Assembly (NCBI GenBank): GCA_965213705.1
Contig: OZ243913.1
Location: 4,128,001 to 4,192,000, forward strand
DNA from: Trueperaceae bacterium
GTDB taxonomy: Bacteria > Deinococcota > Deinococci > Deinococcales > Trueperaceae
Length of the DNA stretch: 64,000 nt
Direction: 5' to 3'
In this document: piece after piece, positions 1-64,000 of the stretch
How the letters are laid out: each line of letters opens with the position of its first letter
Numbering within the stretch: position 1 is the first letter of the stretch
Made by a program: the position numbers and the translations under genes
The notes under the pieces: generated by a model
The model's database searches: none
The model's input: the letters and a program-made list of their open reading frames with translations, nothing else
What the model was told of the DNA's origin: nothing

Positions 1-1
1 C

Positions 2-1804
2 ATTCGCGACCAGGAAAGGCAGGTTAAAAACTACTTGGATGATTTCTCTGTTGACTTGAGCTTCCAAAAACTCAACGGAGAAACTATAGGAAGCGTGGCT
101 AAGGAAAACGAAGTATCCCGCTACGAGTCAATTAAAGATTTGGTCTACAGGCAAAAGCTTCTGCTGACCAATCCCGATGTTTTTAATCTTATCGAAAGCT
201 TTGCCTACACTAGCCCTATCAATCCGGCAACGCTTGCCCAAGAGTTTTCCAGCCTCTTTCGTTATGTGGTTTTTGACGAGTTTCACATTTTTGCGGCTCC
301 GCAGATAGCCGCGATTATCGACGCCATGCTGTTCATTCGGGCAAACGGCAGTGCGAACTTTCCGACTAAGTTTCTATTTCTGTCGGCAACCCCGAGCCCC
401 ATTCTCAGAGACGTCCTGGACAACGCTGATTTCAGGTTCCGAGTTATCGAGGGAAGCTACCAACACGGTCCCAAACCCAAAGGTGCTTACCGAAGCATTT
501 TGCAAGAGGCAACCCTCGAGCTTGAACCCTGCGAGGCAAATACTGGTGGCATTTTGGGGTGGGCAACAAACAATCTCGAGAAAATCAAAGGGTTTTATCG
601 TGAGAATCCGGGAAGTAAAGGGTTGATTATCTGTAACAGCGTATTTACGGCAAAAAAGCTGTATGCCTATTTGCGAGAGGGCTTGGTCGATACGGGAATC
701 TCTTTAGGTGAAAATACAGGTTTGACGGGCAAGGAAGAAAAGCAAAGGTCATTAGAGCAAGACCTTGTTGTGGCGACATCAACAGTGGACGTTGGTGTCG
801 ATTTCCGCATCAACTTTCTTATTTTTGAGTCTTTGAATGCCGGTTCTTTTATTCAACGTTTGGGTCGTTTGGGCAGACATAAAGATTTTCCTGTCTATCA
901 CGCAGTAGCGCTATTGCCACAGTTTTTGGTTGAACGCTTTGCAAAGCATTATCAAGATGGGCAGACGGTTGACAGATGGTCTTTTTTTCAAAACTTGAGT
1001 GAGATTAAAGACGATAAAGCCGAGCAAATTTTTCCGCCGGAACAGGAGTTCAAGCCTTATATCAAACGTTGGGGCGGTGTCAAGGCAGTTCAGCGTCTAG
1101 GCAAGCTCTATAAGTATGGGGGTAAGGACAAATATCAGACACTTATACAGCGCTATCAACCGAATGCCGCTCAGGTTTTCAAGATTGCGAGCACAACCCA
1201 GGCTCGAGCAAGGCGACTTGAACCGGCTGTAAACAAAGAACTGTTCTCCTTCCGGGGTGCCGGACTGATGGACATCTGGACCTTTGACCCTTCTTCAAAA
1301 GCAGTAACTACGGTAAATGTTCTAAGGCTTTTGGCGGGGACAGAGTTTGGGTTGATCAGCAAACAAGAAGCGGAAGCTATCGCCATAATACACAGCACGC
1401 CTTTTTATCCAACTTACCTGAATCTCTACGCCAAAATCCACAGCTATAAGGAGGAGTACGACTTTGTTCAACTCCGCTATCAGCACACTTTTGGAGATGA
1501 TGGTCAAGCTTTCAATCACGCAGCAGACCGCGCCGGGTTTTTACTAGAAGCCGCTCATCCCGATATTCGCAAGGTGAGCCAAGCTCTCGTCAACAAACCT
1601 CTCTGCAGTTGCGTATGTGATAAAGAGCTGAGTGGTGAAAGCCCGCGAAACGCCCAAAGAATTTTGAGTTTGCCACCCCTGTTCAGTTTGGCCCAGGTCA
1701 TCGATAGCACCAACACTTCCTATACCGTTGCCTTTGGTCACGAAGCCCTTCTGCTGGACAGCCTTATTCACTGGCGAAAAATAAACGACTATTTCATTGC
1801 TTGA
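2..1804 (+). CDS. cas3: Type I-D CRISPR-associated helicase Cas3' (5' end outside the window)
   Basis: Frame open from position 2 (IRDQERQV...). SF2 helicase motifs VVFDEFH, FLSAT, ATSTVDVGVD, QRLGRLGRH; directly upstream of cas10d. Confidence 0.93.
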   Translation: MRDQERQVKNYLDDFSVDLSFQKLNGETIGSVAKENEVSRYESIKDLVYRQKLLLTNPDVFNLIESFAYTSPINPATLAQEFSSLFRYVVFDEFHIFAAPQIAAIIDAMLFIRANGSANFPTKFLFLSATPSPILRDVLDNADFRFRVIEGSYQHGPKPKGAYRSILQEATLELEPCEANTGGILGWATNNLEKIKGFYRENPGSKGLIICNSVFTAKKLYAYLREGLVDTGISLGENTGLTGKEEKQRSLEQDLVVATSTVDVGVDFRINFLIFESLNAGSFIQRLGRLGRHKDFPVYHAVALLPQFLVERFAKHYQDGQTVDRWSFFQNLSEIKDDKAEQIFPPEQEFKPYIKRWGGVKAVQRLGKLYKYGGKDKYQTLIQRYQPNAAQVFKIASTTQARARRLEPAVNKELFSFRGAGLMDIWTFDPSSKAVTTVNVLRLLAGTEFGLISKQEAEAIAIIHSTPFYPTYLNLYAKIHSYKEEYDFVQLRYQHTFGDDGQAFNHAADRAGFLLEAAHPDIRKVSQALVNKPLCSCVCDKELSGESPRNAQRILSLPPLFSLAQVIDSTNTSYTVAFGHEALLLDSLIHWRKINDYFIA

Positions 1805-1815
1805 AAGGAGTAGTA

Positions 1816-4800
1816 ATGGATGAAAACGAAGACATCTTAACCGAGTTCAACTTTGAAGACTGGGAAGAGCCTTTAGAACCAAAGGCTTATGAGCAGGTAC
1901 AAAGGCCCCCATTTGCAAAACTCATACTCGACACGGTTCAGGATGCGCCCTCAGCGCTTCAGGATTGGGCAGAACTGGTTGTACCTAAGCTTCTCAGTGT
2001 TCTGGCGCTGCGTAACGCGAAAGGCATGGGCGAGGTCGAAGCGAATCGGTTCTTGGGAAAAACGGATTTCAAGTCAGGTCAGGCTCGAGCCAAAGCGTTC
2101 AAAAAATTAACCGAAATGCCCGATCAAAGTCTCGCCGTTCACACCCTGAATGCGGCTTTGGGTGGCTGGACGGTCGTTGCGCTTGCGAACCTTGATGATT
2201 TCGAGCAACGCCTGTATTTAGCAGGGATAACCTTGCACGACCTCAACAAGATGTTGGGAACAACTCTGCGTTTGCAGGGTGAGCAGAAAGAGGCCTTTGA
2301 GGAAGCTTTCAAAGCCTGGGCTGAACGCCTTGGCCTTTGGCAATTTATAGGCGAAAACCACTGGGCCGATGTTGCTTACTTGGCTCAAAACGCAGAAGCC
2401 GTCAAGGGTGAGAACCGCACACTCTTCAACTACGACCAGTTGCAAACATCACCGGAAGACTTGGAGCCTATCAGCGATTTTGTTCGCTTGGCCGATCTCC
2501 TGGCAAGCGCAGCCAAACACCCTGACGACGTTTTAAACATGGGAGGCGGCAATAAAGTCATAGAAACGCTTCGGCGCGTTCTACGGGGGAAATATATACT
2601 TCGTTACCACAAAACCGCCGACAACCGTGGCTTACTCACCCAACTGATTCACAATGCTGTTTTAGAGCAAGCCCAAGAGAAGGGTTGGCTACCTTTCCTG
2701 TACTTTCCCGACGGCGTGACTTACTTAGTCCCTAAAGAAGCGGAGAACATCAATCTCGAAGACGTTCCCCAGCGAGTTAGGCAAATGCTTGTAGAGTCCG
2801 TAGCCGACAAGCTGGGTCAACTGGTGGCTCGAGCCCCCACCGGAATGCGTTACAAGCCCGAATTTATCGAACTTTTGACACCTGCTCGAGCTTGCAAGTT
2901 GGCAATCCAAAGGATTTTGGAGATTATCAGCGACAAAAAGCCTCCCGTGACCGACGAGCGAAAGGCGAAGACTGTACTCCGCAAAGATGCCACGGTCAAG
3001 CTCGATTTTGACTATGGCGCTTCTCTGAACGCCGACCGATTGGCGGAAGGCTTGTTCGGTGTGTCGAAAATAATCTTCGACTATTACGGGGATGATAGAG
3101 AGACACATGGGGGGTCCCTCATTTGCGCACTTGGGCTGGGGGATTTGGTAGAGACATTCAGGTCTATCGAATTTACAGGCGGCGTGGGTTATCCCTGGTA
3201 CTACATCGGGGGTCACTACATACACCGCAATCCCGGCTTAGATGCCAACGACGTTGAAAACGTGATGCAAAAAGCGGTAACTCAGGTTTTAGGCGACCTC
3301 GGTGAACCGAAAAAAGAGCCCCCTTTCGGCTTTTTGGAAAGTTACATCGGCCAAACACTCAGCACAGGCACCGAGCGTGAAGCATGGAACTTCTCGGGCG
3401 AGTTGGAGCGGTATGTCGTCAGTAAAAAACTACGCAGTGGACAGCGAGTTTGTGCAGTCTGCAACAGTAGCTTTGCTGTAAGAGCAGACTACTCGACATT
3501 TTCTAATAAGCAAGTTGCAGGCTACGCCGATGCGCGCCGCGGTATCTGTCAGATCTGTCAGGCCGAAAATCTACTGCGCCGCTTCACGCTCGGAAAAGAC
3601 ATGCTGTCAGATGACGGCACGAAGTTCTTGCATCTCTACCCAACTTACTTCTTTACACCTATCACAGCGAAGGTGATGCAACACGCCTATCAATCTTTCA
3701 AACAAGCCACTTTTGCCGAAATTGCCAAACCTTATCAGCAAGCCGATTACGAGGTCAGGGCGATTCTCCATGCTGACGTTTTCCAGGTTTTGAAAGCCGA
3801 TAACCCCAAAAGACGACTTGACAGAGTGGACTATCCCGAGGGACAGATGCACGGTTACTTCCTGCTCGGAGTTCCGTACTTGGGGCGCGACCCGAGCGAT
3901 ACCGAGACGTGGGTCATGCCTGCGCTGCTGGCGCTGCTTTCCCCTTTACTGTTCGGCACGAAAGCTGTGGTCAGCGATTCGGCTTTACCGCTGTTTACGA
4001 GCGGTGCGGACTTTCCCGAGACGGTCGTTCTCGACGCGCCCCACAGCTTTTGGCAGCACGGCATAAAGAAAACGAGGTTTCGTCTGGATGAACTCGAGAA
4101 AGGTTTGCATACAGTATTGGCACTTTACGGTTTGGTCAGCGAAGCCTACAAAGACGGCAAGGGTTATGCCATTTGGAATCAGCTCGGCTCGGTGGCTCGA
4201 AACCTCGACTCCGAACCTCTAAGCATCTTCGGCTACGCGGACCGTATCAGCTCACAGCTCAGCAAGGGAAAAAGCACCCTCACAAGCACCGACGGCATGT
4301 CTCCTTGGTTGGCTCAACGTTTAACAACCTACTACGAATCAACGCTGGACTTCTACGAAACTTACTCTTTAGGAGGTACATCAAGAATGGGATTGATTCA
4401 GGAAACCGTCGATAAATATGCGAAGTTTTACAGGGCGCGAGGCTCGAGTTCGGCTTATGCAAGATTGCGTCCCTTGGACGACGCTATCAAAGTTATTCTG
4501 GCTGCACCGACAGAAGAGCAACTCGACCAAGAAAGCTTGCACCTTGAAATTATGGGGGCGCTGATGGCATATCTAGGCAGAATTAGAGATAGAGATCCAT
4601 CGATTAAAGGCATCATTCCTAAAGGTATGTGGAGTGATGATGTCCTACTCCCTGCGGTGAGCGACTTTGCAACCCACATGTTGGACAAGGTGTTTTGTGA
4701 CTTCGCCGGAGGTGACAGGGCAATTTTGAGGAAGCAACTCAACAAGTTCAAAAATGGTTGTGAAGCTTACTACGTTCTTCATTACGGAAGAAAAAAGACG

Positions 4801-4845
4801 GATGAAAGCGCCTCTACAGAAAATCACGAAAAGGAGAGTAGCTGA
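1816..4845 (+). CDS. cas10d: Type I-D large subunit Cas10d (Csc3) with N-terminal HD nuclease domain
   Basis: AAGGAG RBS before ATG 1816; DQSLAVHTLNA and GITLHDLNK (HD); Zn-finger-like CAVC...CQIC; LHLYPTYFFT; about 1009 aa, between cas3' and csc2. Confidence 0.93.
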   Translation: MDENEDILTEFNFEDWEEPLEPKAYEQVQRPPFAKLILDTVQDAPSALQDWAELVVPKLLSVLALRNAKGMGEVEANRFLGKTDFKSGQARAKAFKKLTEMPDQSLAVHTLNAALGGWTVVALANLDDFEQRLYLAGITLHDLNKMLGTTLRLQGEQKEAFEEAFKAWAERLGLWQFIGENHWADVAYLAQNAEAVKGENRTLFNYDQLQTSPEDLEPISDFVRLADLLASAAKHPDDVLNMGGGNKVIETLRRVLRGKYILRYHKTADNRGLLTQLIHNAVLEQAQEKGWLPFLYFPDGVTYLVPKEAENINLEDVPQRVRQMLVESVADKLGQLVARAPTGMRYKPEFIELLTPARACKLAIQRILEIISDKKPPVTDERKAKTVLRKDATVKLDFDYGASLNADRLAEGLFGVSKIIFDYYGDDRETHGGSLICALGLGDLVETFRSIEFTGGVGYPWYYIGGHYIHRNPGLDANDVENVMQKAVTQVLGDLGEPKKEPPFGFLESYIGQTLSTGTEREAWNFSGELERYVVSKKLRSGQRVCAVCNSSFAVRADYSTFSNKQVAGYADARRGICQICQAENLLRRFTLGKDMLSDDGTKFLHLYPTYFFTPITAKVMQHAYQSFKQATFAEIAKPYQQADYEVRAILHADVFQVLKADNPKRRLDRVDYPEGQMHGYFLLGVPYLGRDPSDTETWVMPALLALLSPLLFGTKAVVSDSALPLFTSGADFPETVVLDAPHSFWQHGIKKTRFRLDELEKGLHTVLALYGLVSEAYKDGKGYAIWNQLGSVARNLDSEPLSIFGYADRISSQLSKGKSTLTSTDGMSPWLAQRLTTYYESTLDFYETYSLGGTSRMGLIQETVDKYAKFYRARGSSSAYARLRPLDDAIKVILAAPTEEQLDQESLHLEIMGALMAYLGRIRDRDPSIKGIIPKGMWSDDVLLPAVSDFATHMLDKVFCDFAGGDRAILRKQLNKFKNGCEAYYVLHYGRKKTDESASTENHEKESS
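4387..4845 (+). CDS. cas11d: Cas11d small subunit from an internal in-frame start inside cas10d (152 aa)
   Basis: AGGAGGT at 4371-4377, 9 nt before an in-frame ATG at 4387 (MGLIQETVDKYAKFYRA...); matches the known internal translation of Cas11 in type I-D. Confidence 0.8.
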   Translation: MGLIQETVDKYAKFYRARGSSSAYARLRPLDDAIKVILAAPTEEQLDQESLHLEIMGALMAYLGRIRDRDPSIKGIIPKGMWSDDVLLPAVSDFATHMLDKVFCDFAGGDRAILRKQLNKFKNGCEAYYVLHYGRKKTDESASTENHEKESS

Positions 4846-5771
4846 TGTTCGACGCATATGAAAAATACTTCCATACGGCAATCCCTCTGCGCCCCGGTGC
4901 AAAGTACGCCCACATCCTAGTTCTCCGCAAAACGGAAAGTTACGCAGTTTTCAAAACAGATGGCGAACTCAACACTGCTAGGGTTAGCTCGGGTCTCGAG
5001 GATAAAACACAAATCTCACGCTTGACGATTTTCAAACGCAAACAGACCACCCCCGAGCGCTTGACAGGCCGAGAGATTTTGCGCCGTTACGAACTCTTAC
5101 CCGCTGACGACCAGTACAACGTGAACTTCACACCCGACTCGCCCGACTCGGTCATTTACGGCTACGCTATTGGTGATTCGGGGTCTGAAAAGTCGAAGGT
5201 CTATGTAGACACAGCCTTTTCTCTCACCAACTACGACGTTTCCCACGAAACGATGACGCTGAACGCGCCTTACGAGGACGGCACCATGACGCGGGGCAGC
5301 AGCACCACAAACCGTTTTAGCGAACAAGACCATGTTCTGCCGGAAGTTTATTTTCCGAGCGTCGTCACCGTTCGAGACCCTACCCAAAATACGCTTGCTT
5401 ACGTCATCAACAACATCAGACGTACCAAACGTTACGGCGCACAAACAACGCGAACCGGACAAGTGTCCAACCAAATCGTCGGCCTTATCTTTGCCGACGG
5501 GGAGATTTTCAGCAATTTACGGCTTGTCCAAGCGATGCACGACCTTTTGGAAAGCGACAAAACCCTCAGCCAAGACGCTGCGATGGTACAGGTCGCCCGC
5601 GACCTCGTAGCACGCGACGGCGTCATTTACGAACTGGTCACGGGTGAACAGCTCGAGGTGTTGCTCACCGAACTCGATGCTGTTTTTACGGATGAAACGC
5701 AGTTGAAAACCTTTTTGACCGACCTCTACAGCGAAACGAAAGCCTACGCTGAATCCGTGAAAAACCAGTAG
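4845..5771 (+). CDS. csc2: Type I-D Cas7 (Csc2) backbone subunit
   Basis: FKRKQTTPERLTGRE, YGYAIGDSGSEKSKV, RYGAQTTRTG are characteristic of Csc2; TGATG coupling to cas10d. Confidence 0.92.
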   Translation: MFDAYEKYFHTAIPLRPGAKYAHILVLRKTESYAVFKTDGELNTARVSSGLEDKTQISRLTIFKRKQTTPERLTGREILRRYELLPADDQYNVNFTPDSPDSVIYGYAIGDSGSEKSKVYVDTAFSLTNYDVSHETMTLNAPYEDGTMTRGSSTTNRFSEQDHVLPEVYFPSVVTVRDPTQNTLAYVINNIRRTKRYGAQTTRTGQVSNQIVGLIFADGEIFSNLRLVQAMHDLLESDKTLSQDAAMVQVARDLVARDGVIYELVTGEQLEVLLTELDAVFTDETQLKTFLTDLYSETKAYAESVKNQ

Positions 5772-5776
5772 CAGTT

Positions 5777-6433
5777 ATGCATGCTTACCACCTAGAGATT
5801 GACTTACATGACCTCATGTACTACGCTTCTCGCGAACTGGGGCGCATGTACATCAGTGAGCGCTATATCCACAATTACGCGCTGACCTACGCCTTGGGTT
5901 TAGCTAAGAGTGGCTATCACGACGCGGTTCAGGTGCCTCACTACCGAGAAGACTTGGAACCTCTGAATGACGCTGGAGTTTATGTCACTCCTGCCAAACC
6001 CATCCGTGTGGAAACGTCTACGCATACGTTCAAGCTCGCAGACACTCGGTACCAGGTCAAAATGGAGCAGTCGAGCGTCAACATTCCCACCTTTGGACGC
6101 ATTCGCGAGATAAACCCCGAATCGCGTTATGAAGCCTTCGTTCTTACGAAGGAGAAGCTCGAGCTTCCCAAGTGGATTCGGCTTGGTAAGTGGATGAGCA
6201 AAGCCTCGGTAGCAACTGCAGAAGTCGAAGTGAGTGAGGGAAAGAAAACGTTTAGCACTTTGCACCCTCTCAATGGTCTCGACTTACCTTTCGACGCGAA
6301 GCTTTACGACCTTATCAACATGCCTCCGGTCTCTCTTATCGAAAATGCAAGGTTTGAGGGCGAGTGCTACACCCTGAAGCTGAGCGAGAAAGAGACTCGC
6401 GAGTTTCCAAAAGGACTAAGGTACACCTTCTAA
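5777..6433 (+). CDS. csc1: Type I-D Cas5 (Csc1)
   Basis: YYASRELG, IHNYALTYALG, LPKWIRLGKWMSKA, LNGLD...DLINMPPVSLI motifs. Confidence 0.92.
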   Translation: MHAYHLEIDLHDLMYYASRELGRMYISERYIHNYALTYALGLAKSGYHDAVQVPHYREDLEPLNDAGVYVTPAKPIRVETSTHTFKLADTRYQVKMEQSSVNIPTFGRIREINPESRYEAFVLTKEKLELPKWIRLGKWMSKASVATAEVEVSEGKKTFSTLHPLNGLDLPFDAKLYDLINMPPVSLIENARFEGECYTLKLSEKETREFPKGLRYTF

Positions 6434-7233
6434 TGCCCCATGCTTTCCTCCTCCACCTCACCCCCACCACCCGCGCCCCCGACCACCCCTACCTCCACCA
6501 GTACACCCACGGCCTCTTCTATCACCTGTTGGAAACCATTCATCCCGCGCTGAGCGCCGACATTCATGCCAGCAAGCGCAACCCCTTCACGCTTTGGGCC
6601 AGGGAAAAGGACGGCGGCATCTTGCTGCGCGTGACCGTCCTGAACGATACCCTCTTTCAATCGCTGCTCGAGGTGGTGTTGCAAGAATCCTTGACGGGCC
6701 TGGAGCTGGGCCAGGACAGCTACCGGGTGGCGAGGGTATTAGCGACGCCGGAAGGCCACCGGGACGCGGGCTTCTTAGGCTGGGAAGATGTTTTATGTGC
6801 CCGGCCCGTGAACAGGCTCGAGCTGCGCTTCGTCACGCCGACGGTGTTTGCGACCTCGAAAGGGAAAAAGCGGCACTACACGCCGCTACCCCTGCCGAGG
6901 CTGGTGCTGAAAAGTTTGCTGAACGCCTTTCAAGCCTACAGCCCCGCGCCCTACAGCGAGCCGGAAGCGGCGGGGTTGGAGGCTATGTTCGACGAACTGT
7001 TCGTCGTCACAAGTCACGATATTGCCACAAAGCCCCACAAAGCGGGCAAGGTCAGGCTGACCGGCTTCGTGGGGCGGGCGAGCATTCGCTATCAAGAGGC
7101 GTCGGGGCGGGTCGAGAAAGCGCTCGGGCAGCTTGCCAGCCTCGTCTTTTTCAGCGGGGTGGGGGCGAAGACGCCTTACGGGATGGGGCAGGTGCGTGTA
7201 AAGGTTGGAAGCGGGCAAGTTGGTAGCAAGTAA
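6433..7233 (+). CDS. cas6: CRISPR pre-crRNA endoribonuclease Cas6
   Basis: TAATG coupling at 6431-6435; F.TPT.F and C-terminal G-rich loop FSGVGAKTPYGMG. Confidence 0.93.
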   Translation: MPHAFLLHLTPTTRAPDHPYLHQYTHGLFYHLLETIHPALSADIHASKRNPFTLWAREKDGGILLRVTVLNDTLFQSLLEVVLQESLTGLELGQDSYRVARVLATPEGHRDAGFLGWEDVLCARPVNRLELRFVTPTVFATSKGKKRHYTPLPLPRLVLKSLLNAFQAYSPAPYSEPEAAGLEAMFDELFVVTSHDIATKPHKAGKVRLTGFVGRASIRYQEASGRVEKALGQLASLVFFSGVGAKTPYGMGQVRVKVGSGQVGSK

Positions 7234-7266
7234 CGTAGGCACTGGAAAAAGCCCTATGATGAAGCT

Positions 7267-7464
7267 GTGAACGAGTTCGAGCTTTTGAACAGAATAACCC
7301 TCGACCCCGACATCTGTCACGGCAAACCTTGTATCAGAGGGTTGCGCTATCCCGTCGAGACGATTCTGGAACTTTTAGGGAGCGGCATGTCCTTCGGGGA
7401 TCTTTTGGACGACTACGAAGACCTCGAGCGCGAGGACTTGCAGGCAGCTCTAATCTGGCAATAA
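7267..7464 (+). CDS. DUF433-family protein (antitoxin-like), probably C-terminally shortened
   Basis: RITLDPDICHGKPCIRGLRYPVETILELL...DYEDLEREDLQAAL; TATGAT 6 nt before the GTG; no toxin partner follows. Confidence 0.8.
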   Translation: MNEFELLNRITLDPDICHGKPCIRGLRYPVETILELLGSGMSFGDLLDDYEDLEREDLQAALIWQ

Positions 7465-7600
7465 CCGTCACTGCGCCGCTCGCTGGCAGCCGCTTCTATC
7501 CCTGTAAACCTCATCCGTAAGCCTCGTTGGAAGCTCGTTGGAACGCCGTCGTTTACGCTTGTCTCGAGCCCGAGACGCCTATCCGATGTACGGAGGTTCT

Positions 7601-8161
7601 ATGGAATATTTGCCCATCAGCAAAATCAACACGGTCGTTTTTTGCCCGCGCCGCTACTACATCGAGCAGCTTTTGGCGGACACCGTGACGAACTATCACA
7701 TGACCGAGGGCACGGCGCTGCACGAGCGCACGGTGCGGACAGGCGAAGGCGTGTGGGTGTGGAGCAACTGCCTGGGCGTCAGCGGGATTATCGATCAGGT
7801 CGTACACGAGGACGGCGAGTGGGTCATCACCGAGTTCAAAAAGGGCTACCTCGGTGAGCACGAGAGCGACCGGGTGCAACTCTGCGCGCTCGCAGTTTGC
7901 TATGAGGAGGTTCACGGCGTGCATCTGAGTCACGGCTACATCTACTACCACCGCACCCGCAGGCGCAGCTTGGTCGAATACACACCCGAGCTGCGGCAGC
8001 GGGTCGAGGCGGCGGTCGCCCTGATGCGTAGGCTCGAGCAGCAAAGCCACTACCCGCCGGTCATCGACAACCCCAACAAATGCCAAGGGTGCAGCGTGCG
8101 CGAACCCTGCCAGCCGACGCTGACGCGCAGGCAGTTACCCCGCTGGAAGGGAGCAGTGTGA
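7601..8161 (+). CDS. cas4: CRISPR-associated exonuclease Cas4
   Basis: GGAGG RBS before ATG 7601; FCPRR, GIID...EFKKG, QLCALA, C-terminal C..C.....C Fe-S cysteines. Confidence 0.93.
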   Translation: MEYLPISKINTVVFCPRRYYIEQLLADTVTNYHMTEGTALHERTVRTGEGVWVWSNCLGVSGIIDQVVHEDGEWVITEFKKGYLGEHESDRVQLCALAVCYEEVHGVHLSHGYIYYHRTRRRSLVEYTPELRQRVEAAVALMRRLEQQSHYPPVIDNPNKCQGCSVREPCQPTLTRRQLPRWKGAV

Positions 8162-9135
8162 TGGGTACGCTCTACGTTTTAGAACCTGACGTCTACCTGT
8201 CCAAAGACGGCGGCGTGCTGAAAGTTTCGCGCAGCAAGGGGCGGGAGGTGCTTCTCGAGCGCCCCCTGGCCCACGTGTCCGACGTGGTGATTTTGGGCCG
8301 GGCGACGGTCACTTCGTCGGCCCTTCAAGCCTGCGCCGAGCAGGGCACGGCGATTCACTACCTCACCCGCGGCGGCAAGTACGTGGCGCAGGTCGCCCCC
8401 GTCGAAAACAAAAACGTGCTGGTGCGCATCAAGCAGTACGAAGCGTACCTAAACCCCGAGTGGAAACACAGCTTGGCGCGGCGTTTTGTCGAGGGCAAGC
8501 TCGCCAACGCTATCGTCTTCGCGCGGCGGGGAGGCGCGGAGGTGGGCAGTTTGATGGCGCTCGTCAAACCTATCGCAAGGTGCGACAATACGGAAGCCTT
8601 GCGGGGGCTCGAGGGCAACGCCGCCCGGCTCTACTTCGGCCTCTTGAAAGACAAGTTCCCGGCAGCGTTCGCGCCCGAGTCGCGCAGTAAACGCCCGCCA
8701 CGCGACCGCGCCAACAGCTTGCTGTCGCTCGCCTACACCTTTTTAGCCAAAGAATGCCAGACGGCGGTCCGGGTGGCCGGGCTCGACCCGTATGTGGGCT
8801 ACCTGCACGAAGCCAAGTACGGCAAACCCGCCCTCGCCCTGGACCTGATGGAAGAGTTCCGCTCTATCATCGCCGACTCGGTGACGCTGACGCTCTTCAA
8901 CCGCGGCATGATTACCGAAGACATGTTCGAAGACGAGCGCGGCTATCCGACCCTGGCCGACGAAGGCTTCAAGCAGTTTTTACGAGCCTGGGAAGACCGC
9001 CTCAACCAACAGGTACACCACCCGTACCTCAAACAAAAGCTCGACTACCGGCAGGTGCTGGTGGCGCAGGCGCGCATTTTGGGCAAGCACCTCATGGGCG
9101 AACTGCCGGAGTATCTCCCCTTTACCGTGCGCTGA
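8161..9135 (+). CDS. cas1: CRISPR-associated integrase Cas1
   Basis: MGTLYV start coupled to cas4 stop; LRGLEGNAARLYF, RPPRDRANSLLSLAY, GYLH, LALDLMEEFR. Confidence 0.96.
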   Translation: MGTLYVLEPDVYLSKDGGVLKVSRSKGREVLLERPLAHVSDVVILGRATVTSSALQACAEQGTAIHYLTRGGKYVAQVAPVENKNVLVRIKQYEAYLNPEWKHSLARRFVEGKLANAIVFARRGGAEVGSLMALVKPIARCDNTEALRGLEGNAARLYFGLLKDKFPAAFAPESRSKRPPRDRANSLLSLAYTFLAKECQTAVRVAGLDPYVGYLHEAKYGKPALALDLMEEFRSIIADSVTLTLFNRGMITEDMFEDERGYPTLADEGFKQFLRAWEDRLNQQVHHPYLKQKLDYRQVLVAQARILGKHLMGELPEYLPFTVR

Positions 9136-9413
9136 TGTTTTACCTCGTCATCGCCTACGACACGCCCAGCGACAAGCGGCGCATCAAAATGGTGAAGCTC
9201 CTGAAGCGCTTCGGCGAGCGGCGGCAGTACAGCCTGTTCGAAGCGAGGGTCAGCCGCGACCAGTTGGCGACGTTGCAAACCTCGCTGGCTAAAATCGCCG
9301 ACGAAACCGAAGACACACTGGCGATTTACTTCTTGACACCGGAAAGTTTGCAGCGAACTTTCCGCATCGGCCACAGTGAGATAAAATCTTTAAGGGAGCC
9401 TGACTTTGTTTAG
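9135..9413 (+). CDS. cas2: CRISPR-associated protein Cas2
   Basis: MFYLVIAYDTPSDKRR...RRQYSLFE; 92 aa; TGATG coupling to cas1. Confidence 0.95.
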   Translation: MFYLVIAYDTPSDKRRIKMVKLLKRFGERRQYSLFEARVSRDQLATLQTSLAKIADETEDTLAIYFLTPESLQRTFRIGHSEIKSLREPDFV

Positions 9414-9635
9414 CGAGCACCGGAGCACCGTTACGCAGAACGACTATGTCGGCGCTGGTTTTTGCGTCGCTCACGTAAACAGTGTTGCTTTATCAGCCCG
9501 CGGGGTGCTCGCAAGCGTCTACGACGGCAAAACTTCCTTTTTAAGCTTCACCCGACAAGCATTTGCTACACTGGCGGAGCGGGTTCTCGTGAAGGTGCTG
9601 CGAGGCTCGTCCAGTCGGCCCGAAAAACGCCCGCG
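9414..9635 (+). promoter_or_regulatory. CRISPR leader
   Basis: Non-coding 222 bp between cas2 and the first intact repeat; the degenerate repeat is at the opposite end; candidate extended -10 TGCTACACT near 9564-9572. Confidence 0.7.
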
Positions 9636-12016
9636 CTTGCAATAACTTCGAACCTCGTAGAGGATTGAAACACTCGAAGAGGAGGCCCGGATGGTTGACG
9701 GCTTCACTTGCAATAACTTCGAACCTCGTAGAGGATTGAAACACGCTCGAGGCGCAGCTCGTGGGACTCGACCTAAACTTGCAATAACTTCGAACCTCGT
9801 AGAGGATTGAAACTGCGTACCAGGTTTTCACAGCGCCACCGCCTCGACTTGCAATAACTTCGAACCTCGTAGAGGATTGAAACTCGTTGTACATCCATAC
9901 GCGCAACCGGTCACGCAACTTGCAATAACTTCGAACCTCGTAGAGGATTGAAACAACGGCGAGGGGGATGATGACCGTGCTGGCGAACACTTGCAATAAC
10001 TTCGAACCTCGTAGAGGATTGAAACTTCACCAAACCGGGTGCGACGTTGGAGATGTAGACTTGCAATAACTTCGAACCTCGTAGAGGATTGAAACACTCG
10101 ATTTTCTTTTTCGGATGGTTGACGGCTTCACTTGCAATAACTTCGAACCTCGTAGAGGATTGAAACTTTATACTAACACACGTAGGTTAGTAATGCAATA
10201 CTTGCAATAACTTCGAACCTCGTAGAGGATTGAAACTCAAAAGGAATGCCGAGCTGTTGAAGGATAGCTTGACTTGCAATAACTTCGAACCTCGTAGAGG
10301 ATTGAAACACTTTGTTGTAATCGTCAGCCGTCCAAACGACGTTCTTGCAATAACTTCGAACCTCGTAGAGGATTGAAACATGGATTCCCAGTCGAGAAGG
10401 CCGTGCGCCACGTCCTTGCAATAACTTCGAACCTCGTAGAGGATTGAAACGTTACTTACCGAGCTGTCCCGGCGCTCATGAGCCCGCTTGCAATAACTTC
10501 GAACCTCGTAGAGGATTGAAACTTATTGAAAAAGGTTCACCACAATGCGCACATGTTACTTGCAATAACTTCGAACCTCGTAGAGGATTGAAACCTGTTG
10601 GAAGAGAGGCTCGAGCTTCCAATCATCTTGCAATAACTTCGAACCTCGTAGAGGATTGAAACAGAGGGTTGAGGACGCTTAAACGGCCCGTGCCGCCTTG
10701 CAATAACTTCGAACCTCGTAGAGGATTGAAACACAGTAAAAACCCAAGTGGTATAGCCCCATCACCTCCTTGCAATAACTTCGAACCTCGTAGAGGATTG
10801 AAACTGGCGCAAGGTCGCCATGCAACTGTTTCAGGACAACTTGCAATAACTTCGAACCTCGTAGAGGATTGAAACCTTTTTGCTCGAGACAGGGACTACC
10901 TCACCATTGACTTGCAATAACTTCGAACCTCGTAGAGGATTGAAACAAAGTTGGACTACCGAGGTAAATACCTCGTCATCTCCTTGCAATAACTTCGAAC
11001 CTCGTAGAGGATTGAAACACCCACCGGGGCCGCATCGTCACCCTGAAAGAACTCTTGCAATAACTTCGAACCTCGTAGAGGATTGAAACAACTCTGTCCA
11101 ATAACTCACTGTTCACCTCCTGACACTTGCAATAACTTCGAACCTCGTAGAGGATTGAAACTTTGGACGTTGAACGTACTGCTGAGCATCGCCTTCCTTG
11201 CAATAACTTCGAACCTCGTAGAGGATTGAAACAATTTTACCTCAACGACAACCTGAAAATCATCCACTTGCAATAACTTCGAACCTCGTAGAGGATTGAA
11301 ACCCTTTGCCCCGCACGGTGGCCCGCTCGAAGGGGTTGCTTGCAATAACTTCGAACCTCGTAGAGGATTGAAACACAAGCTAACCCGGCTTAGCACGCTG
11401 CTCACGCTAACTTGCAATAACTTCGAACCTCGTAGAGGATTGAAACTCTTTTGGTACGGCCGCCTGCACATCCATGTTGAACTTGCAATAACTTCGAACC
11501 TCGTAGAGGATTGAAACGGCCTGCTATCGTAGCAAGCGAAGGCGGGGCCAGCTTGCAATAACTTCGAACCTCGTAGAGGATTGAAACATAGCTCAGTACG
11601 ACGTGACCAACGGCGTTTGGAAACTTGCAATAACTTCGAACCTCGTAGAGGATTGAAACCTCAGAGATGAGTTTCATCCCCAACTCTTTCCCGGCGTCTT
11701 GCAATAACTTCGAACCTCGTAGAGGATTGAAACAGCGTCCAGAGATTCGCCGGAGACGCGGCGTAGCCTTGCAATAACTTCGAACCTCGTAGAGGATTGA
11801 AACTCGACACCCTTACGAATCGCTAGATTCTCGGTGTCTCTTGCAATAACTTCGAACCTCGTAGAGGATTGAAACCGGGACAGTCTTTACGCGGCGCTCG
11901 CCACGGCAACCCTTGCAATAACTTCGAACCTCGTAGAGGATTGAAACGAGACGTCGCCGTTCCAGGCGGCGATGACCATGCTTGCAGTAACTTCGAACCT
12001 CGTAGAGGATTGGAAT
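9636..12016 (+). CRISPR. CRISPR array: 34 repeats (36 bp CTTGCAATAACTTCGAACCTCGTAGAGGATTGAAAC) and 33 spacers of 32-38 bp
   Basis: Repeats read directly from 9636-9671 to 11981-12016; last repeat degenerate (CTTGCAGTAA...GATTGGAAT); CCTC-GTA-GAGG stem and ATTGAAAC 3' handle. Confidence 0.99.
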
Positions 12017-12035
12017 GAATCGGTACAGGCCAATC

Positions 12036-12737
12036 TCACAATCCATGCACTCCAACCTCGGTAGCGTGAACTTCGCGGCGCACCGCTTTCTGAAGTTCAG
12101 GGTAGTTGCTACCTTCTTGTTGTCCGTTCACAAATACGGCAGGTACATGTTTTATTCTGAATTGGTCGGCTAGCGCCTTATCGGCCTCGACTGCCGCCTC
12201 ACCCTTTCGCGTGTTTATGCACATTTCTAATTCTGTGATATTGATGTCCGCGAGAGCTTCACTTTCGGCGGCTTTTATAAGTCGTTCGGGCGTCGCCCAC
12301 CCTTGAAGAGGGCGCTGCAACTCAAAAACGGCGCGCGTGTACGGCCAAAAAGCCTTTGGATTTTGCTGATAAACGCATTCCGTAGCCACCGCCGCTGTGT
12401 AGGAACCCTCGCTCATGAACGGGTTGTGCAGGTAAATGATGCTTACTTGACCTGAATTGACAAACTCGCGCTCGAGCTTTGGCAACACCTCACGCTCAAA
12501 GTCGCGGCAGTGGGGACACTGAAAGTCAGAAAAGACCACGATAGAAACGGGGGCATCCGCACGTCCGAGTATTGGCCGGTGCGACAGCTCGAGGTTTGCC
12601 GGAAGTACAAGCGGTGGTTCTGGCACTAAGCGCGGAACCAGCAACCAACTGAGAACGGCAAGATAAAGAACTATAAACCCGAGAAGCCAACGCGGTAAGG
12701 GGCGCAGCAGAGGTTTCACGCTGCCCCCGCCAGCCAC
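12036..12737 (-). CDS. DsbA-family thioredoxin-fold protein with N-terminal membrane anchor
   Basis: LGRADAPVSIVVFSDFQCPHC and VPAVFVNG; last gene of the transfer operon. Confidence 0.88.
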   Translation of the reverse strand: MAGGGSVKPLLRPLPRWLLGFIVLYLAVLSWLLVPRLVPEPPLVLPANLELSHRPILGRADAPVSIVVFSDFQCPHCRDFEREVLPKLEREFVNSGQVSIIYLHNPFMSEGSYTAAVATECVYQQNPKAFWPYTRAVFELQRPLQGWATPERLIKAAESEALADINITELEMCINTRKGEAAVEADKALADQFRIKHVPAVFVNGQQEGSNYPELQKAVRREVHATEVGVHGL

Positions 12738-13690
12738 CGACCGCGCGGCTTTTTACCCATCAAGACACTGTCGACAGCTTCCTCGAGGTTCTCGAAATAG
12801 TAAAGTTGACCCTTACCGCGCACTTCCACGGCGGCGCTAAAAACCGGGAGAGACAAGCGGCGTTGTTGCGCTGTGTCGAGACCGCCCAGCAGCGGCACCA
12901 GGTCGGGGTTATGCACGACCTTCGCCAGCGTTCTTCCGTGTACCGTGGCAACCATTTTCACACCACGCTGCACGATGGTGACGGCGTTTTCAACATCCCG
13001 TCGGTAGCCCAACTCGTCAATGACGAGGCACTCGGGGCCGTGGTTCGCGAGCGCTTCCATAAGCACTTTGGCTTGCAATGAGGGGTCGGGAACCTGCAAG
13101 CGCCGGGCAGCGGCAAGGCCGGGATGGGACGTTTTACCATCGCCGCCGATTTCGTTGCTGGTATCGACTACGACCACCTTCGGGCCTTGGGCCTCGGCCA
13201 GGATGCGAACAACGTCTCTTAGCAGGGTCGTCTTGCCCGCACCGGGCGGACCGATGAGCATAAGGCTCTCGTCACCGCTCAGCAGCACCTCGCGTAGCGG
13301 TTCGGCCACCCCGACGAGAAAGCGCCCTAGCCGTATCGTCGCTCCGGTAATTTCGCCGTAGCGGTCACGGATGGCGCTGATGCGGTGAAGGGTGCCCTCG
13401 AGCCCCGCGCGGTTGTCCTCGCGAAAACCCCCGAGGCGGTGGATGAGGTAGTGGAGGTCGTCTTTGCCGACACAGCGCGAGTAGCGCCGGTAGCTGTTCG
13501 CGCAACTGAGAGTCAAAGGTCGGCCCAAGTCGAGCGCGAGTTCTTCCAACCCGTCCAGGTTTTCTTCAGCGGCCTCTTGAATCCAGGCGGGGAGGACACG
13601 AAGAAGAGCCTCGAGGCCGTCAATAGCTTCACTTTGCACAGCGGGCGGTTTACTCAGTAGTACTGACACGCCGTCGCCTAAGGGATTCAT
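12716..13690 (-). CDS. SpoIIIAA/Ycf45-like ATPase
   Basis: DNRAGLEGTLHRISAIR, Walker A GPPGAGKTT, VVDTSNEIGG, IDELG, ATVHG. Confidence 0.82.
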   Translation of the reverse strand: MNPLGDGVSVLLSKPPAVQSEAIDGLEALLRVLPAWIQEAAEENLDGLEELALDLGRPLTLSCANSYRRYSRCVGKDDLHYLIHRLGGFREDNRAGLEGTLHRISAIRDRYGEITGATIRLGRFLVGVAEPLREVLLSGDESLMLIGPPGAGKTTLLRDVVRILAEAQGPKVVVVDTSNEIGGDGKTSHPGLAAARRLQVPDPSLQAKVLMEALANHGPECLVIDELGYRRDVENAVTIVQRGVKMVATVHGRTLAKVVHNPDLVPLLGGLDTAQQRRLSLPVFSAAVEVRGKGQLYYFENLEEAVDSVLMGKKPRGRWLAGAA

Positions 13691-14180
13691 AAAGGTTCAA
13701 CACCTCCTCGACGTAAGCTTGCGTTTCTTCGAAGGGTGGCACACCGCCGTAGCGTTGCACCGCCCCGGCCCCGGCGTTATAAGCCGCTAGGGCAAGTGTC
13801 CAGTCGCCGAAGTCGTCGTATCGTTCACGCAGGTACTTGGCTGTACCCCACAAGTTTTGGTCTATGTCTTTAGGGTCTACACACAGTTCGGCCGCCGTAA
13901 GGGGCATGAGCTGACCGAGGCCCAAGGCACCCTTCGGGCTTACCGCTGTTGGACAGAATCTCGATTCGGCCCAAACAAGCGCTACCATCAGGTCGGGCTC
14001 GAGGCCGAAGCTGCGGGCGTAGTGTTCGGTTAGGCTTACCAATTCCGGAGTTGCACAGACTGAGGCTAGCGCGAAGGTGGCGGTCAACATCACAAAAGCC
14101 GAGATGCAATACTTCAGCACCCGTTGAAACTTTACCCAGCAGCTGGCAAAAGAACGTCTACAAATTGTTTCAGTAGTCAT
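13650..14180 (-). CDS. Lytic transglycosylase (SLT domain, VirB1-like)
   Basis: AESRF...AVSPKGALGLGQLMP, ALAAYNAG, PPFEETQAYV; start uncertain. Confidence 0.92.
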   Translation of the reverse strand: MTTETICRRSFASCWVKFQRVLKYCISAFVMLTATFALASVCATPELVSLTEHYARSFGLEPDLMVALVWAESRFCPTAVSPKGALGLGQLMPLTAAELCVDPKDIDQNLWGTAKYLRERYDDFGDWTLALAAYNAGAGAVQRYGGVPPFEETQAYVEEVLNLYESLRRRRVSTTE

Positions 14181-14400
14181 CCTTTTGTCCTCTCGTGAGG
14201 TGCCGCCGAACGCGCCGGAGTTCATCCAACAGTTGCACCGCGAGGTACAGCAGCGCCACACCCCCAAAGAAGAGCAGGCCGAGGGACACGCCGCCGGGGT
14301 TGCCGGTGCTTAAAAACGCGAGCCCGGCGACAAAATACGCTGTTCCAAGGGCAATAGAGAGAGAGCGGACGAGTCGCGTCTTGAGTTTGCTACGGTTCAC
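14170..14400 (-). CDS. Small two-TM membrane protein
   Basis: Two hydrophobic segments; coupled to the upstream gene with a GGAGG RBS. Confidence 0.6.
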   Translation of the reverse strand: MNRSKLKTRLVRSLSIALGTAYFVAGLAFLSTGNPGGVSLGLLFFGGVALLYLAVQLLDELRRVRRHLTRGQKDDY

Positions 14401-14912
14401 GGTTGTCCTCCTGTTGGTGCAGGAATGGTGGGCTCGTAAAGGGCGGCGTCGCGGAAGGCTCCATAGAACCAGGTGATCACCCGGTCTACATCGTTTGAAC
14501 TGCGGGTTTGGGTCGTTTCTTCAACCTGCGGTGTCGCCTCGAGCGCCGCGAGGAGCGGCCCACTGACCAACCACTGTCGATCCACGACCAGATAACTCTC
14601 TGCCACTGGGGCAAGGCGCACCCTTGCGCCGGCGAGACGCAAACTCATAATGTACGATGCGCGGCTGTCGGCGGCGTCGGGAGAGACGAGGAGATAGACG
14701 GCTATACCACGAACCACCATCGCCTCGCGCAACGCTTCGGCTAACGGGTGCGAGAGCAGCACAGGTGTGACGAAAAGAATTTCGTTCGTGGCAGACGCTA
14801 TTAGTCGCGCTACTTCATCCTGGGTGGTTACAGGAGACGCTGCACCTGTCACATCTTGGCCCCAAACCCAGCCAATAAGCATCGTCATTAACACAACTCC
14901 TAGCCGCTGCAT
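14397..14912 (-). CDS. Exported PLD/Nuc-fold-like protein lacking the HKD motif
   Basis: Signal peptide; IASATNEI...LAEALREA..RGIAVYLLV and YLVVDRQWLVSG resemble PLD-like nucleases, but H and K are missing. Confidence 0.55.
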   Translation of the reverse strand: MQRLGVVLMTMLIGWVWGQDVTGAASPVTTQDEVARLIASATNEILFVTPVLLSHPLAEALREAMVVRGIAVYLLVSPDAADSRASYIMSLRLAGARVRLAPVAESYLVVDRQWLVSGPLLAALEATPQVEETTQTRSSNDVDRVITWFYGAFRDAALYEPTIPAPTGGQP

Positions 14913-17812
14913 CAGAACGCCTCTTCAGCGAAGGTGTAGGTCTGAAGCCGCCGCTTGCGCCGCTGGGGGCCGTGACCGATGGTGAGGTCACGGCGGCTCG
15001 TTCCGTCGGGCAATTTACCGAGAATGCGCTGGTACTCACGTTTGGGCAAGGCGACCGCTTCTTCTTGATACAAGCCGACGGGCTCGAGTTCGTCTTTGTC
15101 CTCGCGCACTTCAAAGGCGGGGTGACCTTTGAGCAGGTGCGTGTGGTCGCGGCACCAGGCGAGGAGCTTGGGGTAATGCTCGAGGTCGCCTACAGAAATC
15201 TCCGACCCCTGCCGGTTGTCAATCCGCACGGTTTGCAGATTCTCCGGAAGCTCACCTACAAGCTGCCTGAATGTCTCGTTGGGCAGACGAACTGTGCGCG
15301 GCTGGTACCATCCTAAGAGGTCAGTCGCAACTTTGTCGTCCTCGCCAAGTGCTTCGTACTCAGGGTGGCCCTCGAGCTGCCGCCCATTGGCAGTAATCCA
15401 GGTGCGAAGCTGCTCGGCCGTCTTGTCCTTTCGATAAGGACTCAAAACGTTGCGAACACGCACCCGCGCCGCCTGTTCGCCCTGTGCCTTCTGCCGCTGT
15501 TCAAAGAGGATGCGTGAACGCTTGACCTGACCCTCGCCGATAAGCTTGTGGCCTTCGCCAACGATGGCGAGCGTGTCGCCCGCTTGCATCACCCAGCCTC
15601 GCGCTGTCCAAGCCTTGAGCCCGTCGGGTGCTCGGAGTGCAGTCGGTAGCGATGCGCGCGGCACGACCAAGCGCGCGACCTCATGATGGCGGTGGGACAC
15701 CATCTCCACCTGCACGGGGACATCGTGCTCGAGCACTGCCACGAACCATTCTCGCAGCGCATGATGAGCCGTCTCGCTCGGGACGCTCGAGGTTTGGTTG
15801 GGGGTGGCGTTGCTCGACTGTGGTGGAATTTTCTTCTCAGGCCCGTGACCAAAGTTTGATGTCGGATGAGATAGGTCGTCTACTGCCTCGTCAACCGGAG
15901 TGGGTGCTGCTGAAGAGGCTGCGTACTGCTGCCGCAAATTCTGCAAGCGGTACTGAGCGGTCGAAGCATCCGAAACGCTTTTACGCTGTTCTAAAACATC
16001 ACGTGCTACTCGAGATACTTCAATTTTCCTTGGTGCCAACCTTCGGTAGATTTGGTGCAAAGGATTTCGCACCTCCAGCAGACGCCGCTCGTCAAGTCGT
16101 GGGAGGAGCACCTTTGACGGCGGGCTGCCCCCTTGCAACAGCACCCCCATCCCCTCGGGCCAGTCGCGCATCTCTTCAATCGACAGGAGGGGACGGCCCA
16201 CCTCTTGCTGGCGGCGGTGGTGGTTGGGCCAGTCGAAGGCGTGCTTGCGCGTCGTTCCGGTCGTTGTCGAAACGGCCGTCAGTTCGCCCATCGCTTCGCT
16301 GAAGTAGGTGGCGTCTTCAAAAGAAAGGTAGCGGGGAAAAATAAGGGTCTGCCTCAAGTTGCCGCTGACGAATGAGCGAAAAGCCTCCCGTCCATAAACG
16401 GCTTCGCCCTGCGCGCGGTTTTGTAGCGAAACGTGATAGGCGACCCGCCTCGAGCGCATCGTCGCAAAGCCCTCGCCGACGTTCGGCAGAGGACCCAGTG
16501 AGGCGAACTCGTCTAAGTAAATAGATGTATGCACCGGAAGCTGTCCGCCGTGCGCGTTCGCGGTGCGGATAAGCGCGCTGTCGAGAATACGTTTGACGAG
16601 TTGGAGGAGCGTTTGGCCGCGGGAACGCATAAGTTCGTCCTGCGGGATGCCGATGTAAAGCAGCGTAGGGCGTGCGCCGATGGTTGCGAGGTCTATGTTC
16701 TCTTGAGGATTGGCCGAGGCGGTCGTCGCGTGCTCGAGGCGTGGGTCTAGGAAAAGCTCGAGTTCTTCAACGAGTCCCCGCACCACACCATGACGGATAC
16801 GCGTCTCCTGCTCGAAAAAGCCACCGAGCCGCTCACGCACCTCGGCGTCGGGGTGAGAGCGCACGTAGGCGGCGACCTCGTGGGTGCCCGCTAACAAGAG
16901 TCTGGCAACGCCTGCCAGTGAGGTCTCGCCGCGCCGAGCAAACCCGAGGATGAGACCTGCAAGGAGCGCCCGTTGCTGCTTGCTGAAGAAGCCACCGTCG
17001 CCGCCGGTATCTCGCAGGGGCGTCAAGATATCGGTTATTTGCGCCGCCGTAATGCTGTCTTCCGCTCCCTGCAAGAGGGGTAGGCGTAAGGTGGTCGTGT
17101 CGAAGGGCAAGAACAGTTGCACGTCGTGACCCGCCTTTGCAAAGACCGGTACCAGGTCGAACAGCCCGCTCCTAGTGTCGGGATATTTGAGGTCGATAAC
17201 AGCAGCGCTGCATCTTTGAAGCGCGTCCATGAGGAGGTTCGGTTTGTAATAGCCCGTCGATTTACCCGCACCCGTACCCCCGACGAGGAGTGTGTGGGCG
17301 CAGCGTAGACGTTCGGGTGGGCGGAGCGGCTGTCCACTTGAATGCACCCCAAGGTAGCCGCGCTGAGGATTGTCACGCTCTCCTCGCAAGAGCGGTTTCA
17401 GGTCACCTTTCGTCGCCCACCGCGCGCCGCCGGGAGCTTTTTGCAAGCCCGGCTTTTGACCCAAGGTGGCAGCGACGGCGGCTCCGATCGCGCTGGCAAA
17501 AAACACGCCGCCCAGCAGGGGCCAAGGAATCTCTGTCTTCACGCCCTGCCAAGCTTGCTCGAGAACTGGTTTACAGATGGGGTCTCGAGCACAGGCCGAG
17601 ACAAAGACCACGGGGTTCGCTTGTGGCTGACCCACGTACGCCGCCCAGCCGAGGTCAATCAACTGGGTGAGCTTCTGAATCCATGCCCAGAGCCCCCAGC
17701 CCAGACCGCCAACTAGGGTAACAACAGCGATAACGACAAGGGGCCATCTCAGCGCTGCGAAGCGGAAGTTGTTTGGTATAAATGCTCTTTCGATACCGAG
17801 GCGCATGGTCAA
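14912..17812 (-). CDS. virD4: Type IV coupling protein VirD4/TraG-like with long C-terminal extension
   Basis: N-terminal TM helices, GGARWAT, HTLLVGGTGAGKS, IDLK, IYLDEFASLG, SLQNRAQ..AVYG. Confidence 0.92.
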   Translation of the reverse strand: MTMRLGIERAFIPNNFRFAALRWPLVVIAVVTLVGGLGWGLWAWIQKLTQLIDLGWAAYVGQPQANPVVFVSACARDPICKPVLEQAWQGVKTEIPWPLLGGVFFASAIGAAVAATLGQKPGLQKAPGGARWATKGDLKPLLRGERDNPQRGYLGVHSSGQPLRPPERLRCAHTLLVGGTGAGKSTGYYKPNLLMDALQRCSAAVIDLKYPDTRSGLFDLVPVFAKAGHDVQLFLPFDTTTLRLPLLQGAEDSITAAQITDILTPLRDTGGDGGFFSKQQRALLAGLILGFARRGETSLAGVARLLLAGTHEVAAYVRSHPDAEVRERLGGFFEQETRIRHGVVRGLVEELELFLDPRLEHATTASANPQENIDLATIGARPTLLYIGIPQDELMRSRGQTLLQLVKRILDSALIRTANAHGGQLPVHTSIYLDEFASLGPLPNVGEGFATMRSRRVAYHVSLQNRAQGEAVYGREAFRSFVSGNLRQTLIFPRYLSFEDATYFSEAMGELTAVSTTTGTTRKHAFDWPNHHRRQQEVGRPLLSIEEMRDWPEGMGVLLQGGSPPSKVLLPRLDERRLLEVRNPLHQIYRRLAPRKIEVSRVARDVLEQRKSVSDASTAQYRLQNLRQQYAASSAAPTPVDEAVDDLSHPTSNFGHGPEKKIPPQSSNATPNQTSSVPSETAHHALREWFVAVLEHDVPVQVEMVSHRHHEVARLVVPRASLPTALRAPDGLKAWTARGWVMQAGDTLAIVGEGHKLIGEGQVKRSRILFEQRQKAQGEQAARVRVRNVLSPYRKDKTAEQLRTWITANGRQLEGHPEYEALGEDDKVATDLLGWYQPRTVRLPNETFRQLVGELPENLQTVRIDNRQGSEISVGDLEHYPKLLAWCRDHTHLLKGHPAFEVREDKDELEPVGLYQEEAVALPKREYQRILGKLPDGTSRRDLTIGHGPQRRKRRLQTYTFAEEAF

Positions 17813-19143
17813 CCTATCCTCGGCGGTGGCAGCTGGCGCGAGTTTCCACCGGGTGGGAGCATAGGCCTTACGTCACGTCCCGAAGGAAGTTGAGAAGGGG
17901 TTGACGAAACCACAACTACACTGCCGCGCGTGCTCGAGCCCGAAAAGCCAACGCTTCCAGTAGCAGGACCAAAACTTCGAGGTGCCGACGACCCAGCTGT
18001 GCTTATCTGAGCTGCCCCACCCCCACCAGAGCGTAGAGCTTTGTAGAGAAGCGCACGGCCTAGAAAGCCCGGTCCACCCACGCCGCTCGCCAAGCCGCCC
18101 ATAAAGCCCATTACATAGCGCTCCATGCGCAGGAGTAAAAAGAGTCCCATCATAAAGCCGACGAGGATGGTCAGGATGCCGAAGAGCCAACCGAGCAACA
18201 CCCCGAACACTCCTCTCAGCGCCTGCTCTCCCGCCGTGTAAAAAGCCTGGCGCGCCCGCTCGAGCGTGGCTTGAGCGTCACCGGGCAATGGCCCGGTTTG
18301 TCCGACGGCGTCGCGCAAGTCCTGAAACGCTCCGTCAAGGCTCGTAACCGCTCCATTGAAGCTGTCGACGCTTTGCTGCATCGCCTCGTTGGTGTGCTCC
18401 AGAGGTTGCGCGATGCCGAGTTCCACCACGATGCTGACGGCTACGGGCAGGAACACCACCACGAAGAGGGCTCCTAAGTTCATGCGCAGCCAAGCCCCCA
18501 ACCACGACACGGCGCTGCCGCCGGGCATTAGCAGGAACACCGCTGCAAGAGGTAAAAGCACAAGTCCGATTAGGACAGTCATCCCTGAAACGAAGATGAC
18601 GACCGTGTAAACGCCGAAGAGGACGGGCAACATCACCGTGAAAATCACACCTGCCACCCAAGTCACGACTTTGCTTAGAGTCGTTGCGGCGTCGCTCGGC
18701 TCTTCGGCGGCGAGGCCTTCGGTCGTGGCGTCGTACTGACCCGTCGAGGCTGACTGAACGGCGTACGAGCTGGCGAGGAAGCTCGGTAAAATGTTTTTCG
18801 TGTCCTCTGAGGCACTCAGCAACCGGTCGAAGGTGCCGCCACCACTCGTCCCCCAAATGCCGCTCGACCAGGTATAGACCGATGTCCAGCTATTGAAGAC
18901 CACACTGCGCAAGGTAGGCAGCATCGCCATGAGCGCGACGACCAGCAACGTCCGACCTGCCAACACTGCAAGCTCGCTGCCCCGTCCGTACCAAATAGCT
19001 CGAATCATGCCATAGGCGAAGAGCATCGCTGCCAAGCTGTAAGCCAGCGTCTCGACCGACGGAACGATTCCGTGCTGCTCGACGAGCGTCAGCATTCGGG
19101 TGAGCCAGACGATGGGATTAAAGTTGAAGTCGACGGTGGGCAT
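17809..19143 (-). CDS. Polytopic membrane protein, VirB6/TrbL-like
   Basis: Multiple TM helices, Gly/Ser/Pro-rich tail, position between the VirB4 region and VirD4. Confidence 0.65.
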   Translation of the reverse strand: MPTVDFNFNPIVWLTRMLTLVEQHGIVPSVETLAYSLAAMLFAYGMIRAIWYGRGSELAVLAGRTLLVVALMAMLPTLRSVVFNSWTSVYTWSSGIWGTSGGGTFDRLLSASEDTKNILPSFLASSYAVQSASTGQYDATTEGLAAEEPSDAATTLSKVVTWVAGVIFTVMLPVLFGVYTVVIFVSGMTVLIGLVLLPLAAVFLLMPGGSAVSWLGAWLRMNLGALFVVVFLPVAVSIVVELGIAQPLEHTNEAMQQSVDSFNGAVTSLDGAFQDLRDAVGQTGPLPGDAQATLERARQAFYTAGEQALRGVFGVLLGWLFGILTILVGFMMGLFLLLRMERYVMGFMGGLASGVGGPGFLGRALLYKALRSGGGGAAQISTAGSSAPRSFGPATGSVGFSGSSTRGSVVVVSSTPSQLPSGRDVRPMLPPGGNSRQLPPPRIG

Positions 19144-19144
19144 C

Positions 19145-20218
19145 TTAAGGACCGTTCAAGCGGATGAAAGCCGTTTTGAGGTCTGTCGTGTCAGCCGCGA
19201 GGACGCCCGAAACGCCCTGAGCGACTCCGGAGAGCGTTTCGCCCATCTGCCGCCCGAGTTCACTCTGTTGGGCGAGGCGCGTTTGTAACCTGGCCCGCTC
19301 GCGGGCGATTTGGCGCTCCTGCTCACTTACCAACACGCTCACCGCGTGCTGCAACTGCCAGGTCGTCAGCACTTGTTGTTGGGACAACACCCGCAGGTGC
19401 TCGATAGTCGCCCCTGAGAAAGCTGCGTCCTGGCGCATCAGGTCGGCAAGACCTTCGGTTAGATAAACGAGTGCGGTGCGCGTCGAGTTGGCGAGTTTGG
19501 CTTTTTCCTCGAGCTTGTTGGCTGTTCCTGGGTTTGGATTGGGAACACCTGAAACAGTAGGTAGACCCAGAACAGCCGTCATGGCGTCGCGGGACGCGGT
19601 CGATTCGCTAACCTCCTTGGCGAGCGCTTCGTTCATCGCGTGAGCGGCGTGCGCTTCAGCGTTCATTGTGGCAAGTTCGGCGATACGCTGCTCGTTCCTC
19701 GCCTCACCGACGGCTAGGTTGGGGTTGGCGCGCGTAGCTTGCTCGAGCCACCAGTCGGGCGTGTTTTCGGGGGCTCGAGGGGCGGAACGGTTCGAAAGAC
19801 GAAGCTCGTCCATGACCTCGCGTACCTTGGCTCTAAAGACGTCCGGACCTTCGGTAATCGCGTTTTGCAACTCCTGTAGTGCCCCGTCAATGGCAGCGCC
19901 GGGAAGGTTCGCCCCGAGCGTTCGCAACGAGTCGCTAAACCAGGTGTCGAAGAGGTCTTGGGCAAAAGCGGCCATGTCCGTGTGCAAGCTCGTGACCAGG
20001 TCTTCGACCTTGCCGACGAGTTGACCGGCGGTGCAAAGCCATTCGAAGTTCTCGTCAGCTACCTTTGTAACAGTTTGACAAGAACCGCCAAAAGCATCGG
20101 AAAGAGATTGAGCGCGTCCCGCACTGGTGATAGACAGAACGCCTACGACAAAGAAAGTTGACAGTAGAAACGCCAATCGTCTTTTTCGCCGCTTCAAAGT
20201 GCTTAATGCTGGAGACAC
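19145..20218 (-). CDS. Exported helical/coiled-coil conjugation protein (VirB5/TrbJ-like by position)
   Basis: Signal peptide, Ala/Gln/Glu-rich helices, directly downstream of virB4. Confidence 0.5.
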   Translation of the reverse strand: MSPALSTLKRRKRRLAFLLSTFFVVGVLSITSAGRAQSLSDAFGGSCQTVTKVADENFEWLCTAGQLVGKVEDLVTSLHTDMAAFAQDLFDTWFSDSLRTLGANLPGAAIDGALQELQNAITEGPDVFRAKVREVMDELRLSNRSAPRAPENTPDWWLEQATRANPNLAVGEARNEQRIAELATMNAEAHAAHAMNEALAKEVSESTASRDAMTAVLGLPTVSGVPNPNPGTANKLEEKAKLANSTRTALVYLTEGLADLMRQDAAFSGATIEHLRVLSQQQVLTTWQLQHAVSVLVSEQERQIARERARLQTRLAQQSELGRQMGETLSGVAQGVSGVLAADTTDLKTAFIRLNGP

Positions 20219-22879
20219 TTATCTCACCTCGACTGTCTGGGTCTGCTGGTTATACGCTTCATGTCCGCGCTTTAGTGACAGCTTTTCTTGTTTCTCTATG
20301 TCAACTTTTCCCTGACGCATTCCCTGTGGGTAAAGAGCTGCCAGTTCCTCGAGCGCCGGTAACCAGTGACCGCTGTGCCGTTCGAGCGCCCGGTCGCGCT
20401 CGGCAACGTCGTTCGCGTTGGTGGTGAAGGCCCAGTATTCCAGCGGCCTCGGCACCACCCGGAGCACGTCGCCCTCGAGCTTGCCGTCGCGGCGCACCCA
20501 GGCGAGCAGTTCGCGGTAGCGTGGGTCGGTGGAGAGTCCAAAGTAAGCGTCCATCGCCCGCTCGCTGAGGTGGAGCAAATTTCGGACCGCCTCCGCTTCG
20601 CCCGGTAGGGGCAAAAGAAAGTGGTAGCTGGTGTTTTGAAGGATGCCTTGCGCAGCGTCTTCTGTGAAGTCTTTCAGCGACTGCGTCACGGCATAGGCGG
20701 CGGCGTTGTAGCGGCGGAAGCGGCGATAGAGTTCGACGACGAAAGCCGCCGCTTGAGGCATTTTGAGGAGTGACCAAAACTCGTCCATGACGATGAGCTT
20801 GCGCCGTTCGGGTGTTCGCTTGACCCGTCGCCACACCGCGTCGGTGATGAGCAGCGTGGCGACGTTCTGGAGCTTCGGGTGACCCTCGAGCCCACTCGTT
20901 TCAAAGTAGAGGATGCTCGCGTCAGGAAGAACTGTGCTCTCGCGGTCGAGAAGGTTGCCAAAGGGCGTGTCGCCGGTCCAAGGTTGAAGCCTCAGCGCCA
21001 AGCTGCGGGCGAGGTCTTTTTCCACTCGGCTGGCCGGGCGCTCCCCAACCTCCTCGAGGGTAACGAGCACCCGCACCAGGTCGGACAGCCGCGCGCCGCT
21101 AAAGGTTTTCTTAACGCTGTTTCCGTCCCTGCGCTCAGAAAGAGCGCGGGCGTAGGTCTGCTGAACGGCCGCCATAAAGAGGGCGTCCTCGACCGCCGCC
21201 TCGTTCCCGTCTTCGGCCGGCACCATCGCCCGGAGAAGTGCCAGCAGAAAACCTTTCTTGGTATCGTCCGGCTCGAGCTGGCCGACGGGCAGGTCGAAGG
21301 GGTTGAGGCTGACCGCTCCAGCCGCATCGAAAGGAACGATTGCCCCACCGTAAAGCTCGACGAGGGGCGCGTACCCGTAACCGCGGTCGACAATCATCAC
21401 GTCGCAGCCATGTCCGAAAAGCTCGTTGATTAGAACTTGAGTAAAAAAGGTCTTGCCCGAGCCCGAGCCGCCGACCACGATGGCGTTCCAGTTGGCAGCT
21501 TTGGGGTCGAAAGGGTCTAAAGCTGTAAGGCTATTCCAGCGGTTGAGGAACAAAGCCGTGGGACGGTCGGCCCCGCGCCAGGGTCCACTCAAAGGGACGA
21601 AGTCGGCGGCGTTCTCCTCTAAAACCAGGTGCATGTGCTCGTTCGTGCGTCCGGAAAAAGGGGCTAGGGCGAAGAATTGCTCGAGCAGCGCCACGCCCTC
21701 CTGATAAGGCGTCACGCCGGGTAAGCTGGCAAAGGCGCTCACCGTCACCTCTAAGTTTTGGTGCAACGTTTCGCGCTCGCGGTCACACAAGAAGGCCGTC
21801 ATTCCAATCTGGAAGAGGTGACCCCCGGTGCGCGTCACGTGCAGGACCGCTTCATCGGTTTCTGCGGCTCCGGCGCGCACCGACGCGTCAACGTGGTCGG
21901 TGAACCCGCCTGTGTCACCCTCCGCCGACGTAAAACGCCGCGCCTTACTCTCGAGCGCCCGCGTGGTCGGCCCCTGCGGTTCATGCCGGTAGTCGACTAC
22001 CAGCCAGTAGAGGCCGGGAAGTCCCAACAAGCGTCCGGCCATGCCGACGTGCGTCTCGCCGCGCGGCAGCGTACCCATCGTCACTGCGCCGACGACGTAG
22101 TGACCGGTGCGCAGGTGGTCCCAGTGGTGATGAGCAAGGTCGCCACCTGCGAGGCGGGTACGCAGCGTATGCGGCGCGCGGTGCGGTTCTTTTTGAACGT
22201 AGCGGTGGGGCAGGTAGACTTCGGGAGGGTGGTACTGCGGCACCTCTCCCAGCCGCGCGCCTGGGTTGAAATAGCGCCACAGCAACTCGAACAAGCCTTG
22301 GTCGAAAAGTGGAGTGGGGCCGAAGCCGGCACTTCCCAAAAAGTTGGTGAGGCGCGTACGCACCGCCAAGGCGCGCCGTTCCCAAACCGCCAACTCATCC
22401 GGGCTGAGGCTGGGAACGGTACCCGGACGCCGTGGTTTGAAGCGGCCCGGCTGCAACACGCTACAGGTGAGATAGGCGCGAACTTCCACAAGTTCACCTT
22501 TTTGCCGAGCGGTCTCTAAGAAGGCGGTTTTGTCTTCTCTAAACGTTTGGGCTATTGGATGGCTACTGGTAAACTCATCCTGATAGCTGTTGAGCAATTG
22601 CTGTCTAAGAGGTGCTACCTCAACGAACAGCCGCAGCCGTTCCCCCTCCGGCACAGCAAAGCGAAGAGTGGAGAGAAGCGCACTGTGTAGACGCAGCAGG
22701 TCTTCATCACTCGCAAAGGTCGTCACGGGGAGGCGAAGCTCGAGCCCGACTTCGCATTGGCCGGTACTCAGAAACACGAGACCATTTCGAATTTCCCAGT
22801 AGGGTAGCGCCTTTGCAAGGCCCATTTCTCGTGGGCGGGTCAGCCCCGCAGTAACCTTGTCAAGCCAGGGGAACAACAC
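20219..22879 (-). CDS. virB4: VirB4/TraC-family conjugation ATPase
   Basis: NWNAIVVGGSGSGKT, IVDRGYGY, SLNPFD, LIVMDEFW, RRFRRYNAAAYAVTQS; 886 aa. Confidence 0.93.
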   Translation of the reverse strand: MLFPWLDKVTAGLTRPREMGLAKALPYWEIRNGLVFLSTGQCEVGLELRLPVTTFASDEDLLRLHSALLSTLRFAVPEGERLRLFVEVAPLRQQLLNSYQDEFTSSHPIAQTFREDKTAFLETARQKGELVEVRAYLTCSVLQPGRFKPRRPGTVPSLSPDELAVWERRALAVRTRLTNFLGSAGFGPTPLFDQGLFELLWRYFNPGARLGEVPQYHPPEVYLPHRYVQKEPHRAPHTLRTRLAGGDLAHHHWDHLRTGHYVVGAVTMGTLPRGETHVGMAGRLLGLPGLYWLVVDYRHEPQGPTTRALESKARRFTSAEGDTGGFTDHVDASVRAGAAETDEAVLHVTRTGGHLFQIGMTAFLCDRERETLHQNLEVTVSAFASLPGVTPYQEGVALLEQFFALAPFSGRTNEHMHLVLEENAADFVPLSGPWRGADRPTALFLNRWNSLTALDPFDPKAANWNAIVVGGSGSGKTFFTQVLINELFGHGCDVMIVDRGYGYAPLVELYGGAIVPFDAAGAVSLNPFDLPVGQLEPDDTKKGFLLALLRAMVPAEDGNEAAVEDALFMAAVQQTYARALSERRDGNSVKKTFSGARLSDLVRVLVTLEEVGERPASRVEKDLARSLALRLQPWTGDTPFGNLLDRESTVLPDASILYFETSGLEGHPKLQNVATLLITDAVWRRVKRTPERRKLIVMDEFWSLLKMPQAAAFVVELYRRFRRYNAAAYAVTQSLKDFTEDAAQGILQNTSYHFLLPLPGEAEAVRNLLHLSERAMDAYFGLSTDPRYRELLAWVRRDGKLEGDVLRVVPRPLEYWAFTTNANDVAERDRALERHSGHWLPALEELAALYPQGMRQGKVDIEKQEKLSLKRGHEAYNQQTQTVEVR

Positions 22880-23255
22880 CGACCTCCTTGTCGTTGACTT
22901 TGATTGTCCTAACGCTCAGAGGGAGGGGACGTTGACGTTTCCGTTGCATAACTGCTGGGTCAACAACTAGGGGAATGGCTCTATAGTCTGGACGTACTCG
23001 GTAAACTTCGGGCTCGCTGAGCCAACGGAAGAGGTGCAGGAAGAACTTGTTGGGCAACTGGTCACGTAGCGCCTGCCAACCCTTGAAGGTCAGGAAGATG
23101 AAAGCACCCGCAAACACGAGTCGCCAGCGGCCGGGAAAGAGCGCACCAAAGACGTTGAGGCCGATGAGCACACTAAAGAGGATGACGATAAAGTCCTGGG
23201 GGCGAAGACCCAACAGGCTGACGCCGTGGGTGAGATGGTAGACGCGGTGACGCAT
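22860..23255 (-). CDS. VirB3/PrgI-like small membrane protein
   Basis: Two TM helices; between pilin and virB4. Confidence 0.55.
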   Translation of the reverse strand: MRHRVYHLTHGVSLLGLRPQDFIVILFSVLIGLNVFGALFPGRWRLVFAGAFIFLTFKGWQALRDQLPNKFFLHLFRWLSEPEVYRVRPDYRAIPLVVDPAVMQRKRQRPLPLSVRTIKVNDKEVGVVPLA

Positions 23256-23264
23256 TCAATAAAC

Positions 23265-23624
23265 CTATTGACAAGCGTTTGTGGCGCTGGGAAAGAGAGT
23301 GAAAAAGAGGGTCGGCAAGCTGACGAGCGCCGTGATGGCGATGACGCCTTGGCCGATGCGTGAGAGAGCGCCACGGGCACCAATAGCCCAAAGCAAACAG
23401 CCGATAGCGAGCACCACCAGCGATGCGGCGATGCCGAAAGTGCTGGTCAGCGTCGTGTAGATGCTGCAAAGAAAGGTCGTGACATCCGCCAGCGGGTCGC
23501 TGCCTTGCTGGTTACCGCCGCCCTGCTGGGCATAGGCGAGACTCCCAAAGAAGACAACCGTTCCATATCCAAACCAAACGTGACCTATGGTGCGCCGAAA
23601 AAGCCTAAAAAACCTTCGAATCAT
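23265..23624 (-). CDS. VirB2/TrbC-like conjugative pilin
   Basis: Long signal peptide ending AYA-QQ, two hydrophobic helices; first gene of the operon with GGAGG RBS. Confidence 0.7.
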   Translation of the reverse strand: MIRRFFRLFRRTIGHVWFGYGTVVFFGSLAYAQQGGGNQQGSDPLADVTTFLCSIYTTLTSTFGIAASLVVLAIGCLLWAIGARGALSRIGQGVIAITALVSLPTLFFTLFPSATNACQ

Positions 23625-23729
23625 GGTTTTACCTCCGCAGTCAAGGTAGCGAACCCTTGGTGCAGAGGCGTGACAGGTAGAGCTTTACCAGGAAGGCCTT
23701 TGCAGAGGACGGTGTACTACCTTAGGGTC

Positions 23730-25403
23730 ATGAGCTACCTCAAACTCAACCCCGACATCCGCGAACACGTCAAAGCTGAAACGGGTTCCGACATACCTGA
23801 TCCCAACACTCCCGCCTTCGAACCCTTTCTAGCGGACCTCAAGGAGACCCGGCCAGAACTGGCGGAGGCGCTGGTGCAGGGACTCGAGGTCGAAGGTGCC
23901 GAACTGCCCGAGGAGGTACAGGCGCGCAGGGCCGGACGCCGTGAGGGGCGCAGGAACATCTTTCGCCGAATCTTTTTCAGCCGCAGTTATGAGGGAGACC
24001 CCAACCTCAACAAACGTAAGACGTTGTTCGTCATTGTGGCTGTGCTGGTGGCCGCTTTACCGTTCGCTTTTTTGGTTGACCAGCTTGCTGCCCGGCGTGC
24101 AGCGGCGCGTGAGGCGAGCTTAGCTGCGCTGGCAGTAGTGGACGAACCGCCTATAGTCTCAATTGCACCGCCGACGCCTGAAGAACAGCCGTCACAAGCG
24201 AATGCCGTGGTGGTTGAGCCCGCCGATTTGCCGAGTCCACCCTCGAGCCCGGTTGTAAGAGACGACCTCCCCCCGCCGCCCGGCCTGGTGGACCCAAGCG
24301 TTGTGGGTGCGCCGCCCAACACTGCTTCATCTCTCAGCACCTTTTTATCAGTGGTTGAGCATTCTCCAACCGCCTCACAGCCACAGGGGCTTCGCGTCTT
24401 CGCAGAGCCATTGTCACCACCGACCGCATTAACTGTAGCCACCGCAACCACCGCGCCCGGACAACTCAACCTACTCGCCAGCACAGCACAGGGTGCTGCC
24501 TCGCTGACCCCAAAAACACAAGCGACAGCGCTCAATATCGCAAAAGCGCAACCCGCCTCTACGCCCGCTTCTACCCTTACTGTGCTGAAGGATGTGTTAC
24601 CCGACGATGCAGCCCTGACAACCTCATCCTATTCGACTTCGCTCGAGCTTTCCAGCGCTGAACCGAATGCGTCCAGAGGCTCGAAAAGCTCTTTTCCTCA
24701 GTCAAGCGCTCAGCAAGACATCCATGAAGGTGCCGAGCCTCCAGTGTTACCGGAAGAAACCAGCCTGACGGCGTCCAGCCAAGAGGTCGGTGCTACCCAA
24801 GAGCAGCTGGCAAATAGGGAAAACTCATCTGCGCCGTCTAATGAACCTCCTATTACCTTTCAGCCCGGTGCTCGGATACCTGCACAGTTGGTGACCAGCG
24901 TCGCCGTGACGGAGGGCGTGAGTTCGCCGGTCGTCGCCGAGACACCCGCGGGTGGCACTTGGTGTATTGAGAAGGAGTGTCCTGCAGTGATTTGGCTCGG
25001 TACAGCCAAGCTCTCGCTCCCAGGAAGGGTAGAACTCAGGCTCGAGCAAGCGGTTGTAGACGGTGAAGCGCGAGCGGTGACGGCCACCGCGCTCGACAAG
25101 GACAACCTACCTGGACTTTCGGCGTCAGTAAGTGACTCGTCCCCGACGGTGGTTCAAGACCTTTTGCGAGCCGCCGCGGGCGGTGTGAGCGACTACGTTG
25201 AAGCCTTAGCAAACCGTCAGTCGGTCACAGTGAAAGAGGGAGGCGTAATCATCCGAGACATTGAAGTACCCTCACTCGACCAGTTTCTCCTGGGACGCGC
25301 TGCTAAGCTCTTCGACCTTCCGAATATGCAGACGGCTGTTGTCAGGTTGGCTCAAGTTGAGGCCGGGACGGAACTGAGTGTGCTTTATGGCGTCGGTGAA
25401 TGA
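23730..25403 (+). CDS. VirB10/TrbI-like protein (TM, Pro/Ser/Ala-rich linker, C-terminal beta domain)
   Basis: FQPGARIPAQLVTSV...PVVA...GRVELRLEQAV..VTATALD...GLSA; TACCTT-N6-ATG at 23730. Confidence 0.7.
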   Translation: MSYLKLNPDIREHVKAETGSDIPDPNTPAFEPFLADLKETRPELAEALVQGLEVEGAELPEEVQARRAGRREGRRNIFRRIFFSRSYEGDPNLNKRKTLFVIVAVLVAALPFAFLVDQLAARRAAAREASLAALAVVDEPPIVSIAPPTPEEQPSQANAVVVEPADLPSPPSSPVVRDDLPPPPGLVDPSVVGAPPNTASSLSTFLSVVEHSPTASQPQGLRVFAEPLSPPTALTVATATTAPGQLNLLASTAQGAASLTPKTQATALNIAKAQPASTPASTLTVLKDVLPDDAALTTSSYSTSLELSSAEPNASRGSKSSFPQSSAQQDIHEGAEPPVLPEETSLTASSQEVGATQEQLANRENSSAPSNEPPITFQPGARIPAQLVTSVAVTEGVSSPVVAETPAGGTWCIEKECPAVIWLGTAKLSLPGRVELRLEQAVVDGEARAVTATALDKDNLPGLSASVSDSSPTVVQDLLRAAAGGVSDYVEALANRQSVTVKEGGVIIRDIEVPSLDQFLLGRAAKLFDLPNMQTAVVRLAQVEAGTELSVLYGVGE

Positions 25404-25932
25404 GCGGATAGCCTATCTTAAACATGACCTCGCGACCGACCGCGTCTTGAGCAGCGGGCAGCTCAAACAGTATTACAGCCTGTCTGTGAATGAACTCAAG
25501 GACACTGACTTAAAGTTTGTCGAGGCCTTCCTCTCTCCAAGCCGGGGGAGCATCCGCTATGCCCAAATTTCTTTTGTGGGTTTGTCTTCCAGCATTGGCA
25601 GGCTCGAGGGAAACTCGCTACGGCATCTCGCCGGGATTGCCGAAATGCGGCGTGTCTTAGGTGCTCTTCCTGAAGACTGGACGAGCTTAGCAGCAGCCCG
25701 TCAGCAGCCCCGGACGCCGGACGCATTTTGGGAGACAGAGCGAGGGCTCTTGGCAATTGAGTACGACGTCGGCAGTTACAGCCCGACCCAGATCAGCGAG
25801 AAAGCAAAAAGCTTCAAGCGCTATGCCGGACAGGTTTGGGGCGCGCCAAGTCGACAACGTGTGCGGCACCTGTGGCATTTGCTCAAGCCGCTAGACAGCC
25901 ACTGTGTTGTTCTCTATGTGGCGTGGGCGTAG
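25387..25932 (+). CDS. Replic_Relax/MOB_C-like PD-(D/E)xK nuclease, candidate relaxase
   Basis: LRHLAG...RTPDAFW...LAIEYDVG...EK pattern; overlaps the virB10-like gene; no HUH relaxase seen in the element. Confidence 0.55.
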   Translation: MASVNERIAYLKHDLATDRVLSSGQLKQYYSLSVNELKDTDLKFVEAFLSPSRGSIRYAQISFVGLSSSIGRLEGNSLRHLAGIAEMRRVLGALPEDWTSLAAARQQPRTPDAFWETERGLLAIEYDVGSYSPTQISEKAKSFKRYAGQVWGAPSRQRVRHLWHLLKPLDSHCVVLYVAWA

Positions 25933-26885
25933 ACATTTTGTTCTGCCTTCCGAGGTTTTGTGCAGCAGTTGCGCGCACGCTAGCCGCAGAAGCCTGCGGA
26001 TTAGCTGCCCGGTTGTTCCGTTGTATTCTGCCAGGCGCAGTTTCTCGCCTGACAGAATACTCCCGCGCCTTGAGTCTATAGAAGCCGGTCAATACAGCAG
26101 AAAAACCGCAATCACCTAAGTATCTCCCGGCTATACATTGAGGTATGCCCACGCCTTTACGCTTTTTAAGCTTGACCGCAGAGCAGGATGAGACTTTGCG
26201 CGAACTGGAACTGAGTCCGCTTGTGAACGCCAAAGTGAGGTTGCGGGCGAGCATCGTCCGGCTGAATGGAGCTGGTTGGAGTGCTGGGCGGCTGGCTGAA
26301 CATTTCGGACGCAACCCACAAAGTATCCACAACGACTTAGACCGTTTTGAGGAGCAGGGGCTTGCAGGCTTGAGTGACGGCAAGGCCAAAGGTGCCAAGC
26401 CGAAATTCACGCCTGAGATAGAAGCGTTCTTGCACGACAAGCTTGCCGAGGCGCGCATCTGGAACAGTGGATTACTGGCTGAGGCGGTTGAGGAAAAGTT
26501 CGGGGTGACTTTGAGACGCGAGGCTGTGCGGGTAAAGTTGCTGGACCTCGGCTATACCTGGAAACGCAGCCGCTATGGGCCGGGCAAAACGGTAGACCCT
26601 AAGGTGGTAGCGGAACACCAAGCGTCACTCGAAACGCTCAAAAGGGGGCGCTGGACGAGAAGCTGACTTTGAAGTACCTCGACCAGATAGAACGGGCAAA
26701 GCCCGGCCCGTTGGGCCTAGTTCAGTGGCTTTTCTCTGATGCTGGGTTTGTGCTACAGCTGGTACCAAAAAGGCTCGGGAAAGCAGTTCGAGATACCTAC
26801 CCGCTGGAGTTCTAAAGGCCGGCTCAACCTCATCGGTTCGCTAGCCTGGAGTTGGTACGGGTTGAACGGACACAAAGAGTTTAGC

Positions 26886-27761
26886 TTATGCTGCTAACCT
26901 TTCCAAGCTCTGGGCTTCATAGCTTACAGGTGTCTCATAGCCCAGGCTGCTGTGGAGCCGCCAGCGGTTGTAATAGCCTTCGATAAACTCGAATACGGCA
27001 AGCCTCGCCTCCTCACGAGTGGCGAAGGTGGTTTGGTAAACGAGTTCTTTTTTCAAGGTAGCGAAGAAGCTTTCGATATAGGCGTTGTCTAAGCACGCGC
27101 CGGTGCCGGTAAAGCTCGGCCGCATCCCCCAGGTCGCCAGCTCCCGCTGATAGGCGTGACTCGTATACTGAGAACCCTTATCCGAGTGGTGGATAAGCCC
27201 CTTGCAGACGTGGCGCTGCTTGGTTGCCATCCGTAACGCCTGAACGACGAGGTCGGTTCGCATGTGCCTGTCCATCGCATAACCGACGACGCGCTTGGAG
27301 TAGGCGTCCATCACCGCGGCTAGATAAAGCCAGCCCTCAGCCGTCTTGATCAGGGTGATGTCCGAGTACCAAACCTGATTGGCAGCCGTGATGTCGGGCT
27401 TGGGCACGAGCAGGTTTGCTGTTTGCAGCGTATCTAAGGCTTTGCGCTGCTTATATTTGTGTTTGGGTACAGCGTAAATGCCAGCTTGCCGCATCAACCT
27501 TTTCACCCTCCGAAGCGAGCAAACAACACGTCGTTTACGCAATTCGGCGTGGATGCGGGGGCTACCATAGCGCTTACAGCTCTCCTCGAAGATAGCGTTG
27601 ATCTGCTCTAGCAGCGTTGTGTCCTCTCGTTCGCGCGCCGAAGGTCCTAGATTTGCCCGAGTCAGATAGCCGTAGAACCCGCTCCTGGATACCCGCATCA
27701 GCTTACACATCAGCGCTACTGGGTAGAAAGCGCGCCACGACGCGATAAAGGCAAATCTCAC
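26886..27761 (-). CDS. IS3-family transposase OrfB (DDE)
   Basis: YGSPRI, NQVWYSDITLI, WLYLAAVMD, HHSDKGSQY, DNAYIESFF, YNRWRLHSSLGY. Confidence 0.95.
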   Translation of the reverse strand: MRFAFIASWRAFYPVALMCKLMRVSRSGFYGYLTRANLGPSAREREDTTLLEQINAIFEESCKRYGSPRIHAELRKRRVVCSLRRVKRLMRQAGIYAVPKHKYKQRKALDTLQTANLLVPKPDITAANQVWYSDITLIKTAEGWLYLAAVMDAYSKRVVGYAMDRHMRTDLVVQALRMATKQRHVCKGLIHHSDKGSQYTSHAYQRELATWGMRPSFTGTGACLDNAYIESFFATLKKELVYQTTFATREEARLAVFEFIEGYYNRWRLHSSLGYETPVSYEAQSLERLAA

Positions 27762-28060
27762 CTCTGATTCCTCGCAAAGTACGCGCTCGCCTTTTTTAGA
27801 ATCTCGTTCTCCATCTCCAAGCGCTTGTTCTCTGCCCGCAAGCGCCTCAGTTCTGCCTCTTCAGTCGTCGGCTGTGCCCTTTTGTGTCCTGGCGCGAGCC
27901 GCCCGTCGCGATATTGCTTGCGCCAGTTCGACAGGTTCGACTTCGGTATGCCCAACCGTTGCGCCGCTTCAGGAACGCTATATCCCTGCTCCTCGACCAG
28001 CCGCACCGCGTCTAACTTGAACTCAACCTCATACTGCCGCACAACCCGTTTCTCACTCAT
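27758..28060 (-). CDS. IS3-family transposase OrfA (HTH), with A6G frameshift window
   Basis: YEVEFKLDAVRLV...LSNWRKQ...ENEILKKASAYF; CTAAAAAAGG slippery site near 27790-27799. Confidence 0.93.
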   Translation of the reverse strand: MSEKRVVRQYEVEFKLDAVRLVEEQGYSVPEAAQRLGIPKSNLSNWRKQYRDGRLAPGHKRAQPTTEEAELRRLRAENKRLEMENEILKKASAYFARNQR

Positions 28061-28530
28061 TTGGACCCCTTTCGAGACTTTCAATTCGTCTCTACTTTAG
28101 GTGTCCGCCACCCTGTCACCAAGTCCAGCCTTGTTCGGCAAGAACCAGCAGTTGAAAGTGCGTGAGCTTGAAGGTGCCTGTAATCAGACCCAAGTTATCG
28201 CTTATCTTGAAACCCTAGCCGAGAGTTGCAATCCCAAGCGCATTACCGTGGTTGTTCTCGACAACGCACCCTTTCATAAAGGCAAACAACTCACCCAGCG
28301 TCGAGCCGCCTGGGAAGCGAGAGGTCTTTATCTACGTTACTTGCCCGCTTACTGTCCACAACTCAATCTCATCGAGGGCATCTGGCGCAAGCTTAAAGGT
28401 TTCCTCATGCCCAGGCGCTGCTACGACACTCTCAAGCAGCTACAAGAAGCCCTCTTACTCGCACTTAAAGCCCTAAACGCAGTCTTTATCTAAATCTTTG
28501 CCGGGAGATACTTAGATTCAGCTACTCCCC

Positions 28531-29004
28531 TCAAACACAACAGGCCCCGCCTCTCGCCGAGGGCACAACTACGGGGGCATTCCCAGCTTGCTCGTACCGC
28601 GGTTTGCACGCGACCCCCGGCACGCTCAGGCTCACTCTCACGGCGTCGCCTGCCACATCCACACCACCAACCAGGTAACTGATGGCAGGTTCACCTATAT
28701 CCCCGTACTCGAAGCGCAGCACGGCCCCACCGTCGATGGGCACACTCGAGGCGACGCTGCCGTAGATGTCGAGGAATTTCCCGACCGTCATATAGCCTTC
28801 ACGGCTCGAGTCAGGTGCCCAAAGCTGCACCACGGTTTCGTTCCAAGCGTTCGCTCTACCGCCGCAGTCCATCGATCGTACCGTGACCGCCTTAACCTCC
28901 GTGACGTGGTAGCCGGGGGCTATGGTGCGCTCCCCGAGGTCGAAAACCAAAGCCCTGCTCTTGTTGTAGGTTTGCAGCTTATCCAGAAAAGTTTGGGTAT
29001 CCAT
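28531..29004 (-). CDS. DUF6428-family protein (arsenic-cluster associated), C-terminal CC
   Basis: GYHVTEVK...MDCGG...WNETVVQLW...FEYG; ends ACCV. Confidence 0.75.
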   Translation of the reverse strand: MDTQTFLDKLQTYNKSRALVFDLGERTIAPGYHVTEVKAVTVRSMDCGGRANAWNETVVQLWAPDSSREGYMTVGKFLDIYGSVASSVPIDGGAVLRFEYGDIGEPAISYLVGGVDVAGDAVRVSLSVPGVACKPRYEQAGNAPVVVPSARGGACCV

Positions 29005-29013
29005 GTTCGTCTC

Positions 29014-29205
29014 CTAAGCGGGGCAGCACTCGGCTGTTGACCGAGGCGCTGCTGTGAACTTAACTGCTGCGAGCCTGGCAAAGACCGCGCCCGACTCGCT
29101 GACGAGGTGCCGACGCTGGAGCCTGGCAACATAGGCTTCGTGCCGGAGTGCTTGCACACGCGCTTGGGCGAGCTTACTGGCGAAGTAATAAATCTGGGTA
29201 TCCAT
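29014..29205 (-). CDS. 63-aa hypothetical peptide ending in ECCPA
   Basis: AAAGGAG RBS, ATG at 29205; in line with the DUF6428 gene and divergent from arsR. Confidence 0.6.
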   Translation of the reverse strand: MDTQIYYFASKLAQARVQALRHEAYVARLQRRHLVSESGAVFARLAAVKFTAAPRSTAECCPA

Positions 29206-29217
29206 ATCGTCTCCTTT

Positions 29218-29334
29218 GCATAGACACTCGTCTATGCTTCCTTCTGGCTTGACTATACGCTGTATATAGATGGTTGTCAATATGTTCTGAGCTATGACGC
29301 ATAGATGACGCTCTATTGATAGACTAGGGTCTAT
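29218..29334. promoter_or_regulatory. Four ArsR/SmtB-type operator palindromes (ATAGAY-N4-GTCTAT) in the divergent promoter
   Basis: GCATAGAC-ACTC-GTCTATGC 29218-29237; ATAGAT-GGTT-GTCAAT 29266-29281; ATAGAT-GACG-CTCTAT 29301-29316; ATAGAC-TAGG-GTCTAT 29319-29334. Confidence 0.75.
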
Positions 29335-29650
29335 GACTGGTTTATCCGACGAACTCAAGGTGCTGGGCGACCCTACCCGCCTCAAGATTCTGGACTTTCT
29401 GCTCGAGCCCGTCCAGAGCTGTTGCAGCCGCGACGACGGCGTGTGCGGCTGCGACCTCGAAGCGTTCTTGGGGCTTACCCAGCCCACCGTGAGCCACCAC
29501 ATGAAGCAGCTTGTAGCGGCAGGCTTCGTCACGGCTGAGAAGCGCGGGCGCTGGGTGTACTATGACCTCGACCCCGAAGGCTTCCGCACCGTGCAGGATG
29601 CTCTCAACAAATACGCCACTGCCCCCGTACCAATGAGGGAGCCCGCCTGA
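29333..29650 (+). CDS. arsR: ArsR/SmtB-family repressor
   Basis: LKVLGDPTRLKIL, CC...VCGCDL, LTQPTVSHHMKQL, KRGRWVYY. Confidence 0.92.
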   Translation: MTGLSDELKVLGDPTRLKILDFLLEPVQSCCSRDDGVCGCDLEAFLGLTQPTVSHHMKQLVAAGFVTAEKRGRWVYYDLDPEGFRTVQDALNKYATAPVPMREPA

Positions 29651-30102
29651 TGCGCCTGCTGGTGCTCTGCACCCACAATTCAGCCAGAAGCCAGATGGCC
29701 GAAGGTTGGCTGAGACATTACGCCAACGAGGTTGGCTTAAAGGCGGAAGTGTTCTCGGCGGGCACCGAAAAGGCCTTTGTGAAACCGGAGGCCGTGACGG
29801 TGATGCAAGAGGTCGGCATTAACCTCTCCGGCCACAGCTCAAAAACGCTTTTCGAGCTGCCCGACATGTGGAACTTCGACGTGGTGCTGACGGTGTGCGA
29901 CAGCGCCAACGAAGCCTGCCCCGCCTACCCCGCGCAGACCACACGCCTGCACGTGTCGTTTCCCGACCCCACAGGAAAGCCGCTCGAGACCTGGCGCGAG
30001 GTGCGCGACGCGATAGGCGTGACCTGCAAGAACCTGATCAAAACTTTGAAAGCAGGTGACACACCTACCGAAGAAGCGCTCTCGGCGCAGGTAAGAGTAT
30101 GA
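29650..30102 (+). CDS. arsC: Arsenate reductase ArsC (LMW-PTPase fold)
   Basis: [29 protein letters not shown]. Confidence 0.9.
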   Translation: MRLLVLCTHNSARSQMAEGWLRHYANEVGLKAEVFSAGTEKAFVKPEAVTVMQEVGINLSGHSSKTLFELPDMWNFDVVLTVCDSANEACPAYPAQTTRLHVSFPDPTGKPLETWREVRDAIGVTCKNLIKTLKAGDTPTEEALSAQVRV

Positions 30103-30788
30103 CCCCTCGTATCTGGCTGGCAGAGTTTATCGGCACCTTTGCTCTGCTGTTCGTGGGCGTCGGTGCCGTAGCGTCCGGGGCGAGTGGTCTCGCCGTGGCT
30201 TTCGCCTTCGGCCTAACGGTGGCCGTGATGATAGCGGCGGTCGGCCCCATCTCCTTCGCCCACTTCAATCCCGCCGTGACGGTGGGCTTTTTCGTGCTGC
30301 GGCGCATTACCTTCAGAGAGTTGCTGCTGTACTGGAGTGCGGAGCTGGCAGGTGCAACGGCTGCCATGCTCGCCCTACAAACGTTTTATGGCGCGCAGCG
30401 GCTCGAGCCCGTCGCCTACGGCGCGACCCTACTCGCACCCGGCGTGTCTGCAGTTCAGGGCGTGGCAATAGAGGTCATCCTGACCTTCTTTCTGATGTTC
30501 GTCATTGCTACCTGTGTCATCCAGAAGCAGGCTTTGGCAGGGGTTTACATCGGCTTCACGGTGACGCTCGGCGCGATTGCCGGGGGTGCCATGACGGGCG
30601 CGTCGCTGAACCCGGCGAGGAGCTTCGCCCCGGCCCTTTTTGCGGGCGACTGGTCACAGCACTGGCTCTACTGGCTCGCGCCAATCGTCGGCGCATCCGT
30701 CGCGGCGCTCGCAGCGACCTATTTGTGGCAACCTACGCACGATGTACAAGAAGGCAGCAGCCCCGCGCTGCAACGGGTGGGGGACTAA
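30099..30788 (+). CDS. MIP-family aquaporin/aquaglyceroporin (probable arsenite channel)
   Basis: [24 protein letters not shown]; inside the ars operon. Confidence 0.92.
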
Positions 30789-30800
30789 GGAGGCCGGACA

Positions 30801-31247
30801 ATGGACAGAAAACGCAAAGTTCTCTTTATCTGCACGGGCAATTCGGCGCGCAGCCAGATGGCCGAAGCCCTCCTGCGCAAACACGCTGGGGATAGGTTCG
30901 AGGTGCACAGCGCCGGGCTCGACCCCAGCGTGATTAACCCCTACACCGTTAGGGTGATGGAAGAAGCGGGCTACGACATGTCGGACCACAACGCCAAGAG
31001 CGTGCGTGAGTATCTAGGCAAAGAGCAGTTCACCTATGTCATAAGCGTGTGCTCCAAAGCCGAGGAGCGCTGCCCTACGTCGTTTCTAGGTGAGCTGCAC
31101 CGCTTGCACTGGCCGTTCGACGATCCCGCCGCCTTCGAGGGCAGTGACGAGGACAAGACCGCATTTTTCAGGCAGATACGCGACCAAATCGAGGCCAAGG
31201 TGCAAAGCTGGCTGAAAGAGTTGGACGCGGCTCATCACTTGGCGTAG
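30801..31247 (+). CDS. arsC: Second arsenate reductase ArsC
   Basis: [31 protein letters not shown]. Confidence 0.9.
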
Positions 31248-31322
31248 CAGGATTTCAGGGGGTGCCATAGATTGTGCGGCTGTTCGGCCCGTTCGCAGCA
31301 TAAGGAAGATAGCGCAGTAAGC

Positions 31323-32528
31323 TTAAAATCTGCTTTCTCTCAGCCGTTCAAACGCACGCTCAAAAACGCTACGATCAACTTTCTGAGCGCCTACTCCATG
31401 TCCATATGTCGCCACCCACCGGCAAACCTCACGAATATCCCGCCCGGTCAAGCCGCTGCTCACGCTTGCCAGCCACGCACTTGAGCAGCCAAGCTTATGA
31501 CGGTAAGGCCGAGTGTAAAGCTCGAACAGCCGTTGCCGCGCCATCTCATCGGGTGCGCTGATGTAAACGTGGTAGGACAGCCTCGAGCGCAAAGCCTCGT
31601 CAAGTACGTCCAGGCGGTTCGTAGCGCCTACCGTAAAAACCGGGCGTGAGCTTTCCTTAAAACCGTCGATTTCCTGGAGCAGTTGGCTGGTCGTGTTGTT
31701 ATACCCTCGGACGGCTCCACCCCAGTCCATGCCAGTCGCGCTACGACGCGAGGCCAGGGTGTCTATCTCGTCAATGAAGACGATACAGGGTGCAGCTCGG
31801 CGCGCCTGTTCGTAAAGAGCATGGACTTTCTTCTCACTCGAGCCGACCGCGGCGTCCAGAATATCAGAGGCGCTGACAGCGATGAAGGCGTATCCCGAGG
31901 TGACTGCGAGCGTCCGAGCGATAAGTGTCTTGCCAGTTCCGGGCGGACCGTAGAGGAGTAGACCTAAAGGTGGAGACTGACCCCACTCGCGCTGCAACCC
32001 GGCACAATCCTGCAATACGCTCTGAACCACCAATAAGTCCTGTTTGACCTTTGCAGGAATGATAACGCGGTCCCACGCTTCAGCGCCCTCTCGTCCTTGC
32101 AAAACTTCGAAAAGGCTGGGCTGGGTGTTCTGGCCGTTGGCCGTAGTATTGACTGACCTACCCCGGTAACCTTCGGTGAAAGCGCCGACCACTGTCGTTA
32201 AAAAGCGACGAACCAGCCAGATCACAACAAGAACCAGAAGTGCGCCCAGAGCAAGCCCGCCTCGCGCCGCGGGTTCAGCCCCGACGATGCCAATCATCAT
32301 TACACCAATAAGCACCCACCATAAGAACTTACCCAAACGTTGTAGCAGCGGCCAAAGAAGCCCTAACACTACGCCAGTAGCCGGCCAAAGAACGACGCCT
32401 GGAAGGTCGAAAAGCGCCCCGGTGAGGAGCTGATAGCCTAACGCGCTTAGAGCAAGCAACAAGCCTAAAGTGAGTCGCATCTGCCTCGGCTTGAGCCTGC
32501 GCCACCCATGTTGGATGAAGGTATCCAC
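31323..32528 (-). CDS. Membrane-anchored AAA+ ATPase (FtsH/CDC48-type module, no protease domain)
   Basis: Four N-terminal TM helices; GPPGTGKT, IVFIDEID, GATNRLDVLDEALRSR. Confidence 0.85.
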   Translation of the reverse strand: MDTFIQHGWRRLKPRQMRLTLGLLLALSALGYQLLTGALFDLPGVVLWPATGVVLGLLWPLLQRLGKFLWWVLIGVMMIGIVGAEPAARGGLALGALLVLVVIWLVRRFLTTVVGAFTEGYRGRSVNTTANGQNTQPSLFEVLQGREGAEAWDRVIIPAKVKQDLLVVQSVLQDCAGLQREWGQSPPLGLLLYGPPGTGKTLIARTLAVTSGYAFIAVSASDILDAAVGSSEKKVHALYEQARRAAPCIVFIDEIDTLASRRSATGMDWGGAVRGYNNTTSQLLQEIDGFKESSRPVFTVGATNRLDVLDEALRSRLSYHVYISAPDEMARQRLFELYTRPYRHKLGCSSAWLASVSSGLTGRDIREVCRWVATYGHGVGAQKVDRSVFERAFERLRESRF

Positions 32529-32599
32529 CTGACAAGTTTAGAGAACTGGGAGGTGAGCGTCTACCCACATCGAAACGTTATTTGTTGAACAAAATAGCT

Positions 32600-33145
32600 A
32601 AACCACTACCATCTTGAAGATGGTAGGTTGCCAGCATCCAGACTGGAAGTCGGGGCTTACCCTAAAGAGATGTTCTCCTCGTCACGCTGCTTATGAGCGT
32701 CATAGTGGTTGCTGATATAGGCGTCGATAACGTCGTCAGTTACGTTCCCACTTGTCGCGCTGAAGTAGCCCCGCGCCCAAAAGTGTCTGCCCCAATAGCG
32801 CTTCTTGAGGTGCGGAAACTCTTGCTGAACTTTTCTCGAACTCCTTCTTTAGCCCGCTTCACAAACTCGCTTACCGCGACATGGGGCGGAATGGATACCA
32901 GCAGGTGGATGTGGTCGCTCGATACAACTCCATTGACTATCTTGACGTTCATCTCCTCGGCTACTTGCGCGACAATAGTCCTTACCCGCTTCTGCAACTC
33001 ACCCCGCAGCACCCGGTAGCGGTACTTCGTTATCCACACCAGGTGATACTTGTGGTGATAGACCGTATGACTTCCCCGCGTGTAGCGTTCCATCTTCCAA
33101 CTTTAAACGCTGAAGCGTTTCCCATCTGGAAGATGGGGGCTTAAC
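32600..33145 (-). mobile_element. IS200-like element (tnpA only); ends approximate
   Basis: Subterminal hairpins CTACCATCT-TGA-AGATGGTAG (32606-32626) and CCCATCT-GGA-AGATGGG (33121-33137) flank tnpA; no tnpB. Confidence 0.8.
32657..33093 (-). pseudogene. tnpA: IS200/IS605 Y1 transposase TnpA with a 1-nt frameshift near 32848
   Basis: YHLVWITKYR, DHIHLL (HUH); after AK the conserved RSSR...WGRHFWARGYF...YISNH continues in another frame to TAA at 32657. Confidence 0.88.
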
Positions 33146-33161
33146 ACCCCTTAGAGGACAG

Positions 33162-33713
33162 TTAAACGGTCTTCCGATAAAGCTCTGTCGAGAGCATTCT
33201 AACCCTCCCGCAGCTACTCTGAGTTAGACCGGCAAGCGTGTGCGGTCGGTCCGTGTGGATTAGCAATACAGCGTTCTCGCGAATCAGGCGTTCGCGCAAT
33301 CGTTCAGATACCCGCCGCGCCGAGCGTGCCGACACGCGTTTCCAGCGGGCCAACAGATAGGCCGTTCGGCCGTCAGGACTTCGTAGCTTAATAACGTGCC
33401 GGGTATTCGACGTCCCACCGAGATAAGTCCAGCCCTTCGCTCGTAGGGCAGCCAAACAGCGACGCCGTAAATACTGGTCGGCCATTACCTCGGGTGGGCT
33501 CAGGTAGTTAGGACTAAGGCCGAAGGTCTGCCGCCCAGCGGGGCCGAGCGTGATGAGTGACCCGGCAGGCGTAGCTTTGACGAGCGTGAGATACCGTTCT
33601 TCCAACATGCTCGACAAGCGCTCTTTGCCGAGTTTAGCCTCGAGAAAGAAAGCAGCTTCAGCCCCGTGCTCACGCACATCGGTGAGGACGACCAAAACTT
33701 GACTATCCACCAC
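33162..33713 (-). CDS. Hypothetical basic protein, last gene of the second transfer-associated operon
   Basis: GTG start overlapping the upstream stop; Arg-rich, wHTH-like ITLGPAGR segment. Confidence 0.5.
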   Translation of the reverse strand: MVDSQVLVVLTDVREHGAEAAFFLEAKLGKERLSSMLEERYLTLVKATPAGSLITLGPAGRQTFGLSPNYLSPPEVMADQYLRRRCLAALRAKGWTYLGGTSNTRHVIKLRSPDGRTAYLLARWKRVSARSARRVSERLRERLIRENAVLLIHTDRPHTLAGLTQSSCGRVRMLSTELYRKTV

Positions 33714-35034
33714 CAGAGGGCTCTCCGTAAGTGGGTGGCAGCGGCACGCCTGCTGGACAGGGTGTTGCCGGGGGCGGTCCGAGCCTGGCAGTTTCGTAAC
33801 CGGGCGGCGGCCACGGCACACCTTCCGGTAAGCACGGGACAGGGGCAGGAAAGGTGCTGAAGTCGGGAATGGTTTGGGGTGGGAGACTCGGCGGTGTTCG
33901 GGGTAGGGCTATATCGAAGTCCGGGAGCGCCCGAAGGGGGGAGCCGACAAGCCTCGGTACGGCGTAACCTTCGGGAACGCTAACCTCTCCGTAAAAAGCT
34001 CTCGGCACCTGTGGAACGAAGGTAGGTAAGGGGATAAAGGGAACAATAGCGATGAAAGGTGGCGTGGGGATGAGGCACACCGAACCGACAATCGACGGGG
34101 TGTACAGGAGACCTTGCCACTTCCCGAACCAGGTGTCTTCTAAGTCGCCCCACACCTCGAAGAAGCTACCGAAGCCGAACTGCGACTGCTCAAGCGGTGT
34201 GGCAGGCTCGAGCCCCTCTTCGCGTTCTTGTGAGTTTGGTAACACATTACCGCCTTTAGAAAGCTCTTTCGCTTCTAAGCCTGGATAAAGAGGCAAGGGC
34301 AATTCGTCAGGCGTGTAGGGTAGAAGTGTGCCTGGCGCAAAGGGCTGAGCGTGATAGACAGGGTCACGGGGTTCCTCGAACAGCTTACTTATCTGACCCG
34401 GCTTGGGCTCGAGCGAGGTGAAGGCTGTCAGGACGGCACCTTGCTGTAAGGGAAAAGGGCCTTCCCACCACAGCGACAGCGGCACATGCGTAAAAAGCGC
34501 CGTGACAACATTCTGCCAGTATTGGGGCTGGTCTTCAGCGTAGGCTTCTAAGACAGCCTCGAGCTGCCGCCGAAACACCTCCGGCCAATCGACGTGTGAG
34601 CCGCAGGGTAGCAGTGGGTTCCAGGGTGGCGGAAAGGCGTTGACCTTGTCCTGTACCTTTGTGATGAGAGCGTCAAAGAAGATTTGCCACGCTTTGTCAA
34701 CAGCCTTCTTAGCCTCATTCACATCCGTGTCGCGGTGCAGAGGTAACCGGTAGATGCCGGCCTGACCCGCACGTTCGCAGTCGGCAAGCCCCTCGTTCAA
34801 ACAGCGCTTATACACTTCGATATCAACCAGCTCAACATGGGAGATGTACGGACCCAACTCATTGTCGAGATAGCTGAAAAGCACGGCTGGTTCGTCGGTC
34901 GCCAAGGTCGTCTCCCGCTCATCTGTCATGACGGGGCGCTCGCTCGTGTCTTGGGCCAGCACGGTGGCAAGCCCGTTCAAACCGGCGAGTGCTGCACAAA
35001 AACTAAGGACGAAAACTGCGGACAAAGCCTTCAT
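33703..35034 (-). CDS. Exported Cys-containing, Pro-rich protein (possible mating-pair stabilisation factor)
   Basis: Signal peptide, paired cysteines, Pro-rich tail; follows the VirB9/TraK-like gene. Confidence 0.55.
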   Translation of the reverse strand: MKALSAVFVLSFCAALAGLNGLATVLAQDTSERPVMTDERETTLATDEPAVLFSYLDNELGPYISHVELVDIEVYKRCLNEGLADCERAGQAGIYRLPLHRDTDVNEAKKAVDKAWQIFFDALITKVQDKVNAFPPPWNPLLPCGSHVDWPEVFRRQLEAVLEAYAEDQPQYWQNVVTALFTHVPLSLWWEGPFPLQQGAVLTAFTSLEPKPGQISKLFEEPRDPVYHAQPFAPGTLLPYTPDELPLPLYPGLEAKELSKGGNVLPNSQEREEGLEPATPLEQSQFGFGSFFEVWGDLEDTWFGKWQGLLYTPSIVGSVCLIPTPPFIAIVPFIPLPTFVPQVPRAFYGEVSVPEGYAVPRLVGSPLRALPDFDIALPRTPPSLPPQTIPDFSTFPAPVPCLPEGVPWPPPGYETARLGPPPATPCPAGVPLPPTYGEPSGGG

Positions 35035-35932
35035 AAAAGGTCTTTCTCAAGGTGTAGCTCGAGCCCGGTCCGATGTGGACCAAGGGCCAGTTTAGAGTGA
35101 CGGGTGCGTCGGGTGCCTCGGTGACAAGGAGGGTGCCGAATTCGACACCGCCCGGTGCCACGCGGTTGGTAAGCCCCTCGGCGGACACGCGTGAAAGGGT
35201 GAAGGGTAGTTTCTGCGGTCCGGCTATCGGGTCGTCCGCGTCGAGAGTTAAGCGGGTGACGTCGGCAGCCACAGGATAAGGGCTTTGGTTCGAGAGCGCG
35301 TAATGAATCGCCAGCGCGCCGTTGGGCGCATAGGTCGCTTCGGCATAAAAGTCGAGCCAGGCGGGCAAAGGACGTGGCGTTTCCGCTCCCTCCTCGAGAA
35401 TACTGCCCACATTTTCATCTCCTTTTCCGAACACCTCGTCGAGCAACTGCTGCGCTTGGCTTAGCGAGCTTGAACTCGAGCTGCTGACATGTGGAGGGGG
35501 CGTCTTCACCCGACCAATCACGTAGCGTTGCGGCGCGTCGAGCGTATCGTCGATGATGACGTTGAAAAGGACGGTGCGCCCGCCTGTAACGACCATCAGG
35601 TCGGTTCGCCCCGACGCCTGGTTAGCGCGCATCGACAGGCGGTTGCCACTCGTCTCGATGGTGAACCAGTCGCCCCTGGCCGAGGTGGCGTCTTCGATAG
35701 GGTCGTCGAACTCGAGGTGGGTCTGCACGCGGGTGCCCACTCGTAGCTCTCCTGGGCGACTGGCGAGCGTTTCGATGTCGTAGGTAGTGAGCACATAGGG
35801 CGCGTTGACAAGCGTTTGGGCTCGAGCTGTAGCAACCAGCAAGACAACAACAGAGACAAAAGCCAGGGCATGCCAAGAAAGCATCCTATAGGTTGACGCT
35901 GATACTTGTTTAGGTACAATATGTGGTGTCAT
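35003..35932 (-). CDS. VirB9/TrbG/TraK-like exported T4SS core protein
   Basis: Signal peptide; ELRVGTRVQTHLEFDDPI...GNRLSMRA...TDLMVVTGGRTVLFNV two-domain layout. Confidence 0.6.
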   Translation of the reverse strand: MTPHIVPKQVSASTYRMLSWHALAFVSVVVLLVATARAQTLVNAPYVLTTYDIETLASRPGELRVGTRVQTHLEFDDPIEDATSARGDWFTIETSGNRLSMRANQASGRTDLMVVTGGRTVLFNVIIDDTLDAPQRYVIGRVKTPPPHVSSSSSSSLSQAQQLLDEVFGKGDENVGSILEEGAETPRPLPAWLDFYAEATYAPNGALAIHYALSNQSPYPVAADVTRLTLDADDPIAGPQKLPFTLSRVSAEGLTNRVAPGGVEFGTLLVTEAPDAPVTLNWPLVHIGPGSSYTLRKTFYEGFVRSFRP

Positions 35933-36004
35933 GGAACAAACTTACAGAAACCCAAGTGTACCTGTCAACGGACTTAAAGCCCCGCGCCTGACGAGGCGGC
36001 GCTG

Positions 36005-36232
36005 ATGTTGCGCTGGCGCATTCGGCAGTATTTGACGGCGCACAGTTTGAGCGCCTACGACCTCGACCGAGCCCTCGGGCGCAAACTGTCCCCCCGCACG
36101 GTTTATGCGCTGGCCCGAAACGAGCACAAGCAGATTCGGCTGGAGACGCTGGATAAGCTGATGACTGCGCTCGAGGAACTCACGGGTAAACCAGTTTCGC
36201 TCAAGGATTTGCTCGAGTACCAGCGTAAATAG
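36005..36232 (+). CDS. Cro/C1-type HTH regulator
   Basis: LSAYDL...LSPRTVYALARNE..QIRLETLDKL..AL......SLKDLLEY. Confidence 0.8.
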   Translation: MLRWRIRQYLTAHSLSAYDLDRALGRKLSPRTVYALARNEHKQIRLETLDKLMTALEELTGKPVSLKDLLEYQRK

Positions 36233-36246
36233 AGCTGTTGGTGAAA

Positions 36247-36819
36247 CTAAGGCAGCGTCGCGTCTATAAAGCCGGTGTCGTCAAAAACCCGGAGTGTACT
36301 GCCAGGTTGGAGGCTGCGCGGGTAGATGACCAGATTGCTTGCTTTGGGATTTTTAGATGAGGGAACCCTCAGCGCCTCGATACCCGCTTCGACGGCAGCC
36401 GCTCCTAAACTCTGAGTGGGTGCCACACCGCGTTGGGCCTCGAGCGGCAAATACGGTGCCGTAAGTTCCGTAAGGTCGGTCTCGAGTGCCACCTGATTCT
36501 GATGCTGAGTAAGGTCGAGAGTGACTTGTAAGCGGTACTCGACGCTCAGAAGCGTTTTGGGACTCGACTTTGCCGAGAATAGACCAGCATTCGTAAACTT
36601 AATCGCTTCAACTTCTTGCAGCGCCGTGAGTGGGTCTTCGGCTAAATAGAGCGCTTCCAGCTCGCCCCGAGGATTATAGCGGCCCCCCTGCTTTAAAGCA
36701 CCGATACTGGAGAGAGCCGTCAAATAGTATTGCGCAGGAATTATTCTGTAGGCGGTGCCTGTGAGGTGTTGAGTGGGTAGGCTGGCGAGTGCTCGAAGCA
36801 ACGACTCACCGTTAAGCAT
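36247..36819 (-). CDS. RES-domain toxin
   Basis: AYR...GGRYNP...ALYLAEDPLTALQE...TQSLG...ALRVPS...NLVIY. Confidence 0.9.
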   Translation of the reverse strand: MLNGESLLRALASLPTQHLTGTAYRIIPAQYYLTALSSIGALKQGGRYNPRGELEALYLAEDPLTALQEVEAIKFTNAGLFSAKSSPKTLLSVEYRLQVTLDLTQHQNQVALETDLTELTAPYLPLEAQRGVAPTQSLGAAAVEAGIEALRVPSSKNPKASNLVIYPRSLQPGSTLRVFDDTGFIDATLP

Positions 36820-37187
36820 CAGAGCGGTTGCCCAGTCTCCATCGCGTAGACAAGCGTTTCGACTTGAGCTGTGTATCCTTGCTCCAAAAACGCGAGCGGC
36901 GTCGCGCCGCCAAGGTCGGGGTGCGGCGCTTTGAGCCAGATAAGGGCGTAGTCGAGCCGACCGTCCATAAGGCTTTTAAGACGTTGCACCAGGTCGGTGA
37001 GCCTGGCAAGCTTCGGCTGCAACCGCTCGGCATCGGGATTTTTGCGCAGTCCGCTGGAACTGTAGCCAAGGATATGTGCCATCTGCTTCGTGTTCACGTT
37101 CAAGGTCTGAGCCAGCCGCAGCGCATCGAGGCGACCGCTATTAGGGTTGTGGGCGCTTATGAGGGTGTGCTCGAGCAGATCGACCAT
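36819..37187 (-). CDS. Xre/MbcA/ParS-type antitoxin
   Basis: N-terminal HTH, WLKAPHPDLGGATPL; TGATG-coupled to the RES gene; TATACT-N6-ATG. Confidence 0.9.
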   Translation of the reverse strand: MVDLLEHTLISAHNPNSGRLDALRLAQTLNVNTKQMAHILGYSSSGLRKNPDAERLQPKLARLTDLVQRLKSLMDGRLDYALIWLKAPHPDLGGATPLAFLEQGYTAQVETLVYAMETGQPL

Positions 37188-37517
37188 AGCATCAGTATAG
37201 GCGTGTTGCGTTTTTGGGTCAATAACGTCTTCAATCTGTCGTGTTTTTCTACTCCCCTTTATTTGCTGGGTGATTTGGTTTTGACACCTTGCTCAGTCTT
37301 CACTGGCAGTTCAGGGCACATAACTGACAGTTAGCTTGCGGTCTCATTCTGCCTGCGACAAAGCCTTGCACATCTTGCAGATTTTCATAAAAACTTAGTG
37401 GAGGGAAAAGAAGGATGAATTTTAGCGTTATCAGAAGATTGGGCGACCCGTCTGCCAGATGTGCCAGCACTCCGTTCCCCACACCTTTTAAGCGTCAGTC
37501 GAACTGCCAGGTTTTCG

Positions 37518-39110
37518 TCAGTTCTGCAAGGCGGAAGGCGAAAAGTCCACAGCTATCCCTAGCCAAGTGCTGCCTTTCTCCTTGCGCACCTTTTGCGCCG
37601 GCCATTCCAGCACCCGCACCGCCTCCTCGAGTCTTTTCGAGAAGCCGATAATGGAGCCGACTCGGTGACCGCTGCCGCCCCGCCTTTGCCAGCGGGTCTT
37701 TTCTTGTCCGTAGAGGTTATGTTTACCGGTAGCAGTCTCTACATCCTCTCCCTCGCACCAAATCCGCCAGGCTTCGAATAATTCCATTGAGCGCGCCTCG
37801 CCTGTTTTGTCGACTCGACAACGCTCCTGCAGAAAGAGGAGAACGGGGTTGCTGTTGGAGAGAAACTCGAGCCGCTGCGTTTCATCGCCGTACGAGCTGA
37901 AGCGGTAGTTGTTGGCTTGTAACATCGCCCAGCCGGTCAAGGCCCAAAGCAGGATGCCGGAGAGTTCTTCAGGGGTGGTGAGGTCTTTTAACAAGGTTGG
38001 GTTGACCTCAGCCTCTTTCGGCCTCACCTCGAAGGGCAAGAGGATGAGTCGCCGGTCGATAGAGTTGTTGGCGCTGTCGCCGCCGGTATGGATGAAGTCG
38101 TTGGCGCTGATGACGAGCTTGGCCTCGAGTCGAATGTCGAAGGGGCGCTTGTACTTTGGGTTGACCAGCACCCGGTCTTCACCGACGACCTTCTTGAAGC
38201 CGATGAGGTTGGCTCGAGCTGGAACCTCGGAGATGTAAATGAGGCGTTTTCCCACAGCGTTCACAAGCGAGGGTGAGCCGTCGTTGAGTTCTTCGATGTC
38301 CAAGTTAGTGCTGAGGCCGTGTTCACCCCCCGACAACAGGTGCTGCATCACCGAAAGAAGCGTACCCTTGCCGGTACCGCCCGGTCCTTTCAAATAGAGC
38401 GCTCGCTGTAAAAAAGTATGGGGTGTGAGCGCGTAACCCATGAACTCTTGCAGGGTCTGTCGGTGTGTTTCGTTGGGAACAGTCCTCTCCAAAAACGCCT
38501 GGAAGTGGGGTGCTGTCGCATCTAGCTCGAAAGCGGTAGGAGCCTGTGCAAACGTCACGACCTCCGGCGTGTGAGGTTTTAGCTCGAGCGTTTCCAAATC
38601 CACGAGTCCGTTACGAACGTTCAACAAGGGGAGTGAAGACGGCGGCTGTTCTAAGAAGATGCCCTCGGCGCGGCTGAGTTTGGCGAGCACGTCGTGGAGG
38701 GTGCGTTCGCTCGGGGTGTAGCTCTTATTTTCTAACAGAGTAGCGATGCGTTTGAGCATCGCCTCGCCCAGCGTCTTCTTATAGACACCGCTTTCGTAAA
38801 CAAACCACTCCTGCCACGCTGCCACGTAGCGTAGGTGTAAATCCTTCTCCACCCAATAAGCAAGAACGATGTCGCGCAGGCGGGTGGCGTCGGCCGAACG
38901 CTCAGTCGTGAGGCAGCGCCTCGCTTCGGCTACGCTGATTGAGGTGCGCTTTTTAAGTCGCTGGAGAACGAGGTTCTGCTCGAGCGCTGACAGCGTAGTA
39001 AGTTGACTAAAGAAGCTTGAGGCGGCGAGCTGCTCGAGTGCCTGCTCAGGGTCGGCGGGTAAGGCGTCGACTTGCGCTTTGAGGTGCTCGCGCGAGCACA
39101 GCTCCAGCAT
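37518..39110 (-). CDS. D5-like/P4-family SF3 helicase
   Basis: LNVRNGLVDL..LELKPHTP, LQEFMGY, GPGGTGKGT, GKRLIYISE, KLVISAN, RRLILLPF. Confidence 0.9.
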   Translation of the reverse strand: MLELCSREHLKAQVDALPADPEQALEQLAASSFFSQLTTLSALEQNLVLQRLKKRTSISVAEARRCLTTERSADATRLRDIVLAYWVEKDLHLRYVAAWQEWFVYESGVYKKTLGEAMLKRIATLLENKSYTPSERTLHDVLAKLSRAEGIFLEQPPSSLPLLNVRNGLVDLETLELKPHTPEVVTFAQAPTAFELDATAPHFQAFLERTVPNETHRQTLQEFMGYALTPHTFLQRALYLKGPGGTGKGTLLSVMQHLLSGGEHGLSTNLDIEELNDGSPSLVNAVGKRLIYISEVPARANLIGFKKVVGEDRVLVNPKYKRPFDIRLEAKLVISANDFIHTGGDSANNSIDRRLILLPFEVRPKEAEVNPTLLKDLTTPEELSGILLWALTGWAMLQANNYRFSSYGDETQRLEFLSNSNPVLLFLQERCRVDKTGEARSMELFEAWRIWCEGEDVETATGKHNLYGQEKTRWQRRGGSGHRVGSIIGFSKRLEEAVRVLEWPAQKVRKEKGSTWLGIAVDFSPSALQN

Positions 39111-39967
39111 TAAGACTCGCGTTCGAGAAGGGCTGTCGGCATCGGACGTGGTGCCAAGCAACCCGCGTTCAGGCCGCTTTGAATGGTGCGTGCGGCTTCA
39201 CGGTCTGGAAGACCACAGGTCTGAGCAGCGGCCATCAGTACCGATTCGATTTCGTCAACTGTTAAAAGTTCAAGTGCCGCGTAGCCGCCGAGGGCGTAGG
39301 CCGCACGGTTGAGCCGGTCATTGCGAGCGCCTTCGGCCGTAGCAGCAACGAGGTCGTGCTCCGACCGAAGGGCTGCTAGCGCGTAGCGTCGGGCGTGATC
39401 TCCTGCTTTATCAGGAAAAGCTGTCTCAACCTTGATGGGCGGCGGGGGTGAAATGGCTTTCAGTAGAGTTTCGCTAATAGCGGGCAAGTGCAACGGACGC
39501 ACCAGCTCAAGTTCCCAATAGTAAGCGCTGTTCGCCACTGAGCTTGGCGGAACCACCAAGTAGGCGCGTCCAAGACCACGCAAGTCCACCGCTCCACCCG
39601 CAGCCTTGACGCGCGTCTTTAGAGGTTCACCTTCCGCTCCTACATTGAGCTTGATCCACAGATGGATACCACCGCGTGGAGTGCGGGCTCTCGGTGCCCC
39701 ATGCAGTTCTGGGTAGGTGTCAAACCAGTTCTTAGCTACAATGCCATCATCAAAATCCAACACCAGTACGTCTTCCGGCGGAAGCACTGCGAGATTTGCC
39801 TGCGGCCACTGTCTCCACCAGGCTTCGATAAGTCCGATATCGGCGCTGGCAGCGCGAAGCCCCTGTTTGATGAGCGGATACTTGCCGTCAGGCGCGCAGG
39901 GCAACACGGGGTATCCCAAGCCGGTGTAGCCGAGGGCTGCCTGTAGAGTTGGTGCGAACCGAGTCAC
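39110..39967 (-). CDS. Bifunctional DNA primase/polymerase (Prim-Pol) with PriCT-like C-terminus
   Basis: GYPVLPC...K.P, WWRQWPQANLAV, VLDFD, TPRGGIHLW, VDLRG...YLVVPPS, EGARNDRLN. Confidence 0.9.
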   Translation of the reverse strand: MTRFAPTLQAALGYTGLGYPVLPCAPDGKYPLIKQGLRAASADIGLIEAWWRQWPQANLAVLPPEDVLVLDFDDGIVAKNWFDTYPELHGAPRARTPRGGIHLWIKLNVGAEGEPLKTRVKAAGGAVDLRGLGRAYLVVPPSSVANSAYYWELELVRPLHLPAISETLLKAISPPPPIKVETAFPDKAGDHARRYALAALRSEHDLVAATAEGARNDRLNRAAYALGGYAALELLTVDEIESVLMAAAQTCGLPDREAARTIQSGLNAGCLAPRPMPTALLERES

Positions 39968-40611
39968 AAACACCTGCCAGAGATGCCCAAAGTCGGTTGA
40001 GCATCCTGTGACCCGGAACCTGAACGCATTGATGCAGCTGCCCAAGCTTGGAGGGAAGTCTCGAGCGCGCAAGAAACCCGTCGCCGGTCGCGGGTGCGCC
40101 GATAAAGCCTTATTTCATGTCCATGACGTTTCAGCCAAGCTGTGGCAGCAGCACGGGTGACGCCGCGCCTTTTAGCATAGGCGCCAATCTCGAGCCAACC
40201 CGGAAGCGGGGTGTCGCCAAGGTGCAAGCGCAGATGATTCAGGTCCTCGGGGCAATAGTAGTGGATGTTTCCAGCGCGGGCAGTTCGTACCTCACCCCGC
40301 TCGACAGCCCGGTAGATGAGGGAAGGATGGCAGCCTGCAAGATCGGCTGCACTTTCAATACCGACCCAGTCGCGCGGGCGACTCGCAACGCGTTCGACCC
40401 CTGAGGCTTCGGTAGCTTCTCGGTAACGCTCTAAGATGTCGACATTGACATAACGGAACCTGCCGACGTGTGGGCAGCGCCGCAGTAAGCCATGCCGCTT
40501 AAGCCAATCGTGCAGCGACTGCCGACAAATACCTAAAAGGTCGGCCGCCTCGCTCAGGGTGAAGCGGTCACCCTCGACAGGCCCCTCTCTACACTCCTTC
40601 TGCTGCGTCAT
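39964..40611 (-). CDS. Protein with three MerR/excisionase-like HTH repeats
   Basis: FTLSEAADLLGICRQSLHDW; VGIESAADLAGCHPSLIYRAV; LEIGAYAKRRGVTRAAATAW; AGGAGG RBS. Confidence 0.7.
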   Translation of the reverse strand: MTQQKECREGPVEGDRFTLSEAADLLGICRQSLHDWLKRHGLLRRCPHVGRFRYVNVDILERYREATEASGVERVASRPRDWVGIESAADLAGCHPSLIYRAVERGEVRTARAGNIHYYCPEDLNHLRLHLGDTPLPGWLEIGAYAKRRGVTRAAATAWLKRHGHEIRLYRRTRDRRRVSCALETSLQAWAAASMRSGSGSQDAQPTLGISGRCL

Positions 40612-40870
40612 TGCTGTGAGCCTCCTTAACACCCAGTTCGCTAAAGTCTTTTTGGTTTCCCTTGTCGAGTCGTACAAGCGGGTTTATGACCTCCTTTGTT
40701 CGCGGTGGGTTTGGATTTGTTGACAAGGAAGAACCCTCAAGCCTGTCGAGAACGTTATTGATACTGACCAACGCTTCACCGATGAGCTGCCGTTGCCCTT
40801 CGGTCTGAATCACCTCGGCACTTTTAATCAGCGCCGCGCGACGCCTATGAAGTTCGTCAATGCCGACCAT
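40589..40870 (-). CDS. Hypothetical protein of the replication operon
   Basis: ORF in operon orientation with an AAGGA RBS; no recognised motif. Confidence 0.4.
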   Translation of the reverse strand: MVGIDELHRRRAALIKSAEVIQTEGQRQLIGEALVSINNVLDRLEGSSLSTNPNPPRTKEVINPLVRLDKGNQKDFSELGVKEAHSNDAAEGV

Positions 40871-41069
40871 CAGACAATCCTTGTCATAGAGAAAGTACCT
40901 GCACGCTTTGCGTGCTCATTGGTGCTCCAGCTTGTGAGCACTTCAAGTGCCAGGCAAGGGTGAAACGGATAACACTCACGGTGTAGTTTTGACAGGGATG
41001 GGTGGGCTCGAGGTGCAACCCTACAGGCTCAGGCAGTATGTTTGGCATCGACCTACCCGTCATGTCTGC

Positions 41070-41357
41070 TTAGTTGAGAGGGTCATCCGACTGACCCCGC
41101 TGATACTCTAAGAGGCGGTCAAAGGTGATACGTCGGCGTCCCCGCTGCTTAGCGCCATGAGAGCGCAAGATGGCGTAGGCTTCGTGCTTCGAATAGCCAA
41201 ACTCCTGTTGCAATTGCTCGGCATCGTAGATAAGCCGGGCGACATGAAAGGTACTCGCTTGTTGGGTTTGCTTGAAATCTCTGAAGTCGCTGCGCAACGC
41301 TCTCAACTCTTGCATCAGGGGCTCGAGCAGCTTGGCGAAGGCAGCTTCAAGACTCAT
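41070..41357 (-). CDS. Excisionase-like protein (coiled coil plus winged HTH)
   Basis: AAGGAG RBS; LIYDAEQLQQEFGYSKHEAYAIL...RRRITFDRLLEY. Confidence 0.6.
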   Translation of the reverse strand: MSLEAAFAKLLEPLMQELRALRSDFRDFKQTQQASTFHVARLIYDAEQLQQEFGYSKHEAYAILRSHGAKQRGRRRITFDRLLEYQRGQSDDPLN

Positions 41358-41568
41358 AGACTTTTTCTCCTTTGGGACGTGCCGTAAGGTCGAGATCGAC
41401 AGCAACTAATATCTTGGTGGCGGTGTCTATTGTGATCGAACCTATACCGTTCTTGGCGCGTCTTGCCGTTTCGTAAGAAACGCCTGCCTCCTCGGCAAGC
41501 CTCATAGGCGACCAGCCGCGCAGCCCCAGTTCCTTTTGTAGAACCTCTGCCAGTGTCTCTTTCTTCAC
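41347..41568 (-). CDS. Cro-like Xre HTH regulator
   Basis: RGWSPMRLAEEAGVSYETARRA; divergent from the CI-like gene. Confidence 0.8.
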   Translation of the reverse strand: MKKETLAEVLQKELGLRGWSPMRLAEEAGVSYETARRAKNGIGSITIDTATKILVAVDLDLTARPKGEKVYES

Positions 41569-41574
41569 ACAAAT

Positions 41575-41620
41575 ATGTTAGTGCAGAGCTATTGACATGT
41601 CAAGACTAATTTACTAGTAT
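41575..41620. promoter_or_regulatory. Back-to-back sigma70-type promoters sharing a palindromic -35 (TTGACATGTCAA)
   Basis: Plus strand TTGACA 41592-41597, 17 nt, TAGTAT 41615-41620; minus strand TTGACA 41603-41598, 17 nt, TAACAT 41580-41575, then 6 nt to the cro GTG. Confidence 0.8.
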
Positions 41621-41665
41621 AAATATAGCTGTAGCAACTCTTTAGTAGAACTGGAGTTTCTAGCT

Positions 41666-42469
41666 ATGCCTTCGACAGCCAATTCCACCAGCGCAGAGCT
41701 TAAAACGCCGCGTCCAAAGTACGGAGAGGTGCTTGCTCTAAGGCGTGAGGAGGTGGGTTTCGCGAGGCAAATTGAGGTTTCTCAGCGCTCGCTCGAACTT
41801 GCTGCTGAAGCTACTGAACACTTCGAGTCTTTTAGCCAACAGTGGCTCTCACGCCTCGAGGCAGACCAGACAGGCGAACGAATCGATGCGGCGAACCGGC
41901 GTAAACTCCGCACCCTTTCTTACCTGCTGGGCTGGAATAGCTTTGACTTCGAGCATCATGTCGGCATTCCAGTGGGGACGGTACCGGGCTTGGGAGAGGT
42001 TGGCGAGAATAAGGTCGTCACCTTTAGAGAGCGTGGTGACGACCCGAGTAGCTTACGCGTGCGCATTCCTGTTTACTCGAGTATAGCTGCCGGGGTCAAA
42101 AGCTTCACAAAGGACGAGACCCCGCCGAGCTACCACTATTTCGAGCCAGATGAGCTACCTAAAGGTGTCAATCCAAACAAGCTCTATCTCGTATGCGCTA
42201 CGGACACAAGTCTGTATGAGGTGAACCTGGTATTTCCTGTGCCGGAAGGTGCCCGACTCCTTATCGAGACGGGTAGACCGCCGAAAGAAGGTCAACTGGT
42301 TATCGCTTACCTTCCTGAGTTGGATATAGGTGTCATCAGACAGCACCAAAGCCAGGCGAGGGAGGTGATTTTGCGTAGTTATCGCGTAGGTGGCCCTGTG
42401 TTCTGGGCGAGCGGACATCCCGAACTGAGGGTCGAAGGCATCGTGCGGCTCGTGAGTTACGAGCCTTGA
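41666..42469 (+). CDS. CI/LexA-like repressor (HTH plus S24 peptidase-like domain)
   Basis: SQQWLSRLE HTH; IPVYSSIAAG cleavage-site motif; TDTSL serine motif; GQLVIA. Confidence 0.8.
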   Translation: MPSTANSTSAELKTPRPKYGEVLALRREEVGFARQIEVSQRSLELAAEATEHFESFSQQWLSRLEADQTGERIDAANRRKLRTLSYLLGWNSFDFEHHVGIPVGTVPGLGEVGENKVVTFRERGDDPSSLRVRIPVYSSIAAGVKSFTKDETPPSYHYFEPDELPKGVNPNKLYLVCATDTSLYEVNLVFPVPEGARLLIETGRPPKEGQLVIAYLPELDIGVIRQHQSQAREVILRSYRVGGPVFWASGHPELRVEGIVRLVSYEP

Positions 42470-42480
42470 GGAGGCTAGCG

Positions 42481-43581
42481 GTGGGTCGGAATGCACCAGG
42501 TGAAGGACAAGCTCCCCACAAATGGCGGGGCAAGTGGCGCGGAAGTATTTTTGTCAATTACGACGAGAAAGGGAAACAAAAACGCAAATACTGCTACGGA
42601 AAAACCCGCGAAGACTGCTTGACAAAGTGGAACGCTTTAAAGCGCCAACAACAAGACGGCACGCTGCCCACGGGACCAAGCTTAACTGTGAAACAGTGGT
42701 TCGACCACTGGCTGCAAGTCAAAGACAAGGAGATAAGTTCACGTACCTTGGAAGACTACGGCTACACGCTGAGACACATCCTTCCCCACATCGGCCGGAC
42801 CAAGCTTGATAAACTGACACCTTTGCAGGTTCAACGTATGCAGCTGGCTGTTGCAGATGCAGTCAGTGCTCGAGCCGCGGTGCAAGCACGAGGCCTTGTC
42901 CATAACGCCCTCGACGACGCTCTAAAGCTCGGTCTCGTGGCGCGCAACGTCGTGGCAGCGGTTGCTCCGGTCAAGTACGAAAAGCCCGAATTTCAGATTT
43001 GGACGGCTGCGGAAGTTGTGAGATTTTTAGAGTTCGCCAAAGCCTCACCCTACTACTCCCTTTACTACACAGCCTTGACCCTCGGTATGCGTCCTGGTGA
43101 ACTTATCGCTCTGCACTGGGACGACATAGCCGGCACCAAGGTGCATGTGAGGCACAACGTTTCCATCATTAAAAACAAGCCCGTTTTGGGTGCGCCCAAG
43201 ACCAAGCGGGGCAACCGTATCCTCACGCTGCCGGACGATACTTTAGAAGTTCTAAAACAGCACCGAGAAGCCTTGGCACAAGACAGGTGTGACAGCCCAC
43301 TCGTCTTTCCAAGCCGCACGGGCGGCTTTTTGCAGCACGGCAACCTGCTGCGCACCCTGCGCCTTTACAGTGAACGTGCCGAGGTTACACAAGTGCGGAT
43401 GCACGATTTGCGCCACACTTACGCTTCGATGCGGATTGCTCACGGGGCAGACATTGTCAGGCTATCCCGAGACTTGGGTCATGCCAACGCTAGCTTTACA
43501 CTGGATGTTTACGCCCACCTGTTCACAAAGCATCAGCAACATGAGGCACCCTCGCTCAACGAACTAGTGGGGATGGTTTGA
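42481..43581 (+). CDS. Tyrosine integrase (phage/ICE type)
   Basis: N-terminal arm-binding GEG...KRKYCYGKT; catalytic GMRPGE, PKT, HDLRHTYAS, LGH, TLDVYAH. Confidence 0.96.
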   Translation: MGRNAPGEGQAPHKWRGKWRGSIFVNYDEKGKQKRKYCYGKTREDCLTKWNALKRQQQDGTLPTGPSLTVKQWFDHWLQVKDKEISSRTLEDYGYTLRHILPHIGRTKLDKLTPLQVQRMQLAVADAVSARAAVQARGLVHNALDDALKLGLVARNVVAAVAPVKYEKPEFQIWTAAEVVRFLEFAKASPYYSLYYTALTLGMRPGELIALHWDDIAGTKVHVRHNVSIIKNKPVLGAPKTKRGNRILTLPDDTLEVLKQHREALAQDRCDSPLVFPSRTGGFLQHGNLLRTLRLYSERAEVTQVRMHDLRHTYASMRIAHGADIVRLSRDLGHANASFTLDVYAHLFTKHQQHEAPSLNELVGMV

Positions 43582-43595
43582 ACTTTTAACTGGCT

Positions 43596-43642
43596 AGTGG
43601 GTATATCAGTGGGTATTTCGGTGAATTCACCGAAATACCCAC
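43596..43642. repeat. Direct repeats AGTGGGTAT plus a perfect 34-bp palindrome (43609-43642), probable integrase arm sites
   Basis: GTGGGTATTTCGGTGAATTCACCGAAATACCCAC is its own reverse complement; AGTGGGTAT at 43596 and 43608, AGTGGGGAT at 43566. Confidence 0.8.
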
Positions 43643-43681
43643 AAAAAGCCCTCTGAGTTTTTTCGTCTCAGAGGGCTTTTT
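43643..43681. terminator. Bidirectional intrinsic terminator between integrase and tRNA
   Basis: AAAAAGCCCTCTGAG-loop-CTCAGAGGGCTTTTT. Confidence 0.88.
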
Positions 43682-43683
43682 CC

Positions 43684-43760
43684 TGGTGGGCCCTGGGGGA
43701 CTTGAACCCACGACCAATCGATTATGAGTCGACTGCTCTAACCAACTGAGCTAAGGGCCC
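43684..43760 (-). tRNA. tRNA-Ile2 (anticodon CAT, lysidine type); ICE attachment locus
   Basis: GGGCCCTTAGCTCAGTTGGTTAGAGCAGTCGACTCATAATCGATTGGTCGTGGGTTCAAGTCCCCCAGGGCCCACCA folds as a cloverleaf; closely resembles ileX-type rather than Met tRNAs. Confidence 0.93.
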
Positions 43761-43928
43761 GCGTAACAGCGCGCACAGCCGCGACGGGCAAGTTCGCCGA
43801 CGGGGAACGGGCTCGAGCGCGGTTTTCGCCCCGGCAGTATAGCACCTCCCGCCGCGCGAATCGGTTACGGCGAACCGGGCGTAGCGAACCGGGCGGTTTC
43901 ACTGACCCCAGCGTGCTACTTTGGCGCT

Positions 43929-44960
43929 GTGTCCGCCGTTTTGTCGCTCGCCGACGTAACCTCCGCCCAAAACGCCCTGCCCAGTTTTACGCCGCCGCCC
44001 CGCTTCGGTTTGACCACGTTTGCGGGTTACCGTCCGCAGCACCCCAGCCAGCAAGAAGCCCTGGCGCGGACCGAACGGTTTGTGGCCGCCGCGACCGAAG
44101 CCGAGGCTTTTCGCTGGCCCTGGCAAAACCCGGCACAGGGCAAGGGCTTGTACTTGGACGGCGGTTTCGGCGTGGGTAAAACGCACCTGCTGGCCGCCGC
44201 CTACAGCGCTTGCGAGGTAGCCGCCGACCAGAAACTGTACACCTCGTTCGCCGAACTCGTCCACGTTATCGGCGTGTTGGGTGTGGCGGAGGCCAAAGAG
44301 AAGTTGGGTGCGCGCAAACTGTACTGCGTCGACGAGTTCGAACTCGACGACCCCGGCAACACCCTCATCGTAAAGACGTTTTTGGCGCACGTGTTCGGGC
44401 GTGGCGGCTGCGTCATTACAACCTCGAACACGCCGCCCGAGGCGCAGGGACAGGGGCGCTTCAACGCCGAAGACTTTAAGCGCGAAATCCAGAGCGTCGC
44501 CGAACGGTTCGAGACGGTGCGAGTTGCGGGGCCGGACTACCGCCAGCGCGACCGCGTCGCCGCGTTGTTGAGCGGGACGGAGTTGGCAAGGCTCGAGACC
44601 CTCGAGACAGCCGCCAAACCCAAAGTCCACGCAGGCTGGTCGGAACTGCTCGAGACCCTGCGCGCCACCCACCCGGTCCGCTACGGGGCGCTGCTGGCGC
44701 AAATAGGCGTTCTTTACGTCGAGGGGGTCGCCCCCATCCCGGAGCAAAACGACGCGCTGAGGTTCGTACACTTCGTCGACAAACTCTACAACTTGCAGGT
44801 CGGGCTGAGGTTGGCGGGGGAAGGTGCGCTCGAGCACCTGTTCGACGCGTCTTACCGCGACGGGGCCTACGCCAAAAAGCACTACCGCGCCCTGTCGCGA
44901 ATCTCGGAACTGCTCGAGGAAAAGTTCAGCGACGAACAACCCGCAGCGAGCGCGCCGTAG
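43929..44960 (+). CDS. zapE: Cell division ATPase ZapE (AFG1 family)
   Basis: GLYLDGGFGVGKTHLL, CVDEFELDDPG, TTSNT, ALRFVHFVDKLY. Confidence 0.9.
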   Translation: MSAVLSLADVTSAQNALPSFTPPPRFGLTTFAGYRPQHPSQQEALARTERFVAAATEAEAFRWPWQNPAQGKGLYLDGGFGVGKTHLLAAAYSACEVAADQKLYTSFAELVHVIGVLGVAEAKEKLGARKLYCVDEFELDDPGNTLIVKTFLAHVFGRGGCVITTSNTPPEAQGQGRFNAEDFKREIQSVAERFETVRVAGPDYRQRDRVAALLSGTELARLETLETAAKPKVHAGWSELLETLRATHPVRYGALLAQIGVLYVEGVAPIPEQNDALRFVHFVDKLYNLQVGLRLAGEGALEHLFDASYRDGAYAKKHYRALSRISELLEEKFSDEQPAASAP

Positions 44961-44974
44961 GAACAAGCAAAAAC

Positions 44975-46159
44975 CTACAGCTCGGCCCTGGTCAACAAGT
45001 CCGCCACGATGGCGCGCGTGCCGCCCGGCGCGCCCAGCCGCGTGGCGGCGCTAGCGGTGCGGACGCGCTCCTTGGCGTCGGTGAGACGGGTGCGGAGCGC
45101 GGCGGCCACCGAACAGGGGCGCGGCGCGGTGACGGTGAGGGCGTCGCCGAGCAAGCGCCGCTGGTTGCGCAAAAAAGCCGAGGTATAAAGGGGCGGCACC
45201 GGAAATGAGATCACCCCCTTGCCGAGCGCCGCCGCTTGCTCGTTGGCCGTACCCGCCGTGCCCAGCACGATTCGCGCGGTGTGGAGAACGTCGCCGAAAC
45301 GCCCCTCGTAGACGTAAACTTTTTGCTCACGGTGAGCAAAAACCGTCTTCAACCCCTCGCTGTTTGGCGGAGGCACGCTCAGGGTCCACGGCGGCGGCGG
45401 CGGTGGCAACGTGCCCCCGGCCCAGGCGACGACGCCGGTCGCTTCGGGAATGTGGGCCAGCGCGCGGAGCATCGTGTCCAGAGCGGCGGGCGCGTAGCTG
45501 CGGGTGCCGGGCAACAGCGCAACGCAAACAGGCGCGGCCCCTTGTTCAGACCCGTGTTCGGGCATAGGTGCGCCCGCCACGCCGTCCAACATCGGGTTGC
45601 CGAGGGCGCTGACGCGTTGCAAACCTGTGCGCTTCAAAAAGGCCGCCGTCGCCGCGTCGCGCACGTAGACGTGCCGCGTCAACCGCCGCATCAGTGAGCG
45701 CTCGAGGGGTCCGATACGCTCCATAAACAGCCGGTTGGGGTGCCGGAACTTTTCGCCCGGACGACCGCGGTGATAGGCGGACACGAGCGTCTGAACCATA
45801 AAGCGCGTCTGGGTCCGGACCAAGCTTGCAAGCGACAGCGCGTACACGTCGCCGACGATGACGAGGACGTCGGTCTCGAGCCGCCGCAACGCAACTATTT
45901 GGTCGGCCGTCACGGCCAAAAATCCGGCACGCAGGTCCGCCAGCAACAGCTCCAAGCCGTGCATCGTCAGACCGCCGCTCGGTAGGACGCGGCGGGGGCC
46001 GAGGACGGGGACGTCCAGGCGGTCGTAAGCGCGGCCTTCGTCCACCGTGGGAAAAGCTTGAACTTGCAGGCCCGGACGCCGCCTCAAAAGCTCCTCGGCG
46101 AGAAGTGCGCCCACGGCGTCCTCGCCGTGTCCGTTTGAGAGAAACGTTACGGTAGGCAC
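44975..46159 (-). CDS. Lipid-A-disaccharide synthase-related GT-B protein
   Basis: SNGHGED, LPSGG, GNPMLD, LLPGTR, AGTANEQAAALG. Confidence 0.85.
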   Translation of the reverse strand: MPTVTFLSNGHGEDAVGALLAEELLRRRPGLQVQAFPTVDEGRAYDRLDVPVLGPRRVLPSGGLTMHGLELLLADLRAGFLAVTADQIVALRRLETDVLVIVGDVYALSLASLVRTQTRFMVQTLVSAYHRGRPGEKFRHPNRLFMERIGPLERSLMRRLTRHVYVRDAATAAFLKRTGLQRVSALGNPMLDGVAGAPMPEHGSEQGAAPVCVALLPGTRSYAPAALDTMLRALAHIPEATGVVAWAGGTLPPPPPPWTLSVPPPNSEGLKTVFAHREQKVYVYEGRFGDVLHTARIVLGTAGTANEQAAALGKGVISFPVPPLYTSAFLRNQRRLLGDALTVTAPRPCSVAAALRTRLTDAKERVRTASAATRLGAPGGTRAIVADLLTRAEL

Positions 46160-46440
46160 GTCAACGCCGCCCGGTGCTGAAAAGTGTCACGCCACAGTTT
46201 ACAGGGACCTGGTTGCAGCGGCTCAAAGACGCAGGATTGCGCAAAAACACAGAGGTCCGGCAAAGGTCTCGTCTCTCAAAACTAGGTATCGTCGTGAGCG
46301 TCCGACACCGGAGACCAAACCTGAAAACGGCGCTCGAGCAACCCCCTTTTGCAGAACTGGACCCAGGAAAGTCTTTCAGCTCTCAGGCTGCACGGCCGAT
46401 ACAAGGACAGCCGACATAAGGACAAAGGCTGCGACAGCGC

Positions 46441-47064
46441 CTACTCGTCGACCGGGCACGTTTTTACGGCCCAAACGGCGTACAGCGGGTCGCTGGCTTG
46501 GGGCGTGTGCTGCCGGGTCGCGACCGGCCCGAAGTGCGGCGCTTGCTTGAAGTAACTTTCAACCAGGCGCAGGTGCGCTTCGTCGTTCGAAGCGCGCCAC
46601 GCGAGGACGGCTTTGGTCGGAAACATGCGGTTTGAAAAGGCCACGACAAAGGGCGCACCCGGTTTTAGAACGCGCGCCACCTCCGAAAACGTGTCGTCGG
46701 GGCGGGTCATGTACTGAATGCTCACGGTACAAACCACGCCGTCGAAGCTGTTGTCTGCAAAAGGCAGCCGGGCTACACGGTTGATGTCTTGGACGACGGC
46801 TTCGTCGACGAGCTTGTTTTCGACCAACTCGGTGCGGTTGAGGCCCAGCCCCACCACGCGGTTGAACTTGTCGGGCAAGTGTGAGTGATAACTCGACATG
46901 AGGTCGAGGACGTTCCCCCCGGCGGGCAACAGCTCGTTGTAAAGACGTTCCGCCGCCCGTGACGCCCCCTCATCTATGTGCTTGACGCGCCGCGGCTCGG
47001 TGTAAAAGAGTGGGTCGGGGCGTTCGTCCAAGCGCCTGAAGAATTCGGGGAAAAGCTTGTTCAT
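46441..47064 (-). CDS. Class I SAM-dependent methyltransferase
   Basis: D..FY..PR.V.HID, VLDLMSSYHSHLP, LPFADNSFD, FSNRMFPTKAV. Confidence 0.9.
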   Translation of the reverse strand: MNKLFPEFFRRLDERPDPLFYTEPRRVKHIDEGASRAAERLYNELLPAGGNVLDLMSSYHSHLPDKFNRVVGLGLNRTELVENKLVDEAVVQDINRVARLPFADNSFDGVVCTVSIQYMTRPDDTFSEVARVLKPGAPFVVAFSNRMFPTKAVLAWRASNDEAHLRLVESYFKQAPHFGPVATRQHTPQASDPLYAVWAVKTCPVDE

Positions 47065-47207
47065 AGTTTACAGCATGACTTTCAAGCGAAGTTTATGCAG
47101 CAAGCCAACACACGTTTGTTTTGTGGTTTTACCCACTATCACGATATTTCTGGGGCCTCGAGCAACCTGGACTTGTTACCTCGGGGCCGAGGCTGCCCCC
47201 TAACTGT

Positions 47208-48116
47208 TCACTCAGTCGAACCCTTATAGGTCTCGTTGTGAGTTTCTTCATAGTCGCTCAAAACGGGTTGCTGGCCCCAGGCGAGCTTGTGCCGCAGGGT
47301 ATCGAAATAGCTGCGCTGGCCCGAAGACACCAGCAAAAAGTCGGTCGGGGCGGCCGACACGGTAAAGCAGTCGCCGGGCTCGAGCGCGAGCCGTTCTTGG
47401 CTGTCGACGATTAAAGCCAACTCTTCAGCTTGCGTTTGCACCGTGCAGGTGACTTTTGAAGAACCCTCGATGACGATGGGCCGGTTGGTGAGCGTGTGCG
47501 GCGCGACCGGCGTGATGACGAAAGCGCGCAGACCCTGGCTGACGATGGGACCGCCGAGCGACAGGGTGTACGCCGTCGAGCCGACCGGCGTCGACACGAC
47601 GAGGCTGTCGGCGCGGTACTGCGTGGCGTGCCGGCCGTCGACGCTCAGGTCCAGGTCGAGCAGCCGGGTCATCACGCCCTGACCGATAAACACCTCGTTC
47701 AGCGCGTAGTGGTGGTCGTCGGAACCGTTCAGCGCGACCTGCAACATCATCTTGGGGCTGAAGTGCCAGCCGTCTGGGGCCGCGCCGGCCAGGTAAGCCC
47801 GCACCTCCGCGGGACTATGCTCTGCCAAAAACCCGAGCTTGCCCAGGTTGACGCCCAGCGTCGGGGTGAGGGTGCCGACGAGTCGGCGCGCGGTCGCCAG
47901 CAGCGTGCCGTCGCCGCCGACGGCGATGATGAGGTTGGCGTTTTTGGCGGTCTCTGCCAAGGGTGCGGTTCCGGGCAAGTCGAGGGTGACGTCGACACCC
48001 AACCCGCGCAAAGACTCGGCGAGTTCGCTCGCCAAAGGGTGCGCGACCGGTTTGAAGCGGCTGCTCGTCACCACGACGCGCTTGAGGTGCGCGGCGGGTG
48101 TGGCGAATTCCGCCAC
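47208..48116 (-). CDS. nadK: NAD+ kinase
   Basis: GGDGTLL, GVNLGKLGFL, ALNE, STPVGSTAYTLSLGGP. Confidence 0.95.
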   Translation of the reverse strand: MAEFATPAAHLKRVVVTSSRFKPVAHPLASELAESLRGLGVDVTLDLPGTAPLAETAKNANLIIAVGGDGTLLATARRLVGTLTPTLGVNLGKLGFLAEHSPAEVRAYLAGAAPDGWHFSPKMMLQVALNGSDDHHYALNEVFIGQGVMTRLLDLDLSVDGRHATQYRADSLVVSTPVGSTAYTLSLGGPIVSQGLRAFVITPVAPHTLTNRPIVIEGSSKVTCTVQTQAEELALIVDSQERLALEPGDCFTVSAAPTDFLLVSSGQRSYFDTLRHKLAWGQQPVLSDYEETHNETYKGSTE

Positions 48117-48117
48117 G

Positions 48118-48789
48118 TCAACCGGCTCGCTGGGCTTGCACGCTTTGCAAGACATGCTCGACGACGCCCTGAAGCGTCAGCCCGCCGGTTTCGACGAGTT
48201 GGGCGTCCGGGGCCGGGGCAAGCTGGGCGGCGTCCAGGCCGTCGCGCCGCCGCAGCGCCGCGGCGACGTCGGCCAGCGTGGCGGCGCGTTCGCCCACCCG
48301 GCGCGTGGCGCGCACCTCGGCGGGCGCGGTGAGGTAGAACTTGTGCGTGGCCGCCGGAAACACCACCGAGCCCATGTCCCGGCCTTCGATAACGAACGAA
48401 CCCGCCACGTCGCGCAGCCGCTCGCGCACCCAGTCCCGAACGCGCGGGTGTTTCGCCACCGCCGAGACGTTCTCGTCCACGTCGTCGGTGTGGAGGGCGG
48501 CGCTCACGTCCGCGCCGCCGACGAGCACGCGGTTGGGCTGGACGGGCAGGGCTTGCAAGACGACGTGGCGTGCGTTCAGCAGCGCGAGCACCGCCGCCTC
48601 GTCGTCCGGGTCTGTTTCGGCTTCTAAGACGAGCAGCGTCGCCGCCCGGTAAAGCAGGCCGCTCGAGACAAACGGGACGTGGAGCGCGTCCGCCACCGCC
48701 CGCGCCACGCTCGACTTGCCCGAGGCCGCGGGTCCGTCGATGGTGATGATGAGGGGTTGCGGTAAAGAGTGCTGCAGGTTTTCCTTCAC
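48118..48789 (-). CDS. cmk: Cytidylate kinase
   Basis: ITIDGPAASGKSS, SGLLYRA, EGRDMGSVVFP. Confidence 0.95.
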   Translation of the reverse strand: MKENLQHSLPQPLIITIDGPAASGKSSVARAVADALHVPFVSSGLLYRAATLLVLEAETDPDDEAAVLALLNARHVVLQALPVQPNRVLVGGADVSAALHTDDVDENVSAVAKHPRVRDWVRERLRDVAGSFVIEGRDMGSVVFPAATHKFYLTAPAEVRATRRVGERAATLADVAAALRRRDGLDAAQLAPAPDAQLVETGGLTLQGVVEHVLQSVQAQRAG

Positions 48790-48793
48790 GCCC

Positions 48794-50080
48794 CTATTCT
48801 AACGCGCCCAAAACCTCAAAAAACTCAGGGAACGTCTTGGCGACGCAGGCGGGGTCGCGAATCGTCACGTTCTCCACGCGCAGACCCGCCAGCGCGAAGG
48901 CCATCGCCATGCGGTGGTCGCCGTAGGTGTTCACCTCGACCCTTTTGGGCGTCTCACGTAAAGGCTGAACGACGATAAAGTCGTCACCCTCTTCAACCTG
49001 AGCCCCGAACTTTTTCAACTCGGCGTGCAGCGCGGACAAGCGGTCGGTCTCTTTGATGCGCAGGTTCCAGACGTTCTCAATCCGCACCGGTTGGCAAGCA
49101 AAAAGCGCCACCACCGCGAGCGTCTGCGCCTGGTCGGGCATGTCGTTCAGGTCGAAGGTGCCGCCCATTAGCTCGCCCGGCGGCGGCCCGACGACCTCGC
49201 AGGTGTCGGGCGTCCAAACCACCGTGCAGCCCATTTTCTCCAGCACCTCGGCCAGCCGCTTGTCGCCCTGGACGGACGCCGCGCCGACGTTTTGGACCTT
49301 GACGCGCCCGCCGGTCACCGCCGCCGCCGCCCAGAAGTAGCCCGCCGCCATCGCGTCGCCTTCGACGAGGTAGTCCCTGGGCTCATACACCGCCGGGTGA
49401 ACGGTAAAGGTTTCGTAACCGCGGCGCTCGAGGCCCACACCGAAGTCCGCCATGAGTTTGACCGTCATGTCGATAAACGGTTTCGACTGCAACTCGCCCG
49501 TGACGCGCACCGTGACGGGATTTTCAGCGTAGGGCGCGGTCATGAGCAGGGCCGACAAGTATTGAGAAGAACGCTCGCCCGAAATCGTCGTTTCACCGCC
49601 CCTGAGTCCCGCGGCCTCGACGACGACCGGCGGGCTACCCGTTTCGAAGCGAGTGCCGGTCGTCACGCCCAAAGGCTTCAGCGCGCTCAGCAGGTCCTGG
49701 ATGGGGCGCTGCCGCATCCGTTCGGTGCCGTCCAGGACGTAGCGACCCCGGCCGAGCGCGACGAGCGCGGTGAGAAAGCGAACCGAAGTACCCGACAAGC
49801 GCAGGTCAAGTTCGACGTTCGCGTTCGGGATGCGCCCGCCCCGACCGTGAACCGTAAACGTCGTCCCGTCCACCTCGACCTCAATCCCCAAGTCGGTGAG
49901 CGCCCTGACCATCACCTCGGAGTCTTCGGCGACGAGGCCGCCGCGGAGCGTGGTGACGCCGCCGGCCAGCGCCGCGACAACAAGGGCGCGGTTGGTGAGG
50001 CTTTTCGAGCCGGGGACGCTCAAGGTCTTGTCCACGCGGACGGGGGGTTTCACGGTCAAGGTGTCGGGATAGGTGAGCAC
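48794..50080 (-). CDS. aroA: EPSP synthase
   Basis: PGSKSLTNRAL, SSQYLSALL, LRIKETDRL, DHRMAMAF, KTFPEFF. Confidence 0.97.
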   Translation of the reverse strand: MLTYPDTLTVKPPVRVDKTLSVPGSKSLTNRALVVAALAGGVTTLRGGLVAEDSEVMVRALTDLGIEVEVDGTTFTVHGRGGRIPNANVELDLRLSGTSVRFLTALVALGRGRYVLDGTERMRQRPIQDLLSALKPLGVTTGTRFETGSPPVVVEAAGLRGGETTISGERSSQYLSALLMTAPYAENPVTVRVTGELQSKPFIDMTVKLMADFGVGLERRGYETFTVHPAVYEPRDYLVEGDAMAAGYFWAAAAVTGGRVKVQNVGAASVQGDKRLAEVLEKMGCTVVWTPDTCEVVGPPPGELMGGTFDLNDMPDQAQTLAVVALFACQPVRIENVWNLRIKETDRLSALHAELKKFGAQVEEGDDFIVVQPLRETPKRVEVNTYGDHRMAMAFALAGLRVENVTIRDPACVAKTFPEFFEVLGALE

Positions 50081-50125
50081 AACCCCGGCAGGATACCACT
50101 CCCCAAGCCGTACACTGGGGTTTGC

Positions 50126-51052
50126 ATGGGTTTCAAGTCTTCAGCTTCCAAGCCTTCGAGTTTCAAACCTCCAGCCGCCGAATCAAATCAGGTGCTCATC
50201 AAGCCGCCGGTTTCGAAGTACGTCATGCTCGCCGGCCTGCGGCTGCACTACCTGGCGGCAGGTGCCGCGGGGCCGCCCCTGCTCCTCCTGCACGGCACCG
50301 CCCTCGACTCCGGCCTGCTGAGCTACGGCGCGCTGCTGCCCGAGTTGGCCGAGCGTTTTCAGGTTTTCGCGCTCGACTGGCCCGGCTACGGCGACAGCGA
50401 CAAACCCAGGCTCGAGTACACGATGAACTTTTACAACGACGTCCTGCAGGGATTCGTCGACCGTTTGGGCTTTGAAAAGGTCAACATCGCCGCCTTTTCG
50501 ATGGGCGGGGCCGTGGCGCTGCGCTTCGCCCTGGAGCGCCCCGAACGCCTCGGCAAACTCGCGCTCATCAGCAGTTACGGCCTGGGCGCAACCCTTCACC
50601 TGCCGGTGGTGCCCCGCGTTCTTTTGAAAATTCCCGGCGTCGCCAACTTCGTGTGGCGTCAGCTCAGGACGCGGGGCGGTTTGCTGAGCTGGCTCGTCAA
50701 ACACCTCGTTTTCGGTCGCGCCGAGGTTGTTACGCCGGTCATGCTGGACGACGTTCGGGCGCAGCTCGAGTTGGAGGGTTTGCAGTACGCCTTTACAAAC
50801 TGGTTGGGCGGCGAACTCAGGCCGTGGCGCTTGGCGACCGACTTGCGCCGCAAGCTCGGCGACCTCGGAGCCGAAACCCTGCTGCTCCACGGCACCCGCG
50901 ACCTCGTCATTCCCGCCTACCGCTCGCGCCGCGCCGCAAAACTGCTCCCGAACGCGCGCTTGCATTTGATAAAAGGCGCAGGCCACTGGCTGCCGCGCGA
51001 AGCGCCGGACGAGGTGTTGGCGGCGTTGCTCGAGTTCTTCGGAAAGCCTTGA
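50126..51052 (+). CDS. Alpha/beta hydrolase
   Basis: LLLHG, DWPGYGDS, FSMGG nucleophile elbow, HGTRD, AGHW. Confidence 0.9.
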   Translation: MGFKSSASKPSSFKPPAAESNQVLIKPPVSKYVMLAGLRLHYLAAGAAGPPLLLLHGTALDSGLLSYGALLPELAERFQVFALDWPGYGDSDKPRLEYTMNFYNDVLQGFVDRLGFEKVNIAAFSMGGAVALRFALERPERLGKLALISSYGLGATLHLPVVPRVLLKIPGVANFVWRQLRTRGGLLSWLVKHLVFGRAEVVTPVMLDDVRAQLELEGLQYAFTNWLGGELRPWRLATDLRRKLGDLGAETLLLHGTRDLVIPAYRSRRAAKLLPNARLHLIKGAGHWLPREAPDEVLAALLEFFGKP

Positions 51053-51108
51053 CGAAAACGCACCTCGAACTTTCTCGTCGTCTACGAAATCATCGTCCAA
51101 AAACCGAT

Positions 51109-53010
51109 TTAGGGCGCTGTCGCTGTAGGCTGCTCGGGCACGCAGGGCACGTCCGCCGGACGCCGCTCGCCCCGCCGCTCGTAGACGCGCATCAGGCCGC
51201 GGGGTTCGGAGACGTAAACGAGGTCGTAGGGCTGCAGTTGCTCGAGCAGACCTGCAATGTCGTCTGCCAACCTTTCAAACGGTCCCCAAAACAGCACGTA
51301 GTCGACCGTGCACCCCGTCTCGGCCTCGTACCTGGAGAGGTCGATGCTGAAGGGCGGATATTCCAGGTGGCTTAGGCCGTCGCTCGTCTTGTCGGGAACG
51401 CTTTCCGAAGTCAGGTAGAGGTCGGGGCTCAGCTCGGGGCGCAGCCGCAGCGGGAAGTAGTCTTTGCGCGCCTGGTAGTTGCGCAAGTCCACGATGGTGC
51501 GCTCCAGGGCGATGTACCCCGTCGCGCCGATAAAGGGGCTCAGGCGCATTTCGGGAACCATCTCGGCGAGTCCGTTTTCCAGACTCGCGTCGCGGTTGTA
51601 GTTGTTGATGGGAATCGCCAGCACCGTCGAGTTGTCGTCGATGCTCTGCGCCGCCGACACGTATTCTTTGAGGTCGTAGTTGAAGGTCGCGTAGACGGGC
51701 AGGTGGTAGAGCAGACTCGCGGCGGCGAAGGCGAAGCCCAGAAGGGCCGCGTGTTGCCACAGGCGTGGCGTCAGGGGCTTGCTCGAGAGCCACAGCACGA
51801 ACAACAGGTACAAAAAGGGTAAAAAGCGCTCGGTCAACAAACCCACTTCGCCCAACCTGCGCGGCGACCACAACACCACGAGCGCGAACACGACGACCGC
51901 CGGCAAAATCAGGTCGCCGAAACCGCGTTCGCGCGGGCGCGTGCCTACAAACGTCCGGTAAAGGGCCACGCCCGCGAGCACCAGAAACAGCAGGTTCCAG
52001 GGCAGGGTGGCGAACGCGTCCGCGTAGGTGTACGTCGTCAGGACGCGTTCGCCGACTTCAAAGGGCGACGACGGCTGCGTCAAAAAGGTGCGAACCATCG
52101 TCGGCACGCCCACGAAGTTGGACAACGACGCGTCCGAGGTGGAGTCCCGGCCCGTCGTCAGGAAAAAAGCGCCGATGAGAACCACGACGGGCACAAAGGT
52201 GAGCACCGTAGCGCCGAACTCGAGCCACCCGGACCTCGTGTACAGGCCGCGCCGCACTGTCCGGTTGTCAGCAACGCTCGGGGGCTCGGCAGACGCCTGT
52301 TGGGGTTCACCCTGTTGAGTTTCGTCACGCCCTTCACCCGCGAAAGCGAGCAGCCTGAAAGCGGCCATGACCCCAATCGCCAACAGCGCGCTCGCCGCCG
52401 CGACCACGTGGACGAAGTAGGACAGGAGTAAAAGAAGCGCCACACCGACACCCTTTGCCAGCGTGGGCCGCTGCGCAAAAGAAAAGTAAACCCCTACCGT
52501 AACCGTAAAGACGACCAGCCCCAGCGCCAGGTTGTAAAGCCCCAGCAGCACGATGTAGGAGTAGATAAAGGGGAAAACCAAAAAAACCGCCAGCGCGTTG
52601 CCCCGCACGCGCCGGACGGCGAACAAAACGGCCAGGGGCAGCGCCACGACGTAAAAACTCAGGATGAGCTTTTCCGCCGTCAAGAGCGGCATGATCGAAC
52701 CCAAAACGACCAACAGACCGTGGTAAAGCTGGTTGGTCGCGACGCGCCACTGTGGGTAAAAAAAGGTGCTCAAAAAGGGCGCGTCGCCCTGCGCAAGCTC
52801 CTCGAGCACGGCTGCCGACCCCAGGTGAACGGGACCGTCGGCGGTCGGAAAATAGGTAAAAAGCCAGAGCGGCAGCAGGTAAAGCAGCGTCAAAAATGCA
52901 AAGTAGAGCACCCAAACAAAGCCCGAACGCCGACTGCGGTGACCTTTGTGGTGACCTTTCAAACGCTTCCCCCATTTCTTGCTCGTGACGCGTCCCAAAG
53001 GGCCGAGCAC
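51109..53010 (-). CDS. Polytopic membrane protein (GT-C-like), paralog of 53548-55251
   Basis: PLWLFTYFPTADGPVHL, many TM helices, NYQ...YFPL, VDYVLFWG; start uncertain. Confidence 0.7.
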   Translation of the reverse strand: MLGPLGRVTSKKWGKRLKGHHKGHRSRRSGFVWVLYFAFLTLLYLLPLWLFTYFPTADGPVHLGSAAVLEELAQGDAPFLSTFFYPQWRVATNQLYHGLLVVLGSIMPLLTAEKLILSFYVVALPLAVLFAVRRVRGNALAVFLVFPFIYSYIVLLGLYNLALGLVVFTVTVGVYFSFAQRPTLAKGVGVALLLLLSYFVHVVAAASALLAIGVMAAFRLLAFAGEGRDETQQGEPQQASAEPPSVADNRTVRRGLYTRSGWLEFGATVLTFVPVVVLIGAFFLTTGRDSTSDASLSNFVGVPTMVRTFLTQPSSPFEVGERVLTTYTYADAFATLPWNLLFLVLAGVALYRTFVGTRPRERGFGDLILPAVVVFALVVLWSPRRLGEVGLLTERFLPFLYLLFVLWLSSKPLTPRLWQHAALLGFAFAAASLLYHLPVYATFNYDLKEYVSAAQSIDDNSTVLAIPINNYNRDASLENGLAEMVPEMRLSPFIGATGYIALERTIVDLRNYQARKDYFPLRLRPELSPDLYLTSESVPDKTSDGLSHLEYPPFSIDLSRYEAETGCTVDYVLFWGPFERLADDIAGLLEQLQPYDLVYVSEPRGLMRVYERRGERRPADVPCVPEQPTATAP

Positions 53011-53547
53011 GACTAGCTTGTTTGAGACACCTGAGTCCGCAGGGTGAGCGGGATGTCTCGGCGCTGCACCGGAGTGTTCAACTGTTTTTCTGGGTTGCCG
53101 CAGCCCAAGCGCCGGTTCAGCGCGCCGCTCCCTACCGGACTATACCGCATGTCACCAGGAGGGTTGAAAAGCTCGAGCGGTTACGGTGAGTCGGCTCTTC
53201 TCAGGGCGGCGGGCGTGAGCTTTTTTATCCGGCACCGAAAGAAAATCTTGTATCTTGTGACGTAGGCCGTTGCGGGTCGGGGCAGACCGCGCATAAACTC
53301 CAGTCGGTAAGGTGTCGGGACCAGCGTTCCGTCAAGCTTGGATTTCAAACTGAGAGGGGGGCTTTTGAGCACTGTTTGGTCGTCACCATTTGGTTCCAAC
53401 AAGGGTTATAGATTCTCCAGCAGCTTTGAGCCCGCCACGGCGACGCGTCCATGATGCAAGACCGAGGTCCGAAGCGAGGTTTTACAACCCTTTTAGGTCG
53501 TGCGCCCCTTATGCCTATGCAAAGTATTTCCGTGCGAACTAAACATC

Positions 53548-55251
53548 ATGCAAAATAGGTGGGCACACCAGTTGCCCGCGAGGGTTGAACCTGTCACGCG
53601 TTACGACAATTACGTCATCCTCGGCTTGTTTGTAGGTCTGGGCGCCGTCTCATTGTTGCCCGTTTGGTTGTTCGCTTACTTTCCCAGCCAGGATGGCCCC
53701 GCTCACCTGGGGTCGGCGGCCGTGCTCAGGGCGCTGAGTGAGGGGAGTTCGGCGCTCGGAGCTGTCTACATGGCCCAGTGGGACGCCAACACCAACCAGG
53801 TTTACTTTTTGCTGCTGCAGGCTCTGGGTAAAGTTTTGCCCCTTTTGGTAGCGGAAAAAGTGGTGCTCAGCCTGTTCGTGCTCGGCTTGCCCCTCGCCAG
53901 TTTGGGGGCGGTCCGCATGGTCAAGGGTTCGCCTTACGCGGCATTGCTCAGTTTCCCTCTCGTCTACACCCTGCCCATATACATGGGCTTTTTCAACTTC
54001 TGCCTGAGCCTACCCCTGTTCGTCTTGAGCGTCGGCTGCTACGCCGCCTTCGCCGCAGCGCCCTCCCGAATCAAGGGGCTCGGGTTGGCGGGGCTGCTGC
54101 TCCTGCTGTACCTGACCCACATCGTCGCGGCGGTCAGCGCCATGCTGGTCGTTTTTTCTGCGACCCTGGTGCGGCTCTGCCAACCGCGGCCGCGGCGCGA
54201 GCGGCTCGAGCAGGGGGCGGCCCTCCTCAGCGTCGCGCCCACCGGCGTCCTCGTCGCGGTGTTCTTGCTCCTGTTCAGACAGTCGGCCGAAGCGAGCGGC
54301 CCTGAACGGAGCGCGCTGGCCCGGATAGGTGACTTTTTTTCACACTCTTTCGCGCTCGTGAACGAGCCCCTGTCTCCCTACGCCAAGCTGGTTTACCTGC
54401 TCGAGCCCTTCGCCAGGGCCGACCGCCTGTACACGTTGCCCCTGTTCGGTTTGCTGCTGGGCTTGTTCGTTTTCGGTGTGATTAAGGTTACCCGAACGCG
54501 CACGTGGCGGCGGCACCTGCCGCTGTTTACCGCGACCTGCCTGTTCGTCCTGCTGTTGGCCGTAGCGCCGGGTCGCTACGGCGCGCTCGGCTGGTTGCCG
54601 GGGCGGCTGTCGCCGCTGGTCGGTTTGGTCTTTTTGCTGTGGCTGGCGACGCTTGCCCTACCTGCCGCTCTGTGGCGGCTGACGGCGGTGGGGGTCGCGG
54701 TCGTTACTGTCCTGTCGGTGAGCTACCGCCTGCCCGTCCACCAGCAACTGAACGCGGTTATAGAGGAGTACGTCGCGGCCGCGGCGGTCGTGCCCGCGGG
54801 CGCGGTGGCGTTGCCGCTGCACTTGGAAGAGCGCTACCAGGCCGAGGGGCTCAAACCCGTGCTGGGCAGGGCGAGGTTCAACGCCTTCGAGCACGCCGCG
54901 AGCTACGCCAACCTGGAACGTCCCTTCGCCAACCTGCGCAACTTCGAGCCGGAGCGCCCGTATTTTCCCCTGCAGTACCGGCCTGGCAGAGACCCCAACA
55001 TCTACCTCAGCCCCGACCAGCAACTCAGCCGTTTCGAACAGCGCCCGCTGCACCTCAGCTTGGCCGCTTATGAGGCGCGCACGGGCGTGCGCGTCGACTA
55101 CGTGCTCGTCTGGGGAAGGGTTGAAAAGGTCAGTTCCCAGCCGGACGTCGTCGACCTGTACAACCAACTGGACAGCGATTATGAGTTGGTTTCGACCTCG
55201 AGCCCCAGAGGGCTCCTGCACGTCTACCGGCACCGCGCCAGCCTCAACTAA
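53548..55251 (+). CDS. Polytopic membrane protein (GT-C-like), paralog of 51109-53010
   Basis: PVWLFAYFPSQDGPAHL, GFFNF, NFE...YFPLQY, VDYVLVWG. Confidence 0.7.
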   Translation: MQNRWAHQLPARVEPVTRYDNYVILGLFVGLGAVSLLPVWLFAYFPSQDGPAHLGSAAVLRALSEGSSALGAVYMAQWDANTNQVYFLLLQALGKVLPLLVAEKVVLSLFVLGLPLASLGAVRMVKGSPYAALLSFPLVYTLPIYMGFFNFCLSLPLFVLSVGCYAAFAAAPSRIKGLGLAGLLLLLYLTHIVAAVSAMLVVFSATLVRLCQPRPRRERLEQGAALLSVAPTGVLVAVFLLLFRQSAEASGPERSALARIGDFFSHSFALVNEPLSPYAKLVYLLEPFARADRLYTLPLFGLLLGLFVFGVIKVTRTRTWRRHLPLFTATCLFVLLLAVAPGRYGALGWLPGRLSPLVGLVFLLWLATLALPAALWRLTAVGVAVVTVLSVSYRLPVHQQLNAVIEEYVAAAAVVPAGAVALPLHLEERYQAEGLKPVLGRARFNAFEHAASYANLERPFANLRNFEPERPYFPLQYRPGRDPNIYLSPDQQLSRFEQRPLHLSLAAYEARTGVRVDYVLVWGRVEKVSSQPDVVDLYNQLDSDYELVSTSSPRGLLHVYRHRASLN

Positions 55252-55261
55252 GGAGCAAGCT

Positions 55262-56707
55262 ATGCTCAAGTCTGACAAACGCCTCTCGCTCCTCGTCTGG
55301 GCGCTGCTGCTCGGCTCGACCGCGCTGATTTTCCTGCTCGGCCAGGTGCGCTACTTCGACCACGACGAGTTCGAGGCGCTGCACACCGCCTGGAAGATGT
55401 TCAGCGGCGAGGTGATTTACACCGACTTTCTGCAACACCACCACCCCTTTTTGTACTATCTCCTGCAGCCGCTTTACCACCTGTTCGGCGCGGGCGTACC
55501 GGTTATCTTGGCCGCGCGCGTCGGTGCCGCCGCGCTGCTCACCGTGACCCTGGGTGTGACTTACCTCATCGCTTTCGAGCTGTACCGCGACCGGCTCGTC
55601 GCCCTGACGAGCGCTTTCTTTCTCGCCGGCTTCGCCCTGTACGTTGACAAGATGTTAGAGGTCAGGCCCGACGTGCCCATGAGCCTGCTGGCGCTGCTGG
55701 GCACCTACTGCGTGCTGCGGGCGCAGCGGACGCGGCAGCGCTGGCTGTTGGCGCTCGGCGGCCTGCTGTTCGGACTGGCGTTTATGTTTTTGCAAAAGGC
55801 GATTGTGCTGCTGTTCGCCGTCGGCGTGGTGCTCTTGGCGCGGCTGTTCACCCGACAACTGCGCTTCGTCGACTTACTGGTCTTCGGCGGCGCGGTGTTA
55901 GTGCCCGTTCTTCCCTACGCTTTTCACCTGCTGGCGACGGGACGGCTCGAGACCTTTCTCTTTTACAATTTCACCTTCAACACCCTTTACTACCGGCTGC
56001 GCGGCTGGGAAGTTTACAAGCTTATCGACAACGTCAGCACCCTGTACAAGTACAACGTCATCGTCGTCGCCCTGTTTCTGTACGCGGCTTTCTTTTTGCC
56101 CAAAAAGCGGCTCGAGTGGGAACTGCTCGTCTTTGTCGCGGGCGTGCTCGGCTTCACCTTGCTGACCGGACGCCACAACCCCCAGTACTACATCCTGGCG
56201 TTTCCCTTTATGGCGGTGCTGGCGGCTCGAGCCTTTTGGGGCGTGTTGCGGCCGCGGCCGGCCGTGGCGGCGCTGCTGCTGCTCGTCATCGTCTATGGCA
56301 CCCTGGACAGGGACCACGGGTACTTGGTGGCGGGGAGCGGCACGAACGCTGGGCAGCTCGAGCAGGTCGAACACGTGTTGGCCTTGACCGAGCCCGACGA
56401 CTACGTCTACGACGGCAACATCACCTTCAACTTGTTCCGCCGCGACATCGGCTTCGTGTGGTGGATGACCGGCGAGCCTTACAAGGCGATTCAAACGCTG
56501 GAAGAGTTGAGAGACTACGACTACGACGTTTACGAGCTTATCGCGGAGTACCAGCCCAAAATCATCAGCGACTTCGGAATACCCGACATGAGCCGACCCG
56601 TCATCGCCGACCACTACGTCCAGGACGAAGTTTTCCCGGACCTTTACGTGCGCGTGTCGGCTGCCGGCGGCGACGAGCGCGCGGAGGGCGGGCAAAAAAG
56701 CCCCTAG
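55262..56707 (+). CDS. ArnT/GT39-like membrane glycosyltransferase
   Basis: DHDEFE..H, YTDFLQHHHP, EVRPD, multiple TM helices. Confidence 0.8.
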   Translation: MLKSDKRLSLLVWALLLGSTALIFLLGQVRYFDHDEFEALHTAWKMFSGEVIYTDFLQHHHPFLYYLLQPLYHLFGAGVPVILAARVGAAALLTVTLGVTYLIAFELYRDRLVALTSAFFLAGFALYVDKMLEVRPDVPMSLLALLGTYCVLRAQRTRQRWLLALGGLLFGLAFMFLQKAIVLLFAVGVVLLARLFTRQLRFVDLLVFGGAVLVPVLPYAFHLLATGRLETFLFYNFTFNTLYYRLRGWEVYKLIDNVSTLYKYNVIVVALFLYAAFFLPKKRLEWELLVFVAGVLGFTLLTGRHNPQYYILAFPFMAVLAARAFWGVLRPRPAVAALLLLVIVYGTLDRDHGYLVAGSGTNAGQLEQVEHVLALTEPDDYVYDGNITFNLFRRDIGFVWWMTGEPYKAIQTLEELRDYDYDVYELIAEYQPKIISDFGIPDMSRPVIADHYVQDEVFPDLYVRVSAAGGDERAEGGQKSP

Positions 56708-56993
56708 AGAACTGTGAAGGCTGCAGCTCTCAAATTCTACAGGCAGTTGAGACGGCAGCGTTGCGGCCTCGTTTGTAAGTCCCTCGGTCCAAAAGGCGAC
56801 CTCTCTTGTCAAGGGGGCAAGGTCGACAGCCGTTTTGTTCGGTTTTTTATACCCTTTCCCTTTGTTCCCTTAGAAATAAATCACGAGTGGAGCGAGAAGA
56901 AACGGATACGAATTCCAATAGGGAAGCGAATAGTTTTAAGGTTTATGAGCTGTATTGTCGAAATCCATGTCAGCTGTAGGGTCGGAATCCGTT

Positions 56994-57971
56994 TTACTTA
57001 CGGGTCAGTCTCGCCGCGATGACGGCAGGGTCTTGTACCTGCGTGTCGGCGCGACTTCTCCAAAAAGCCACAACTTCCCAGAAAACGACCGGCAGGCTTA
57101 TCAACGACAGCAGCCAGTAGGCGTAAAGCGTGTAGCCCAAACCTATCAGCGTGGCTTGCTCGGCGCTGGCGTGGGCGCTGAGCAGGGCGACGAAGGCGGC
57201 GTCGCGGGTGCCGATGCCGCTGATGGTCAGGGGCAACAGCCCCGCTAAAACAGCCGGCGGGAACACGCTGTAGGCCACCGTCACGCCGAAGGGCGCGCCG
57301 AACGCTTGGCCCAAACAGTAGACCGTGAACCCACCCGCCGCCCAGGTAAGCAGCGAGCCCGTCAGCGTTTGAGCGATGGCCGCCGTGTCTTTGAGCCAGC
57401 GCACGAACACGTCTTTGAAACTGCTCAGGATGCCCACCACTTTGCCGGGCAGCGGCAGCTTTTTAAAGGGCGTGAACAGCACCACGCCGAAGACGACGGC
57501 GACGCCACCCAGCAGCCCGGCACCGGCCAGACTGCCCCACACAACGCCGCTGTGCAAAGAGCCCAAAAGGGCGAGCAGGCCCAAGACGGCCAAGTCTACA
57601 AAGCGCTCGAGCAGCACCGTCCCGACCCCTTGGGTAAACCCGCCCTGTTTGCGCAAGTAGCCGGCCTTGGCAGCGTCCCCCAACTTTGACGGTAAAAAGC
57701 TGTTGAGCACGTTCGCCATAAGGACGGCGCGCAAGCTCGTCAGGTAAGGAACGCGCACGTTGCCCAGCGCCCGCAGCACCCCGCGCCAGCGCAGCACGGC
57801 GCTGAAGGGCATACTAAAGGTGAGCAGCGCGGCCAGCACCAGCCAGCGCTTGTCCGCACCCGCCACCAGCACCCGCGCTTCCTGTAAGTCGATGCGGCTT
57901 AAGAGCAGCGCGACCAAGCCCACCGACACGACGACGCTGCCGACCGCCAGGATGAGGCGTTTTTTAGACAT
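56994..57971 (-). CDS. Lysylphosphatidylglycerol synthase TM-domain (flippase-like) protein
   Basis: LRW, NSFLPSKLGD, LERFVD, LPLTISGIGTRD. Confidence 0.85.
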   Translation of the reverse strand: MSKKRLILAVGSVVVSVGLVALLLSRIDLQEARVLVAGADKRWLVLAALLTFSMPFSAVLRWRGVLRALGNVRVPYLTSLRAVLMANVLNSFLPSKLGDAAKAGYLRKQGGFTQGVGTVLLERFVDLAVLGLLALLGSLHSGVVWGSLAGAGLLGGVAVVFGVVLFTPFKKLPLPGKVVGILSSFKDVFVRWLKDTAAIAQTLTGSLLTWAAGGFTVYCLGQAFGAPFGVTVAYSVFPPAVLAGLLPLTISGIGTRDAAFVALLSAHASAEQATLIGLGYTLYAYWLLSLISLPVVFWEVVAFWRSRADTQVQDPAVIAARLTRK

Positions 57972-59718
57972 GGCCCGCTTCGACACTTTTAGCAGCGACA
58001 CTTTGGGTAGCGACACTTTGGGTAGCGTCACCTTGACTACCGACGCCTTCGCCGAGGGCGACCCGAGTCTTGGTGAGTCGGCGGCTACTGTTGAGCTGCT
58101 CTATTTCAGCCGCGCTCAGACTGACACCGGAAACGTCCAACTCTTGAGACTGGAAGTAGCGCGACTGCGGCACGTAGCGCACAAAAAACTCGTCGCCGAC
58201 GGCGAGCGACGAGACTTTGACGTCGCCCGTAAGCTCTACCGTGTCCGTCACGCTCACTTGGTCGCCTATACGAACCTCCCGCTTGAACTTGACCGGCGCG
58301 GGGCGCTGGCCTAGCATGAGGGTTTTGCGGATTTGGCCTTTGAGCAGGTGCGCCAGTCTGGGCGACCAGCCGATCAGCAGCAGCACCCCTCGGAAGGCTA
58401 AGTTCTTGGTGAGGTTGAAGACCTTGTGGGACGGCACCCACTGGCAAGTTCCCGCCACCTCGAAGCCTTTATCGTCCTGCGCCACCCGGTAGCCAGGGTC
58501 TATCCACTGGCTCGTGAAAGTTTTGCCCTCGGTCGTTGTACCGATGACGCCGCAGTCGTTGAAAAGAAGCGCGCCATCCGCCAGGTCGAAAGTTTTGACC
58601 ACGCCCCCTTTGGCTAGGTTGGCCGCCAGGTAGTAGCCGGGCATCTTTTTGACATAAACGCGGGCGCGTTCGAAGTAGCGGGTAAAAGGTTCGCGCTCGA
58701 AGGGCAGTTCGGGTAGCTGGGCCGGGCGCTCCTGGTAGTCCACGTAGGCCAGCAAAAATTCCGGCACCCGGTAAACCAGGTAGCGGTCGGAGATGATTTC
58801 GGGCGGGACGAGCTTGTCCGCCGCCAGGCCTTGCAGCAGGTGCTCGGCGACGGCGCCCGCCAGCGGCACCTCCGCGGCCAGCGCTTCGTAGCCGTGGCAA
58901 TAAAAGTGCAGCGTGTTGCGGCTGCCCAGGCTGCCGCCGTAAAAGCCGTTGGGGTAGGCGAAGTAGCTGCTCATCTCGACCGAGTCTCGAATCACCTCCA
59001 GCAGCCGGGGGTCGCGGTTGTCCTGGTAGATTTTCGCTAAAAACGACACCGTCGCCGACAAGTAGCCGGGGTCTATGCCGTCGTACTCTCTTGACCAACC
59101 CTCTTCGGTCTGGTACTCCAAAAAGCCCGTCCAGACGCGCTCGTAACCGTCTCTAAGCTTTTCCTCTTTGAGCAGCGCGTAGGCTTTCCACACGGCCAAA
59201 CAGGCCATCGCGTGGTGGTTGGCTAGGTGGTCCTCCTCGGACTCGCCCGCGGCGACGAAGTAGGCCGCCTTGCGCACCGCGTTTTCGACCTTGCGGCGCA
59301 GGTCGGCGGGCACCTCGTCGCCCAGCAGGTTCAGCGCCTCTACGGTCGTGTAGGTGGTAAAGGCCGTCGGCCCGACCCAACCCCGCTCGTAGGGGTAAAA
59401 CTCGTCGAAAGAGCCGTCGCGGTGCTGGATGTCCGCCCAGAAGTTCAAGCCCGCCAGCGTCCACTCGAGCACCTTGGGGTGCTGATAATAAATGTTTCCC
59501 GGCATCGGATGTTTGTAAGCCAGCGCCAGCGCGTGGACGGCGAACTGCCGCACCGCGTCGGGAAAGTCCGACGTTTTGTCCAGCCAGTAGTCGCGGTGAA
59601 AGCAACCGTAGGTCGGCGAAAATGGGTTGCGGTCCTGGTTGCCCAGGATGCGCGGCAGCTGTGACAGGGCTTTTTGAGCGTAGACGCTGCGCTCGGCGCG
59701 GTTAGGGTTCACGTTCAC
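57964..59718 (-). CDS. Conserved hypothetical protein of glycan clusters (possible alpha/alpha-toroid plus beta domain)
   Basis: 584-aa ORF overlapping both neighbours; DRNPFSPTYGCFHRDYW, DGSFDEFYPYE, EYDGIDPGY. Confidence 0.65.
   Translation of the reverse strand: MNVNPNRAERSVYAQKALSQLPRILGNQDRNPFSPTYGCFHRDYWLDKTSDFPDAVRQFAVHALALAYKHPMPGNIYYQHPKVLEWTLAGLNFWADIQHRDGSFDEFYPYERGWVGPTAFTTYTTVEALNLLGDEVPADLRRKVENAVRKAAYFVAAGESEEDHLANHHAMACLAVWKAYALLKEEKLRDGYERVWTGFLEYQTEEGWSREYDGIDPGYLSATVSFLAKIYQDNRDPRLLEVIRDSVEMSSYFAYPNGFYGGSLGSRNTLHFYCHGYEALAAEVPLAGAVAEHLLQGLAADKLVPPEIISDRYLVYRVPEFLLAYVDYQERPAQLPELPFEREPFTRYFERARVYVKKMPGYYLAANLAKGGVVKTFDLADGALLFNDCGVIGTTTEGKTFTSQWIDPGYRVAQDDKGFEVAGTCQWVPSHKVFNLTKNLAFRGVLLLIGWSPRLAHLLKGQIRKTLMLGQRPAPVKFKREVRIGDQVSVTDTVELTGDVKVSSLAVGDEFFVRYVPQSRYFQSQELDVSGVSLSAAEIEQLNSSRRLTKTRVALGEGVGSQGDATQSVATQSVAAKSVEAGHV
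57981..58040. repeat. 15-bp tandem repeat (about 4 units, consensus CGACACTTTGGGTAG)
   Basis: Units at 57981, 57996, 58011 and a degenerate one at 58026. Confidence 0.85.
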
Positions 59719-60667
59719 TCCTCAAACGGGCGCTCGACTTGTCAATCAGGTCGGCCAACATCCCAGTGGTAAGGACTTGGATGGCGGAAATAAACAGGAT
59801 AACGCTGACCACCAGTAGCCCCCCGCCCGCGAACAGGCGGTAGAGCAGGGTGAGCAGGCTCGCTAAAAACAGCGCAAAGCTGATGGGCAAAAAGATTCGC
59901 AACGGGTTGAAGTACATGACGGTGCGAATCACCAACTGCGTAAAGCGAATCGTGTCCTGGATGGGTTTGATTTTGGAGTTGCCCTGGCGGTGCTGGTAGT
60001 CTATCGGCACGTACTTCACAAAGTAACCGTCCGAGAGCATCGCCAGCGTGATGGTCGTGGTAAACGAAAAACTGTCGGGCAGGATGTGCAAAAAGCCCGT
60101 GACGACCTGCTTGTTCATGACCCGGAAACCCGAATTTAGGTCGGGAATGCGCGTGCTTGACAAGTAGTTGGCAAGCTCGTTGAGCGCCTTTTTGGCGGGC
60201 TTGCGGACGAGGGGGATTTTGACGTTGTCCCCGGTCCTGGCTCCGACAATCATGTCGCTGCCGCTCTGCCTATAATCCCGAACAAACTCGGCCATGCGCT
60301 CGTTGGGATAGGTCCCGTCCGCGTCGGTGATGACGATGGTGTCGAAGCGGGCGTTTTTGATGCCGGTCTTGAGCGCCGCCCCGTAGCCCCGGTTGACGGG
60401 GTGAACGACCTTGACGAGGTGAGGCAAATCGATGCCCGCCAGCACCTGAGCGGTGCCGTCCCTCGAGCCGTCGTCCACCGCAATTATCTCGAACACCATG
60501 TCGGAGGCCGCCAGGTGCTCGTGAACCTGGCGCAAAGTTTCTTCGACCGCACCGACTTCGTTGTAAACCGGGATGACGACGGAGGCTCCGGCTTCCGTCG
60601 TCGCCGGGGACGCCGTGGGTATTAGGTCCGCGGTGTTGCGGGTTTGTGCGGGTGAACCTGACTGCAT
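59702..60667 (-). CDS. GT2 glycosyltransferase (polyprenol-phosphate glycosyltransferase-like)
   Basis: SVVIPVYNE, VDDGSRD, NRGYGAALKTG, TDADGTY, DLNSGFR, two C-terminal TM helices. Confidence 0.93.
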   Translation of the reverse strand: MQSGSPAQTRNTADLIPTASPATTEAGASVVIPVYNEVGAVEETLRQVHEHLAASDMVFEIIAVDDGSRDGTAQVLAGIDLPHLVKVVHPVNRGYGAALKTGIKNARFDTIVITDADGTYPNERMAEFVRDYRQSGSDMIVGARTGDNVKIPLVRKPAKKALNELANYLSSTRIPDLNSGFRVMNKQVVTGFLHILPDSFSFTTTITLAMLSDGYFVKYVPIDYQHRQGNSKIKPIQDTIRFTQLVIRTVMYFNPLRIFLPISFALFLASLLTLLYRLFAGGGLLVVSVILFISAIQVLTTGMLADLIDKSSARLRSEREP

Positions 60668-60969
60668 ACCTCCCCCTCTCTCGAGCCGTAGCATACCCCT
60701 AAACGGCCCTGGAGCGGCTGTAACATTTTTGAAACACTCACACCCGAACCGCCAGGAGCCTGGCCCCGCCGCTGTTCACGCTCCACCCGACCCCTCGCGC
60801 TCCGCTTTGAGCGCCGTCCTCGACCTCCGCACCGCCCGCACTTTCTGGCGCGAGCGCGCCCGCAGCACAAGCGCCAGGGTCGACCGAAGCCCGGCAACCT
60901 AAACTATTTCGTCAAGTGGGTAACCTCACAAACGCTTCATGAAGTTCGACATGCTAAATTGGCTTCAGT

Positions 60970-61977
60970 ATGAACTCAAACACCGGCCCCATCCATTACC
61001 GAAGTGTGACGGACTTAAACGCTCAAGTCGTCGCCATGTCGTCTCGTTTGCCCAGAGACCTAGAAGTCATCGTGGGCGTGCCGCGCAGCGGCTTGCTGGC
61101 GGGAAGTTTGCTGGCGCTCCACCTGAACTTGCCGTTTACCGACGTGGAGGGTTTGGTAGCGGGCCGCGTCTTCACCAGCGGCGCGCGCCTCAGCGGGCAA
61201 AAGCAAGAAAACTTGCAACTGGACCTGCTCAACACGAAGCGAACCGTGCTTGTGGTCGACGACAGCGTCTATGCGGGCAACCAGTTCCGCCTGACAAAAG
61301 CGCGGCTTCAGGCGGCCGGTCTGCCCCACACGCTTCGCTACGCGGCCGTCTTTGTCAGGCCGGATACTGAGGAGCACGTCGACTTTTTCGGGGACGTCGT
61401 ACCCGCGCCGCGCATGTTCGAGTGGAACTTTATGCACCACAAACACCTTTCGCTGACCTGCATGGACATCGACGGCGTGCTGTGCCGCGACCCCCTCAAA
61501 CACGAAAACGACGACGGCGACAAGTACAGCGCGTTTTTGAGCTGCGCCGACCCCCTGCACCTGCCGACCAAACCGGTGGGTTGGCTCGTCACCTGTCGGC
61601 TCGAGAAGTACCGCGCCCAGACCGAAGCCTGGCTGGCGCAGCACGGCGTCGAGTACGGCGAACTGGTGATGATGGACCACCCCGACCAAGCGGCGCGGCG
61701 GGCGGCCGGAAACCACGGCGAGTACAAAGCCGAGGTGTACCGTAGGACCGGCGCACAGATGTTTATCGAAAGTTCCATCCGGCAAGCCGTCACCATCGCC
61801 GACCTGTCCGGCAAACCCGTCCTGTGCATGGACACGCGCGAGATGGTGTGGCCGGGCGTCCAACCCGGCAGCCTGGTAAGACCCGAGCCCCCGGCTAAAA
61901 CCCTGAACGACGTGTTGACGACCGCAAAAAAGAAAGTTCGCAAAAAAGTACGCGGTTTGCTGGCGCAGGTCAAGTAA
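60970..61977 (+). CDS. Phosphoribosyltransferase-domain plus HAD-like domain protein
   Basis: GVPRSG, VLVVDDSVYAG (PRPP loop), then MDIDGVLC and LVTCR. Confidence 0.75.
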   Translation: MNSNTGPIHYRSVTDLNAQVVAMSSRLPRDLEVIVGVPRSGLLAGSLLALHLNLPFTDVEGLVAGRVFTSGARLSGQKQENLQLDLLNTKRTVLVVDDSVYAGNQFRLTKARLQAAGLPHTLRYAAVFVRPDTEEHVDFFGDVVPAPRMFEWNFMHHKHLSLTCMDIDGVLCRDPLKHENDDGDKYSAFLSCADPLHLPTKPVGWLVTCRLEKYRAQTEAWLAQHGVEYGELVMMDHPDQAARRAAGNHGEYKAEVYRRTGAQMFIESSIRQAVTIADLSGKPVLCMDTREMVWPGVQPGSLVRPEPPAKTLNDVLTTAKKKVRKKVRGLLAQVK

Positions 61978-62002
61978 AAGGCGGACTCGACAGGAGGTGT
62001 AC

Positions 62003-62284
62003 ATGCCTCGCTTGTTTGTGGTCGAAGGCGCACTCAGACCAAAGCGACGCGGTACTTCTGTTTGGGGTTATCTTGACGACCCCCAAAATGCCCGTGTACA
62101 AAGTGGAGATGCCGTCACTATACGTAAGAGAGACGGCGCACAGACTTCAACAAAGATAGATGGAATTCCCTTGGGTACAACGCATGGAGGTCTAGAAATC
62201 CTTTTGGACGCTTCTGTGCAGGAATTGGAAGTAGAAAAAGGCGACGAGATATGGGTGCACATGTTTGAGGAGCAGAGAAGCTAA
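62003..62284 (+). CDS. Small hypothetical beta-barrel-like protein
   Basis: AGGAGG RBS, 93 aa, lower GC than neighbours. Confidence 0.55.
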   Translation: MPRLFVVEGALRPKRRGTSVWGYLDDPQNARVQSGDAVTIRKRDGAQTSTKIDGIPLGTTHGGLEILLDASVQELEVEKGDEIWVHMFEEQRS

Positions 62285-62335
62285 AAATTTCGCCTCTTTT
62301 CCCCTGCTCCTCATCTGTTTATAAAGCCTAACGAA

Positions 62336-63427
62336 TTATGGGTTTAGCGTCACCTTCACCGAGGTCAAACCCGAGGCGACCATGTCGAGGCCCTTTTGAA
62401 AGTCCTCCAAGGGCAGCTGGTGGGTGACGATTTCGTCCATCGGCAACAGGTTTTGCTGCAACATGCGAATCGCCACCGGGTAACAAAACGGCCCCAGGTG
62501 CGAGCCGTGGATGTTGAGTTCTTTGCTGTCGCCGATAATCGTCCAGTCGACTGTGACGGGTTCGCGGAACACGCTGAATTCGACAAAGGTGCCGAGCTTG
62601 CGAATCATCTGCAAGCCTTGTTGCACCGCGCCGGGGTGCCCCGTCGCCTCGACGTACACGTCGCAGCCGTAGCCGCCGGTCACGGCGCGCACCTCTTCCA
62701 CCACGTCGGTTTTGGCCGGGTTCAGGGCCATGTCCGCGCCGCAGCGCACGGCGAGTTCCAAACGGTCGTCGTTGAGGTCCAGCGCGATGATGCGCTCGGC
62801 CCCTTTCATTTTGGCCGCCGCGAACATCCCCAAACCGAGCGGCCCCGCCCCGGCGATGACGACGGTGTCTTGAAACCCTATATCCCCGCGCTCGACCGCG
62901 TGAATAGAGCAGGCCAAGGGCTCGATAAAGACCGCGTGGTGCCAGGGAATGTCTTTGGGCACACGGTGGTTCAGCGCGTTCGCCGGGAACACCATGTACT
63001 CGGCCCAGGAGCCGAAAGCGTTTTGCCGGAAACCGTAGATGTCGTGAACCTGGCACATCCAGTACTGGCCGCGCTGGCAGTAGCGGCAGTTCCAGCAGGG
63101 TGTGATTTGCTCGCTGATGGCGTGGTCGCCTATCTCTAAACCGTATTTTTCACCCGCGCCCGCGCCCAGCGCGACGACCTCGCCGACGAACTCATGGCCG
63201 GGGGTCACCGGGGCCTGGCAGTAGCCGGTGCGGGTTTCGTCACCCCAAAAGAGGGCCGCACCCGAATAGCACTTGATGTCCGAGGCGCAAATCCCGGTGG
63301 ACTTGACGCGGATGACCACCTCACCGGGGCCGGGGACGGGGACGGAACGTTCTTCCAAGCGGTAGTCTTCCGGCCCGTGGCAGACCACCGCGGGCATGGT
63401 TTTGGGGAGGGTTTCGCTGACGGCCAT
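62336..63427 (-). CDS. Zinc-dependent alcohol/polyol dehydrogenase (MDR family)
   Basis: GICASD, GHEFVG, C..C..C.......C structural Zn site, GAGPLG. Confidence 0.93.
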   Translation of the reverse strand: MAVSETLPKTMPAVVCHGPEDYRLEERSVPVPGPGEVVIRVKSTGICASDIKCYSGAALFWGDETRTGYCQAPVTPGHEFVGEVVALGAGAGEKYGLEIGDHAISEQITPCWNCRYCQRGQYWMCQVHDIYGFRQNAFGSWAEYMVFPANALNHRVPKDIPWHHAVFIEPLACSIHAVERGDIGFQDTVVIAGAGPLGLGMFAAAKMKGAERIIALDLNDDRLELAVRCGADMALNPAKTDVVEEVRAVTGGYGCDVYVEATGHPGAVQQGLQMIRKLGTFVEFSVFREPVTVDWTIIGDSKELNIHGSHLGPFCYPVAIRMLQQNLLPMDEIVTHQLPLEDFQKGLDMVASGLTSVKVTLNP

Positions 63428-63744
63428 AGGGGTTCCCTTCTTTGAGCGGGGTCGGTTCGGCACAGCGTCCCCTCGAGCCAGTATAAAGGCTCCCGTACCG
63501 CCCCAAACAGCGGTGCGGGCGTTTCGAACGGGCGTGGTTGGTTTGCTAAAGGTAACGGCGCGGCCGGGCGGCGTTTTCGTGCGTCACCGAAGTGCCGAAA
63601 CCGGGCAAGGCGGCCTCGAGAAAGAACTTTCCGCTACCTTACCTTCTCGAGGCGGGGTTCTTCAGAACTGAGCTTGAAACGCCCTGAATCCAAGGGCGGT
63701 CGCCCGGCAGGACCGTCACCTGGACGGGCGCGGGTGGCGAGGCC

Positions 63745-64000
63745 TCAGTTGAGGGTTGCCAACTGAACCTCTGGGCTCAGCTTCAACTGCGCGCGGCTCA
63801 GACAAGCCGTAACGTCCGCGGGGGCGAGCGGGCGAGCGAAAAAGTAGCCCTGGCCTTGCTGGCAGCCGAGCGAGCGCAATAGGTCGCGTTGCGCCGCCGT
63901 CTCGATGCCCTCGGCGACGATTTTGAGGTCGAGGGCCGCCGCCACGGCGACTACCGCTTGCACCAGCGCGACGCTGAAGTGAGACGTACCCGCAGGCGTC
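63745..64000 (-). CDS. C-terminal end of an EAL-domain protein (partial)
   Basis: IVAEGIET..Q...L..LGC..GQGYFFARP; frame runs off the window. Confidence 0.88.
   Translation of the reverse strand, partial: TPAGTSHFSVALVQAVVAVAAALDLKIVAEGIETAAQRDLLRSLGCQQGQGYFFARPLAPADVTACLSRAQLKLSPEVQLATLN

Follow-up and report, generated by a model that had tools for sequence, protein, structure and literature searches.

The window, a stretch of 64,000 nucleotides analysed here as a whole, carries on its plus strand a series of cas genes followed by a CRISPR array. Profile matches place cas3', the gene of the type I-D helicase, at 35..1804 (TIGR03158, 176.9 bits against a cut-off of 69.1), followed by cas10d for the large subunit (1801..4845; TIGR03174, 333.7 bits against 60), cas7d/csc2 (4845..5771; TIGR03157), cas5d/csc1 (5777..6433; TIGR03159), cas6 (6364..7233; TIGR01877, 55.9 bits, slightly below the cut-off of 58.65), cas4 (7538..8161; TIGR00372), cas1 (8080..9135) and cas2 (9135..9413; TIGR01573). 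The cas1 product scores above the cut-off of the general Cas1 model, TIGR00287, and at 324.3 below the cut-off of 385 of the Cas1d model. The stretch between cas2 and the first repeat (9414..9635) is by its position the presumed leader, and the array itself (9636..12016) comprises 34 repeats of 36 nt, the last degenerate, and 33 spacers of 32-38 nt. Judged by gene content, this is a CRISPR-Cas system of type I-D with a complete gene set upstream of its array.

The gene order, from cas3', cas10d, cas7d, cas5d, cas6 and cas4 to cas1 and cas2, then leader and array, resembles that of type I-D systems with Cas4-assisted acquisition, as far as these are described in the sections of PMC10212523 used here. 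The genes are no different from those in that description, whereas the locus here appears to lie inside an integrated conjugative element of about 100 kb. The cas locus is likely carried by such an element, because conjugation genes lie downstream of the array, an integrase gene (42466-43581) adjoins a tRNA-Met gene, and a 46-bp direct repeat of the tRNA-Met end occurs at both borders, its second copy about 99.6 kb upstream. The putative element spans about 99.6 kb (C1:4072044-4171729 of the genome, comprising window positions 12036-43729 and upstream DNA) and contains VirB4-, VirD4- and TrbL-like genes, Prim-Pol, D5-like replication genes and a tyrosine integrase. A perfect 34-bp palindrome lies between the integrase and tRNA-Met (43609-43642). 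At 26886-30788, an integrase-core transposase-like gene (rve, HTH_21) is followed by genes for a member of the low-molecular-weight phosphatase family and for a MIP channel, a small cluster which we take to resemble those for arsenic resistance.

Elsewhere in the genome, two type I-E-like arrays (C1:2187321-2202346) have slightly different repeats and about 20 and 32 units, with no spacer similar to spacer 1 or 7 of the type I-D array. The type I-D repeat has its nearest plasmid matches in Thermus and Allomeiothermus records, which suggests that the host probably belongs to the Deinococcota. The array is an ordinary type I-D array, and the pair of spacers considered below is of an uncommon but not unique kind.

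Two spacers that differ by one block

Spacer 1 (9672..9706), the leader-proximal and by position newest spacer, has a core (9678-9687) with a purine tract like a Shine-Dalgarno (SD) sequence, followed by an ATG at 9691, while spacer 7 (10096..10130) has the same flanks around a core (10102-10111) in which nine of ten bases are T. As the first-pass annotation had described, both are 35 nt long with the same ends, match at positions 1-6 and 17-35 (25/25) and differ at every one of positions 7-16. The longest word they have in common measures 19 nt, and the runner-up among the 528 pairs of the array reaches 9 nt. We agree with the same annotation that neither point-mutation escape nor plain duplication gives such a pair. 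The ten mismatches form a single run, which ten scattered mismatches would do with a probability of 1.4e-7, and neither chance nor scattered drift explains this. The equal length weighs little, the chance that two spacers in the array agree in length being 0.29. No other of the 33 spacers, nor any type I-E spacer of the genome, overlaps the spacer 1/7 site or any other. A micro-inversion was rejected: the cores are not reverse complements, and when the 9-nt loop that lies between the 3-nt inverted arms of spacer 7 is turned round, 4/10 of the spacer 1 core bases agree. Titles and abstract openings in the literature searched contain nothing on block-swapped spacer pairs, nor does the portion of PMC13739734 consulted.

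The sequence of spacer 1 contains AGGAGG 5 nt upstream of its ATG, and the claimed contrast of an SD in spacer 1 with none in spacer 7 is supported by predicted pairing with the tail of the host 16S rRNA (-12.3 versus -1.1 kcal/mol); 159 of 20,000 random cores equal or exceed the strength of the spacer 1 core. Among 3,728 surveyed spacers, only 20 carry AGGAGG-N4-8-ATG and 8 have a T-run like the spacer 7 core. In the genome, 43 of 65 AGGAGG-N5-ATG sites are start-like and 10 are internal; scrambled SD controls are start-like too, in 5/11, 3/8 and 4/9 cases (12/28 in all). Tests of gene overlap and of T-run location gave no support for a gene junction: the 8-nt gene overlap that both spacers would imply is found in 1/128 cases and is not typical, and genome T-runs are barely enriched outside ORFs (52/208, against 18% of the genome). 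Both spacers are open in a plus frame (LEEEARMVDGF in spacer 1, LDFLFRMVDGF in spacer 7) and in a minus frame (EAVNHPGLLFE and EAVNHPKKKIE), and a codon model scores the two strands alike (3.3 versus 3.4 and 2.2 versus 2.9). The 39-codon ORF with a stop that the annotation had pointed out at 9691-9810 does exist as sequence, running through repeats 2-3; as a feature of the transcript it is likely incidental, and the repeats that make it up are expected to be cut by Cas6.

Read support and the search for a target

The block-swapped pair is a real oddity, one member of which, spacer 1, is seen in the assembly only. We compared the contigs of four sequencing runs (X1-X4), of which X1 may be the source sample. 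Spacer 7 is reproduced exactly by an X1 contig over 10068-10158, at a depth of 507 and with no alternative letter. No contig runs across spacer 1 in any of the four runs, so that spacer 1 is known from this assembly alone; contigs of X2-X4 span neither spacer, and most other spacers are also without contigs in X1. Depth sums in X1, divided by the expected word copies, come for three records that depend on spacer 1 to 438, 499 and 460 per copy if spacer 1 is absent and to 350, 373 and 418 if it is present; three records of single-copy controls lie at 436-500 per copy. The X1 depth thus leans weakly toward spacer 1 being absent, or in the minority, in that sample. Where the same repeats are joined by alternative paths of equal length, assemblers collapse these, and depth may be lost at a T-run. 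Because of this path collapse, the gaps at other spacers and possible depth loss at the T-run, the lack of a spacer 1 contig is weak evidence. A true newest spacer would, moreover, be expected to be missing often from part of a population.

The X1 and X2 contigs both stop inside cas2 at about 9152, and one X1 contig seems to hold a one-base longer repeat before spacer 27 (11482-11517); strain mixture or read errors may lie behind either.

The collections searched yielded no protospacer for spacers 1, 7, 2 or 6. In the genome itself there is no self-target: the shared 19-nt tail has one match with 3 mismatches, beside unrelated upstream DNA, and BLAST of all 33 spacers returned short, chance-level matches only. 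A host 14-mer spanning the spacer 1 core was dismissed as chance, 6 of the 33 spacers having one. Eight scans of viral contigs found no locus with both flanks together, two with the tail and none for spacers 2 and 6. With relaxed flanks there were at least 120 viral loci, none of which fits the remaining spacer among the matches listed; head plus core of spacer 7 was present at 20 loci and that of spacer 1 at 2, with at most 6/16 of the remaining tail bases in agreement; and the SD-plus-start pattern gave 7 loci with identities of at most 22/35. The same pattern occurs in 5 of 363 other genomes of the phylum, at identities of at most 21/35, and a gene with the SD and start of spacer 1 was found neither there nor in the viral contigs.

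Other collections gave a similar picture. Metagenome contigs contain 111 tail matches, the best with 3/6 head and 7/10 core bases. Genome contigs contain at least 119 loci, many of them reading like one conserved gene on the opposite strand, and none fits the rest of the spacer; the best locus of these and the relaxed viral scans together reaches 27/35 among the matches listed. Tail matches with 2 mismatches occur in 11 of 127 family genomes, without head or core, and in a search with the whole array 7 of the 127 matched in an apparently repeat-like manner. Phage collections gave 2 weak records only, and plasmid collections 19 records, 16 of them repeat-like matches in Thermus or Allomeiothermus, with no protospacer. 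The first-pass annotation had proposed a switchable 10-nt cassette, to be sought as further cores between the same flanks. Among the matches listed for the collections searched, both flanks together occur only in the two array copies; the best match outside these that is listed, with 22/25 flank bases, lies in unrelated genes.

Spacer 1 agrees over 9 residues with a Rhizobium protein, presumably primase-like (L222, 26/35 nt), which was taken as chance among 238 rows. Two metagenome loci (L106 and L119) have a long hairpin with the shared 18-nt tail as one arm and, immediately ahead of the other, the 8 bases with which spacer 1 begins; this is probably chance.

Same-site spacer pairs in the order

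Matches to Cas1 turned up in 163 of 299 genomes belonging to the order. Our survey took in 140 regions, mostly around the Cas1 matches listed (150 of 281), together with two stretches of the genome itself, and 115 of these 142 regions held arrays. After 14 arrays with fewer than 4 spacers had been dropped, 128 arrays with 3,771 spacers and 125,419 pairs remained. Pairs were counted on the same strand with a register within 4 nt, in arrays that are cut at region ends and in genomes whose kinship makes them not independent. On this count there are 84 same-site pairs, of which 44 are exact duplicates, occurring in 22 of the 128 arrays, and 40 are non-identical. Among the latter, 18 are identical in their overlap but have different ends, marking independent captures, and 22 are mismatched: 10 have 1-3 mismatches, 10 have at least 4 in other patterns, and 2 are clean blocks.

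The two clean-block pairs are spacers 1/7, which were selected for this property, and spacers 119/129 of an array in another genome (L516, G220), which match over 8 positions, differ at 7 of the next 9 and match again over 15, so that three codons are swapped in an open frame. Since this second swap has neither SD nor poly-T, block swaps need no cassette. Repeated sampling of a site is therefore commonplace in this order, and block differences, though infrequent, do recur. The suggestion of the first-pass annotation that one site had been re-acquired is accordingly plausible, given the 40 non-identical same-site pairs. In one array of 151 spacers (L472, G235), many spacers overlap on both strands and have short repeats within them, which looks like heavy sampling of a small repetitive element.

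How the pair may have arisen

We consider it about an even chance (roughly 0.5) that spacers 1 and 7 represent two alleles of an invader that were captured independently at one PAM, the difference between them probably lying at a ribosome-binding site and stemming from short-tract recombination. The target would be a single site, on a phage or other mobile element, existing in two versions that differ by the 10-nt block. Spacer 7 would have been captured first; positions 7-16 of the site would then have been replaced at once, probably when a related element or copy recombined with it over a short tract. As the block reaches into the seed, the guide made from spacer 7 would no longer bind the replaced version. 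This version would later have been captured again at the same favoured PAM, giving spacer 1. The parts of PMC10212523 drawn on give the first 8-10 nt as the type I seed and GTN/GTH as the I-D PAM, and in the E. coli type I-E system a block of mismatches from position 7 abolished Cascade binding (PMC5904413, in part). DNA ahead of a gene start would tolerate a block change, and no programmed switch would be needed. Within the two-allele reading, the site probably lies upstream of a gene start (SD, then M-V-D-G-F) rather than in a coding interior.

Seen directly are the sequences of the pair, the order in which they stand in the array and the gene set; both alleles and their order we infer, since no protospacer or PAM was found in the collections searched. 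Independent capture of one protospacer through biased sampling has been described in the text seen of PMC4524480, and as in the re-acquired or duplicated spacers treated there, two spacers with the same start stand here in one array; the difference is that one clean 10-nt block separates them, as in only 2 of our 22 mismatched pairs, this one included. Phage T4 escapes CRISPR by recombination at homologies of 3-13 nt, mainly through deletions (PMC8262927, in the part available), and the step proposed here is likewise a one-step change of the protospacer by recombination at very short homologies. The changes reported there for T4 are deletions, small insertions and mostly single substitutions, whereas here a 10-nt stretch is replaced without change of length. 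The two-allele reading does not account for the near-all-T core of the older spacer 7. If it is true, the array is a small record of an invader that escaped through replacement of a block and was then captured again, a way of escape less common than by point mutation or deletion, which would be useful but ordinary to know; the record would also fall in a subtype without priming data, as type I-D is presented in the sections seen of PMC10212523.

A lesser but substantial chance remains that spacer 1 is a product of the array or of the assembly: spacer 7 would have been copied to the leader end and the T-rich core of the copy overwritten, either by template switching onto a neighbouring repeat or by a consensus over reads with different first spacers. 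The identical register and the coincidence of both ends are what a copy would also give, and the exact duplicates in 22/128 arrays point the same way. Nucleotides 2-12 of spacer 1 match repeat nucleotides 19-29 at 10/11 positions, the best of the 33 spacers, a fit equalled in 11 of 2,000 shuffles and by 0 of 1,500 null cores scored against the repeat alone. However, once the leader and spacer 2 are added as templates the match is not significant (44/400), and an equally good match of a spacer to its own repeat is seen in 14 of 500 surveyed cases. Of the core bases, moreover, the repeat accounts for only 6/10; where the switch is supposed to have occurred there is a mismatch, and the kept length is left unexplained. 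The X1 data, with a contig for spacer 7 and none for spacer 1, and with depth sums that fit the absence of spacer 1 better, favour an artefact, but the absent contig weighs little and part of the population would be expected to lack a newest spacer. Were spacer 1 an artefact, it would warn that, in assemblies of a single contig, spacers at the leader end have to be backed by reads.

It is unlikely that the two spacers derive from two copies on one invader, such as paralogous genes or the repeat-variable-repeat units suggested in the first-pass annotation, with head and tail in common. A multi-copy site would be sampled more often, and arrays such as L472 and L469 do hold many spacers against repetitive targets. 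Yet none of the 33 spacers, or of the type I-E spacers of this genome, overlaps the site otherwise, and the metagenome, family-genome and listed genome-contig matches revealed no family of repeats that combines this tail and head.

An invader with a programmed 10-nt switch at its ribosome-binding site, in which an SD means on and a U-tract off and each swap also removes the CRISPR seed match, would explain the pair as a record of both states, and would amount to an expression switch doubling as immune escape. We hold this to be quite improbable. The block does coincide with the SD window, predicted pairing with the 16S tail is strong in one state and absent in the other, and both states are rare among surveyed spacers; but two states only are seen, the cores as read from the sequence are not reverse complements, no donor, recombinase or inverted repeat is known, and the literature search found no paper joining the elements of such a switch.

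Least credible is a diversity-generating retroelement read on the minus strand, with spacer 7 as template repeat and spacer 1 as variable repeat (E-A-V-N-H-P-K-K-K-I-E to E-A-V-N-H-P-G-L-L-F-E), because 6/6 flank adenines are unchanged, so that changes are not spread along the repeat, one mismatch faces G, the host genome shows no reverse transcriptase, no TR/VR context was seen, and the SD on the opposite strand would be chance, even though both spacers are open in frame and 9/10 mismatches face adenine on the spacer 7 minus strand, above the criterion in the consulted part of PMC8144416 that at least 75% of mismatches face template adenines.
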